The position numbers and the translations under genes are program-made. Below, piece after piece: positions 1 to 64,000 of a stretch of DNA of 64,000 bases; the stretch's first letter is position 1, and every line of letters starts with the position of its first letter. The notes under the pieces are model-generated. The model ran no database searches, was not told the DNA's origin, and saw only the letters and a list, made by a program, of their open reading frames with translations. The DNA is from Eremomyces bilateralis CBS 781.70 (lineage: Eukaryota), in assembly GCA_010015585.1 (NCBI GenBank), contig ML975155.1; one strand, 5' to 3'.

Positions 1-2149
1 CTTCGAAACTGTCGCAGTCAAGAACCAGATCAAAGGGAGACTCTTTCAAAAGGGACAATTGGGCAAATGTACACGATGACTGCAGTAGCATGCCGAAGTC
101 GTAAGCGGAACACATCAAATGTATACGCTAAGCAGTTGGGATTATATATGATCTCAAGTGGGACAAAGCGGCAGGTTGTAGATACAGCTGCTGGTCTTGG
201 GCTCACCGAAACATACCAAAGTATTAATGAGGAGGTTTCAGGTATGGCGCTCAAAGCGAAGGCAGGTTGATTTATATCTTAAGTTAGATCTTTTCTTCTA
301 ACTTCTTAATTAGAACCGCCTCCCAATGCTGGCCAAAAAGCCAAAGACAGTTCTTGTTTATGATAACTTCAACTTCAAAGATACTGTGCGCGAGCAGACA
401 ATTGGTTCAACCCATATCATGCGGAATCTGACAACATGCCTGTTGGTTGAGAACCCATATTTGCCTGATGAAGGTTTATCCCAATCAAGTTTCGATCCCA
501 CCCAACTTCTCTCCTTTAAAGATATCTGCAAAGCCGATGGTTTAAAGCATGATGAAAAAAAGCAGAGTATAGACATTCACTTAGTCTACGAGGCCCTACA
601 ACACGTCCATTCTACAAGTATTGACTTGGTTTTCCAATCACAGCCGTCTACTGTCCCTGCTTACCCAGAGATCAACCGTCTATATGCAGGTGGGAATGCA
701 ACAAACATTCATCATCTTCGAGCTGCCCCTTTTGATGAAGGAACAATCCAAGGAACTTACGGAGTTCATGAAGATATTTGGATCCGACAGTTGGGTTTCC
801 AATCCCAGCCACCAAGCGAAGACTTCACAAACCGTCTCTGGTTGGTATTTGGAGATCAGAAAACAGCCCAACATATCCGTACTCTGAAGGAGGCACAGAA
901 GAATGCAATTCTACCTTTTGACAGACGGAGATGGATGTTAGGTCCATCTGGACTATTCCATGTCCTTATGAATCTAATACTAACGATCGTCCGTATCCAT
1001 TTTGATACGGAGCCTACACTACCGTCGGATACAAAGCCTTCACTACCAACGGATGCGAAGCCTTCGGTGCCATCAGATGCAACGCTTCTATCGGATATCA
1101 TCTACTGGGATCGAAAAGGATATACTCGAGAATCCCCAAAGTTCTACATGTTTGACCCTCTGCTCAGGCAATCATTTTATGCTCGTGTCTTAATGCTATG
1201 GTACCATGTTCTTACGAGACGAGGACATATCCAAAAGGCATTCCTTGAAGATACCAGTCCAAGTTCAAAACTGGATCTAATTATCCAGAACCTAGAGCTA
1301 GAAGAACTTATCTCTACAATGAAAGAGGTCTGTACACTGGCATTCTCTCCAGAGGCATGGGACACGACACAATACGGACTTGAATTTCGAAGTCTCTGCC
1401 GGCTTGTCCAGTTGATCAGCATCTTCCTTTCTTTGCGTAAAGCAGTCAAGAATAGCGACATCGGCTGGATTGACCGTTTAATCGATCCACTTGCAGTTAT
1501 CTTCCACGCAACTGGACAGCACAAGTATGGTGATGAAATGCTCCATCTTCGTTGGATATTATCTGAATGCGTTTCAGAGAAGATTCTCCGCGACGCAATA
1601 CTATCATCTAGTCTTGTGAATTTGCATGGCAAACCAGGCCAGTTTAAGGCTATTGATCTAGCCCTTGAACACGTTAATTGCGCATACAAGATTGATATGA
1701 AGTTATTAAAGAATTCAACACATAATGCAGACAAAACCTTTGGTAGAGTCGCATTATTAAGTAATGTCTTCTCTAAGATTCGTGGGGCATGGGAGAACTC
1801 ATTTGGTTTTACCCAAAGCGATCGACATACAACCAAAGCTGATCAACGGGATATCTTTAGTCGCGCCCTTCAACTATATCTACGCAGTCCTTTGCTCACT
1901 ATCCAACCTCGCGAAGCTGTTGGTTGGGACGCACCTGATATCTTCCGGATTGGTGCTGAGGTCTTGGAACAAAAGGTCAATTCCTTCAACAATCGGATAC
2001 CAGTCCGCTCTAGTGTCATCCCCCAGACTGATCCTGAGGACCTTAATGAAGAGACGGATTTGAATCCTCATAACTCTGAGATCTCACCAGTAATTACCTA
2101 CTCTGAGGCTTGTGAGGATGGGCTTGTTAAAGATCATGACATTCTTTGA
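1..2149 (+). CDS. DUF6589-type (Academ) DDE transposase, 5'-truncated by window edge, intron 262-313
   Basis: Frame 1 is open from base 1 (GLYMISSGTKRQVVDTAAGLGLTETYQSI) and joins the 607-aa ORF. Motifs LVYDNFNF, DEGTIQG, GDQKT, GLFHVLMN, GQHKYGDE, LVNLHGKPG, DLALEHVN. Confidence 0.75.
1004..1088 (+). repeat. Degenerate 24-bp in-frame tandem repeat (~3.5 units) inside transposase
   Basis: gatacggagcctacactaccgtcg / gatacaaagccttcactaccaacg / gatgcgaagccttcggtgccatca / gatgcaacg = DTEPTLPS DTKPSLPT DAKPSVPS DAT. Confidence 0.85.
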
Positions 2150-2618
2150 CTGCGTTATCGCTCACTTCATCTATACCCCTCGAAGCCCTCCATATCGAAA
2201 TTGCAGTTTAATGGAAGTTATGAAGCATGAATCATCCTCAAATAAATCGTGATATCTGTCGCCTGTGACCTACGTAACTGTCCCCTCCATATACATAACT
2301 ATTCTAATCCCTCTGTCTCTTAGTAAGGCATATCTTAATCTGTAGGCCTTCCTTTTCTAGAAACGGTCCGGGGGTTGAGGTGTGTCTTAGTATAGTATCT
2401 CTACCAATCCTTAGTGTTTTTCAAAGATGATAACATTGCTGGAATTCCCTTATTAAGGGCTACAAGATGATGTATATATTATCATAATTCAATGGGTTCC
2501 TACCCACCCTATTTTCTTTGAAGTTGGTACAAATCTGGAAATAAAAGGATACTATTAGTCTGAAAAGGGCTATCCGAAGTTCTCCCAACCAAAACACTTC
2601 TAAATCTTCTTGTTCTCT

Positions 2619-5420
2619 TTACCACGCTTCTCCCATAGATCCCTCCCTTTGGGCGTCAACTGTACATGAGAAACGAAGACCAGCTCGTTTAGGTGTATTA
2701 GGCCTATCTTGTCTGGTGACCTGTCCTTTCTCCTGGTTTCCAGATACTCCCCTAAGCGGCGTCCGACTTCTCTTGTGTATACCTGAAGAATTGTGAGTAG
2801 TTCGTTTGGTCGTTTGGCTGCGCGACCAGATGTTAACAGGTATAGGGGCTCTGATATCGGAGGAGATCGTAGTCTTATTATCTGTACCAGAATCTAACTT
2901 AACGCTAGATTGTGATACGAACGATGACTCCCCTCTTACGATAAACGAGCTTCCTAATTCCTGCGACCCTTCCGATATCTCCGGCTGTGACGAAAACGAG
3001 GGCCAATGGCGGGGTTTGAACGTTTCCCGATACTCATTAAGCTTCTGAGCAAGTAGCTCGTTATGCATGATAACCCGGAGCCCATCCCTATCGTCTGCTA
3101 ATTGACGACTGCGGACATATTGAGCAACCTTTTCCTCTTTAGGTAAACTGGGATTAGGTATAATACTCGAGTCTTGAGGATTACTCTCTAAGTTTTGAGC
3201 AGTACCCTCTGTAGCCTTTCTGGCCAGTGCCTTGATGTTCCTCTTGCACTTTCGTTCCTCTAGTATCGCGTTATGCTTCGAGCATACCTCTAGAACTATC
3301 CGGACAAGGAATGCCAGCAAAGGATCGAGGAGGGTGTTCTGATATTCCCAGTTTTCGATGTCAAAGAGGGCTGACAATGCCTCCTGATCCGGTATAGGTA
3401 CCGTTGTTGAGTTCTTCACACAGGTATACATAGAAGCAATAGCCCACTGCGCTTCTTGAGGAATGACCACCCCAGCTGGAACTGGAATCATTTGCTGCGC
3501 TCGTGGGAAGATCGATTCTACCTGTTCAAGGCACCATACAACCAATAGATTCAGCGCAATACCTGCCTTAGTCTCCCTGCCAGGTTTGGTAGACTTGAGG
3601 GGGATATCAGGCATTGGTGGCAACTGGAACAATGCTATATTACACTCCTTCCCATTGTAACAGACCTTCTTGTCTGCTCGAATGGGGATAGTATCTGGCT
3701 CGCATTGGTCCTCGTTAAACTCCGCAAGGAATACCTGCCGTCTGCATGGCGCGTTTGCAAGAGAACGGATCGTTATTGGGAGGGTTGCCCTATGCTTGAG
3801 TTCATCAACAGTCCATGTAGGTAGACTATCTGACTTCCCCCTCTTCTTAGACTTTGGGATAGTTGATTGCGAGTTCTCTTGACTAGCGGCTTCGGTATTA
3901 TCAGACTGTTGAGAGCAGTCAGACTCAGCTCCATCGCCTTGCGATAATGGCGATTGTGAATAGGTGGTATTAGGTAACCGGAGTGTATTCCGCCTGCCCT
4001 TTTTCTTCTGAGACAGTGGCTGATTATTACGCGAACTAGGCATTTGAACAGGATCCTGTCCCATTAAGTCGAACGCATAGTATGGCAGGAATATAAAAGC
4101 CATCCCATTGATTGCCTGCTTCACCCGAACAGCCCGACCAACCCGTTGCCAAATATCACCAAGATCGTGGCCGATTGGAAGTCCCCATTGAGCAACCACC
4201 ATAATATCAGGAATGTCCATACCCATTCCAAGAGCAGTAGTTGCAACAACTACTCTAAGGGAAGAGCATGGGGATCTGATCTTATCGTATAGCAAGTCCT
4301 GGTCGTATCGTGAGGTATTCGATGTATATGCACCAACTGCATCCCGAACCATGGCTGGTTCAAACCCTTGAACAAAGAGATACCGCTCTAAGGATGCAGA
4401 GATATTGGCTACCGATTGAAGTCCATCTACAAAGATGATCGTTTTCGGGATTCGCTGGAGGTCGTCTTCCGTCCTACTAGTTGGATGCTCTAATGCATGA
4501 TCAACTAGAAACCATAGCCGTTGGTAAGCCTTGCTCTTTCCTCTCTCAATGGGCAAAATGTTAAGTGAGATATCAGGTCGATCAATTGAGACTCGGATGA
4601 TCTTAAGTGGCAGTTCATGGTGTGTCTCTTCATAGAAACCACCATAATAGATAACAGCCTGTTCTGTGGCCTTGTTCAAAGTGGCAGAACAACCAAACCA
4701 GATGGTATCAGCACGTAAGTACCGACGTAATTCCCTGATCTTGAGATATTCCAACCGGAATTCCTTCCATTGCTCCATAACATGGAGCTCGTCAATTGCA
4801 ACCACACCAATCTTGTTCTTTACGTCAGGGTTTAACAGCAAATCACGAAACTCATCGCTAGCTGCTTGCTCAGGACCCATTAAGATATGGGTATATAACC
4901 CAGCTGCAATCTCCTGTAACAGTTTCGGATTCGTATGCTTGGTCTCCGCTGTAATAAGGCAAGGCCTGGCCTCTGGTAACTGTTCAATCGATCTCTTCTG
5001 CTCCTCCCCAAGCTTGCTTAAAGGAATCAACTGGATGACAATTCTGCCAATAAAGATTGGGATAGCATGGAAGATGATGCTCTTCCCAAAACCAGTCTTA
5101 GCAGAGACAATAGTATCTCCATAGCGAAAAACAATTCGTCGAAGAGCCCGAACCTGGTTGATACGTGGGAGCCGACCACCCAGGAGTCGCTGCAAACCAT
5201 GGAAGATAATATCATGCTGGTATTTGATGTTCTTTCGTATTAGACAGGCCTTTACTAACTCTTGCAGTACCGAGCATAACTCTTTCTCTGGTGTCGTTGC
5301 AATTATGGATATCCGTTCTTCGATCGTTTTCTCGATAGGAGGTGGTTGTACAGAGGCTAAATTTTGGTATAGGGAGGTTTCACGCTGATGGGCGCGGCCT
5401 CGCCGGCGCTTCACTCGCAT
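2619..5420 (-). CDS. RecQ-like superfamily 2 DExH helicase (transposon-encoded)
   Basis: 933-aa ORF with Walker A AKTGFGKS, IPLSKL, AIDELH, CSATL, SIDRPDI, VATTALGMGMDIPDI, QRVGRAVR and CRR...C zinc region. No Sgs1-type N-terminus or HRDC is recognisable. Confidence 0.88.
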   Translation of the reverse strand: MRVKRRRGRAHQRETSLYQNLASVQPPPIEKTIEERISIIATTPEKELCSVLQELVKACLIRKNIKYQHDIIFHGLQRLLGGRLPRINQVRALRRIVFRYGDTIVSAKTGFGKSIIFHAIPIFIGRIVIQLIPLSKLGEEQKRSIEQLPEARPCLITAETKHTNPKLLQEIAAGLYTHILMGPEQAASDEFRDLLLNPDVKNKIGVVAIDELHVMEQWKEFRLEYLKIRELRRYLRADTIWFGCSATLNKATEQAVIYYGGFYEETHHELPLKIIRVSIDRPDISLNILPIERGKSKAYQRLWFLVDHALEHPTSRTEDDLQRIPKTIIFVDGLQSVANISASLERYLFVQGFEPAMVRDAVGAYTSNTSRYDQDLLYDKIRSPCSSLRVVVATTALGMGMDIPDIMVVAQWGLPIGHDLGDIWQRVGRAVRVKQAINGMAFIFLPYYAFDLMGQDPVQMPSSRNNQPLSQKKKGRRNTLRLPNTTYSQSPLSQGDGAESDCSQQSDNTEAASQENSQSTIPKSKKRGKSDSLPTWTVDELKHRATLPITIRSLANAPCRRQVFLAEFNEDQCEPDTIPIRADKKVCYNGKECNIALFQLPPMPDIPLKSTKPGRETKAGIALNLLVVWCLEQVESIFPRAQQMIPVPAGVVIPQEAQWAIASMYTCVKNSTTVPIPDQEALSALFDIENWEYQNTLLDPLLAFLVRIVLEVCSKHNAILEERKCKRNIKALARKATEGTAQNLESNPQDSSIIPNPSLPKEEKVAQYVRSRQLADDRDGLRVIMHNELLAQKLNEYRETFKPRHWPSFSSQPEISEGSQELGSSFIVRGESSFVSQSSVKLDSGTDNKTTISSDIRAPIPVNIWSRSQTTKRTTHNSSGIHKRSRTPLRGVSGNQEKGQVTRQDRPNTPKRAGLRFSCTVDAQREGSMGEAW

Positions 5421-5782
5421 GGAGGCAGATCTGGAGGTTGATCCTCTATACTTGATGACGCGATATGCAGCTTTAAAACTCTAGTTACAGAATGAACAGT
5501 TAGCAATTTGATATTTAAAAGCCATAGGACTCTTTAACTAACTCTTATCTATATTTCATCAACTTCTGGTGCCCACCCAACTTCTCCGTATGATGTTATT
5601 CGCCATCTCGACATTTTACCCAAATCTCATCATCTACGCATCCATACACATTTTGCAAGCGTTTCTCAGACGGTACCCAAGACAGTTGCACCCACGTGAC
5701 TAGTTTGTACGCTAAACATGGGTTTAATCTGGTTACGGTTTAGCTTAACCAGGGTCATGGCTTGGATACCGTCTGAGCCCTA

Positions 5783-5855
5783 GCTGAGATAACTTCATAG
5801 CAACAATTCAATGTTTGCCTCACGATTGGAGATTCCCGACAGTGAGACTCTTACA
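5783..5855 (+). mobile_element. 3' end fragment of an LTR-like repeat (ends ...CTCTTACA)
   Basis: About 60 bp match, in inverted orientation, the copies at 7824-7880 and 42955-43015. Ends in CA like an LTR terminus. Confidence 0.6.
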
Positions 5856-6601
5856 CAAGGAATTAACCCAATTGAGCTCCCTCGACGACTCTGCCCCAGT
5901 TAAGAAGCATAATTTTATAAACATTTATAATAAATCCCGCATTGAAGCTTTGATAAACCATAATATCCGCGCTGGGTTCAGAGGCACCGGAATCTGCCCA
6001 TTCAACCCGCACAAAGTATTAAATAGCACCCAATTAAACGAGAACCATACTATACAACGTTATGTGGCCCCAGAGCCCATATATGATTATATATTTAATA
6101 CACCCAAAGGCCCAAAAGACGTGTATACGGGGAAAAAGTTTGAGGACATGTCTGGACGGGATTTCAGGGGTTTACAGGGGAAATTGGCCAAGGCACTCTC
6201 AAAGAAGAACGTCGAAATCGCAGCACTGAAAGCGCAAGTTGCAAAGCTCGAAAAATCACTGGAAGACATAGGCGGATTGTCTAAGAAAAGGAAAAGAGTC
6301 CAAGTCGACCAAAATGAGCGATTTGCGACGATTGATCAGATTGTTGCTGCGCAAGAAGAAGCAAGACAAGCGGAGCTGAAGGAGGCGAAGAAGAAGCCCA
6401 AATTTGACGCGCAAAAAATTTCGGACGAGCTGCAAAAAGCAGAATTCGAGTCACTTTGCTCACAGTTTCAGATATAATATATAAATTTCAATATTGGTGG
6501 AGTTATTATACAGAATCTATAGTCCTCTGTTGTTGGTGTTGCTGCGTGTGAAGTGGTTACAAATCGGGGTGGTTACAAACCGGGGGTCCTATCTTATAGT
6601 A
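5856..6601 (+). mobile_element. Fot1/pogo (Tc1-mariner) transposon 3' remnant with right TIR
   Basis: KELTQLSSLDDSAPVKKHNFINIY...NIRAGFRGTGICPFNPHKVL...KRVQVDQNERFATIDQI is typical of the Fot1-family transposase C-terminus (stop 6477). The terminal region has a tandem 16-mer GTGGTTACAAAYCGGG x2 (6553-6584) and TA at 6600-6601. Confidence 0.75.
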
Positions 6602-6849
6602 CTAGTGTGAGGGAGAAATCTCACCAGCCGGAGGAAAAATCTCTCGGGGATGAAAAATCCCAAATATGGGAGGAAATATCTCACCAGCCTAATACCCATT
6701 TTACACATCCCTAATCATAACAATTACGGTTCGAGGGCAAAATGTGCTCAATCCAGATTGAGGTGTGAGGAAGAATTGCCTTGGCACGGTGGAGAATCTT
6801 CTCAAATTGACGCATCCAGGTGGCTATAAATAAGGCTGTTCGACGATTG

Positions 6850-6884
6850 ATTATCATCATCATTATCATCATCATTATCATCAT
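6850..6884 (+). repeat. (ATC/ATT)n microsatellite directly upstream of the DJ-1 ATG
   Basis: attatcatcatcattatcatcatcattatcatcat. Confidence 0.9.
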
Positions 6885-7645
6885 GCGGTTCCTAAGTCTT
6901 GCATTGTGTGCGGTGGCAGTTGCACAAGTTCCGGAACCTCCTGTTAACTATGGAATCGTTCTATTCCCTGGCTTTCAGGCGATGGACGTCTTTGGTCCAT
7001 TGGATGTCTTGAACACGTTGTCGATGCGTCAGACATTGAATCTGTACATATTTGCGAACCAGCGTGGGCTGGTGCCAACGAAACATGCGATGGAGGGAGT
7101 AAAATCCAACTTTGGAGAGGCGGTGATGGCCGACTACGCGTTTAATGACACAGAGATTCCAGACCTCGATGTTCTCATCGTTCCTGGAGGTGCTGGGACA
7201 CGAGATTCGCAGACGCAAGCGGAAGTGGCACCGTTCCTTTCGAAGATCTACCCTCAACTCCAATATCTGGTCGCCGTGTGCACCGGATCGGCTCTGGTTG
7301 CTCGAACGGGGATTCTCGATCGTCGACGAGCAACCACCAACAAACTAGCGTGGGAGTGGGCGACATCACAGGGACCAAATGTAAGGTCTTCTAGCTCTGA
7401 TGATTCGTTGCTGACTGAGGAAGGTCGACTGGGTTCCCCGCGCTCGATGGGTTCGAGATGGAGACATCTGGACGGGATCAGGGATCACGGCATCGCTCGA
7501 CACGATTTACGCGTTTGTGGCACATGTGTATGGAGAGCCAACGGCGGCGAACTTGTCCAGGGACTTAGAGTACGTTCGTTGGACCGATGCGGACAACGAT
7601 CCCTTCGGGGATTTCTACAACACAAGCTGGCCGATCGTGGGATAG
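6883..7645 (+). CDS. Secreted DJ-1/PfpI family protein (isocyanide hydratase-like), intron 7381-7423
   Basis: Signal peptide MRFLSLALCAVAVA; LFPGFQAMDVFGPLD, LIVPGGAGTR, VCTGS, ATTNK. After the intron: VDWVPRARWVRDGDIWTGSGITA...DPFGDFYNTSWPIVG*. Confidence 0.88.
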
Positions 7646-7823
7646 ACGTGGTGGAGCAAATGACTATATGTCCCAAGATAGCAGTCGAATTGGAGCGTGT
7701 CATGAGCATCCTGTATCGAAATTCCCATAGTGTATGCGTGCGGAAAGCGAGTCGCTCGGAGGAGGATGCGTCGGGAGGAAATGGGTCGTTGTGAAATCGT
7801 CATCCGGTTTAGTTAATGTCGAG

Positions 7824-7880
7824 TGTAAGGGTCTCACTGTTGGGAATCCCCAATCGTGAGGCAAACGTAGAATTGTTGCT
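7824..7880 (-). repeat. LTR-end fragment, copy 2
   Basis: tgtaagggtctcactgttgggaatccccaatcgtgaggcaaacgtagaattgttgct, 3 mismatches vs 42955-43011. Confidence 0.8.
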
Positions 7881-8022
7881 CAGTTGGTTTCTACTACCAC
7901 GTAGCATCCCTTTCACTGCCCACTACCGGTTTAGATATATCAATGTAGATAATCGCCGTCAACATCCTCTGATTATTCATGGGAGCATAGATGTTCCAGC
8001 AACTATCTTAACTGCAATGATA

Positions 8023-9152
8023 TTACAATTTTGCTTTTGACTCAGGAGTGACTTCAACCATCAACTTTCCTGTATTCATGCCCTTATAGAGGTCTATAAG
8101 TGCCTGCTCCGCTTCTTTGAGTCCACCCTTCACGATGGTTTCTTTCCGCTTGATCTTTCCTTCCGAAATCCACTGGGCAAGCTCACGGAGAGCCTGGGGA
8201 TATTGATCCTGATAGTCAAAAACGATGAAGCCTTGCATCTTAATCCGCATGCTCACGATGACTAGATAGTTCTTTGGGCCTTTCTGGACCGGCTCATTGT
8301 ACTGACTGATACCGCCACACATAACGAAACGAGCATGGGGCTTCGCTCTTGCTAGGGCCATATCCAGAATCTCTCCTCCGACGTTGTCGAAGTAGATGTC
8401 AATCAGACCTTTGGTGGCAGCACGGAACATCTGGGCAAAGTTGGGGGCTTTGTAATTGAGAGCGAAGTCGAATCCAAGATCATCGACCAACCAGGAGCAT
8501 TTCGCATCGGTTCCAGCAAGGCCAAGGACTGTGCAACCCTTCAACTTCGCGATCTGGCCTACGACACTTCCAGTTGCGCCAGCTGCGCCAGAAACAACGA
8601 CGAAGTCACCAGGTTTGGGTTGACCAATATCGATCAACCCAAAGTATGCGGTCAAACCCGTGATTCCTAGACGATCAGTATGATGATAATCAGCGGCGGT
8701 TGGTGACATACCGAGCACCCCGAGGGCATCCGTCAACTTGCCATTCTGTGGGATCTCAACCTTTTCCAGGTGCTTCTCTTTCACAATGGCAAGTTCAGTC
8801 CATCCCGCCATGGTCGACACATTGGTACCAATAGGGAAGGATGGCGATTTCGAGGCCTTGACCACGCCGATTCCAGAACCACGCATGACCTCGCCGATTT
8901 GAACGGGCGGAACATACGAGCGGGCGTCTGAAGGAGGTCAGTTGGTGCTTGCAATGGACTTTGGTACGTCAAACCGTTCAACCATCCTCTCATGGCTGGG
9001 TCAAGCCCTAGATAGATGGTCTGAACCAGGACTTCCCCATCCTTGAGATCCGACTCTTTTGGCACCGGATGCGTCTTGGTCACAAACGTTTCCCCAGCGA
9101 CAATCCTGGATTTAGGCCGCTTTGCAAGGTGGACTGCTGTGTATGTCGACAT
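8023..9152 (-). CDS. NADP-dependent alkenal/prostaglandin reductase (MDR family), 2 introns, C-terminal PTS1 AKL
   Basis: LGLDPAMRGWL, TGLTAYFGL, VVSGAAGATGS, YFDNVGG, CGGISQYN, NTGKL; ends SKAKL*. Confidence 0.93.
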
Positions 9153-9378
9153 GATTTTGATATGCTACTAATATTTCTTTCACATTCAGCACATTTCGTG
9201 TGTTGTATTTGAGACGTTTCGTGGAGATTCAAGCCTGTGGTCGTTCTTGGTGACGGATAGCTGCATAGGTGGGGAAGCCCATTGCCTCGGTCGAGTCTAG
9301 ATCCGGACAAATTCATCTCCGTCAACATCCTCCCATTCATGTTTCAACGGAAGATTGACCGAGATCTTCTGCATTTGT

Positions 9379-10296
9379 TTAAGCCCATACATCATTAAAT
9401 TTGCCGTCTGGAGCGGGTAGATTTTTCATGGGAACATAGATGTATACCATCTTGCCTTCCTGGATCTTTGAAGTATTCGTGAAGCCAAAGAGCACTCTCC
9501 CTCCCAAACTTCGCATAGTAATCAAAATAGAGAGCACCCAGAACCACGCCTGTCTCCGTGTCTACGACCCAGCGTCGTCCTTTCACAGGCCAACCGAACA
9601 TTCCTGTGCCCACACCATATCGGCTGGTTGTCTGTACCCCATTCTCGTTCCGGGGACACGATGATCCTGCCAACACACAACTCTCCCAAAGTTTTCCTTG
9701 CAGCCATCGCAATATGTACTTGCAACAAATATGAGTTCATCTCGGGTCAAGGGACGAGGCGATCCAGACGATGCCTTACACGTCCCCGTGTTTGATAGCG
9801 TTTGCAGGTGCGCCTATGGCAGGATCGAAGCCGGCTGGAATCTGTGGAGGGAATCCAGGAGTTTGAGCTTGATCCCAACCGGATTCCGTGGTCCTTGGAA
9901 ATCCGCTCGGTCGGAAGAATTGGTCTCCGTCAACAGCCTGCAGGAACTCGACCTCCGACAGCGCTCCAGAAGCATCTAGTTTGAGTCGTGCACTTAGGAG
10001 TTGATTCGATGCAACACGAAAGGTTGCCACTTGACATTCGTCGGTATCGATTGCATTGATTGCAAAGTCAGTATAGCCTCCCATGGTCGCGAAGGCGGAC
10101 TGGGCCAACGATGGGTTCTGGACATTGTTGGTACTGATCTCGAATTTGCTGTAAACGGCAATCCCTGAATCTGAGCTTGTTTAGCAATTCCAGCCGCCCA
10201 AAACTTGTCTCGAGACACGGTTAGGTTTGCTCTCGAGCATTGCGCTTAAATGAATGAGGGAGTAATGGAGAGCAGTAGGACGTAAAGAGACATCAT
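9379..10296 (-). pseudogene. Disrupted secreted fungal protein gene
   Basis: Signal-like MMSLYVLLLSITPSFI*AQCSR with in-frame TAA at 10246-10248. About 4 single-base frameshifts link segments DTDECQVATF...SARLKL...EVEFL, CPRNENGVQTT, RRWVVDTETGVVLG and LHEYFK/IQEGKM. Confidence 0.7.
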
Positions 10297-11348
10297 GTTC
10301 AACACTGGAGGCGTTTCTTTTCGGACGGGGATGTCCTTCACCGCCGTAGCGGACCTCATCCCTTTATATAACGGTCGACCCCAAACATCGCTGATATTGG
10401 ACTCTGTCGGCTCGTGGAGAAGTGGAGATCGGCGCCAGTATTGATCAAATTTGAGAAAGATAGCCGAGACAGGCATGTTGGATTCAGATCGAAGTGTTTA
10501 GACTCATACTGGATCGATCAGTGGTTCGCGCTATTATGATGTACTTATGAGAGAGCATTCGTGATATATTAACCGGGCTAGATGCTTCACTTTCTGTGTA
10601 GCGATTGGTCCCTGAGACCAATCTGGACCATCTTGTCCATCGTTAGCCGACGGTATATTCGCAGGTAGTGGGACCACGTATGCTATGGGAAAGAGTTACT
10701 CGGAAGTATTTCTTGGGTAGAAGCTAGAAAGAAAGCAACTGTACTCCTGATATCAGCGAAATCCTGCTGAAGACTCGTAGCAACCAACATGAAAACCAGT
10801 CAATGCACCTGCACCCAAATCCTGTCACAGAATATCTATGTTTCTTGGCGTTTCCCCACGGCTTCATTCCGAATTCGATTCTATACCCCTATTCTTTCCC
10901 TTTTTAGGGAAAAGATCACCATTGCAAACCATATAAAATAGCTGCAGGAACAGCCTGTTTTCGTAGGACCCGGCTCTTCAGGATCAAGTTCAATCTATCT
11001 ACGCTCTTTTGGAATCTAACGGGGTTTTCCCACCGTATCGCTGCATTAATCACCTGATTGAGCGAAACCGCTATTTATCTCACAAATCCTAATTCTTAGT
11101 AATACCAAATAAATACTGCACCTAAGTGGTTGCCTGTGGAACAAACTGAGTCTCACCCCCGGCCTGTAGAGTAGAGTAGTTAATCCTATACAAAATCAGG
11201 TTTGTTCGGAGCTAACAAGGCGGCCTGTTGCCTAGGTGCTTAAGTATGGTGTTGCATTTATGCGGGGATAACGATTAAGCACGATTGCTGCTTAAGCTCA
11301 GTTACTGTAGAGTCATAACTAACGCAAATTGGTATTAACGATTCCCAT

Positions 11349-11505
11349 TGTCTAGGAAAAGAGATCTAATAGCTAGTAGCCAGATAAAGATAACTTAAGT
11401 ATATAGGAGAAGACTGAAGAGTCCTGATTAGGCCTAGCCCAGGGGTAGGGGGCAGTGAAAGGAATGTTAGGTGGCAGTAGAAACCAACAGGGGCATCTTG
11501 CGACA
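11349..11505. mobile_element. Possible degenerate solo LTR
   Basis: TGTC...GACA ends, TA-rich interior with TATATA; no target-site duplication found. Confidence 0.25.
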
Positions 11506-12210
11506 TATGGCTGATGTGGCTGATAGGTTGGGGGTAGATTATAGGTATCAGAAAAGGAGTCATATGTGAGCAAGTGTGTTAAAGCAGTGGAGGGGAGAGT
11601 TAAATTATAAATATCTCACGCACAAAGGTGCGAGAGAATTTCCTCTTTTCTTCTCCCTCTTCAGTTTATGGATAGCTTAATGGAACTTGGTACTCGCAGT
11701 CCTTGCGCATCCAGATCGTGTCAGTCTACATTAGAGTAATAGTTACGGGATCTATCATTAGCCTTAGCAAGGTGGTATGCAGATTTAAGGCTGGATAAGA
11801 ACGAATAAGGTCACACCAATTCAGCCGTTGAGTAACAGTATTCAAATTCGGAGTAATTATTCCTGCAGAAGCTGATCATGAATACCTCCGTCAGCCGGAG
11901 ATTAGGAGATAATTTACTCCATTGGGCCGCCGTCCTCAATATTAACATCGCATTGTCTCGAATTAGAACGGTTGCTGGCGCAGCACGCAGTAGACCGACG
12001 CTTTCTAACGTTGAAGACTGCAGCATAATACCAACATGTTCACTAGGTGAGTGGCTTTTAACTGGACTATCAAATGTAGAAGGTTGTGATTTAGGGGCCG
12101 TTCCCTGCAGTGCTTTTGAATAAAGCCATAGGAAATCTGCGAGTAAATCCGAATTTCAATGCTCAGGAATTTGATTTTCATTTGTCCCCTGATCAAAAAT
12201 CATTACCAAG

Positions 12211-12949
12211 ATGTCTTCGAATGTCCTTATTGTCGTTGGCTCTGATCCTGGGATTGGAGCTACGACAGGCTCTATCTTTGCAAAACAGAAATTCAAAAAG
12301 GTGGTACTAATTGCAAGGAATGAAGAGAAACTTGAAAGGACAAGCGGTTTATTCAGGAAAGAGCTGGAGAAAATGTGGAAGTACGAACATACAGCGTGGA
12401 CATCACGCACACCGACGATTTTCTTCGAGTGTTAAGAGATTCGGAATCTCTTGGGCAGATGGAGTGTCTTTTTTACAATCCTGCAAGAGTCGTGCCGAGT
12501 GAGCTTCTCAAATTCCCTAGTGAAGAGGTTCTGTACGATTTCAAGGTATGTAGTCCCTTCGGCTTACTCTAACGGTCCACTAACACAGATAGCTCACCAA
12601 TATCGCCCTCTACGAAGCATGTATCTAGGCGATACCACTGCTTCAACGTCTACCCAAGCAAGAGCCTGCATCCAAGCCATCCATTTTGGTGCCGAACAGT
12701 GACTTATACAAGGATCCAGTCCCGCCTCTCTTGGCCCTGTCGCTCACCAAGACGGCTCAAAGAAGCCTTGTCTTATCACTATCCAAAACCTATGGGAAGG
12801 ATGTTCATATCGCGCTGGTCTCGGCCAACGGGCCTGTGAATTTGACGAATAAGAAGTTGAATCCAAGCTACATCGCGGCTCAAGCTTGGGAGCTGTACAA
12901 CCAGGAGAAGGGACACTGGACAAACGAAATTGAGATTGTGGAAGATTAA
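12211..12949 (+). pseudogene. Short-chain dehydrogenase/reductase pseudogene
   Basis: VVGSDPGIG Rossmann motif, LIARN, FYNPARV, LSLTKTAQR. Frameshift near 12335; intron 12546-12592; in-frame TAG at 12626-12628. Confidence 0.8.
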
Positions 12950-13186
12950 GTCCGGTTTCTCAGTCGTTCGAAGTTTGGAAAATGTCCTACACATCGAAGA
13001 TAGGATTCACAGGTGCACTCCTCCATCTCAAGATTATGTTGATACAAATCCTATGATTTAAGGGTGAAAATTGACACTGTTCATTCTGATTTGTACGCAG
13101 TGTTCCTCAGTCGCAACTGTATGGCTATGATATTCCAAGTGAGCAGCAGATAGATACAAGAATCCTAAGCTTCCAATCGACTATGA

Positions 13187-13871
13187 TCAACAATTACGCC
13201 AGTCCAAGTACAGGAACTGGCGGAAATTATTGGATTGTTTGTCGTTCGTCATCAACGCGTTCCCAGAACCACTCACAGCCACCGATGAGCGAACATTGAG
13301 CAAGACCTCTCCACCGCACGGAGAATAAATACCCATCGGCTCCGTGTTAAAGGCGGTGTAATCTTTATTGAGAGGTCCCCGGAAGACCGTTTTATGCTCG
13401 TTCTAGCGTCGATTAGCGGAATGTTCAAAAATTGGTGGAGGCATGATCTCGTACCTGGTTCTGTTCGCCTGAGAAATAGTAGAGAGTACTGAGAGTGCCC
13501 GTAGTCCCGGGATCCAATGCGACATAACCAAGGTATCCGGTTTGCCAGATACTAAAGCTGTATCCAGCAGGAATGTCGAGAGCGATATTCAGTTGGCAGA
13601 ATTTGCGCCTCTCGGTAGTCGGGGCATCACCCCCAGTGTAAGCAACAAAATCATCGAAGATGAGAGGAATGATGCCTTGATCATCGGACAATTGCCAATC
13701 GAGGGAGCCTTGTGGACAACCGTTTCCGCCATAGGTGATGGATCGAATCCGAACGGCACCACGCGGAGGAGGAGCCGATCGCGTAGCATGCGTGATACGG
13801 AAATCAGAAGGAAGCGCAGAGACTAAAGACAGTCCGCTCGCTAGGAGTGAAATGATGGAGGAAGAACGCAT
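13187..13871 (-). CDS. Secreted DUF4360 family protein, intron 13403-13454
   Basis: Signal peptide MRSSSIISLLASGLSLVSA; YGGNGCPQGS, FDDFVA, RKFCQLNI, YYFSG; second exon YSPCG...LDWRNC*. Confidence 0.85.
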
Positions 13872-16800
13872 GGTGAAATGTATTGTCAACAACCTTAGAG
13901 ATTTCCAGAATTTGAAAGACAGACCAGTCTTGATATGAAGAATCTGATGAACACAACTGGGAAAGGCTTGCACTTAATAGAAGTCAGTATACCCCTCAAT
14001 GCATACGCAAGTGTGATCTCAGGAGATGGGACGACCCAGGTTCAGTAGCCTCGGCGGAGGAACAAGTTGATATTACTGCTATTTTTACGGCGAAGCGTAA
14101 CGATTTGATAGCGGTGGCTTGATCGGCTTCCCTGACTGGATGGAACCTTGTGACCACGTTCTGGGCGTACTATGTGTCGCAAGCTTGCGGCCGAACCGTG
14201 AAGGTGAAGGGTTTGTGGACGGTAGTGTGGACGATGGGCAAGGTTCATCGATATCTTCCGGAGAAGCCAAGATATTCAATTAGAAATTGCCGACCCAGAA
14301 CCTGGCCAGAACAAAGAAGCCACTATCGAAATGATTAAATTGGGAGCCGAAGGGCTTGAGGCTGGAAAGACTTAGTGGCAACAGTGTGAGTTGCCTGTCA
14401 ATAGGCGGCAGTTGTTTCTCGTGACAAATGATGCACGGGAACCAGACATTTGATGATGGCAAAGCATACCGTCATCTTCAAGGACCCTCGCGTCAATCAT
14501 TTCGTAGAATGGTCTCGCCATCTCTTGACTTGGAGAAGATTTGCGCGAACGATGTATGTCTAGGATGATCCTCGATTGGATCCATTGCACAGACATTGAA
14601 TGCAATGACACTGACAATCATAGTTCTTGAAAAATATGGTGCTTAGCCCGGCTTTTGGCGGTAGTCAATATATTCCAGGCTCGGGACGGCACCCAAATTG
14701 CAGACGCGCATGCAGTGGCTCAATAACTGGTTAACGTTTAGACTTCGTAGCAGTTGACAGCTGATATTTTATCGAGTGTGGATGCAGGAGGGAAAATAAA
14801 TTGACTGAAACCAAGGCTAATGTCCAGGTGGTGGTTGGGCGCGGTGGTTGGGAGAGAATATATGAAAGACCAATCTATGTCAAATTAAACTCGTTGCCCC
14901 TGTGCCTGCATGACGCAACAACGGTAGGATGCGGATTCTACCGAGGGGTTTCCATCTCCTTAACATATCTCCGAGACTTCCTAGTCGAGGATCAAAAGTC
15001 GAAACAGGATAACCCTCCTTGAAAATTTCCACTTCATGTGGTTAATACATGCAGGGCAAAGAGCAGCAGGCTATCTTTAACAGGCCAATCGACGGACCTG
15101 TGCATGACATTCTCACCGCGGATGAACCGGATGTGCAATAACGGTAAATTCAGAGGCGTAACTGAAACCGGGAACTGGACAGTGATAGTATCTTAATTCA
15201 GGACCCGACATGCTGTGGGAGAGTTGGAGATGAGTTACATGGCATGAGCTGAGGAGAAAAGTGGTCCTTCATGAGCATTCAGCAAGCATATCTCGTGTAG
15301 CTCATCCACTTATCGAACGGGCGAAGGGTTAATAAAAGCCAGAGATCATTTTCTGGCCCCGACGAATTCCTTCTTGATTTGATCCGCACAAGGACTGTTG
15401 AACAAGGACTGTCGCTCACTGTCGCAGGCCAAGGCATGAGCTCTAGGAGTCCAAGGCTACAAACTGCATTAATAATCTTGCCGTGACTCTCGTATATCTG
15501 TAGGGCCGGGGGACCAGGCATTCAGCTAGAACACACAATTTACACAGAACTTACACCCAACACACACAATACAACAACTTCGCTGCTGTAACAATAGCAC
15601 CTCACTCCTAACCATTTTAGCACATCACGTGCGACAATAACTTAATATACACTCCGCGCCATGAAGCATTTAAATACCAAATTTCCACCAGCAGCACTAT
15701 TATTCATCTCGAAATCAACATCGCCAGGTAGGATGAACTATATATGCTGTAGGTGAGACATAGGATCCAAATTGCAATGCTCCTCATTGAAGCGAGTCGT
15801 CATGTAAAAAGAATGGGTTCAACTTGCAGAGAGGCAGTCAGCCAGTATCATACCGGGACAGTACGGCTAGACTCCTTAAGAAAAACTAGCCACTCGTCTT
15901 CCAGGTCGTTGATGCTCAGGTTGGCGGACGGCTAGCAGCTGGATATTGGGTTAGAGGAACCATCGGATCCCAATCCAAAACGCCCTTCCTCGTGAAGTCT
16001 ACCCTTGCATGTACTAAAAGGTAGTTGCAAATGCAGTAAGATCTGTTAATTCGCTTCCTCGTACCTGACTTCGACAGAAGGTCCAGTCGTGGACTTTACT
16101 GGGCTTACAACCAACGGATAGAAGATGGTGGTAGTATTCCGTCTCCCTGGCCAGAAATCGGCGCAATTGACCACACTTTCAGACATCGCAGCTGAAGTGA
16201 ATCTTGAAAAGCATCCAAATCCAAGATACATTTATACAAAGGGGCAGATTTCGAGCGCAGAGGACGAAGTAGCCAGCAAAGCACTACGCAAGCAAAAAGT
16301 TTCCCGAAAGAGCCGCGTGAAGCCCATGGGCGTAGCGAACCGTTTCCTCGGCTACTGATAGACTCCATGATGGCATTCTTGGTGGATTACTTGGGCCAGT
16401 TGGTAGCAAGCAGGCAAATCGGACCAGGAGAACTAGGCCAAACTTGTGAGAAATGGGATCACATCGCTATTGATACGAGCCAAGCAAAGGGGTGCTTGGT
16501 TTCGATCCTATCCTTCCTGAAAAGACAATCGTAGACTTATGGACTGAGATAAATAACCTCGACATATCGTACGGATAACCTTGAAACAATTTGACTTGAA
16601 TGATGCGCAAGTTTCAATAAGGAGTACCGAAGACATAACATCGCCTTGCAAGCAGACCCAATTTGATAGTAATTAGTGCTAGGTCCAATTTTGGCATCGT
16701 CCTTATCGCAGGCGAGGCCGGTACAGACATACTCACGATGAATAGTGAAGAGTATCGACAGATGGTATTATTGTGCCGTTGCGCCGGTCTTGAGGACGGA

Positions 16801-16997
16801 CGCGTAAGAACAAGATTCAATATAGAATGTCCGGTTCATCCACTGGCCATGTCACGAGCGGTGGGGAAAGACTTAACGATAATGAAGTGAGAGTGAGCTG
16901 ATAGAGTGAACTTCTGGATGTCCTGTTGAGAAAGGCATAATCATGCCCATAGCGGGGACAAAACATTGGGTATAGTCTGGTTCCAGGAGTTATAATA

Positions 16998-19900
16998 TCA
17001 AACAAGGCCAATACTGGACTGGATGACCTTGTAATCTTTCCGCTTCTTTTGCTTCGTGGGCATCAACTCTCCCTTCATCTTCCCTATCCACCTCGCCAGA
17101 AGGGGGAACGCCCAATTCTCCGACCCATACGCAACCATAAAACCTCCAATCCCCAGAACTAGCAAGAATAACTTGAACCCCCAGCTCATGTAAGTGAACT
17201 TCATATACTTGACGACCCAGTGCGCCGGAATGAACAGGATATACGCCGAAACAAGCAGCACGAGAGCAATGTATGCGACAAATGGGACATTGCGCCACAT
17301 GCGCTCTCGGAATGGCGGACCGACACTCAGCACGATGGCCGCAAGGATGTACTGGAAACAACTTACGGCAAACAGCGCAGAGTTTTCGGAATTCTTCAAG
17401 TTTTTGTTGGAGCTGTTTGGCTTGATGTGCCTGTTGGGCGGTTTATACCACGGTTGTTCGCGGACTGCCCCGTATGCGATGGCTTGGATGGCGATAACAA
17501 TAAGAATCTGGCCGATGAGCGGGACCAGGACTTTGCGAGAGACGAGGGAAGCGGTGGGACGTTTTCGTGAAAGGTGTTGATATGGGCCAGACCAGCCCAC
17601 TGTATCTTATCAGCTTCTAATCATGAATGGAGTAGGTGACTTACTGAGGATGGCGATTGGAATAATAAGAAGTAGGTCGATGAAGAGAAATTGGCCATCG
17701 CTTAAGTTAGAGGCAGATGCATAGAGGAAGCTGACAGTCGTAAACTGGATGGCAGAGTATAGGCTCATATACTTGAAGCAGCTGAAACTAGTCACCAACG
17801 CTGCTCGTCCTTCCCTGGAACATATTAGTCCAGCAGTCCCGAAGCAGAGATATCATGCCTACCGAATCACTTCCGGGACGCATCGAATATCGAAGACACG
17901 ACTTGTGAAAGGTGCTGCGACGCTGGCCTCTGCTTCAGAAAGACTGACGCCCACATCCGCAGCCTTCAATGCACCACAGTCATTAGCACCATCCCCGCAG
18001 AATCCTACGGTATAGTCCAAGGTCTGAAGTTTCTCCACCAATTCGTGCTTCTGATCCGGACTCATACGTGCAAAAACCTGCCCCAACACCAACATTGCCT
18101 TGAGAAGTCGGTCATTTGCAAAGGAGACAATCCATGTGAAAACATCGCCGGTCACTGCGATGGAGTAATGTCGCGGGGCGCCACTGTACGGATTTGCTAG
18201 ATCGCGGGACTCCGCATCTGGTGGAACCGGCTGCAATGTATGCTCGTCGAGAGACCAACCACTACCATCGATGCTGCGCCATTCGAGCTTGCTGAGAGGT
18301 TCGGTAGGACCGCCTTCAACGAAGTGAGGGACAAACACTGGCGAAGTACGATCTACCAGTCCACACTCCTGCGCAACGCTGATGGCAGTGAGGATGTTAT
18401 CTCCTGTGCACATGGTCGTCCGGATGTTGGCTAGTCCAAGCTCTCGGAGAACTGGGGTGGTCTGTGGCTTCAATTTGTTCTCAAAGATGATGAAACCGAG
18501 GAAGTCAAGGTCGGATTCGGCCTCCGCGCGACTCATCTTCTGAACTTTGATCCATCGAAGCTTCCGTAGCCTTTTCGTAGCGAGAGCGATCACACGAAAC
18601 CCGCTGTAAGTGTAGTGGGCCAGCAGCTCCTCGTAGTTTGGTGGAAACGACTCCTTTTTACAGATATCGCTCATACATTCCGGCGCACCTTTCACATATA
18701 CTGCGGCCTCTGCCTTACCGAACTGTCGAACAACAACGCTGGCGCGTCGGAGGTGGCTGACAAATTCAAAGGTTTTGAGGACACCAATCTCGGGATCGTC
18801 CGTGGTCCGGTTGTCCAGATCTGACACGCTTGACGATTTCGGAGGTCGAGCAACGTTGGGAGAGATGCTCATGCTAGCCGCTTGCTCGTCCTCATCCCGC
18901 AAGTTTGGCTGCCCATCACCACGCTGTTGGTCGCCTTCCTCGAACTCCCATCCCGTGAAATCGAACATTTTCACATCGAGTGGGTCACCCACCAGTTCAT
19001 CGTCAACCACTCGCAGACTATGGCAAGTCGCCATGGTATACAATATCGCTCGGTTGACGTCATAATCGACATTTGGATCGGTTTGTCGTCTCCTGGGAAG
19101 AATCTCCTTGGCGCTGGTAAGAAGGTCACTGAACGTTTGGGCATGAGGAACAACGGCCCGAACGCCCATGACATCGAGCCCCTCTTCCGTCAGAGTGCCT
19201 GTTTTGTCGAAGCACATGATGTCGAGTCGTCCTCCAACGTTGATCCGTTGCGGGGAGATGCAAAAGATTTGCTTTTTCTTCAGTCTCCCAAGAGCGAATT
19301 GAGTGCCGATGGTTAGCGTCGCTGGAAGCGCCGGGGGGACGACAATAGTGATGAGATCGAGAGCCCGAACGAAGATGAAATCCCACTTCATGCCCAACTG
19401 GATGAAGTTGGCGAACGAAGCCACGAATCCCACGCCTGCGATGCCTGCCATGACGGATATGTACCGGAAGGAATCTCGGTAAAATTTGAAGCCAGACGGC
19501 TTGGGGAAAAGCATGGATCGGACCAGGGCTCCTTTAGTCGTATTGAATCCTGTTCGAACGACCAATGCAAGCGCAGCGGCCTCGGACTCGGACGCATCGA
19601 CCGCATTATCGTGCTGCGGTCTTCTAGCTCGAATGATTTTGGTTCCGGCAAACAACACGTGCCTTGCAACCTCTGCCGGCAAGGTTGATGCGCTCAGGTT
19701 GAGTACTTCCAAAGTTTGGTCGATAGCGGGGACTTTCGTGACCGGCACGGATTCCCCCGTCAGCATACTTTCGTTGACGATGCAATCGCCGCTCAGTAGA
19801 AGGCTGTCGCACGGCAACTGTGGTAGGTTCGGATCGCTAACCTCGTAGACATCCCCTGGTACAAGGTCTCGGCTACCTTCATATCGCCAAAACCCGTTTC

Positions 19901-21257
19901 GGAGCACTCGAACGTCGCATTCGAACCGGGAGACCTCTCGCAACCTGCGCATCGTCGCCTTTGTCTCCACCAGTTCGCTGACAATTCCGCCGACGGAAAT
20001 GAGGAAAATGCAGATAGCATACTGGTAATACTCATCGTATGACCAGAGACTCAGACTGGCGACCTGAAATATATAAAATGGATGGAGCACTCCGTCCACG
20101 AGTAGCTGACCCACGCTCTTCTCTTCGACATCAATCAAGTTCTCGCCGAAGACTAAATCTCGGCTTCCTTTTTGTTCGTGATCGAGACCTTGTCGGACGG
20201 CCTGAACGTCGTTCCAAGCCGGGTCTCTCCATGTATTCCCCTGTACGAATTTGTCTATTAATGGGTGATAGCAGAATCGAATGTATCGGTAGTCCAACGT
20301 GACCAATTGCTTGACCACTGTCTCGTCTATTTCGTCGTATTCGCCTGGCCCAGGTCCCCTCCCGAGCTTCTCTCCCGACGGACCGAAGATGGAGGAAAGA
20401 CTCAAGTCGTACTCGGACTTTCGTAGCTCGTTGATCGCGACTTCCCCCCACTGGTTCTCAATGACCACCCATTCTGCCTCTCCTAATGGAGCTGCTTTGC
20501 CGATCATCCATATCCTCCAGCCGGGCATCCATCGGAAAGCAAGGTAGGCCACGCCGGCGGTCAAGACGCAGATAGCCATGTATATAGCAAAACCAACCTG
20601 CGATGTGGTGAACCCAGCAATAACAATGGTAAGATCTTCGGTTCGAAGGTAGGTCTTCTGGGTGGTTCGTGTGGGGCGTCCGCCATATGCCGAGCCCATA
20701 CTCGATATTGACGACCGCCTTCTAGTGCCTAGCAACGGTGCTCCAGCACTCCCTCGCGAATACTCCGAGCTCTTTCGCCGTAAACGTGACGGTGGCCTGC
20801 CTCCATGCTCCAAATCCATATCCGCTTCAGCATATCCATCGGCAACCGCCTCCGCACTCTCCATTTCACTTCGCAACCTCCCCAGCTCGTCCATCAACGA
20901 CGTTTGGTCATCCTGTCCCTCCTCATCGACTTCCTCGTCTTCCTCCACCTCATCCTCCGGGAAGAATGTGAAGCTCGTCCGGCTTTCCGACCGCGGCCTC
21001 CCCCTCCTTACGAACGACGACACGCTCGTCGGTACCGACTCCGCTAGTGGGCCCGAGAACATCTCGTCCGTTGCCATCTCCACATCGCTCATGAAACTCG
21101 CCTCGCTCAGATTGCTCCCGCGCCGTGAGAATCCCGCCCGCGAGCCAATCGGCACCGTAATGTTGAGGTCTTCATGGTCTTCGAGAACGACGGAGCTCGG
21201 CCTCCGCCGGTGCGAGCCGGTTTTCCTGTAACGCTGCCGGTCGTCGTGTCCATCCAT
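16998..21257 (-). CDS. YPK9: P5B-type ATPase (Ypk9/ATP13A2-like), 2 introns near 3' end
   Basis: [42 protein letters not shown] marks P5B. Confidence 0.95.
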
Positions 21258-22179
21258 GGTTAGGTAGCGACATGAACCGACCGAGTTGATGGGTTATCGT
21301 GTGAAGGGAGCGTTGGGTTGAGTGTGGGGCGGATCACACGGGGTCATTGTGTATCGGCATCCGGAGGAGCTGGAGAAGTTGGAGAATGAGGAAAGACGAA
21401 CGCGAATGAGGACGGAAAGACACGACCTCTCAAGAAAAGCCCGGTGTTTGGTGGTGTTCATGAAATGACCTTAAGTAGGTGACTTTGATTGGTCGTCATG
21501 GCATCTTTGAGATACACAATTGCTCGACTGGTCTCTGTCGTTGTCTGGACATCGGGCCGATCGATGTGAGCCGAGTTATGGGCACCGAAATTTTGGATTC
21601 GTGTGGTTGGATAATCCCTTAGTGGTAGTCAGGTTTATGTTTGATTGAGAATGGCATAGTTCTTGGAGAGACTTCAGGTTAGACGAACTGCTGGATTATT
21701 ACTCGACGGCTTTCCTCGCAGCCGTGCGGGGGCTTGATCACCCAGAGAACATATCAATGCATAGCAATATCAACTCCATACACGGATAGGATTCAAGGAT
21801 GTCAGAATCTGGCAATTTAGGGATATGTAGTCCTGCGTGGAATACCCGTCGCATATCAGGTATCAAGGGTCAACAATTTGCCGGATAATCATCATTGAAT
21901 TGACTCTTGTCCGGACTACGTATGGATCATGATTTACAAATCGGATGTCGGAAGAACCACCGTGATTTTTATGCAAAGCATCTTGTCCATAAAAGACCCT
22001 TTTCGCCGCGTATGATGAAGATTCGCCAGCACGGCTGCTCCGCTGATATGATTCCGGACGCGAGCCATAAATCTGACGAAGGAAGACGTGAAAATTCGTG
22101 GGGAACGAGGAGTTTCACTCGGTCGAACCACTCCTCCACTTTCCCCACCTGCTTACTCCGACCAGCCATGATTCGCTCC

Positions 22180-22895
22180 TTATATCGATGAAGGGTACAG
22201 CATCACTCGCACGCTCGCTCCGAAAGATCGTGCGGGCAGGTTGCGCCTGAACTGTGCTCGGACAACACCTCGGTTGCCTGGATGTCGGTCAGTATGCGTC
22301 CAGTTCCATCGGTCTCTGGGATCCACGCACCATGCGGCCTGGTGACCTTTCCCCATATCACTCGGATCTTGGATCCTCGGATCTCCTTCTTCGCGCGGTA
22401 GACATAGGCGATCTTCTTGCCCAGGTAGAAACTGCACACTGTTAGTGAGGTACCGAACAGATGCCACATGGGTCTCTTACGTCGCAGCCTTGGTATCGTC
22501 AACACCCTCGAGCTTGATCAAGCTTCAATGCAGTCAGTCGCCGCTCATCCCAATGCAGTTCCATCGCTCACCTGGTGTTGGGATTCGTGTTGCGCTTTCC
22601 GCGCTGGTAGCTGACGTGCTTGCCCCTACAATGGCCATGTTAGCAAGGCCGTTCGGATCATGATAGATGGTCGTGCATGTCGAATCGAGAGGCCGATTGT
22701 CGCGGAGCCGTGTTGATGTGGAGTCGTCGACGGGACTTACTTGACGTATACTGTACGCGAATAATGCTGTCAGTCATCATGCATGCGATATTCGAAGGGG
22801 TCAAAGCCATTGCATCGGCGCATGTGGAATTCGATATGCAGCTATCGCGAGTCGGAGAGAGGCAACTTACATCTGTGGCCTGATTCTGAAGGCAT
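22180..22895 (-). CDS. RPL33: 60S ribosomal protein eL33 (L35a), 6 exons
   Basis: Spliced: [55 protein letters not shown]...RVMLYPSSI*. Confidence 0.95.
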
Positions 22896-24486
22896 TGTGA
22901 TTATGAGGACTCCAGCCAAGCGTACCAGCGAGGTAGAGATTTAATAAAGACTGGCGGATGGGATGCCACTGTGTGAGTTGTGAGTTGGTGATGGTGGATG
23001 AATGGTGGTCCTTAGGCGAGATGTTGCCGATTTGCGATGGTGTGGATTTTCGGAAACGAACTGTGTGATGATTCAGCGAGAATGTCACGTGCTGCTCCAC
23101 CAAAACAGCTAGTGCCCCCCAACTTTTCGTCCTTTGCCTGAAGGCCTGAGGCAGTGAAGAATCTGTTGAGCCCTCTTTGCTGCCTCAGGCATGAATCTCT
23201 ACGTCAAGTAAGCAATTCATCAGATTCCTGCTGCAGGTGTGCATCACTTTTAAATTCTACATGGAAGATCCCCTGCAATGCAAGAGGCTAAGATAATCAT
23301 GACAAAATCCGACTGTCCTGTTACTGTAATCATTTAGGTTTATCGCACGGTGACGCGGAGCTTCCTTCGTCCACCGATCGTCTCCGCGGGAGTACGGTCT
23401 GAGGGGGTAATCGACACAATATTAATACAGTCTCTCCTGTATCTACAGGATAAGAGGCATTCGCATTTCACAGACTATGGCACAGATCGGGGATTTTCCG
23501 AAAATCAATAATTAGGCTAAAATGGCAAAACTTCCGGTTCCATTGATGATGCTCGACGTTGAGGTGTCGTGGATCGCCAAGCATCGTGAGGGAGAGGGCA
23601 ATGGGGGATCCGAGACCACAAGCCACTGCTGGTCGGCTGCGGATAGCCCGACGGGTTGATCGGGTACTTGCATTTCATAGTCAATTGTAAAAAATGGTAA
23701 TCGACCTGGACTTGATTGTATCGATTCCCATCTCCGATCATGACGATGGGGGTGGGCGTGGGATGGATTTGGTTGAACGACTCGGTCTCCGGCATGAAAC
23801 CTCCCCGGAGATAGGATCTTCTGGAGCCAGACATTTAAAACATGGCCGATTCGGGAGCCCATTCGGGGTTTATAAATCTCCAGCCATGGCTGACTGATGC
23901 GTCCATTGCCATCCGAAGGAGGCGTCCCGCTAGTTAAGTCGACGCACCATCGCATTCATATTAAAGCAGAGGATATCGAGTCTTGAACCATCCAGCCTTT
24001 CGCATCCAAACTTGTGATCTCGCGTAAACTCAAACATAACTCCTCCCTCACGGCCATCTCCAGCCTACGACCGAACTCAGGGAACCGTAGAAACGTGGAA
24101 GAAGCGAAGGCGTCCGAAAGTCGGATTGTTGACCGCATCATCGGTCACAGCGTGCAATCTGCTCAGTGCGTTGAGGGGAACCCCACCATTCTTCCTGTCG
24201 TCACTCCCACGCCGCTAGGATTTCCCGCCATTTTGATATTGACTCGACCTCGCGCTGTCTGAGCTGTCCTCGAACTCTCTCTCCTCCCATTCTACCCAAA
24301 CTTTTCCTCAACTTCATCTTACCTGACGCTTCCGGTCTCAGTTGCGTCAGTCAAAGCTTATATATCGGACCTTCCGGCCACCCTCGCGAATATCCGGAAG
24401 AGAATTGATTAACCCATCGGAACAATCGGCGAATCGTCAGCGAATATCCAAGCTTGGGCCAAGGGTTCTTCTGCAACGCCGAAATC

Positions 24487-26440
24487 ATGTCGGACACAAT
24501 CTTGAGGTCGAACGAGGATGGGGAAGTAGTGTAAGATTCTTTTTCTACTTTCCATCCCTTCCGTTTGGTGAAGCCAATCCAGCGCTGAGCAGCTCACCCT
24601 CTGATTCTGTGGTATGGAGCACGGTGATGACGCTGATATGCCCGGGTATGCCGATAAGCAACAATTGGACCGTTGGCTGACGTAGATGGCTATAGCACGA
24701 TTGAGTTGAAGGAGAACACAGTCATTATTGTCCTGGGAGCCTCCGGTGACCTGGCGAAAAAGAAGACGGCAAGTCCCCAATCGCAACGCGAACTTTGGAC
24801 GACAGGCTAACAAGCAGCAGTTCCCAGCACTTTTCGGCCTTGTGAGTACCCAATGTTACGATTGCCGCCTTCGATTGACTGACTCCCCAGTTCCGCAACA
24901 ATTTCCTCCCCAAAGATGCCAAGATCGTCGGATATGCCAGAACAAAGATGGACAGGGCGGAGTTCCTGTCGAGGGCGAAGTCGTCCATCAAGACGCCCAC
25001 AAAAGACATTGAGGCCCAGTTAGCCAAGTTCTGCGAGTCCCTCTCGTACATCTCCGGGCAGTATGACCAGGACGATTCGTTCCAGACCCTCACCAAACAT
25101 CTTGAAGATCTCGAGAAGGGGCAGAAGGAGACCAACCGAATCTTCTACATGGCTTTACCGCCTAGCGTCTTCATCAGTGTCAGCGAGCATCTGAAGCGAA
25201 ACTGCTACCCTAAATCAGGAATTGCTCGGATCATTGTGCTTATTCTCTCCGTCGAAACGGGATTACTTGTTGCTGACGATTGTGCAGGTGGAGAAACCGT
25301 TCGGCAAGGACCTGGGCAGCTCAAGGGAGCTGCAGCGAGCCCTTGCTCCTAACTGGAAAGAAGAAGAGATCTTCCGGATTGACCATTATCTCGGCAAGGA
25401 GATGGTCAAGAATCTGCTGATTCTCCGATTCGGGAATTCATTCTTCGGAGCGACATGGAGCCGACACCACATCGACAATGTCCAGGTATGGTCCTTCAAT
25501 CTCGAGTCAGTAGGCCAGGCTAACGTAGAGCTCCATTAGATCACATTCAAGGAACCTTTTGGCACCGAAGGCCGCGGCGGCTACTTCGACGAATTCGGCA
25601 TTATCCGCGACGTCATGCAGAACCATCTCCTCCAGATCCTCACTCTCATCACCATGGAGCGCCCGATCAGCTTCAGCGCCGAAGATATTCGCGACGAGAA
25701 GGTCCGCGTGCTCCGCGCCATGCCCTCCATCGAGCCGAAGAACGTCATCATCGGCCAGTACGGCAAGAGCCTGGATGGCAGCAAGATGTCCTATAAGGAC
25801 GATGAAAGCGTGCCGAGGGACAGCCGTTGCGCGACATTCGCCGCCATGGTGGCGTACATCAAGAACGAGCGGTGGGATGGCGTGCCTTTCATCATGAAGG
25901 CTGGCAAGGCGCTCAACGAGCAGAAGACCGAAGTGCGGATTCAATTCCGCGACGTGACATCGGGCATCTTCAAGGATATCCCCCGCAACGAGCTAGTGAT
26001 CCGCGTGCAGCCCAACGAATCCGTCTACATCAAGATGAACTCTAAGCTGCCCGGTCTGAGCATGCAGACCGTCGTGACCGAGTTGGATCTCACCTATCGT
26101 CGACGATTCTCCGACCTCAAGATCCCGGAGGCGTATGAGAGTTTGATCTTGGACGCACTAAAGGGCGATCATTCCAACTTCGTTCGCGACGACGAGCTGG
26201 ACGCGAGCTGGAGGATCTTCTCCCCGCTTCTGCACTACCTGGACGATAACAAGGAGATCATCCCTATGGAGTACCCTTACGGTGAGCTTTTTCATGAACT
26301 GAACCTGAAACCGCTGCTGATGTTTTTTAGGCTCCCGAGGTCCCGCGGTCCTTGACGACTTCACGGCTTCCTATGGGTATGCGTTCTCGGATGCCTCCAA
26401 CTACCAGTGGCCTGTCACTGGGGGCAACGAGAAACTATAG
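24487..26440 (+). CDS. ZWF1: Glucose-6-phosphate 1-dehydrogenase, multi-exon including a GC-AG intron
   Basis: [51 protein letters not shown]; ends GNEKL*. Confidence 0.96.
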
Positions 26441-26797
26441 AGTCGAACCTTAATTGTTGAGATATATGCTTACCGCCGCGTGCAGTAGGGTCAAATACTT
26501 AAGTGGGCGGTTCAGAAAATCCTCTGAGGGAGGGATCGGGGCAATGAGTTTTGAGTTTCAAAAATCGCTAGGTTAATAGAACGAATGGAACACGAGGCGT
26601 TGTTAGTCCGAATGATGTACTTAACGGCAATTCATCATTTTGATTTCTAGTCGATCTAAGTAAGATGACCCGCCAGTACGACTTCCCGTCGCACCGCTGA
26701 ATTTCTCATGACTTTTGGGCATCATCCAATTCCTCCAGGTGCCCTGGCTGCTCATCGCCGGTCTACAGACCATCCCACAACATCCAACCATCCGCGA

Positions 26798-27570
26798 TCA
26801 ATATAACACCCCCTTCGTACTCGGCTCCTCCCCCTCCTTCTCCTTCACCCGACTTGTCGCCTGCCTCACCGCTACTGCCAACGCTTTAAATGCGCTCTCC
26901 GCCCGATGATGATCATTATCCCCCCGCAGGCAATCCACATGCAGCGTCACTCCCGCCGCCTGCGCGAAGCTCTCCAGCGCATGCGTCAGCATCTCGCAGC
27001 TCAGGTCCCCTAGCTTCTCCCGCTTCAGCCCTAAGCAGATCACCGCATACGGTCGGTTGGAGAGGTCGATGACTGCTCGGGAGAGGGCTTCGTCGAGTGG
27101 GGCGTAGCCTTGTCCGAAGCGGGCGAGGCCACCGGCGCCGGAAGGGCCGAGGGAGGATTTGAAGGCGGAACCAAGAGCAAGGAAGACGTCTTCGGTGGTG
27201 TGGTGGTCGTCAACTAGAGGGTTGGAGGTTAGTAGGTTGCCTTAAATCAATTGGGGTCGCGGGAAGAATGGTGGCGAAAGGAGAAATTCAGGACGGATCA
27301 CATACTGTAGAGATCGCCTCGACAGCGCACACGGAGACTCCAGCCGGCGTGTTTCGAGAGGCCGTGCAGCATGTGGTCGAGGAAGCCAATGCCGGTATCG
27401 ATGTCGATTTGCTGCATCGCCGACATCTGGTATGCGTGCCGCTTCTCGGATTCAGTGAAGCCATCGCTTTCCAACTCCCCGCCGTCCAGGCTCAGACACA
27501 CGTAAACCTGGGTCTCTTTCGTGTCGCGCTTGATGGTGGCAATCCGCCGGTCGCTTCTTGAGGGTGCCAT
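26798..27570 (-). CDS. HIS3: Imidazoleglycerol-phosphate dehydratase, 1 intron
   Basis: [50 protein letters not shown]. Confidence 0.96.
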
Positions 27571-28194
27571 GGTGTAGTTGGGGTTGGTTGGGGTCTTTGG
27601 GGTGAGAGATGCCTTTTGATAGATGCTTGCGGGACCAAATGTTGATGCTCTGTTTGGTTTGCCCGTGGAGATTCGGCCCGGTGATCTTTTACCGGGATTG
27701 GAACCTCCCCGACCATTATTACTTGCGATGATAGCCATCTACGATTTTGGTCCATTATTGAGAGCTCAAATTTTACTTTAGTGACACGGTCATTTCCATA
27801 TGAAGTAAACGGTGGGATTTATAAACATGACACGTTTGAAACGTCTTTATTGGAGTATTGGAGCGACATTCGATGGCGGTCTCATTCTGTGCATCGGGCT
27901 TGTCAAACTATCGGCCAGCCTTCCTTTCCGAAATTATACGCCTAGCACTTGATCGAATATTCCCTAGGATCTAGCATTGCTCAGATAGTCGAATAGGACT
28001 CATTTGGTGTCTTCCCTCGCCGTTGTGCAAGACTATTCAGCAAGCACCTCTGGTGCGAGCAATCTGTCTGTATATGGGGCTTATGGATCCAGATAAGAAC
28101 TGGATAATTCTGAAGTAAACCCGCTGGTCAAAGGTGCGTATCCCGAGTAACAGGGAGCAGAGCATTAGGCATTTGGTGACTGTTACATATTGGG

Positions 28195-28235
28195 GATGAT
28201 GAAAATCTGGATGATGAAAATCTGGATGATAAAAA
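28195..28235 (+). repeat. 15-bp tandem repeat x~3 in HIS3/RPC19 intergenic region
   Basis: gatgatgaaaatctg gatgatgaaaatctg gatgataaaaa. Confidence 0.8.
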
Positions 28236-28399
28236 TATTGAGAGGGCTATTGTCGGCTCGGCATGCCGAAAGTGCATTAGAATTTCGGGCTTCGGGCCGA
28301 GTATCACAAACTTCCTCATCGTCGCCATCGCCAGCCTTGAGCTAAATTCACCAGATGCTTCATCATCTCATACCGTAGCGATCCGCTAATTCCACGAAA

Positions 28400-29039
28400 A
28401 TGTCTGCCAGTGCGGAAGAGCCAAAAGATGTCGAGATGACGGACGCCCAAGCGACGGCGGGAGCGGCGCATGGCGAAAGTAGTGCGGTGGAAGATACAGA
28501 TGATGACTTTGTCGATCCAGATGCGGAGCCAAAGATCAATATGGTATTGTTTTCTCCTAATGACCCAAATCCATTGATTCATTCTGGTGCTAATTATGCT
28601 TAGCTTCCTGGCTCGACAGATACCGAAGCGTCGTTCCAGTTCGATAAGGAAGATCATACGTTAGGAAACGCTCTGAGATGGATCATCATGAAAAAGTCAG
28701 TTGAACCCCAAGCAGTCATATATCTACATGATTTTCGACCGCAGAATCATTGCTAACCTTTGATTCAGCCCCGAGGTCGAGTTCTGTGGCTACACCATTC
28801 CACATCCTGCCGAAGCGAAGATGAATTTTCGGATCCAGACATATGGTATGTCTACTCACGGGCTGCGAAACAATACCTTCGCCAATAGGACTTGACTTGT
28901 AACCAACTAACATTATCTAGATGGTGCCAATGTCCGAAAGGTGCTTGAGAAGGGCTTGAATGACCTGATGGACCTCTGTGATGTTGTCATCGACAAATTC
29001 ACTATTTCAAGGGATGAGTTCAATGATCAACAGGAATAG
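28400..29039 (+). CDS. RPC19: RNA polymerase I/III shared subunit AC19, 4 exons
   Basis: [36 protein letters not shown]...RIQTY...[12 protein letters not shown]. Confidence 0.93.
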
Positions 29040-29178
29040 AAAGTTCAGCATGATCCTCATGACAGGTTATTCAAGGGTAATCATTTTTTGCATTTCAAGG
29101 CGCCCTGGAATACCCGAAAAGTCCTTATAGCTAGGATATGACATGTATGTACAATGCTTGAAAGCTCCCAGCCACACC

Positions 29179-29905
29179 TCAGTTTCGTCCCTATGCAACG
29201 TGCGCGGTTAGTTCCATATACATCTCATATGATGGTCCAGGTGACTGGAATCGGGGCTGCTCACCTCTAAGAAGCCTTGCATGAAGTTGCTCGGCAGCTT
29301 CGCCGCGGTCTTGTCCTCTTCCGCCCGGAAATATTTCAACACATGTGTCAACTGCTTCCAGTAGTTCAATGTCTCCTGTGGTGCAATGAATGCATTAGCC
29401 AGGAACAAATGATTGCCAGCAGACCGGGGAGATTGGTCGTCCATGATATGATAGATCTTGGGATGGATTGTGACCCACCTGTAACTCTTGATGCGAATGT
29501 GTTATAAGTACGTCCACCGTCGGTAGCTGTGCGACATATCTATGCCTTTCGAATTCCTGGCGTATCTTCGTTCGAATTGCAGAGGTGGGCATGTTGAGCG
29601 AATACATGGTTTGGATCTCAGGTGCCTGCACGAGCTGTCAGCCTCTATTCCATTTCATGACATCGGAGAAGGAATGGGCCCCATCTCAAGCTATGAAAGC
29701 CCAAGACTGGACGAAGATATAGTTCGGAATAGCAATAGAGAAACACATACCGATCGCAACCAGTCGCGATAGGTCGTCAAGACCCTCCTCTTCGCATCAG
29801 TCCAATTGACCGCTATGTCGCTTGTTAGCATCAATTCGCGCACGCTGGAAAGTGTCTCCTACAGGACCGAGTCCTTTGGGCCAGGTATGTCGGGTTGATC
29901 ACCAT
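29179..29905 (-). CDS. NDUFA6: Complex I accessory LYR subunit NDUFA6 (14.8 kDa/B14), 5 exons
   Basis: MVINPTYLAQRTRS...YRDWLRSAPEIQTMYSL...RQEFERHRYV...ETLNYWKQLTHVLKYF...FLEGRN*. Confidence 0.92.
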
Positions 29906-30244
29906 CTTTGCAGGGCGTCTTGCATCGTATGTCCGGTGGTCTTGGGTTTGATGTCAAGTTGTTGAAGGTGAAGCTGCCGGGGCGGGATTCCCGGGATGCT
30001 GATTCAGGCACCAAGGCGACGATACTTGACTGAGGCGAAATGCGCGGGGCGAATTGTTGATGCCTGACAAACGACATCGTCAGATGTCCATACATCTTCA
30101 ACTGCCAAACACGTCCCCCCTCACAAGAGTACCGTACAGAACTGTATATTGCTGGACAGGAATATTTCTGCTCTTACTCTCGCTTCACAGATTATCTCGC
30201 TTCCTCTCTTCCTGTCCATATACCCACGCCCAGCGACCATCATA

Positions 30245-30748
30245 ATGCCTCCGATACGAAGCGCAAGAAATCGAAAGCCTCCTCCGGAAGGCTTCGAAGA
30301 TATCGAGGACACTCTGCTGGATTTTGCCAACAAGATGAAAGATGCGGAGAATGCTTCGCATGAGGGCAAGAAACGCCATGAAATGATATGGCCGATCTTC
30401 CAAATCACCCATCAACGTATGTACCACCCTTCCCAAGACCAACGAAGCATGCTAACTCTTCTCGTTGCTATAGGGTCACGATACATCTACGACCTCTATT
30501 ACACCAAAGAAGCCATCAGCAAGCAGCTATATGACTGGCTCTTGAAGAACAACTACGCCGACGCCAACCTCATCGCGAAATGGAAAAAGACCGGCTACGA
30601 GAAGCTCTGCTGCATCCGATGCATCCAAACGAAAGAGACCAACTTCAACAGCACCTGTATCTGCCGGGTACCCCACGATCAACTGCAGGAGAACCAAAGC
30701 ATACAATGTGTGAGCTGTGGATGTCGTGGCTGTGCGAGCAGTGATTGA
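30245..30748 (+). CDS. BUD31: Splicing factor Bud31/Cwf14 (G10), intron 30417-30473
   Basis: KPPPEGFEDIEDTL, WPIFQITHQRSRYIYDLYY, KWKKTGYEKLCCIRC, CVSCGCRGCASSD. Confidence 0.96.
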   Translation: MPPIRSARNRKPPPEGFEDIEDTLLDFANKMKDAENASHEGKKRHEMIWPIFQITHQRMYHPSQDQRSMLTLLVAIGSRYIYDLYYTKEAISKQLYDWLLKNNYADANLIAKWKKTGYEKLCCIRCIQTKETNFNSTCICRVPHDQLQENQSIQCVSCGCRGCASSD

Positions 30749-31617
30749 GAGGACGACATGGAGAGGTTCATTGGGAACGGATCTTTGAAAGAGAACGAAC
30801 ACTTCCGGCCCGGGTCTTCTTGTACGATGTTTTCCCCTCGGAAGCAGTCCAAGTGGGAGGAATGTAAACAAGGTCGGGGGAGAGAGATCTAACAGAGCCA
30901 CGAGGCCAGGCGAGGGAATGTCTAGCGCCGTAGAGACGGCCTGTCAGTCCGGCATAGATGAAGATAACGTTCGTTTTTCACAACCGGCTTCTAGTCGATG
31001 AGATACTGACGGCTTTAAGTTATTCGATGACAATCTGGGAGCTCTTCAAGTGGGAGAGAGCGAATGTTGAGCGGCGCATTCAGCAGATCGTGCGGAATTT
31101 GTAATTGCCACACAGCTTTAGATTTGTCTTCGAATTTTGGCCATGTCCGAGTGGAATTCGGATATCGAAGAGATCAATCAACCGTTTTACTAGTATCTCA
31201 TGTTCAAGTGTCTAGCATGACACGGCTTGCCTCAACAACGCAAACGCACTACCCACTGTCCTTCTATCCCATCTACTGGCAAATCACTGAAGCGTATCAC
31301 TGATGGCAGGTTCACATCCAAAGAACCATTTGTGTCCCCCGAAGTGGTTGGGGTTTTTATTAGTTTTTAGGTTTTTTGTAACTACGCCTAACTATCCCTG
31401 GAAGACCTAGCTGCACTGTCGGAAAAGCCACCCCAAATTGACCATCCTCTATAATTGTTGTTGCAATGCAGCCTCAATCATCCAGAAAAAAGAACACTAC
31501 TTTTCTGAATAGTGTTCATCCCACTCCCTTTGTCTGTTCGCACTTCGGTGTATAGTACAATGCTTTCTAAAACTGCTGTTTGTTGTGCCCGTTGGATCCG
31601 CAATTGGGAGTTAATAA

Positions 31618-31845
31618 AGAAACGCACACCGAACACCAAGGTGTCGCCTCATACCCTCAGCATGACATGATCGTCAAGTATGGCGCAAGGCCGAACGCAT
31701 GAGGTTTCAAAGTGAAAGTCGTTCCAGAACCTGTTATGAAAACCGCACCAAAGAACGCCAATAAGTTGCCTCATTTCCTCTGCACGACATGGTCGTTAAG
31801 TACGGCACAAAGCCAATACGCAAGAGGAAAATTAAAGCGAAAACC
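31618..31845 (+). repeat. Degenerate ~120-bp tandem duplication
   Basis: gcctcataccctcagcatgacatgatcgtcaagtatggcgcaaggcc vs gcctcatttcctctgcacgacatggtcgttaagtacggcacaaagcc. Confidence 0.65.
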
Positions 31846-31960
31846 GAGAAACCCCCATTTTTGTCTCAATCGTCGCATGATTTCGTCGTCCGATCGTCTC
31901 CTCGTCCGGTCGCCTCCTCATACATCATCACGGTTGAGCGAGCGAACTTGTACGTTGAGC

Positions 31961-34606
31961 TCAGGCAGAGTCTCCATTGCAGCCGGGGTTGTTGTGGTTG
32001 ACATCAATAGGTGCGATATGTCCGTTGGCCTCGCTAGCGCTAGGATTCGATTCCTTCTCACTGGCAGCCAGATCATGAGCGTCACGCAAAGGCGCAAGAG
32101 GAACATCGTAGATTGACAGCGGGTGTGGAGGATGGGATGTTCTCCACTCTGTGGGATAAATTCGAGAAATAGATTGCCCTGGTCTCTCTCCATTTGATGC
32201 ATATTCGAGATTCCTGTCCGCGTCCTGGACATTCCCTACTTGAGCAACGAGACTCAGGCGATGCCCTGCTGGCGCAGATTGAGAGTTAGCGTTTGAAGAA
32301 TCTTGAGCGGGTGGAATGCTGGTGGAAGATGAAAGACCCGGGTCGGAACCACAGTTAGAAGGCTCCAGCGGGAGATCAAGGCTTGAAAAGTCACGAAGCA
32401 AGAAGTCATCAGTAGACAAGCATTGATTAATTCTGGGGCCAAGCATAAGGGCCCGGCGATGGGGAAACCCTACGGGAGTGAAATCATCCGCTGTACAGCC
32501 AGCAGGACCCGGCCCATCCACGAGAAGTCGACGAAGCAAGGAGTCATCAGCAGACCACCATTGATTCATCCTAGGGCCAAGTGTAAGGGGCTGACGAAGA
32601 GAAACGCAAACGGGAGAGGAATCATCCTCTGTAAATCCAACAAGAGCTGGCTCATCCATTAGAAATCCAACGGGAGCTGGTTCATCCACTGGAAAGCCGA
32701 CAGGAACCGACTCGTCCGCAGGAAGTCCAACAGGCGCCGGATCATCCACTGCAATACCAATAGGAGTAGGGTCAGCAACTTGAAATCTAGAATGATTTAA
32801 GACTTCTTTGGCGGTACTCATAGCAGAGTTTCCACCAGGGGGTGTGGAAGGAGGATGAACGTTGTCAGGGGGAATTTTGTCCTCAACCAACTCGTTGAAT
32901 TGGGTCCCAATATGGTTATACCCCTCTCCACTAGGATGGGAAATGCTAAACCTTGGAGCACCATTCTGGGTGGGGTTGCACCTATTTGCTATGGCTAGGA
33001 ATTCACGCTCTAGTCCGATGTCCTCATATAAGTCGTATCCCCCATCGTAACCACCAAAAGGTAGATCTAGTGGTCCGTAGATTTCATCTTGAACCCCGTT
33101 GGTTAGGTCTTGGAGATCTGCGAAGGGGCCGAAATCGTTCCATGTGTTGGATTCCATGCCGCCAAAGCCACCGTTGCTATGGTCGAGGGGTTCTACAGTC
33201 GCAGAACAGGGTGATCTAAAGAGATCGCCAAACAGGTCTCCAAATGAATCGGAACCAAACGAATCGGAACCTAACATTCCAGGCGGTGTGTATGGATTGG
33301 AAGAGGGGCCAGAAGTTGCCATCACTGAAGGCATGGTGTCTTGAACGATATACCCAAAGTTTCCAGGATATTGAGTGGCTTGCTTGTCCGCGTGGCCGGT
33401 TTGCGCACCCTGGTGGATTGCGTGGCTCTCTCGGATGTTGTTAGCGAGGACATAGTCGGCGAAGGATGCAGAGTTGTTGTCAAGGCTGGCCAATTGCTCT
33501 GCTTCGTTTTCCTGGTCGGTGATTTGGGAAGTTCGAGAGGCTGAATCAATGGCCGCAGCACGTCGGGAGCGATCCGAAACCAAAGGTATGTATTCATCGG
33601 TAAAAGGCTTGTATTCCTTGATGGTGGGTGTAGCACCAGTGTCCGTCGGAAAAGGGTTGTAGGCAGGACTACTACCAGCATTCTCACTATTCCTATCACC
33701 AGGTTTGTTGTCGATAGAGTTGGTATGAGTGTCAAAAGTAGTTGTTGGAGTGCTGGAAGTGGTGGTAGGACTGTCGGCGGAAGAATTGGCAAGGTCACTG
33801 ATACGTGTCTTACACCTCTGATCCCTGTTGGCTGGCTGCGAGGAACTTTTCCTACGTATCTTGAAAGATGGAGTGTCAACCCGTGGCGAGAGTGGGGGAA
33901 CAGGTTCCCCGTCATCTCGCCGCCTTTTACGTCTCTTCTCAATCTGCTGCCTTATGGCCTCGCCACTAGGGCTGCTCATATTCCGCTTGTTCTTAGGGAC
34001 CCATTGACCGACAGCCTCCCAGGGCAACTGGATATTGGCTTTGTTGGATTCATGCACAAGTCCGATCAAAGTGCGCTCAATGAGATCCTTATCCCACCGA
34101 ATGATTTGGCGAGTATGAGGACGAGGTTTCTTGGTTTCTTTCTTACGGTGAGACCGGGGCGCCGCAACTTGGCTTATGGTACTGTCTGGCGCCTCATCAT
34201 CCGCAAACTGGGGGCTGCTATTGTCTCGAGGGTCGCTGTGATTGTCGTGTGCATCAGAGTTTCGGACATGTGACGCCGAGACACTTTGCGTGTGGGAATT
34301 GACCGTAACTAGAGTGTGATGAGAGGGAAGAATGGACTGCTGAGTAACATTGAGACTCTCATCGGCCCCATTCTGTCTGAGTGCTCCCATTGTAAGTGAC
34401 TGAGGAGTGGCATTTGCGGCTTGTGTGAGAGGACATTTCCGAGGACAACCACGACCTCGCTCCAGCACTGATGGCTCTGATGGGGGGCAGGTTGACGTCT
34501 TTCCAGGGTCGGATGGTGACTTCTGGGAGTCAGTCTCTGGATTAGAGCCTTCAAGCTTAGCTTCTATCATGTTGACAGAAAGCAAGTGCCGCAGCCACGC
34601 TGCCAC
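31961..34606 (-). CDS. Hypothetical largely disordered protein with Myb/SANT-like domain and internal repeats (start uncertain; first ATG 34570)
   Basis: 881-codon ORF; IIRWDKDLIERTLIGLVHE...LPWEAVGQWV...SGEAIRQQIEKRRK...GEPVPP; 10-aa repeats near C-terminus. Confidence 0.65.
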   Translation of the reverse strand: MAAWLRHLLSVNMIEAKLEGSNPETDSQKSPSDPGKTSTCPPSEPSVLERGRGCPRKCPLTQAANATPQSLTMGALRQNGADESLNVTQQSILPSHHTLVTVNSHTQSVSASHVRNSDAHDNHSDPRDNSSPQFADDEAPDSTISQVAAPRSHRKKETKKPRPHTRQIIRWDKDLIERTLIGLVHESNKANIQLPWEAVGQWVPKNKRNMSSPSGEAIRQQIEKRRKRRRDDGEPVPPLSPRVDTPSFKIRRKSSSQPANRDQRCKTRISDLANSSADSPTTTSSTPTTTFDTHTNSIDNKPGDRNSENAGSSPAYNPFPTDTGATPTIKEYKPFTDEYIPLVSDRSRRAAAIDSASRTSQITDQENEAEQLASLDNNSASFADYVLANNIRESHAIHQGAQTGHADKQATQYPGNFGYIVQDTMPSVMATSGPSSNPYTPPGMLGSDSFGSDSFGDLFGDLFRSPCSATVEPLDHSNGGFGGMESNTWNDFGPFADLQDLTNGVQDEIYGPLDLPFGGYDGGYDLYEDIGLEREFLAIANRCNPTQNGAPRFSISHPSGEGYNHIGTQFNELVEDKIPPDNVHPPSTPPGGNSAMSTAKEVLNHSRFQVADPTPIGIAVDDPAPVGLPADESVPVGFPVDEPAPVGFLMDEPALVGFTEDDSSPVCVSLRQPLTLGPRMNQWWSADDSLLRRLLVDGPGPAGCTADDFTPVGFPHRRALMLGPRINQCLSTDDFLLRDFSSLDLPLEPSNCGSDPGLSSSTSIPPAQDSSNANSQSAPAGHRLSLVAQVGNVQDADRNLEYASNGERPGQSISRIYPTEWRTSHPPHPLSIYDVPLAPLRDAHDLAASEKESNPSASEANGHIAPIDVNHNNPGCNGDSA

Positions 34607-37600
34607 TGTGATAGACTGTTAGCCATAAATTGAAAAGGCTATTGATCAGTAACAACATCCCACGTACAGAATGGGAGTTGGAGCCGACTGAGCCGACCGA
34701 GTCGACTAAACCGACTGGCTAGGGCTGACGAGAAACTGCCGGAGGTGGCCAATTCTTGACTGCTATATGGAAGCTGCTTGCAAGGTTGATTAGCTCTGCG
34801 GGCCCAGTGTTGATCAGAGACCGTGAAAAGAGTAAACTGAAAGAGCAAGTCGGGAATAAAGGGTAGGTTGAATGGGGAGTTGAAGGCGGGATTGAAGGAT
34901 AGATTAAAGTGATCGTGAGGCGGAATAGGTAGAAGGCACGATCAAATGGAGGTAAACTGGAACAGAGTGTCCTAGGCGCGAGTCCTAAGTCTGCCTGTTG
35001 ACCTTGCATATGATCTCGCCGTGACAGATTTTGCATGTGCACTTCATTGTGTGCTTCACAAGGATGAACGATGAAGTTGATGAGTGGGCTGAAGGCTCGT
35101 GGGAGAAAATGGGCTAAGATAGTGAAAAGCGAAGTTCAGTGATGTACCTTGACAAACCTATTGAAGTTGACTATCAATTGACTGAATATCTTCTCATAAA
35201 GCGGGAAGGAGTGATATTTCAAAAGAAAGAAGAAACAAAGAGTGGTAGAGGACGAAACAAGAAGGGTAGAGTGTTGTCAATATAACCCGTCTCAGTTCCT
35301 ATGAGGTGAACTCGTAGCAATCGCCTTGGAGCCTGGTTGAAACAGACAGTGGCTAGCGTGGTTTAGACTCTAACTTCTTCCACACAGAGCGCGAATTGTA
35401 GTCAGTTTAGGTTTCCTATTTGTAGAAACGGTTTGATACTCGCACGTGCTGTGTTGCGCCGAGATCGTTGCCCGAGCCCGCGAGGGTTATACGCAGGGTC
35501 CGGTCTAAACCATAACGAGGGGTATGAGAGTCCCGAACATTCCTATTAACAGGATACCCACACGCCCCAATTGCCTCCACAACACAGGCGATAGCCAATC
35601 TCATCCATTCGTTGCTGAATCTTCCCGAGTTACCTGGTATCATCCCCCCTGAAGCATCCAAGCGACAGGGCCAGGGAAGGGAATGGGGTACGCAAGCCTA
35701 AGGAGACGCGCTTCGGCGCCATTATCGTTGAGGCGGCCCTCACAGCCCTTGATCCATCAGCAGCGATATCTTTGATCCTTCATCGCAGAGCACGGGAGCC
35801 GTATCAGTAAGTATCCAGCATCATCGCTACTAGTACAGGGGGAGACACGATTGTCTGACTCCTCATCGCAGTACTGACTAGAGCATAACATCCTTCTTTA
35901 CGTGCCCAAATAAAATGGATACTCGGCAACTCTAGCCACATTCTATTTCCTCAACTAATCCTGAAACCCTTATGCTTTTCGCCTTGGAGAGAGTGGCACC
36001 CTTTCTTGCTTGTTTGGTTCGACGGGGAAACTGACCGATACATCGGCAACCTCGTCTTGTCTGCCAAGGGTGTCGCAACTCGCCCGTCTCTTAGAGCTGG
36101 TAAAAGAAAATTAAGGAGGGGCATGAAGACGACAGATAAGACTCGACCGGCGACAATGGAAGAGACAGCAAGAAGGATGAACTAAAACAGGTATGACCAA
36201 GAAAGGTTTTGATCACTTACCAGACTTACCGCAGCACGATCAGAGTCTAACTTACTCACTACTAATGCAACTGTTCCTAGGACATCATGTCTCACTAGAA
36301 CGCTAACAAGTCTGACATACTCCCTCTGCAAAGTCATCCAATGTTATCATCTTCAGAGCGATGTCACCACCTCCTCGGCCTTCGCCCTAAGTCCCTGTTC
36401 AGACTGGATTAGCTCTCTCACACGCCATGTTGGGACCTTGGTGCACAGGCGGAACGCTGAAATGCATATCCCTCGTTTCTATCACCTGTGTGTTGACACT
36501 TGTTGGCATATCTATGGCGTATCCGGTTCTCTGACCCCGACTCTGGCTCACGCCTCCTTGTCCCTATATACTGTTCCTAGGGAGGAGTGGATCCAGCAAT
36601 GGTACCAAGCAAGACTTGAATGTGTGTGGGACACATGCACATCCAAGACAAGTTCAGTGCGATCGCAAGATTTGATATAGCCAAAGGGGAAAACAGAATA
36701 TAGAGAAGATGAAACAGCGGCACTGGCAAGTGGGAATAAGAGTGACTGGGGCATGTGAGTTTAGGATTCATAACCCCTACAGTCCGGTTTCGCATCCAGA
36801 TCTCGTGCGGGAGGGAGGGGGTGTTCGAATGAGCCCAAGTTGGCACGAAGGATTCTTGCCCCCTGATGTCTGCGATGCCCTTCGACAGCCGCTTGGCTAG
36901 AGGTCAATCCCCTGCGTTCGTTTCAAAGGCCCTACCTCCACCGCCGTCCTTGGAGCGCAATGCCAGATTCGGCACACATTTTTAAAACCGGCAGTCCTTC
37001 CTGCTCAAGAGTTGAATACGCAAGTTCGAGTCTCGGTATATCATCTTCGCCCCCGAGATCCCATTAAATTCGACAGATTGCCAGAGACAAGCGCAGAGCC
37101 GTCCAAAGATAATCAAAAGTAAGCCGACAGAGCATGCTCTTCGCTCTTCGATCGCGCAGTTGCTGTTCGAGGTTCGATTAAAGTTGGCACGAGTTGGATG
37201 ACCAGTTTCCATAGTGGAACCAGTGGTGGTGATCTGGTGGCGCGTTTCTGGCGGTCTAATTGGGTCGGATCTCGGAAGTCCCATTTTGCTGGGTGCTAGA
37301 CTTGGTAGGTGCCATGGAAATGGCAAGGGGGTGGCTCACTTGCGCTGTCTTTCGATTTCAAGCTCAAATCGGCGAGATGGAGGGTTTCTTGAACACGGTC
37401 TCGATGAATCCTCAAATTCGAAGACAATCAGATGAAGAGTAATGGCAATTGGCAAATGCTGTTGATCAGGTCGAGAAGTTCATGGCGAAAGGGGGAGAGT
37501 TTGACGCGATCACCCGAACAGTCACTTTTCAACGCTGATATTCTACTGATTCTTTTAGGTTCGATGTTGACTAAGTCACTTGTAGGAAAGTTTTTATTGC

Positions 37601-37759
37601 GAACTCGATGTCTTTACTTGATGAATATACTATCTGATGGACACTGTTTCGCTATTGGTAATGCCTCATGCGAAAAGTTGGGTAGGAAACGAGCCATACT
37701 TCTAGAAAACTTGATCCAGCGAATCCTTGAAATAGACACCAATGTCGCAGACAATCGCA

Positions 37760-38950
37760 TTACATCCAACTAGCTCCTTCTGGTCCCATTCCAGCCTCAA
37801 CAAGCCCAATATCCATACTCCTGCCTCCATTGCCCGGAATCATTACATCTGGGTGAACATGGTTGTGTTGAATTGACATTGGATCGTCTCGAATCGTGGT
37901 CGGAAGTCGTGGATAGTCATACCTCACCAACGGCATCTGCATCTGGTTCATCTGACCCATCTGAATCGGATAATCTTGTTGAACATGCTCCTCTGCAATC
38001 TCCTGCTTAATCGTCGGGATTCTCGCATACACAGCCAGATGTTCAGTTTCATAATCGGCTTCAGACTCCCGTTTGATTGGCGGCATCGAGTCTCGGTAGG
38101 ATGGATCAGCGGTCGACTGCTCCTGATTCCCACCAAATGCTGAGATCAGATCTGGAAGTTGCGTGGAGGCGGTATGATCTGCGACCGCTTGAATTGGTTC
38201 GCTTTCCACGGGAGTCGATACAGTTGGTGCCGTCTCATTCCTCATGCCCACCACCGGCACTTCAGGTTCCAACCCGCCCATTGTCTCTGTTCTCGGTACC
38301 GCCGGCAGAATATTCATGAATGGGCTCTGGGGAACGATGCCCGGCGGTGAAAGTGTGGCAGACTGGGAACCTTCTGCGGCAAATGTATTGTGCTCCGCTG
38401 GAATCGAGGGCACCACCTGCATCGGGTCGCTCTTGATCAATGGTTCAGATTTGAAGGCTGTCCATTGGCCGTTGGTCCCATTTTCTACTCTCAGTCTCCG
38501 CTTCCGTTCCTCAGACACAAGCCAGATTGGTACATCTTCGTCATCAGACTCTGGCATTCCCTTGGCATCTACTCGCCTTCCCCCTGTCTTCGAAAGATAC
38601 GCATCCTCCTCGCCCCACGGCCTTCGAGGGGGGCGCCCGCGAGGGTTTCCGGTCGGCAGACGTCGTGGGAGAGTACCTTCCATTTGCTGTCGGAAGCGAG
38701 AGAAACGCATGCGAGCGGCATGGCCGTTTGTGATATGGTGACGTCGAGCGACTTCGTTCCAATCGATCTATATCAGTTAGCAAAGCACATGGTCAACACC
38801 CACTAGAAACACAGAATATGCGATTATCATACGTACGATTTTGAGGTCAAGCTGTCGAAGCATTGAATAGCAGAACCTATTGTGTGTTAGGAGCGGTCAT
38901 ACGTCATGGGTAAGAGGAACTTACTGTGCCATTTCCTTATCTGTTGGCAT
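37760..38950 (-). CDS. Fungal Myb-like DNA-binding domain protein with AT-hook, 3 exons
   Basis: Spliced MPTDKEMAQFCYSMLRQLDLKIIDWNEVARRHHITNGHAARMRFSRFRQQMEG, then PRGRPPR and IK(R/Q)E motifs. Confidence 0.85.
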
Positions 38951-39823
38951 GTTGGCGACAAATGGGACTGGTATAGTGCTTGGTGATGGATACAACTGGC
39001 GGAATACAGCTTGTTGATTGAGAAAATGGAATAACATGGTAGAACTGGGTTGTTCAAGCCTTATAAGCTGGGCATTGAAATCTGGGATTTTCATACGGCA
39101 ATTGGATTCAGAATGCAACTGAAGTTCATGGCACTGGAGGGACACTTGCAGTCTTGTCTAGATGCATGAGATGATGGGATGTTATACATTTCTTTGAACT
39201 TCTTTGACATCATGGCCATCCGGGTCGTATAGTTGCGTACTTCGCTGGGTTTCCTTCTCCAAATAATATCGAGTTTGCTTTCCACTTCAATCTATATCAT
39301 GACAAATTGCTGGCATCTTTATCAAAAGCACCTATCTTTATTGGTGTCGGACCAGGTTTGCCTGTAGGAAGTACTGCTCATATCTGCTACAGGCTCTGGA
39401 TTTACGACCTGGTGTTGTTTAGTTCTCGCCTTCTCGGATTACGGTGAACCCAACCTCCTCCAAGCACCCATTCTTTAGACCCTCCCTTGAACGATGGGGA
39501 GAACTGTTTGCAATTTACGATAGAACCTAGTCTAGGTGGTTTGGGATTGTTCGTTTCATGCGCAGGAGGGGAGAATGAAGCCTCTCCGGACTGCTTGCCA
39601 ACACGTCCAGCGTCGATCGACATGCTGCTTTATGAGAACAATGCGATTGGATAATTCTATGATGCATTCGAGCAGGTTAACAAAGATATGCTGCATTCAG
39701 TAGTCCATATTCCCTGCATTTAATGAAGTCCACCTGCAGCCTAGGGGTGCCCATACTTGCAGTGACGATACGGATTATACCTGAGGAAACTCATTGATCA
39801 GTGAGATGAGTCGGCTACGTGCC

Positions 39824-41912
39824 CTACCAAGAAAAGGCATCGACCTCTAACTCAATCTCAGTCTTTCCGGCCCGACCAGCTCTAACAACAGCAGCCCGAA
39901 CATCGTCACAGAGCCCTGGCGGTCCGCAGACTACCACGCCGATCCTCTTCCAACCAGCCTCAATTTCACTATTCAGTACCTCCTCTGCCACGAATCTTTT
40001 GCCTAAGCGCACTTCCTTCTCCACTCCAGCCCCTAACTGCTCCTCCACATCAGCCACCAAACCAGCATACTTTTCTTTAACACCCCAATACAGCTTGGTG
40101 TTCACATGACCCGAAGAAAGATATGCCAGCAAGCCGGTGATGCCAATGCCTCCTCCAATGACAACGACTCTGTCGCTGCTCAAGATAGTCACGGATGATC
40201 GATTCCCGTATGGCCCTTCCACAAGACAAGGGAGAACTAAACCGGGACGCAGCATACTCGTGAGGCCGGTAGCCCCTCGAATGTAGAAGCGGAGTCCGAC
40301 AATGCTCTCTTTTCTCGAGTGTTGGCCGACGGTCACCGTAGCATTCGCAGATTTCTCTGCATCTCCAAATTTTTGGTTGGGGCCTCCACTTGATGCATCG
40401 CTTTCTTGATACGGCAGACGAAGCTGAAGTGGCGAGACGGAGAACGGGTGACTCTCCCACACACGAAATGAAAGGGTAGGGAAAAGGAGATAGGCATGTA
40501 ACCCTGGTTTAACGTGCCAGCGGACACCGGGTATGTCAACACGGATGATGCCCGGGCAGACTTCTGTGGTATGAGCTTGCTTCAATCCAGTATATGCAAT
40601 CCGCCCAACACGGAGGATGCGATCGAAAGCCCATACGGCGATGGCCGCATACAACCACAATTCATAACCCCATTTGCGATAGAAAAGGAGCTCTACGTGA
40701 TACCAGGAGCCAACGATGCAGAAGATTGCAAGGACAATATGGAGGATTAGAAAAATCTCATAGGAGATTCGTCGGAACCAGAGAACTGAAACAGTGACGA
40801 GCAACACGGTCGTCATGGTCGCGACGATGCCCCAAGCCCAGTATGCCTTGACCAGCTCTTCTTTGTACGATCCCATGCCGATGTAAAGTTGCAGCTCCAC
40901 AATTGAGTGAAGGATGACTTGCAGCGCAAAAGCGCGCCCAACCCAGCGGTGCAGCAGCAAGAAGGTTGAATGGGACCAGTTGGTGCACCACAGTAAGATG
41001 TTATTACGCGAGGAGAAGAGCAGCAGCAATGGTAATATCGCAAAGGCCAAAACACCGGTTCGGCATGAGACGTATGCCATTATCTCCTGCCATCGATTTG
41101 GGAACCAGCTATTTGGTTGAGTGGATCGATAGCCTCCCGCTGTGAGGACAATATTCAGGATAAAGAAGATCGCGATGTATATTGACTGTCCGACAAGAGG
41201 TGGATTACCAATTAGCCATGGAAGTGAGCGAACGTGGTAGCCCGGAATGGAGAATGGGTAGAGAATGTATGGCTTAGATCGCTCCATTGCGGTTCCTATG
41301 AAGGGGACAAAGCCAGCAAGGGTCGCAACGATCGGAATACCGAAGCCAACAATAAGTATGACAAGCCTATATCTCATCAGTCATTGAACATTTCCTTTGC
41401 GGTCGTATCGACGCCTACCCATATCTGGCATGTAATGTCTCTTGCTCTTCAAAGTACAATTCCGCCATTGTCTCGATCTTCCACGATGCGTCCGTTATGA
41501 GACCAGTGAAGTCCAGAGTATCTTCCTTTTTCGGCACACGAGTGGGCTCTTTGCGAACTGTCGCCAACGTCTCCTCATAATCCATAACTGGATGGACTGA
41601 TTTGTCAGTTGTGCTTTTCTCCCACCACCACTGCTCCAAGCGCCATGCCTCGATGTTGGAAGGAGCACACTTCGACTTCATGCAGTAAGCTAGTGTCGTT
41701 AGGTATGAAGTGTCATTCGCTCGACACTCAGGGGTAGTTGACATCGGGCCGCCCCCATGATGGTCACCTTTTCCGTGAGTGGAACAGACAAGAGGGAATT
41801 TCTGAATGGTACGTCCACATGCACTTGCGCAAACCGGATCGTACATGATGATTCCATGACCGATGAAGGCCACAGTGTGAGCGGCGAGACTGAGATATAA
41901 TAGCTTCCGCAT
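39824..41912 (-). CDS. Ferric reductase transmembrane component (FRE family), 1 intron
   Basis: Signal peptide and Cys-rich ectodomain; SRNN, LLHRWVGR, HPFS, EGPYG, GGGIGIT, VVCGPPGLCDDVR, DAFSW. Confidence 0.93.
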
Positions 41913-42954
41913 CCTTCAATTGGGAATATAAACTTGGATTGCAATCTGTCGTCATGGGTTCGCGATCAGGACTGTTCATCAAAAGCACCAGAGGGGCCCT
42001 CTGCTGCTGTATCAGTTCAATAGCCACGCAAATGCTGGGCAAGCGATGAAAAACGATTGAAAAGGCCACATCCAGAACGCGACGGGCACGACTTTAACTA
42101 CCTTATCCCCCAAACTCGCACATGCCATTGACCAATGGGAATATTCTCAAATTAACTCACCTGAGCAAGTTTGTCGTGGCGTTACTTCCTAGAAAGCTTG
42201 TTTATACAACACCGTACAAGGACTTGCAGGCCAAGACAAATGTACTACCCGATGACCGTCTTGGCCACCGCACGAGTCACCGCGTGAAGTTATCATCGAA
42301 ACCGTTCCAAGATCTTTCGTGCCCTAGAAGTGCCCCGAATGCAAGCCACCAGAGTATCATCCGACCGCTTCCCACACGCTCCTAACGTGGCATGGTGACA
42401 TTTCGGGGACGCCCTCCTTCGGGCAACTCGATAACGAACTGGGTGTCGGTGAATTCTAGGAGCGTTAGCAAATTGGACGAGTCCTTCAAATGGGATTCCT
42501 AACAAACGATCTGGATCGTCCTGGTGATGGCCTTCTCCATCCAGAGAGGGACGTCTCCGTGTGCGGCCGTAAGCTACTCGCTGAAACTGCGATTGCGGGC
42601 CGTCCTCTAGTCTACAGTCTACGCCCTTCTGCCGTCAACAGAGGAACAGGGAGTACCTACTAACGAAGCTCAGAACAGGTGATCACCGTAGGCCTTAACG
42701 AGGTAAAAACTTAGTGCATGAAGTGGTAATTACTAATAACACGCCTAAAGACATTATGAATAAGTGAAGGTCCTTTAAAAGTCTGAGGAAACGAAATATT
42801 GTAAATACATAATTGGCGGTGATAAACCGTCAGCCAGAAAACATCGAATTCGTTCTTCGATCACCTCAAGAAGTCGAAACCGTTAAGAGAGAGGCCCCAT
42901 AGACCAATATCCATAAACGATCTCTTCGAGACGTCAAACCGATTACAAGAGAAG

Positions 42955-43070
42955 TGTAAGGGTCTCACTGTAGGGAATCTCCAATCATGAGGCAAACGTA
43001 GAATTGTTGCTATGAGGGAGGGATCTATCTAAAGGTGTGCAAGGCGTTATATGTTTGGTGCTGCCCTTCA
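42955..43070 (-). mobile_element. Solo LTR-like remnant, copy 3
   Basis: Shares ~60 bp with 5795-5855 and 7824-7880; tgtaaggg...cccttca ends; TATAA on minus strand; no TSD seen. Confidence 0.55.
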
Positions 43071-43278
43071 CGGCTTGTGGGAGGCCGTCGTGGGCGTCAG
43101 GCAATAATGTTGATTCCTCAGGCCAATTAAAATAAATGTCATGAATGCATGCTCAACTGTGATTGGCTCTCCACGCGTCGCGCTTTGGAGCTTCAAAGTG
43201 TTGACAACCTTCAGCCCGATATTGGGGAGTCCACATACAAATAGGAAAATATCTCGATATCCCGGTGCAAACCCATTA

Positions 43279-43318
43279 ATCCAACCCTTCAATCCAACCC
43301 TTCAATCCAACCCTTCAA
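43279..43318 (+). repeat. 13-bp tandem repeat x3 upstream of CENP-A
   Basis: (atccaacccttca)x3. Confidence 0.85.
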
Positions 43319-43626
43319 GTCAGTGAGGCTGTTCGCCAACGTCTTGCTATCAACAATCGATCCATCTGCTTGGGACATAGGGAATCGACAACCGCCTCGC
43401 AACCAGAGCATCTCGACCCTCGTAACTCCCTGCTTTTGCGCAGCAGCGCACATTACCCGGAGCTATCAATCGTCGCCGCACAATTCGGCTTGTCCCGGCG
43501 CTCAATTCATCCTAGTGTACACATCCAGAGACATATGATGTGGAGTCCCTGAGCCTCGCTGCTCGTTACGTTCCCGCCATCCCTGGACCATCTTCACGAC
43601 TTCGGGCCCCTATCGAACCTCGCACC

Positions 43627-44286
43627 ATGCCCCCGAAGGCCCATCGGCCCGGTCAAGCCTACGCCGTAGGTGGCTCCGGCAAGCGACCATCGAAAATTGG
43701 TAGAACGACCGCAAGAAAAACGAATCGAAGCGCTGGTGGATCAAATACGCCCCAGCGGCGGAAGAAAGGCGGGGTTGAACGTATGTTTACATCCAGTCTC
43801 AATTTGGCCCATCACGAGCTTGGAAGCTGGCCCGGAGGCGCTATGTAGAACTTGAGCTAATCGCGAATCCAATACACAGCTGGCGACCCTGTCCCGAAGA
43901 AACAACATCGTTGGAAGCCGGGGACGCTTGCGCTCCGGGAAATTCGGCGATATCAACGAAGTACCGACCTACTCCTTGCGAAACTCCCCTTCGCTCGTCT
44001 GGTATGTTCGCTTCGCTCTCCTCACGGCACCACTGCCCGCAGTGTTGATACATGGCTGATGGGTCTCTAGGTCCGCGAAGTCGCGCTGCAAATGATCCAA
44101 CCGGGCGATGTCCTTCGCTGGCAATCACAAGCAATCCAGGCACTCCAGGAAGCCGCCGAGGCATTCCTAGTCCATCTATTCGAGGACACCAATCTGTGTG
44201 CAGTACATGCGAAGCGGGTTACGATCATGCAGAAAGACATACAGTTAGCCCGGAGAATTCGAGGCGCCTGGGGTGGTTCGGGTTGA
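43627..44286 (+). CDS. CSE4: Centromeric histone H3 variant CENP-A, introns 43781-43879 and 44002-44070
   Basis: Divergent N-tail; [97 protein letters not shown] in RWQS and long loop 1. Confidence 0.93.
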
Positions 44287-44653
44287 TGTCTTAGGTATTG
44301 CATTTTATTTTCGGGTTGGCTGCAATAGTAGCTGTTATCTATGCGGCGTCGCTGGACGGGTTGTCTGGTAAGCGAAGGAGTTTGGGATTGAGGTCATCCG
44401 AACACGGAGAACACATGGGGACCAGTACAAACCGAGGGACCTGCCGGATGGGAGATACCGGGTATTCTGATGGAAAAAGATCCGAATGCTGTTGCAATGC
44501 AAGGGATCATTCTATTCAATAATTTACAACACTACGGCTTCATCAGTCATACCGACATATTGACGAAAAGTCAGAAACTCGCTCAAGGAACCGTTCAAAG
44601 CATGTGTACCTGGAGGAATGTGCGTGCATAATATTGGAACAATGCTCCCCAAA

Positions 44654-46667
44654 CTATCTGCTCTTCTTATCCTCGACCTTCTTGACCGCCTCCTCTTTCA
44701 CGTCAGCCTTCAAGCCGTCCACAATTTGTCCAGTGCCTCGGCCTGTTTTCGTGGTCTCGTCTCCCAGGGCATGCCCTAACTCCTTGACCTTCTCCTCCAG
44801 AATGCCACGAATATCCGTCAAGGTCAGCGCCTGGCCTCCTCTTTGGGCCCGGATTTTGTTGAGCTCCGCCTTGACCTCTTCAACAATCTCATCAATATCT
44901 CCTTCGGGATCTTCGGGGAGGCCCAGCGTTCTGCCACCTGCCTCATGGCTTGTGGTCCGCGACACTGGCGGCCGTTTCCCTGGAGCAAGACCTTGACGTC
45001 GTTTGGCGGCGGCGGCGAGCTGCTTTGCGAATGGGGTGAGGAGGAAGAGTTGGCAAAACGCTACTCCCACAATACAATACCAATACACACCCGACCAAGC
45101 GCGTAGAGAGCCGTCAAGGGTAAGGATAATGAACGGTGCGACGACGAACGCGAATGCGGTCTGGGTGATGAACCACGTGAAAGCGTCATATACCCACTTA
45201 TATTTGGTCGGACTGGGCTCGTTGTTTGCATCCACGTTCTGATAATCCAAGAAGAATGGTCGCACAAGGCGCCGGCCATCTGAATATATGTTAGCCTTCA
45301 TCGACGCGCAAAAGAAAGAGGGCGTTGCTCACGTTTAGCCATTGTTTGCAGAAACGATGCTAAGACGAAGGCTAAGTAGTAGCCTGGAAAGAAACCATGC
45401 CACATTGCACTCGCACTGAAGGTCGCTAGGGACGCCCGGAAACCAGGTTTCTTTCCCTTCGGAGTAACGCGAAGATACACGTAATTTCGAAGCCAGTTGT
45501 TGGTGTTCAAGTTCCAATTTCCAAGATAGGCTCGGACATTCTGCGCAGTTTCGACTCCTATCGGTCTGATGTTTTGGAGGCGGTTCCAATTTGCTTGTCC
45601 TGTTTTGGGGTCAACGCCTCCATATCCGATTCCGGAAAGAATGCAAGCCCCCTCGGTAAGAGACCATACACCATAGTACTTCGCCCGCGTGGTGAAACCG
45701 AGCATATGGAGGATAAAGACTCGGTGGAAGAAGTTTTTTTCCATGAAACTGTCAGACACAACGGTGACATTGTTATACCTTCCAACCAGCTGCAAGAAAA
45801 TCACGATCCAGAAGATTCCCTCGGCAGCTTTCCGCATTGCTGGCCAGTGGCTTTGCGGGACTCTTCGCTTCTTGCGAGTTCGGGGCGCCTTGGATGGATC
45901 GGTACCCGGAGGAAGCTCGAACATACTGGTGTTGATGTACCGTGTATAATCAACGTAGTCAAAAGATGGTCCACCCATTAGGGATGGGAAAAAGAGAAAG
46001 TAACCAGCATAATCCAGGAGGCCCGGCATTTGCTTGATTGCCCGGTCTCGTTGATGCTCCGATAGCTCCGAATCTGGGAATTTGCCATCGTGCACATTCC
46101 AGGCGAAGGAGGAAAGCTTCATGAGGAGAACCATTTGTGCACCAGTGACGTCAACTGCTGCCGGATTGTTGACGAACTGTCGTTCGAGGTGACTGATGGA
46201 CAGGTGTCCCATCAGGAATGCGAACGCAAGCCATGGCATGAGCGAGCCTTGGACATATTTCGCAATGAGATACGTCGCTGCGGCACTACAAAAGAGCGTT
46301 CGGAGTCCAGCCCACAAGTCAAACAGACCAACAAGGTAAAACAAGGAGACACTGGTCAGTTAGCACAGGCTGCTGGGACGGAGATCAAAAAGTACCTGAT
46401 GCTGAATACATTCTTCTGCCACGGCTTGGTGTCCGGGATCCGTTTCAATACCCCTGCGAGAGGATAGGAAATCAAAAAAGAGAAGATGAGCTTCACTGCC
46501 TCATATATGTCAACTCATGATGCTAGTTCGAGGATATTGAGAAGCATACGCTCGTCTGTCGAAGCACCGAGTTTCCCCCCGAGATAGGCAAAGGCTACAT
46601 TCTGTCAGGCTTGATGCTCAAATAATATCAAGTATTGCAGCTTACGAGCATCAATTCCAGGGATCAT
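44654..46667 (-). CDS. ALE1: MBOAT lysophospholipid acyltransferase, multi-exon
   Basis: TGAQMVLLMKLSSFAWN, WNLNTNNWLRNYVYLR, SAMWHGFFPGYY. Confidence 0.93.
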
Positions 46668-47129
46668 GTTGGGAATAGGTTCTGTTGAAGTCAAATAGGG
46701 AGAGGTGCGATTCGGGATATTCACAGCATTGCGCTATCCCAGGCGACAATCGACGGATCAGAGGATTCGGGTACTTGGATTTGAGAAAGATAAAGGACCA
46801 TAGATCGGTATACATATAGAAGAGAATTCGGGTTACAAAGGAGAACTGTAACGGAATTCTTGGACTTTATAAGAAGTTCATCTGGTGTACAGCTGTGCTG
46901 CGAACCAAAATGACGTTGTGACCAAAAGGTAAAAGCCAACTGTCCAGTCGCTTCAATGCTGGGGTTCACTCGGCGCACCATAGCAACCAATAGCGCACCT
47001 TGCGTCGACTTCATCCCATGGCCATTTCTTGGGTCAAAGCATGCAGCACCCCAAATATCATGCTGGAGTTGTTCGACCGTCTCCCGAAAGTACTGCTTCA
47101 TACATATTCAAACCCCACATGCCTTGACA

Positions 47130-48719
47130 ATGAGTACTTCCTATAACCTCGAACCGCCGCCAACGGCACAGGTGACCCTCCATACAACCACCGGCGACAT
47201 CGACATCGAGCTCTTCGGCAAGCAGGCGCCTCTCGCGACTAGAAACTTCCTCCAGCACTGCCTGGACGGCTACTACGATGGGACCATCTTCCACCGCCTG
47301 GTCCCAGGCTTTGTCATCCAAGGCGGCGATCCCACAGGAACAGGGACGGGTGGTGAGAGTTCCTTTGAAGATGGGCTGCCTTTTGCGGATGAATTCCATA
47401 CCCGGCTGAAGTTCAATCGGAGAGGTCTGGTAGGGATGGCAAATAGCGGTGGGAAAGATGAGAATGCGAGCCAATTCTTCATCACGTTGGGGGAGACCAT
47501 GGAGCTGACGGGGAAGAATACGCTATTTGGACGAGTGATTCAGAATACCATTTATACGGTCACGAATATGGCAGATATGGAGTTAGTAGAGGGATCCGAA
47601 AGGCCGCTGTACCCAGCCAAGATCACTGGAACGAAAATCCTCATCAATCCTTTCCCCGACATGGTGAAACGAGTAAGAGAAGCGCCGCGAGTTATCGATC
47701 AAGATGAAGGGAAAAGGAAAGGCAAGCGGAAGAAGGCGAAGAAGGCATTGCTAAGTTTCGGGGATGAAGAGGATTTTGACGAGGTCGCACCTGTGTCAAA
47801 GAAGCCGAAATACAATGCTAAGCTCATCAGCGGATCGGCGGCGGGTATCAAGGTCCCAGTCCCCGAGCAGCAGAACATGCGGAAACTGGAGAGGAGTGCA
47901 AGTCCTCCTACCAAGGGCCATCAAAGGACGACACCTTCGCCTCCGCCCCGGCCAAGAGACACGAAACTGCCCGCTCGCTCCAAGAAGAGCCCGTCGCCAT
48001 CCAGATCCCCGTCCCCATCTCTGTCTCCTTCTCCCGAACCGTCACATCGCGAACGAGGAAGACGGAAATCGGATGTTGAAACAACGCGTGCCCAGATCGA
48101 GGCTCTCAAAGCAAGCATGAAGCGATCTAGTCCAAACAGGGAGGAGGCAGTCGAAGCACCGGAGGAAGATCCATTCAAAGCGATGGTCCCTAAGACCGCT
48201 ATCCGCGGGCGTAAGCGACGTGCTGGAGCCAACGGAAAGGATGAGGAGCGCACGCTGGCACTACTGAACAGATTCAAGGCGACGCTCGACGCTGCCGATC
48301 CGGAATTGGAAGAAGTCAACGAACCGGCCGAATTAGGCGACAAACTCAAAGGCATGACCGATGTTAGTGAAGAAATCCACACCAATGGCATGCCTACAGG
48401 TAGTGCAGAAGACGAAGAAGACGTCTGCGACTTGCACTTTGTAGCTGGATGTCAAAGTTGCGCCAGTTGGGAGACTCAACTTGCTGCTCAGGAGGCGAAG
48501 GAGGCCGAATCAGATCTAGGCTGGATGAGCCATCGGTTGACGTTTGAGAGAGATCGGCTGGGTAAAAGTTTGGAGTGGAAGAGGAAGAATGAAGAAGAGC
48601 TAGTCGTGATCGATCCGAGGGAGAAGACTGAAGAGCTCAAAAAGGCGAAGAAAGGGGGAGGTAGAGGTGGTGATTGGAAAGAGAGGAGAGATAAGACTGG
48701 GGATTACAGGAAGCGGTAG
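47130..48719 (+). CDS. CWC27: Spliceosomal cyclophilin Cwc27
   Basis: MSTSYNLEPPPTAQVTLHTT, FHRLVPGFVIQGGDPTGTG, CDLHFVAGCQSC, WMSHRLTF, VVIDPREK. Confidence 0.93.
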   Translation: MSTSYNLEPPPTAQVTLHTTTGDIDIELFGKQAPLATRNFLQHCLDGYYDGTIFHRLVPGFVIQGGDPTGTGTGGESSFEDGLPFADEFHTRLKFNRRGLVGMANSGGKDENASQFFITLGETMELTGKNTLFGRVIQNTIYTVTNMADMELVEGSERPLYPAKITGTKILINPFPDMVKRVREAPRVIDQDEGKRKGKRKKAKKALLSFGDEEDFDEVAPVSKKPKYNAKLISGSAAGIKVPVPEQQNMRKLERSASPPTKGHQRTTPSPPPRPRDTKLPARSKKSPSPSRSPSPSLSPSPEPSHRERGRRKSDVETTRAQIEALKASMKRSSPNREEAVEAPEEDPFKAMVPKTAIRGRKRRAGANGKDEERTLALLNRFKATLDAADPELEEVNEPAELGDKLKGMTDVSEEIHTNGMPTGSAEDEEDVCDLHFVAGCQSCASWETQLAAQEAKEAESDLGWMSHRLTFERDRLGKSLEWKRKNEEELVVIDPREKTEELKKAKKGGGRGGDWKERRDKTGDYRKR

Positions 48720-48997
48720 CGTTGACCTCACGTGTAGCATAGAAGTGGACGAAAGACTCAACGGTTTGATTCCGGCAACGTGTTGGTGGATAACACTATT
48801 CATGCTAGAGTGCAAGACCTCCACTGGGAACCGCTCTCGCTAACAATGCCATTTCAGTGTGCTCCTTTCGGAGATTCCATACCATTCGCCATCGGCCCTG
48901 CTGCAACATCACTGTCACTCGCTTCCGACTGCCAAGTCCTCCAATTCGAGTCCAAAGACCTTGAACCGAGAGGCGCTTAAATATCGCTAGACACACG

Positions 48998-49654
48998 TTA
49001 GCAATGGGTCCGAAGGAACTGTCGGATAGAGCCATACGAATGGTTTGGTTCCTCGAATGCTTCTGTCTTCATGGATCGCGCAACCTCTTCCTCGTCACTC
49101 ACGTCAATGTCGATGACTTCACTCTTAAAGTGCTTGATCTTCGGTCGTTTGATCGGGGTCTGATCGTTCTCCGAAGAAGAGCTGGCGTGGTCGATCCGCT
49201 CTTCATCATCCTCGAAGTTCGCAGATTTTCCGCTCCCATTGGCGAGTCCGGGACGAGAGCGCTTGTGCGCACTCCCGTTCGCCGACGAGGTCACAGGGGA
49301 GGCCGTTCCCGTAGCCTGGTTCATGAGCTTCGTATTGGCTCGCTTAACTTTCATGAACTTCTGGCTGTTGGCAGTTGGTAGGTATTCAATTTAACTGCTT
49401 GAACAAGGCAGTGATTGCAAAGAGCATAGTTGCATTTGAGGTGGCACGAATGAGTTCACCACATACCTAACAGCACTGGGACTGTAACCGCCCCTGTATA
49501 AGTCAGTTCTGTGATCAGTGAGATAGGGTAGCTGCATGTATTTCACATACATAGCATCCGCAACGGCCTGCCAGTTCGTCGCCGTACTATTTGATTGTGC
49601 GATAATGCACAGAAGAAGCTTGGTGACATGATCGGGGGTCCAAATTTGAGGCAT
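48998..49654 (-). CDS. Small Myb/SANT-like domain protein, 3 exons
   Basis: Spliced MPQIWTPDHVTKLLLCIIAQSNSTATNWQAVADAMGGYSPSAVSQKFMKVKR followed by a disordered basic/acidic tail (PIKRPKIK). Confidence 0.75.
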
Positions 49655-50598
49655 CTTGGTAGGATTGGCTGCAATAGGTTTCACTGAATTGAGTGGACGG
49701 TATAGAGGTTTAAGACGATATGATGAGACTAGAAGAGAGTGTTAAAGTTGGATGATTAGAGTAAGAGAGGAAGTGTAGAGAAAAGTGGAATGCGGAGGAA
49801 AGTTGAGCAAGCAGTGAGGAGAAAAGGCAGCAGCCAGATGACAACGTGCTATAGTGACATCTAGCTATTGCTATAAGTTATAGCTCTGGCCTGACGAAGT
49901 CTGGACATGTGAATTGATTGAGCGAATGCCAACAGCTATTGCGGGACCTCGATTGAAGTCCTGTCGATATAATATATCTCATCTGAGCTCCTGGGCTCCA
50001 GGGTCAAAAACATAGATCTCACCAATTAAACCAGACTGGGAGTGGGAAAGCCGCAGTTTGATTCTTACCCTGCCATGGGTTCAAGCTGTAATTATGCTGA
50101 CTTTGGCCGAAAACGACTGACGGCACTGGTGGAATTCGCATGTGGGGGAGGTGAGAAGTGATACTGATAGAGCTCAGATGGCGGCGTCTCAACAAGGCGA
50201 TTTCACCCCACGGCGGTCACTCTATGCTTTCAGTACCTGTGAAGGCTTGAGTGTGGCCAAACTCGACTTTACCGAAGAAATTCTTTAACTGCTTGGTATG
50301 CTTGAGGACGCATACTTTTCTTCCGTTGACAACCTTGGAGCCTTCCACGCAGTCTGTGACATTCTTCGCAGCATGTGTATCGTTTGACTACAACCATCAG
50401 AACCCAGTCGGACTGTATATAGAATCATACAGTTCATAGTAATTAGATACTTCCAAAACCCTAGGACTTCTCCTGTACTAACACACTAAGGTATACCGGG
50501 GGCGGTTGGAACCAGATCTGTCTAGGATATTGCTCTGGGATTTGTCATTGCAAAGTGGAGCAATAAATTCAGTAGACAATCGTATGGAATTTGAACCG

Positions 50599-52071
50599 CT
50601 ATAGATTATCTGTATCAAATATGAGCAAAGCTAATTTATGCCTCGCGATCAGGCCAACAAAACCACACGCCACTTGCAGCGACACCAGCTCCAAGGCGAG
50701 AGTATCCTCCCGGAGCGGGCCACGCCAAACAAGCCAAAGGTTTAATATGGTCAGGTTACTAAATTCCACCACACGACCTGACTCATCGCACCTGATCCAA
50801 ATGAGCTTGAACTGCGCCAAGAGCTTTAATCCCCATTCCAAAAGACGATGGAGAGGCTTCACCAAGTCTGCCCGACTTGGCTCCAGTAGACCAGTTTGCC
50901 GATTGAAATGAGGCAACCGATGCCGAGGGCATGGCACCAATTTGAAAAGTTGAGGCGAGGAATAGAGAAAATTGAACGCCTGTGGAATAAACAACAGCCA
51001 AAGAGTCTTTGAAAAATGCCCCAGAATGCCCACGACCGCAAACACCATGCCTGCAAAGTAGCAATATGTGTCTCCCACAAAAACACGCGCTGGATACCAG
51101 TTATGCAAAAGGAGCGCAAGACTGACGCCTGTGAAGGGTAGAAGAAGGTACAAACTGAAGAGATGAGTGTCCCTAGCAGGATGATTGTATGATGTAAAGG
51201 GAGGCAGGTACAGCATGTCATTAGCCATTATTAGACATGCAATGACCGCAGACTGCGCGACCTCGATGCCATTAATACCGGCCAATATGTTAATGCTGTT
51301 GGGGCAGAATATCGAAAACAATGCCATGTATACGTAGTATACCGGACCGAGATTGAGAATCTCAGCCCCTCCAAACAATGGCCGGAGAGGTGTTGGCACA
51401 ACGATTGAGGTCACGCCGAAGTCCACAAAATATACAACGAGCAACGGTATGGAGGCAAAAACCGGTATGAAGAGCTTGTGTCGCCAACGAATATCGAACA
51501 GGTCATCGCCAATTCCGAGGATTACAATCGACTGTAGGGACAGAAGCGCGGAGAGGTAGGACGCCAACTTGTTATGAGGGAATTTGTGTAGTAGTCGACC
51601 GGATTCAACGGCGCTTGGTGTATCGATCATGGGTATATCGCGGTTTCCACCACCGGAGGTTGCGGCGACAATGTCCTTGTAGAATGGGAACGGAATGAAC
51701 GTGATGGTCGTGAGAAGGAATACCACCGCTGAGATTGCTCCCATGGTCTCCGGACTAATTGATACGTTAGGTCTCCGGTGTCGTACGCTTGTTAAAGCTG
51801 GAACAAGCGAAATTTGGGAACTTCCTCGTACGCTCACATACATGATGATGGTTTTGGACTTCGACATATCCCGGCCCTTCAGCCCGGCTTTTATGAAGGT
51901 CTCTTCGAGCCATCGTATCAAACAGAAGCTGAGACTGAAAGCAATCCCGCTGAAAGCCAGGGATGCAATAAGAGGCTCTCCATCGCCTTGGAAGGTATTC
52001 GCAAGTATCCCAAAGCAGGATCCGGACAGAACCAGATGGAAGAGAGCTTCGTTACGCGTTAGATGACCCAT
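50599..52071 (-). CDS. ALG7: UDP-GlcNAc:dolichyl-phosphate GlcNAc-1-phosphate transferase, intron 51755-51841
   Basis: GLKGRDMSK, PETMG, GIGDDLFDIRWRHK, NSINILAGINGIE, VFVGDTYCYFAG, PCPRHRLP. Confidence 0.96.
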   Translation of the reverse strand: MGHLTRNEALFHLVLSGSCFGILANTFQGDGEPLIASLAFSGIAFSLSFCLIRWLEETFIKAGLKGRDMSKSKTIIMYVSVRGSSQISLVPALTSVRHRRPNVSISPETMGAISAVVFLLTTITFIPFPFYKDIVAATSGGGNRDIPMIDTPSAVESGRLLHKFPHNKLASYLSALLSLQSIVILGIGDDLFDIRWRHKLFIPVFASIPLLVVYFVDFGVTSIVVPTPLRPLFGGAEILNLGPVYYVYMALFSIFCPNSINILAGINGIEVAQSAVIACLIMANDMLYLPPFTSYNHPARDTHLFSLYLLLPFTGVSLALLLHNWYPARVFVGDTYCYFAGMVFAVVGILGHFSKTLWLLFIPQAFNFLYSSPQLFKLVPCPRHRLPHFNRQTGLLEPSRADLVKPLHRLLEWGLKLLAQFKLIWIRCDESGRVVEFSNLTILNLWLVWRGPLREDTLALELVSLQVACGFVGLIARHKLALLIFDTDNL

Positions 52072-52635
52072 TGTTGCCCGTTCCTTTGGGTGACCTCCAC
52101 AGCTACCGGTCTCGAAGGTAGAGAGAAAAGAGAGAAGGAACCATTTCGTCGGTGGGGCTGCTATTAAAGTGTAGGAAAACTAAGTTAGTTTCTTCATGTG
52201 AATTGTTGACAGTTGTCGTCACTGGGATCGGCCCGAGCCGGTTGGCACTTCCATGTCGTCTTCCGCATCTCTCGGCTTGCCGATCGGAACCCCAGCCACA
52301 ATCGACAGCCCAAACTCCAAACTCCAGAGGCATTGCTCACATTCTTCGTCCTCAAAAACCAAAACCGAACAAGAAACTCGAATATATAAATCGAAATCGA
52401 CCGGTCTAGTTCCAATCAACACTGACGAACCCTATATCGGCAACCTCATGACCTGAAGAGCCTCAAAGTGGCACATTTCTGAGCGGAGGATGCCCGTCAC
52501 TACGAACACCTATACCCAATCCCAGGTCAAGAATGAAAGTAGAAAGCTATAGGAGACCTCTGGAACGATTTATACTTGGTCGGATGAGTTCTGAGCCCAT
52601 CATCAAGGTTCCTCAATCCATTTCACTATATCACG

Positions 52636-53967
52636 ATGCCTCGCAGCAGCGCAGAGTTCAACCCTTTGGAGTTCCAGGACTGGAAGTATGAGCATAAAGA
52701 TTTGGTCCTGTCGATAGATTGGAACTATTATGGCACACGTGTCGCCACTGCAAGTTCTGACCACACGGTCAAAGTATGGGAAAAGAAGGATGATGGCAAC
52801 ATGGGCTTGCTTGATAGCTGGAGAGCACATGATGGCGAAGTTCTCAAGGTACGGATGGTAGATCAATTGCAATCTCTGCAACGCTTTCAAATTCCCCTTG
52901 TGAATTAAAACCAGTATTGATACTGCACATATGCTAATTGTGTGAAGGTTCGTTGGTCAAACCCTCATCTGACTGCTATACTGGGGACCATCTCAACCGA
53001 CGGAACGTTTCACCTGTTCTGTGAAGATGTACTTGCATTACCTCAATCGGGTCATCGATTCCCTCGTATCTATTCTCTACGATCCCCGGCGGCGTCGCCT
53101 TTAGTCGGATTAGATTTTCGATGGGATCTTTCCGAGACATGCGTTGCTCTCATCACTCGAGATGGATACCTCCAGGTCCTGGAAGCCACCACGGAGGATT
53201 GCAATGAATGGCGAGAGATATACGCCGCGTGGCAACCCAATTCCGGCGGATCTACCGACTCGGGATTTGATGTCAGCTTCCACAAGGAGGGGTCGCCTTG
53301 CTGGGCGGCGGTTCAAGTCGGGCTGGATAGAAAAAGTATCGGCATGGCCGTAGCAGCCATGGATAAGATCTTGGTCTACAGAACAGACCGAGAGAGAAAA
53401 TTCTATATTTCCGCTGAGTTGTCCGGTGCGAGGGATATCATCAGAGAAGTGGCATGGGCGGGCATGGCATGTAGAGGTCATGATCTTATTGCTGGCGCAA
53501 GCAAAGACGGCTTCGTACGCATCTGGGAGGTACATTCGGATATGGATCGGAATGGCGAGCGCATGGGTGCAAGAGAAATGGGTGGTGAATTCCACCAACC
53601 GGGCGAAAAGATGGGACTGGGCATGCCGCGCACAGAGAATGACTCTGGGGTATCACCTCGAACTCGAAGATCAGGAATAACATCTGGATTGAAGGAACCG
53701 CACATGGTCACGCGAGCACCTATTGATAGGCGGATCGGAGATAGCCCGCGAGACATAAGTCTGGAAGAAGATCGGGCCATCGGCCGCATCAAGCAACGGG
53801 CAATTTTAGCAGGCGAGCTAGCACACAAGGGAGCAGCATGGAGATGCCTATGGAGCTTTTTCGGAGATGCGCTCATCACTGCTGGCGATGATGGAGTTAT
53901 CAGAGTGTGGAAGAAAGGCCTGGCCGGACAGTGGTTAGAAGCGGCGGAGGTCGAGGCTGAATTCTAG
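52636..53967 (+). CDS. SEH1: Nucleoporin/SEA complex WD40 protein Seh1-like, intron 52849-52948
   Basis: HKDLVLSIDWNYYGTRVATASSDHTVKVW, WRAHDGEVLKVRW, ASKDGFVRIW, GDDGVIRVWKK. Confidence 0.8.
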
Positions 53968-54270
53968 GAATTGATCATTACCCGCCACCAATATATCCGC
54001 GGATTATTTCGCGATATTGAGCGATGCCAATTATTCGAATTTGTCGAAGCGAGCAGGATCTGGGCACATTGCCAGTGGGAGTGGTTGTCCGGAGGACACA
54101 TTCCAGACGCATACCAACCACTCCGCAACTCGATTCCATAGCACTATTAGAGAGGGTGATGTCTCCATGCATTTGTGTTTTTGAATTTGCTTATCATTTA
54201 TTTCAAACTGTCAAGATATCCTGGAAGTCGGCTTGAATCAGCCATAGACACAATTCTTTCGAATTTGGCA

Positions 54271-56187
54271 ATGCTGTCCATCGGACGAACACCTGTTCAG
54301 CCAAACAAATCTTCCGGTAGTCGACTACCGTCCCCTCGCAACACTGGAGAAGCACTTTCCATCTACTCAAATCTTCACTTGACTTCCAACAGCACTCAAC
54401 CCCTCGGAAGTTTGTTTTCTCCGTCTCCACCATCGCCTAGCTCCCGTCTTGCGAAGCTTGGGATATCCCGACCTAAGGGTCTCTTGAACTGCAAGCCCAC
54501 AGCGCCACATAAATGGAAATGGGACGGCAAAGGATGGTTCATCGAAGCGCCGGCAAGTGCAGGGGCCACGACAAAGCTTGAGAGCAGAAGTGTGAGCCAT
54601 GGCACCTTGCCGGCACCAAGAGGAACAAATACCTCCAGTCTAGTCATTGGCCATCCCGAAACACTCGTAGGATTTGTGTCAAAGCTGGAAAGATCGGGGC
54701 GAACCCAGCCAATCGATGTCCGTGGATTTGTGGGGGACGATCTTCCTCAGGCATGGTCGGGAGGAGAAGAGGAGCATGAAGAGAGACCTGGAGATCGATT
54801 CCTCGTGAAAATGCCAACAGCCAAAGAACCCCAACCCTACGACTTCCCGGGAATGGAGCAAGACCAGATCGACGCATTTCGATACTATGAAACGAAGTCC
54901 AAAAGAGTGCCCGAAACGGAGTATAGGCCAGGACTATCCCCTGTACAACTTCAGCAGTTCTTCCGCGTCAGTAGCGAAAGGCACACGCCGACCGAGGGAA
55001 ATCCAAGAGTCGTGGAACCAAGCTCCAGCCCAAAAAGACCTCCGCGCATGGATTGTCCTGGTTCATTTCCAAGACGCCATCTGACTGAAGGTGGGCGTGG
55101 CCGAGACATGCGCAGAAAGCCACTCTCTGTTGTGCCTACTCCAGTTCGAGGTCATCGCCCAGAGATACAAGGAGTATCGAACGCAAACAATCGCGCTCAA
55201 GCTCACAACGGAAGAGTTAGACCCCTCGCGCATTTTCGAGCGATATCTCATCCTGAATTATCCTGGAAGGGAGGCATACATCAGGCGTACAAACGACCCG
55301 CTTCGCCCTTTCTACAAGAACATTCGCGAGGACGAGATACTTTCAGCGATCAGAATAAGCCTGACTCTCCTTGCGCAGAGCATATTCCTTATGCGGAAGA
55401 CACCACCAGCCGTGGTTTGAAGTCCAAGGTACATTTCCGAGGCCATCATGTCGACCACCAGGAGAGCTCGAGCAGTGAACAGCGCAATGAATTGAGCCAC
55501 GACTCGACCAAAAGCGACATGACAAAAGGCACAACCCCGCTACGCACCCCATCGAGTGCCCGAAAAGCTATGCGGGTCGGATGCGAAGGAAGTGGAGCGG
55601 ATTTGGAGTCAGTAGGGATGTGTGCTACAAGCCCAGAGCTCCCCTCTACCAGATCAAAGACCATTCGAGCAAGATATCGTGAGCATATCGGCAATGCCAA
55701 CGCTTGGTCACCAAAACCGTCGCCAAAGCACTTCACGATCAAACCGGCTCTTCGTTCGTTGCGAACAGCTTCCACTTCTTCTGTGGAATCGAGCGCGTCC
55801 TTCAGGGTCCACCGTCGGAGTCGAGAGAGTCTCACGACCAATATCCTCAGGCTGAATGGCCGAAGTACTGTCGAGTCACAGGCAGCTGTGGTGTCAAATG
55901 TGGAGTATGGCTCTACATTTCACCTCAGGATATCGCTACCAGCCCTGGTATATGCCGGATTTAGCCATATATCCTCCTTATTTTTGTGTCTTTTGAGATC
56001 CCGTTTCCGTCCCTCCAACTTCTCTGAGAGGTTGATCATGTTTATTCAGGAGCACAAGATGCTACTTCTTGAGCTTGGCATCGTGTTTTGGGCCATGGTC
56101 GCCGTCTGGAAAGTACTCGAGGCGGTTAAGGAAGCATTGGAGGCCATGCTCTGGCCGGTGTGGTGGTCGATGAAGTGGCTGGAATAG
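54271..56187 (+). CDS. Hypothetical S/P/R-rich protein with C-terminal transmembrane segment(s)
   Basis: Long ORF (first ATG 54271); hydrophobic LLLELGIVFWAMVAVW near C-terminus; no family recognised. Confidence 0.6.
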   Translation: MLSIGRTPVQPNKSSGSRLPSPRNTGEALSIYSNLHLTSNSTQPLGSLFSPSPPSPSSRLAKLGISRPKGLLNCKPTAPHKWKWDGKGWFIEAPASAGATTKLESRSVSHGTLPAPRGTNTSSLVIGHPETLVGFVSKLERSGRTQPIDVRGFVGDDLPQAWSGGEEEHEERPGDRFLVKMPTAKEPQPYDFPGMEQDQIDAFRYYETKSKRVPETEYRPGLSPVQLQQFFRVSSERHTPTEGNPRVVEPSSSPKRPPRMDCPGSFPRRHLTEGGRGRDMRRKPLSVVPTPVRGHRPEIQGVSNANNRAQAHNGRVRPLAHFRAISHPELSWKGGIHQAYKRPASPFLQEHSRGRDTFSDQNKPDSPCAEHIPYAEDTTSRGLKSKVHFRGHHVDHQESSSSEQRNELSHDSTKSDMTKGTTPLRTPSSARKAMRVGCEGSGADLESVGMCATSPELPSTRSKTIRARYREHIGNANAWSPKPSPKHFTIKPALRSLRTASTSSVESSASFRVHRRSRESLTTNILRLNGRSTVESQAAVVSNVEYGSTFHLRISLPALVYAGFSHISSLFLCLLRSRFRPSNFSERLIMFIQEHKMLLLELGIVFWAMVAVWKVLEAVKEALEAMLWPVWWSMKWLE

Positions 56188-56238
56188 ATCCTTCCGCACC
56201 ACGAATGAGTTTCGGTTAATAGGATCCCCGTATCTTAG

Positions 56239-57497
56239 TCAAATGTTCTCATCTCCTGCTTGACATGCCCACGGTGCCAAAACCCCTCGTTCTAGTAATC
56301 TCTGGTATTTTGCCACCAAGAAAGACAACCGGCGACGCACTGGGTCTGCCAGCCGTAGATGTTGTGGCAAAGTCAATTTCAATAAGCTCTTCAAGAGGAT
56401 TTCGGATGCTTCCTGTTCTCGGGCGACAGCTGTTGCCACCTGCTGTGGAAGGGGCTTGAAGGCTCGATTATCCTCTATTCCGTCTTTGAACCGAATCCAT
56501 TCGGCACATACACCGCGCTCAATGAGGAACAGGGCGACTAGGGTCCGGAAGCACGGCTCAGGTTGTTCCGTGGCAGGAGTCCCGAGGAATAAAGTATAGT
56601 CTCCTAGAAACCCATATCTTGCCAAGGTGTCGTTTTGCCCGGTGCTTAAGGCGGGAATGATAAAGTGATCAATGCTGAGGGAGTCCCACACGTTTGTTCC
56701 CGGTTCCGGCAGAAATCCATATTCCACGAGCAAGAAATCGTTTCCATGCGCTCCGTAGGACACGAATATCTCTTCGCCAGCTACATAAGGTCGCTCGGTT
56801 CGAATTTCATACCCCTGGTCGGTGCGTGTTGCCGGCTGGCACGACGGCGAATGATTCAAAAAGTCAAGGAAAGGACACAGTGCGAGATTGTTAGCCGCAG
56901 AAGTCGAGCGGTGGTTTCCACTATCGGTATCGCGCCAATACATGGTACGCGAGTTGATGATGAAATAGTAATAGAGGAAACGGCTCTTCGATGCTTTCGG
57001 TACAAGGTGTTTGACCTGACGCCATGACTCTGAGATTAAAAGACTTTGATGTTTGAGCAGTGCGACTGCACTTGGTGGAAGCAACGATTGGAGCTCAACG
57101 GGCCAAAAAAAAGGAATGGAAGCTTGGAGCGCTTCGATAGATGGCCATGTCCTTTGCCAATCGCGGAATCCAAATTCCTCACATTGAGAGGATAAAGTGA
57201 GATACGCCGCGATTCGAGTCTGGCCACTGGATGCTTCTGGGAGCCGTAATTGTTTCGCTCCTTTTGAAGCCGGTGTGACCATCGCAGAGCGAGGAATGAA
57301 CAAGACACGTTCGCCCTCCTATGCCAGAACGTATCAGTTTAGAATCCTAAAAGATAAAATATCTGACGCACCCGCAAATCTCGAGTTGCAACTATTCCAA
57401 TGCCATGGGACGGAATCTCATGGGCCTTGACACCGCAAATCTTAATTCCATGTTCTTTTGCCCATTGGGTGAAGTCTTCCAAAGCATTATCGGACAT
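56239..57497 (-). CDS. SET-domain protein lysine methyltransferase (Rkm2/SETD4-like), 1 intron
   Basis: HGIGIVATRDL, INSRTMY, LCPFLDFLNHS, GEEIFVSYGAHGNDFLLVEYGF. Confidence 0.88.
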
Positions 57498-57995
57498 TGG
57501 GACTCCAGTACGGAGTACACTTGCAACTCTCCACTTCAAGCCAAGGAAATTTACATATATCGTGTCTCTGCAGCAGGCTCATGGCTTCCTGAATAATGGA
57601 GCATGCTAATAAGTGGAAAGCGAACTGGGTCAAGGTCATGGATTGATAGACGCTTTCTCCTTGATCGGATCAGTAGTCACCGTCCAGGAATATCCAAATA
57701 AGTAGCTATTTTTCCTCCACAGACCGGCGAAGAAAGGTGGAAAAAATTATCGATGAAGAAATGAAATATTTTATTACATGTAGTTAAGCGTTCTCGTTGT
57801 TAACGGTTATGGATAACCCCTGCTCCACTATACTGTGCCTTAAGGTGGACCAAACCACTTGCTGCAACCTGGAACTCTGGAAGTTGATCATGACGATACC
57901 CTCTACTTGAAGCTCAAGAAACCCAACTTACATTTGGTCCGCTTGTAGAAAGACATCTCCTTCATAATCTCTATATCCTTCATCCTAAAGCCATC

Positions 57996-58718
57996 ATGGC
58001 GGAATTAAGCTTCTGCAAACAATTCCTCACCACCCTCGACTCCCGCCCAGCCAAACTGTCCAGCGACTACATCGCCGATCCAAAGAAGCACCCGGCACAA
58101 CCAGCCGTACGTGCGCTCCACACCCACATATATACGACTTAAGCTGACATTCCCCAGTATATCCTCCCGAAACTCCCCAACCCAAAACGAAAACGAGGAG
58201 CGGCCGCCCCAGCCGGCGATGGTGCCTCGTCAGCGCCAACCTCCAACACCATCTCCGTGACATTGACACCGCACCGCACGCCTCCCGCCCCGTTAACGAT
58301 CTCCGTCGAGCCGACGGCAAGCGTCCATGATCTCAAGGTCGCGTTCGCCAAGCATGTCGGGCTCGGTGAAGCGGGCGTGTCGAAGGTCAAAGTGCTGAAG
58401 GACAAGCGGCCGGTGGGCGACGTGAAGAGCGTAGGGGAGTTGTCGAAAGATGCAAAGACGCTTGCGCTGGGGATTATGGTGTTGGGTGGGATTCCGGCGC
58501 AACCGGTGGCGGAGAAGACGGTCGCGGAGGGTGGAAGTAAGATGGACGTGGACGAGAAGCCGGCTGTGGCTGGAGGGAAGTTCGGCGCCGACGTGATGAA
58601 GGACGAGGCGTTCTGGGAAGATTTGAAGGGGTTCTTGTCCCAGAGAGTGAAGGATCAGGCAACGTCAGAGAAAGCCGTCAAGATATGGAAGAAGGCATGG
58701 GAGCAAGGGGCTAGGTAG
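57996..58718 (+). CDS. MDY2: Ubiquitin-like GET-pathway protein Get5/Mdy2, 1 intron
   Basis: MAELSFCKQFLTTLDSRPAKLSSDYIADP N-terminus, UBL core, FWEDLKGFLSQRVKD C-terminal dimerisation motif. Confidence 0.85.
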
Positions 58719-59074
58719 TCCGCTTCCTGAGCGGGACTTGTTTATATCCGCGTAGGGGATTGCACAGTACATTAACGACTCATATGGGCCTTGATGAATC
58801 GCGACTCGCGACTCTACCTCAGAATCGAGTATTTATGTCTATGGCTACACGCAAAATTGAATTTTGGAAGCGGCCAGCTGGTGGGTATGCACTATAGGAA
58901 ATTTGATCAACATCTTCCTTGCTGTCATAATCAATTCCGCCATCAAAATATCTGTCCATCATGCCACAAGTTTTCGGTCATAACCCCAGCTCATAAGTTT
59001 CCGCGGAGGAAACACGTACAATACAACGTGGTTGGGAGCGTAATGCACAACAGGATCGAGCATCAGGGACAGGC

Positions 59075-59747
59075 TTAGCGTCCCTTGGCCACCCGTGAAA
59101 TGATGTTGTCGAACTCGATGTCGTCGGCATCGTTGGCCTGGATGTCAGCGGCAATACCATTCAGGGAGCGTTTGATAGCTTCCTTAGATGAAGAGTACAT
59201 CATGCGGGGCTGTTGAATCAGTCAATCATCCATTATGGCAACGTCATTAAGAAGTGGCTCACATATTGCGATGCGTCATCCGGGCACCAGCTGATAAAGG
59301 TGATCTTATTCCGGATGCCTTCACCTTCCGTCTGATACTCGACATCGTAGACGGCATACCGGCCACCGATGCCTTCTTTGCCCTTCTTATCTTTGCTTTT
59401 GGCGTTGAGCAGCTTCTCACGGAACACGCTGAAGTCCTTGTCCTTGGACGTCTCCTCGACCACGATCTCTTTCCAGTCGTCTGAGATCTTGTAGATGATG
59501 TATTTCGTCTCCTTGCCGAGCTTCAGCTCGTTGAAGGCGGAAATGCACTCGGGTGCAACGGAGACTCTGAGGAAATGTTAGTAGGCGTCACCCACTATCT
59601 CGCATGGTGGGGGCGGGGTTCTCCAAGAGAACATCGCGGGTGTGAGACGAAGAGGAGCGATAACGGATACTACTGACCCTGATTGTGCCTGGATAGGTTC
59701 ACTTGTCAGCGGGAATATTGCGAGAGCTTGGTTGGATCAAATACCAT
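59075..59747 (-). CDS. COF1: Cofilin, 4 exons (exon 1 = ATG only)
   Basis: M|AQSG|VSVAPECISAFNELKLGK...RYAVYDVEY...RNKITFISWCPDDA...MMYSSSKEAIKRSL. Confidence 0.95.
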
Positions 59748-60457
59748 ATTGAAGGATGCCTATGGGTTGTGGAAGATGGTTCTCGCTTGGATATTAGGCG
59801 TGTTGTGATGAAAGGGCGACTGGGGTGTAACAGTACCACTATTCGTCTTGGAGGTTTCACGGCGGGTTTGAGATATGGATTTTAAAGGGATGATTGAGTT
59901 TGCAGTCGAGAAACCCAAAGGATCGAGTGAGAGGGAGAGATGGTTCTTGGAGGTGTTGTCGAGGCAACAATGATCGCTACTGAGGACGGAGCGGGATGAC
60001 GATTGACAAAGAGCCCCAAGGCGCAGCAAATGGCACCTTACTAAGCAGGTCAGCAAGGTTGCGCGGCCAAAACAGGGTTCGGGCCGACAATTCTCCGAGG
60101 TTCGAAAGCTTCCATCTCATTCGTCATCATCGGGGACAGATAGAAGCTCACCCTGTTATCTGTTGCTATCCAGATTGGAGAGTCTTTTGTTATGTACATT
60201 ATGAGAAGCATCAATTCATGGTGACGCCAATCGTTAAACGAGGGGTAGAATAGCTATCTAACACGCTGTACACGGATGGAATCTCCGATTATGGAAGTAG
60301 ATGTTTTTACAAAGGCCGACAAACCAGCATCCAACTCCGAACATGCTTCAGAATCCAGGAGATGCAAAGGCCCGATCGGGAGCGGAGAGAGAGAGGAATA
60401 TTTATACAGGCCGAAGATAGTACAGACGGGTTCAAAGTAGCCGGGGAATCAATGCGT

Positions 60458-62334
60458 TTAGAACATGCCACCACCACCCATGCCGCCCATTCCGCCCATG
60501 CCTCCACCCATACCGCCGGCAGGGGGACCCTTCTCCTCGGGAGCCTCCACAATCGCGACTTCAGTAGTTCCCAGTAATGATGCAACGCCGCTAGCATCCA
60601 CCAGGGCAGTCCGGACAACCTTGAACGGGTCAAGGATACCAGCCGAGATCATGTCAACGTACTCGCCCTTCGAGCTGTCGTAGCCCTTGTTGAAATCCTT
60701 GGCATACTCATCCATGAGCTTGCCAACGACGACGCTGCCCTCGTCACCGGCATTGTCCACAATGGTTCGGGCGGGCTTGACGATGGCGCGCCTCACGATG
60801 TTGACACCCAGCTGTTGGTCGAAGTTGACAGTCTTGATGTCGTTCAGGGCGTTCGCGGCAGCCTTGAGCAGACCAGTGCCACCACCCGGGAGGATCCCCT
60901 CCTCAACGGCGGCGCGGGTTGCGTTCAGAGCATCAACGATTCGGTCCTTCTTCTCGCCGACCTCAACCTCAGATGAGCCACCGACCTTGATGACAGCGAC
61001 ACCGCCGGAAAGCTTGGCAAGGCGCTCCTGGAGCTTCTCCTTCTCGTACTCGGAGGTGGTTGGGTCACTCATGACGCCACGGATTTGTTCGCATCGCTGG
61101 GTAACCGAGTCCTTGCTGCCTTCACCGTTCAGAATGACGGTATCCTCCTTGGTGATCGTGATGGATCCAGTAGATCCGAGCATATCGGGAGTGGCCTTCT
61201 CCAGTTTGATGTCGAGCTCATCTGTGAAGACGGTACCGTTGGTGAGGACGGCAATGTCACCCAAGATAGACTTGCGGTTATCACCGAAGCCAGGAGCCTT
61301 GACGGCAGCGACCTGGAGTTGTCCGCGCAGCTTGTTGAGAATGCACACGGCCAGAGCCTCACCATCAATATCTTCAGCGATGATGATCAATGGTCGCCTC
61401 AGAGTTTGGGAAGCCTCGAGGGCGGGGATGATGTCCTGAACCGCGGAGATCTTCTTCTCGGACAGCAGGATGAGCGGCTTCTCAAACTCAATCTTCTGGG
61501 ACTTGGTGTCGGTGATGAAGTAGGGTGAGATGAATCCGCGATCGAACTTCATACCCTCGGTGACCTCCAGCTCGTCGTCGATGGTCTTGCCCTCCTTCAC
61601 CGTAATGACACCTTCCTTGCCAACCTTCTCCATCGCACTCGACAGGAGCTTGCCAATGTGAACGTCTCCATTCGCCGAGATGGTGGCAACCTGGGAGATC
61701 TCTTCGCTGGTCGTGATATCGCGCTTGTTCTTCCGGAGGTATTCAACCACAGCGTCCACAGCGGCCTGGGCACCCCGTCTCAGGTCCATGGGGTTGCAGC
61801 CGGAAGCCACGTTCTTGACCATCTCGGTGAAGATCGCGCGAGCCAGCACGGTGGCAGTGGTAGTACCGTCACCGGCAACTTCATTGGTCTTGGAGGCGAC
61901 ATCTTGGAGGAGTCGTGCACCGAGGTTCTCGAATTTGTCTTGCAGAGTCACTGCCTTTGCGACCGTTACACCATCTAGAATCGTTGCGTTAGATCGGGTC
62001 CAACGAGGGCATCAATGTATTCATTACCTTTAGTGATTTTTGGCGATCCGTAGCTTGACTCGATCAAGACATTGCGGCCCTTGGGGCCCAGGGTTGTGGC
62101 AACGGCTTTTGCGAGGGTGTCGACACCCTTCAGGAGGGCTGCTCGACCTTCAACGCCGAACTTGAGCTCCTATTGATGCCGGTTAGCTGGTTATCATGTA
62201 CCAAGCCATCTCGATTGAAAGGCGCGTACCTTGTGAGCAAACCGCTGCTGCTGCAGGCTGAAGCCTGATGGCTTCATGCGAGAAGCGGAGGAAAGAGCCG
62301 AAGCCCGCGTTCTTGCCGCGAATGCCCGCTGCAT
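60458..62334 (-). CDS. HSP60: Mitochondrial chaperonin Hsp60, 2 introns
   Basis: Presequence [10 protein letters not shown]...[28 protein letters not shown] tail. Confidence 0.97.
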
Positions 62335-62500
62335 CGTGATGGATTGATCGAGATTTGGTCTGACAAAGACGAGTTCAGTGTTCAAGGATGCTCCGAAACT
62401 CCGACCAGCTGCTGAATCCCCAAGAATGAAAAGATGGAAAAGTGTAGAGAGGTGTTGCTAGGTGAAGGGAAGAATTGCTGATGGGGAAGTTTTCGATTCT

Positions 62501-62513
62501 TTCGAGAATCTTC
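62501..62513. promoter_or_regulatory. Heat shock element (3 perfect inverted nGAAn units)
   Basis: TTCgaGAAtcTTC about 170 bp upstream of HSP60 ATG. Confidence 0.65.
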
Positions 62514-62718
62514 AGTTATAGCGCACGGACCACCGCCGGTCTGGAAATTCTCGCGCTTCAACCGAAGCCACCGGATGAACCGATGAGCTTCCTGTAACCC
62601 GGCATGTGCACCATGATGAAATACAGATGTGGGCTGGATTTGACAGAATGAGTGCGGAGTAACGTATTAGTCCAATCATCGCACTTTCGCTCCCAGTCCG
62701 CGCACAACGAAGCATACA

Positions 62719-63252
62719 ATGGCTCGCAGCAGTCCAAACATTATTATCACCGGCACGCCGGGCGTCGGGAAGTCCACCCATTGCGAACAACTAGCGGAAG
62801 CTACAGGGCTCAAACATATGTCCATCAATCAAATCGTCAAGGACCGAAACTGCGCCGAAGGCTTTGATGACGAATTGAAGAGCTGGATCGTAGACGAGGA
62901 CAAGCTGTTGGACGCCATTGAAGACGAGGTTAAAGACGGGGGATATATCATTGACTGGCACGCTTGTGATATCTTTCCTGAGAGCTGGATTGATCTGGTG
63001 GTTGTTCTTCGCTGCGACACCGCGGTACTCTATGATCGCTTAAGCGGTCGAAAGTACAGCCCCAAGAAGCTAGAGGAGAACATGGACGCGGAGATTATGC
63101 AGGTGCTCCTGGACGAGGCGAGAGAAGGATTTGCCGAGGAGATCGTGGTGGAGCTACAGAGCAATACCATCGAGGATGTCGACACCAATGTGGAACGTAT
63201 TAAGACATGGGTTGAGAATTGGACACGAGATACTGCTCCGGCAACAAGTTGA
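62719..63252 (+). CDS. FAP7: Adenylate kinase 6 / Fap7
   Basis: NIIITGTPGVGKST, IIDWH, LYDRL, ENMDAEIMQV. Confidence 0.95.
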   Translation: MARSSPNIIITGTPGVGKSTHCEQLAEATGLKHMSINQIVKDRNCAEGFDDELKSWIVDEDKLLDAIEDEVKDGGYIIDWHACDIFPESWIDLVVVLRCDTAVLYDRLSGRKYSPKKLEENMDAEIMQVLLDEAREGFAEEIVVELQSNTIEDVDTNVERIKTWVENWTRDTAPATS

Positions 63253-63371
63253 AAGTGGCACCAGAAAGTACTGTACTGTGCAAGCTCTATATCTCGTGTA
63301 CAGGCGCATTCAGGTATGGTAAGCCAGATCCGTTCCATCTTTACCGGAACCGCCGTTACTGACTCATAAGT

Positions 63372-64000
63372 TCAGACTTGCTCCTTCAACCACTCCTGAA
63401 GCTTCTCTAAAGCCTTCCCACGGTGGGAGACCTTGTTCTTCTCCGACTTCTCCATCTCCGCATACGTCTGACCCTCATACTCAAATGACGAATCCCATCC
63501 TACGAACATCAGTCGACCTTCATCCACGCAGCTGGAGTGAGAAACATACCGAACACAGTGGGACCACGGGATGGTACGATCTTGCCCTGCTCATGGTCAG
63601 CATAGCACAAGCCAAGGAATTAGGGAACATACATCGGTTCTGCCTTGGAAGATAATTGGATCATGGCCCGGGCCCTCGCAATATGCGAAGGTACAAATGG
63701 CTTGAGCGGACTTATCCTCGAAGCCTGCAAGCAGCTTATGGAGGTCCTGTACACCGAGATTGAGCATGAACCATTTTCTGGAGCTGTCAGTGGTCAAGGA
63801 ATGGAGACGGGGGGTTGTAAACGGACATATATGGTCCTGGCAGGCCGTTGAAGGCATTAAAGGCCAAACATGTATCTTCCACAAGGACTGGTCCTCGAAC
63901 CTAATCGAGAGTAGTCAGCGTTCTGATTCCTTCCATCCATATCCACTAGATAATGTACTGTATCAGCTGCTCGTTTGCACTTATCCAGCGTAACTTCTTC
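63372..64000 (-). CDS. HAM1: Inosine triphosphate pyrophosphatase, 5'-truncated by window edge, multi-exon
   Basis: [43 protein letters not shown]. Confidence 0.92.

Follow-up and report, generated by a model that had tools for sequence, protein, structure and literature searches.

We analysed a 64,000-nt stretch of contig ML975155.1 of Eremomyces bilateralis CBS 781.70 (hereafter the window), and found that its first 5.8 kb (1-5792) are probably the right-hand part of an autonomous-type, helicase-bearing DNA transposon of the AcademH lineage. The full element is estimated at about 6.7 kb, which would place its left 0.9 kb or so upstream of the window. The visible part carries two convergent genes, a DUF6589 transposase and a RecQ-like helicase, arranged tail-to-tail with 469 nt between the transposase stop and the helicase ORF. 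This spacer (2150-2618) varies among copies: DNA contigs derived from other copies skip 2170-2395 and 2201-2372.

The DUF6589 transposase and the RecQ-like helicase

The DUF6589 gene is incomplete in the window, since the 64-kb stretch enters it only at about residue 184 of the 872 aa encoded. Bases 1-261 (+ strand) belong to an exon cut at the window start; its frame-1 ORF is open at the 5' side, and it corresponds to residues 184-270 of the 872-aa paralogue P0101 (98.9% identity in tblastn). The exon is followed by a 52-nt GC..AG intron (262-313, + strand), the removal of which is visible in an RNA-type contig of run X3 that joins 259 to 312 with two ambiguous bases; across the same site P0101 reads ...MALKAK/NRLPML.... 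The main exon (314-2149, + strand) contains the DUF6589 domain (Pfam E value 4.4e-62), and its frame stays open for 611 codons, from 314 up to a stop at 2147-2149 (ATG ORF 326-2149, 607 aa). The stop-free DUF6589-type frame with the motifs D(YDN), D(GDQ) and E(LEH) described in the initial annotation is indeed present, with the candidate catalytic codons at 362-364 (D), 854-856 (D) and 1667-1669 (E). Alignment of 39 sequences showed both the second D and the E to be invariant, and the first D to be present in 27 of the 28 sequences covering that position. We regard D287/D451/E714 (P0101 numbering) as the candidate catalytic triad; a transposase of about 872 aa, with a core made up of DUF6589 and some 65 residues upstream of it, is the best explanation.

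Four full-length transposases were searched against Pfam, and DUF6589 was the only match, with no XPG-type nuclease. The transposase family profile gave no match to PDB sequences at E values up to 10, no longer fused forms of the protein were found (weak evidence), and a search of the ESM Atlas leaving out DUF6589 returned no usable named match. The DUF6589 family profile itself matched 3188 clusters at 50% identity. Structure neighbours in the ESM Atlas were DUF6589 clusters from Basidiomycota, Mucoromycota, Cnidaria and Mollusca, and PHD fingers occurred in 14% of the members of the Mollusca cluster.

The second gene (2619-5420, - strand) encodes a RecQ-like SF2 helicase of 933 aa. Its ORF is free of stops and lies tail-to-tail with the transposase gene, as had been proposed, and it matches the Pfam families DEAD (5.8e-13) and Helicase_C (5e-10). 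The Walker A motif GFGKS is located at 5093-5079, the motif DELH at 4793-4782 and the RecQ-type zinc-binding cysteines between 3746 and 3642; two RecA-like domains and a RecQ zinc-binding subdomain are followed by a lineage-specific C-terminal region. All 37 PDB sequences matched by the helicase are RecQ-family proteins, and the helicase family profile matched WRN at 2e-34, its C..CC..C stretch aligning with the WRN zinc subdomain. The core and the zinc-binding subdomain also align with those of other cellular RecQ proteins (RecQ, RECQL4/5/1, BLM), at about 25-30% identity. Nevertheless, the protein does not fall into the cellular RecQ family: unlike cellular RecQ, it has a disordered insert of about 100 aa ahead of the zinc subdomain, no match to the Pfam families RQC and HRDC was found in it, and its gene is multi-copy and transposon-borne, in contrast to the cellular Sgs1/BLM/WRN type, which has RQC, often HRDC, and is a single-copy host gene. 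Its closest relatives form a clade of 29 proteins (E ≤ 8e-42), separated by a gap from the next matches, which start at 5e-13.

In the initial annotation, the transposase with its D-D-E triad was paired with a RecQ-related helicase, and the two genes were expected to co-occur in other copies. Of 28 related metagenome loci, 12 contain helicase sequence; among the 10 related loci that extend 3 kb or more downstream of the transposase, 9 do. Trees of the transposase and of the helicase, calculated for six elements, had the same topology. At two loci (L017 and L019), the helicase is located upstream of the transposase on the same strand. The inheritance of the transposase-helicase pair as a unit is supported by these results.

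Copies and transcripts in Eremomyces bilateralis

Protein clusters at 90% identity have members on contigs of 1,301,577, 248,240, 309,810, 1,515,116 and 396,544 bp. The annotated proteins place copies on at least five contigs and at no fewer than six loci; those cluster members that were compared are 89-99.8% identical to the window. On the 248,240-bp contig, both genes are present under consecutive accessions, and this copy is 99.35% (transposase, 611 aa) and 99.78% (helicase, 916 aa) identical to the window; P0101, encoded on the 309,810-bp contig, is a transposase of the full 872 aa. Two shortened helicases, P0105 and P0107, on two contigs, share a frame-shifted tail after ...HVMEQ, and a DNA joint from 3518 to 4768, observed in runs X1, X2 and X3, fits their break point. 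This deletion derivative (3519-4767 removed) is present in several copies. The summed contig depth in run X1 was 572-3099 over 1-5700, against 173.5 for the unique flank, a depth that is not to be read as a copy number.

No RIP signature was found in the element. The 36 coding variants listed, a small and selected sample, comprised 14 synonymous and 22 non-synonymous changes and did not clearly point to purifying selection among the copies. To follow transcription, X3 was treated as an RNA run; this is a guess, as no run is on record as RNA, and we accepted it because host-gene introns are spliced out in X3. One of its RNA-type contigs is identical to the window over 312-855, and spliced + strand transcripts run antisense through the helicase gene. 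The family is therefore young in the source genome, as had been supposed: one of its copies is 99% identical to the window, no RIP signature was found, and it is transcribed with splicing in the X3 RNA-type contigs. The anticipated mis-annotation has also occurred, with the two genes named 'DUF6589 domain-containing' or 'hypothetical' and 'P-loop NTPase' or 'DNA 3'-5' helicase' in public records.

The copy at the window start, which the initial annotation called apparently intact, may be 5'-truncated, as its left end and its first 183 codons lie outside the window. This leaves room for the reading, which we consider rather unlikely, that the family is real but the window copy is dead (5'-truncated or silenced) and that the transcripts come from other copies. 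RNA contigs are indeed not assignable to a single copy when the copies are 99% alike, and the antisense course of the + strand transcripts through the helicase gene would fit such a reading as well. However, everything visible of this copy is open and of full length, the RNA contig covering 312-855 is identical to it, and it bears no RIP marks.

The right end of the element

The right terminal region of this transposon comprises the 372 nt upstream of the helicase start (5421-5792) and aligns with both ends of the related metagenome elements L001 and L002, in which terminal inverted repeats are seen. The initial annotation had placed a TAG-type terminus at 5782 and had taken the bases that follow, GCTGAGATAA, as the target site duplication. 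Both proposals had to be given up: the element continues for another 10 nt, to 5792, and 5783-5792 is its own conserved tip, which reads TTATCTCAG inward (terminal 9-mer at 5784-5792, - strand). This 9-mer is common to seven ends in related families, and the sequences of L001 and L013 agree completely (100%) along 4236 nt and separate exactly beyond it. Homology to a neighbouring repeat begins at 5793. Because of this, and because other copies of the repeat do not have TAA at that place, we assign the terminal TAA to the element and not to a TA or TTAA target.

The flank at 5793-5856 is a short, highly repeated sequence and the apparent insertion target; further copies are located at 7812-7880 and 42953-43015, and the bin 5701-6000 has about 57 times the depth of the unique flank. 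We considered this repeat of about 62 nt as part of the element end and rejected it, as the 9-mer is the point at which L001 and L013 separate, and as other copies of the repeat continue leftward with their own sequence. The motif of the 5782 terminus occurs once exactly in the window, and a match with two mismatches at 50168 was dismissed as chance (at least two matches in 2 of 100 shuffles). The fragment at 5857-6150, suspected to be the tail of a pogo-type transposase, had no Pfam match.

Inside the tip, the window has an inner CTCAGACGG box (5665-5684, + strand), which is the inward arm of an intra-end inverted repeat, and an outer CCGTCTGAG box (5758-5777, + strand), which is the outward arm. 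The two arms pair at 18 of 20 positions across a loop of 73 nt, and the DNA fold of this end had a z value of -3.89; the single-stranded fold of the left end of L002 was no better than shuffles (z -0.08). In the ends of related elements, TTATCTCAG comes first, then a second CTCAG box, and after another 70-160 nt inward the inverted box. Both ends of L002 share the TTATCTCAG tip and the boxes, as do those of L001, where the left end is degenerate, and the outer box is found also in the ends of L008 and L020. The intra-end inverted repeats are 10-20 bp long, are anchored on CTCAGAC/GTCTGAG and enclose loops of 70-160 nt. Their outer positions differ between families yet remain complementary (18 of 20 in the window, 14 of 15 in L008). 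This end anatomy, with a TTATCTCAG tip and three CTCAG boxes per end, is described here and is probably new. No direct repeat of 9-10 bp was detected at the ends of either L001 or L002; since a multi-copy repeat may give chimeric metagenome contigs that join the flanks of different copies, this result is uninformative.

Lineage and possible mode of transposition

To place the element, we compared its transposase with the Academ RNase H HMM (PMC5751038, Supplementary File S1), of which 7 of about 20 parts were covered. In this part, the consensus reads f-D-N-w-D-i at states 2-7, v-v-l-t-g-d-q at states 186-192 and D-e-a-l-E at states 450-454; the window protein has YDNFNF, WLVFGDQ and DLALE in the same order and at similar distances, a match judged by eye and without a score. 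The distance between the first D and the E is 451 HMM states in Academ and 427 residues here, and in both an invariant G lies about 130 residues past the first D (HMM state 137; G417 here). Since the three catalytic motifs match the Academ profile by eye, and not KolobokH, membership in AcademH is well supported. We note as new that DUF6589 looks like the Academ transposase, judging from these motifs.

The gene content agrees, as the 933-aa DEAD/Helicase_C helicase is encoded beside the transposase. AcademH is associated with a helicase, occurs in fungi and animals and includes animal members bearing PHD fingers. The window element likewise combines a DDE-type transposase with a separate SF2 helicase and inverted ends, and its transposase has animal relatives, some with PHD fingers; we know of no difference between it and AcademH, which is of low copy in fungi (PMC10799480, PMC10045372). 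AcademX has a transposase of this superfamily too, as the HMM is common to both. However, its transposase is linked to an XPG-type nuclease and its target site duplication is 3-4 bp (PMC10045372), whereas the window element has a transposase without a nuclease domain or a longer fused form (the latter being weak evidence), and a helicase gene instead.

Academ elements in ascomycetes are already known, and the claim that ascomycete AcademH is rarely described was overstated. Low-copy AcademH is listed for Basidiomycota, Ascomycota and Mucoromycota (PMC10799480), and Academ is called 'low copy, in most taxa' (PMC5751038); a single isolate of Peyronellaea pinodella is reported to have DNA/Academ (PMC9410150, where Dothideomycetes are mentioned too). 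The supplements of PMC10799480 have no rows for DUF6589, PF20231 or Academ. Pfam labels DUF6589 as of unknown function, and in a full-text literature search the name turned up in one paper, which does not call it a transposase in the passage concerned and raises the idea that it is a virulence factor or an epigenetic regulator.

Alternatively, DUF6589 could define a separate superfamily of helicase-bearing DDE transposons that is Academ-like only in short motifs. The assignment to Academ draws on three motif contexts read by eye and unscored, on taxon range and on gene content, and the transposase profile has neither a PDB relative nor a longer fused form. Nevertheless, we consider a separate superfamily improbable: all three catalytic contexts agree with the compared part of the Academ HMM in order and spacing, the invariant G is shared, and the helicase association, the occurrence in fungi and animals and the PHD-bearing animal members fit AcademH. 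Besides Kolobok, no other helicase-bearing DDE lineage appears in the literature cited here.

The Kolobok possibility, namely a KolobokH element as the other fungal DNA-transposon lineage with a RecQ helicase, is far less probable still. The suffixes DiVe and RIr in KolobokH names presumably stand for Glomeromycota species. According to PMC9587614, KolobokH is known only from fungi and encodes a RecQ helicase as an accessory protein, and a rhodophyte Kolobok has its helicase on the complementary strand; the helicase of the window element is RecQ-like too. However, the KolobokH DDE cores (FDCSWSH, IDGD, DLKH and NEAFNR; PMC9587614, Additional file 3) are unlike YDNFNF, GDQ and DLALEH. The Kolobok C/DxxH signature is absent as well, as a C or D three residues ahead is found for none of the four His columns conserved in the relevant interval of the alignment of 39 sequences. 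The window element thus differs from KolobokH in its transposase core and signature, and its helicase is encoded apart from the transposase, by a convergent gene on the opposite strand.

That we are dealing with immobile host genes, a cellular or telomere-linked RecQ helicase beside another gene, is practically inconceivable: fungi are known to have RecQ-like helicase genes close to chromosome ends, and public records name both genes as ordinary proteins, but against this stand the copies on at least five contigs with 89-99.8% protein identity, the same internal deletion on two contigs, the conserved inverted ends with the 100% identity of two metagenome contigs stopping exactly at the terminal 9-mer, a copy nested in other repeats, and the helicase clade set apart (E ≤ 8e-42, next 5e-13) without an RQC or HRDC match. 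The element is mobile, a transposon and not a host gene pair.

In the AcademH-type element that we propose, the transposase would bind the CTCAG boxes and cut at the TTATCTCAG tips by means of its candidate DDE (RNase H-like) active site, and the element would move by cut-and-paste. Family precedent, a target site duplication of 9 or 10 bp in AcademH (PMC10045372), suggests a duplication of 9-10 bp here, which at the window copy would be expected to read CTTCATAGC(A). The helicase might open or remodel DNA at the ends or at the target and so allow synapsis, which we put forward tentatively; alternatively, it could aid repair or copying of the donor gap. To our knowledge, no function has been assigned to the helicase in such cut-and-paste transposons. 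Helitrons are eukaryotic transposons that also encode their own helicase; theirs is of the Pif1-type SF1 class and fused to an HUH nuclease, and they have no inverted ends, in contrast to the candidate DDE nuclease, the separate RecQ-type SF2 helicase gene and the inverted-repeat ends of the window element.

A more specific and, in our opinion, doubtful variant is that the helicase unwinds the duplex end so that a stem-loop forms, and that the transposase recognises or cuts this structured single-stranded end. If true, the ends would be recognised in a helicase-dependent manner that has not been described among DDE cut-and-paste elements. The family is compact, transcribed, multi-copy and near-identical, and is found in a fungus with a culture-collection strain name; across its copies, a full-length transposase ORF, two full-length helicase ORFs and an exact right end provide material for assays with and without the helicase. 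Moreover, if DUF6589 is the core of the Academ transposase, DUF6589 gene models belong under transposons, and the 'DNA helicase' genes adjacent to them are not to be taken for host repair genes.

Structure and affiliation of the transposase

The initial annotation had described a stop-free DUF6589 protein. Its frame is indeed open on the + strand from 314 to a TGA at 2147-2149 (611 codons; Pfam match to DUF6589 at E 4.4e-62), but the gene is longer and contains one intron: the window begins within it, and about 183 codons and the entire left end lie outside. Frame 1 on the same strand is open from window base 1 to 270, and the full-length paralogue P0101 (872 aa, same genome) reads through the junction uninterrupted, from ...EEVSGMALKAK directly into NRLPMLAKK... 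In tblastn, P0101 residues 184-270 matched window 1-261 with 98.9% identity and residues 271-872 matched 314-2146 with 94.3% identity. Since P0101 is continuous across these two segments, we conclude that a 52-nt intron of the GC..AG type occupies 262-313 (+ strand). One contig of the RNA-type run X3 passes from 259 to 312 (two bases ambiguous), an exact fit to this intron; X3 was accepted as RNA-derived because it also has both CT..AC introns of the host dehydrogenase gene nearby spliced out. The public annotation of 326-2149 hides this protein of about 870 aa: some 260 codons, the GDQ motif among them, are treated as intron in the model of the window copy (P0102, 348 aa), and P0001 (617 aa), the model of a neighbouring copy, starts within the gene. 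Among loci with a related transposase in metagenomes, the tblastn match was broken at about residue 270, the window's intron site, in L001, L002, L008, L011, L012 and L020 and continuous there in L007, L016 and L021, which suggests an old intron whose gain or loss took place in a transposon gene.

The Pfam DUF6589 model spans P0101 residues 351-767, so that the first candidate catalytic Asp (residue 287) falls outside it. Pfam detected no other family in the transposase, and a sequence search returned no PDB relative. The transposase family profile matched 3188 clusters (50% identity) at E <= 0.001, 481 of them at E <= 1e-30. Named members belong to Dothideomycetes, Sordariomycetes, a lichen-associated lineage and others, to which Atlas adds Basidiomycota, Mucoromycota, Cnidaria and Mollusca; a PHD finger is present in 14% of the members of the Mollusca cluster (Atlas). 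Helicase-bearing Academ families reportedly occur in fungi and animals and are said to make target-site duplications (TSDs) of 9-10 bp, and one animal Academ sublineage is said to carry a PHD finger in its transposase. Both the taxon range found here and the mollusc cluster with PHD fingers agree with AcademH as Kojima is said to have described it in 2020. The TSD length of 9-10 bp for AcademH was confirmed in the accessible part of PMC10045372.

In the accessible parts of PMC10799480 and PMC9587614, the DDE transposon lineages with a RecQ-like or DEAD-box helicase are AcademH and KolobokH. Kolobok identity was excluded, as its DDE cores FDCSWSH, IDGD, DLKH and NEAFNR (PMC9587614, available part of Additional file 3) are unlike the transposase studied here, and the C/DxxH signature, which the same source in its accessible part gives as common to Kolobok, hAT, P, MuDR and Dada, was absent from the transposase alignment. 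For Academ, we compared the window protein by eye, without scoring, with the RNase_H_Academ HMM consensus (PMC5751038, available part of Supplementary File S1). All three catalytic contexts matched in order and spacing: states 2-7 (f-D-N-w-D-i, with D and N near-invariant) correspond to Y-D-N-F-N-F in the window, states 186-192 (v-v-l-t-g-d-q) to W-L-V-F-G-D-Q, and states 450-454 (D-e-a-l-E, with D and E near-invariant) to D-L-A-L-E. By this sequence comparison, assignment of the window transposase to Academ fits.

The initial annotation regarded AcademH as known mainly outside ascomycetes, a view at odds with the accessible text of PMC10799480, which lists it at low copy in Basidiomycota, Ascomycota and Mucoromycota. 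As the available parts of PMC5751038 (Table 1) and PMC9410150 moreover record Academ as 'low copy, in most taxa' and DNA/Academ in one Peyronellaea pinodella isolate, respectively, with Dothideomycetes also mentioned in the latter, an ascomycete AcademH is of a kind already known. A link between DUF6589 and Academ was not found in the accessible literature, where the passage naming DUF6589 does not call it a transposase.

The helicase and its pairing with the transposase

The helicase ORF (5420-2619, - strand) is uninterrupted and encodes 933 aa with DEAD and Helicase_C domains. It converges with the transposase gene, with 469 nt between them, just as the initial annotation had it: a stop-free RecQ-like helicase of this length, tail-to-tail with the DUF6589 gene. 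All 37 matches to PDB sequences at E <= 0.001 were RecQ-family proteins (WRN, RECQL4, bacterial RecQ, RECQL5, RECQL1 and BLM), and a family profile of 23 sequences matched WRN at 2e-34 and bacterial RecQ at 1.7e-32. In a second collinear stretch, the invariant C559...C587 C588 ..C593 aligns with the zinc-binding subdomain of WRN (389-428), a match that is weak when taken alone (E ~1). Pfam detected neither an RQC nor an HRDC domain. In a large protein collection, 29 element-type helicases at E <= 8e-42 were separated by a wide gap from all other proteins, which followed from 5e-13.

Contigs of X3 skip 2837-2907, 4522-4576 and 5218-5267, each stretch starting with GT and ending with AG on the + strand. 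They represent spliced RNA running antisense to the helicase gene, perhaps by read-through from the transposase gene; such convergent transcription could provide input for RNA silencing.

Scanning metagenome contigs with the 39-sequence transposase alignment gave 28 loci, not all independent, since six pairs overlap at 99-100% identity. The window helicase and 28 relatives served as tblastn queries against them. The two genes co-occur in related loci: helicase sequence was present in 12 of the 28, and in 9 of the 10 where 3 kb or more follows the transposase match, L023 being the exception. The 16 loci without helicase have 0-2.7 kb of downstream sequence, L023 excepted. The helicase has the window's arrangement (downstream, opposite strand) in L001, L002, L005, L006, L007, L009, L011, L013, L026 and L028 (in the last as a C-terminal remnant only), and upstream on the same strand as the transposase in L017 and L019. 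Six elements had enough of both genes for FastTree trees (the window, L001, L002, L006, L007 and L011). The unrooted topologies of the transposase and helicase trees were identical, with support of 0.999-1.0 for (L001,L002) and (L006,L011) in both, which argues that the helicase is a long-standing core gene and not the result of repeated capture.

Several loci depart from the window's layout. L017 and L019 represent a more distant family (transposase ~29% identical) in which gene order differs and the pairing is the same. L011 (294-13517) is a 13-kb relative with about 7 kb separating the two genes, low-complexity ORFs and arrays of GAACTTCTG..CCAATCA repeats; its 45-nt inverted repeats (294-338 and 13473-13517) match the inner box of the element ends, and its true tips therefore lie further out. 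In L002, ~95-nt tandem units (core CACGTGATCT..GCAAAGATTGG) abut the left tip at 1-140, and an insert of about 808 nt of the same units (3293-4100), with 81-nt arms that are 98% complementary, lies between the two genes and looks like a MITE-like rider.

The right end, its architecture and the adjoining repeats

Three independent observations place the right end of the element at 5792. The initial annotation had set it at 5782 (...CCCTA) and taken GCTGAGATA[A] for duplicated target; these bases are instead the element's own tip. L001 4025-8260 and L013 1-4236 are 100% identical across 4236 nt and diverge from the next base, and their final common bases, read inward, are TTATCTCAG. This 9-mer stands at seven ends (L001 right, L013 right, L002 left and right, L008 left, L020 left and window 5792-5784), with the variants TTATCATAG at L001 left and TTATCTTAG at L028 right. 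Across the 28 loci the pattern TTATC[TA][CT]AG had 14 matches, and window 1-9000 had one; 10 of these 15 matches read as ends, L001 left being counted twice, in tandem, and the other five (L003, L007, L014, L020 at 1869 and L028 at 3499) were not read as ends and may be chance matches. From 5793 on, the window is matched by contigs of an unrelated short repeat of very high abundance, which continue leftward with their own conserved sequence (four contigs each in the DNA runs X1 and X2, agreement 0.97-0.99), and the window's second copy (43016-43050, - strand) has the same continuation. Since this continuation has no TAA adjoining the junction, the terminal ...GATAA belongs to the element and does not represent a TA or TTAA target. 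Should the family generate 9-10 bp duplications, that of the window copy would be CTTCATAGC(A) (5793-5801/2).

An alignment of five ends (left and right of L001 and of L002, plus the right end of the window) showed in common the tip TTATCTCAG, then another CTCAG box 2-7 nt inward and an inverted copy, CCGTCTGAG, 70-160 nt further inward; in L008 and L011 the inner box is GGGTCTGAG or GCGTCTGAG. The inverted repeat within the window's end (5665-5684 with 5758-5777) pairs at 18 of 20 positions around a 73-nt loop, and pairing elsewhere was 14/15 at L008 left, 10/12 at both L002 ends and 9/10, ungapped, at L001 right. Beyond the common core of 7-9 nt, the box positions vary between families but stay complementary: the outer box is ...ACGGTA in the window and ...ACCCTC in L008, each fitting its own inner box. 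Such a pattern can be read in two ways, either as two opposed copies of a family-specific putative transposase binding site or as an intra-strand stem kept by selection. In single-stranded DNA folding, z was -3.89 for the window end (none of 200 shuffles did as well), -2.35 for L001 right (5 of 200) and -0.08 for L002 left (86 of 200). Neither the terminal motif nor the box architecture was found in the literature searched; the primary AcademH paper may contain them. The L006/L008/L011 group has short direct-repeat arrays with a CCAATCA core between the boxes.

The repeat adjoining the tip (~62 nt, 5793-5856) recurs at 7812-7880 and, inverted, at 42953-43015. It holds an internal palindrome (CTCAC..TTGGG..CCCAA..GTGAG), has a common outer boundary (...CTTACAC), with other copies running on inward in their own conserved sequence, and is very abundant in the DNA runs (bin 5701-6000 at ~57 times the unique-flank depth). 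It is probably the end of another transposon or MITE, with the helicase element inside one copy. A second repeated stretch (5857-6597, ~9 times unique depth) contains a 109-aa ORF (6148-6477) and also a peptide reminiscent of the C-terminus of pogo/Fot1-type transposases; Pfam found no match in this stretch. Other copies of it extend left past 5857, so that the three repeats form a nest. Further on, a 45-nt inverted repeat (7883-7927 and 11444-11488, 89% complementary) flanks a stretch containing a host zinc-type dehydrogenase gene; depth is single-copy up to 9000.

Copies in the genome

Protein searches returned identical or near-identical NCBI entries from Eremomyces bilateralis CBS 781.70, and 90%-identity clusters had members on five contigs of its assembly. 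The window's own helicase and the 348-aa transposase model lie on the 1,301,577-bp contig. P0001 and the helicase P0103, numbered consecutively as accessions, lie on the 248,240-bp contig and are 99.35% (transposase, 611 aa) and 99.78% (helicase, 916 aa) identical to the window; the 309,810-bp contig bears P0101 in full length and a helicase fragment (94.3% and 93.0% identity to the window). Two helicase fragments (88.8% and 91.2%) are on the 1,515,116-bp contig and one (90.3%) on the 396,544-bp contig. The truncated helicases P0105 and P0107, from different contigs, share a break after ...HVMEQ and a frame-shifted tail. In the DNA this break fits a joint between 3518 and 4768, with 1249 nt skipped and CA filled in, which is present in one contig each of X1, X2 and X3. 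As this deletion derivative is found at two loci, copying happened after the deletion arose.

Summed depth of the DNA-run contigs was 572-3099 over 1-5700 against 173.5 for the unique flank (X1), which is not a copy number and agrees with a multi-copy element, nothing more. Among 318 X1 contigs on 1-9000, 143 were at least 99% alike, 72 were at 95-99%, 85 at 90-95% and 18 lower. Judged by the usual RIP-index thresholds, the window copy has no RIP marks in either index (TpA/ApT 0.79; (CpA+TpG)/(ApC+GpT) 1.25), and its values are similar to those of adjoining host DNA. Of 36 coding differences sampled among copies, 14 are synonymous and 22 are not, a set too small and too selected to bear on selection. 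Pieces of the element and the neighbouring repeats (window 1-6600) also occur at depth 3-5 in run X4, labelled as another organism (B); some are identical over 178-194 nt, their flanking loose ends are the same as in organism A, and they could reflect sample carry-over, a close relative or horizontal transfer.
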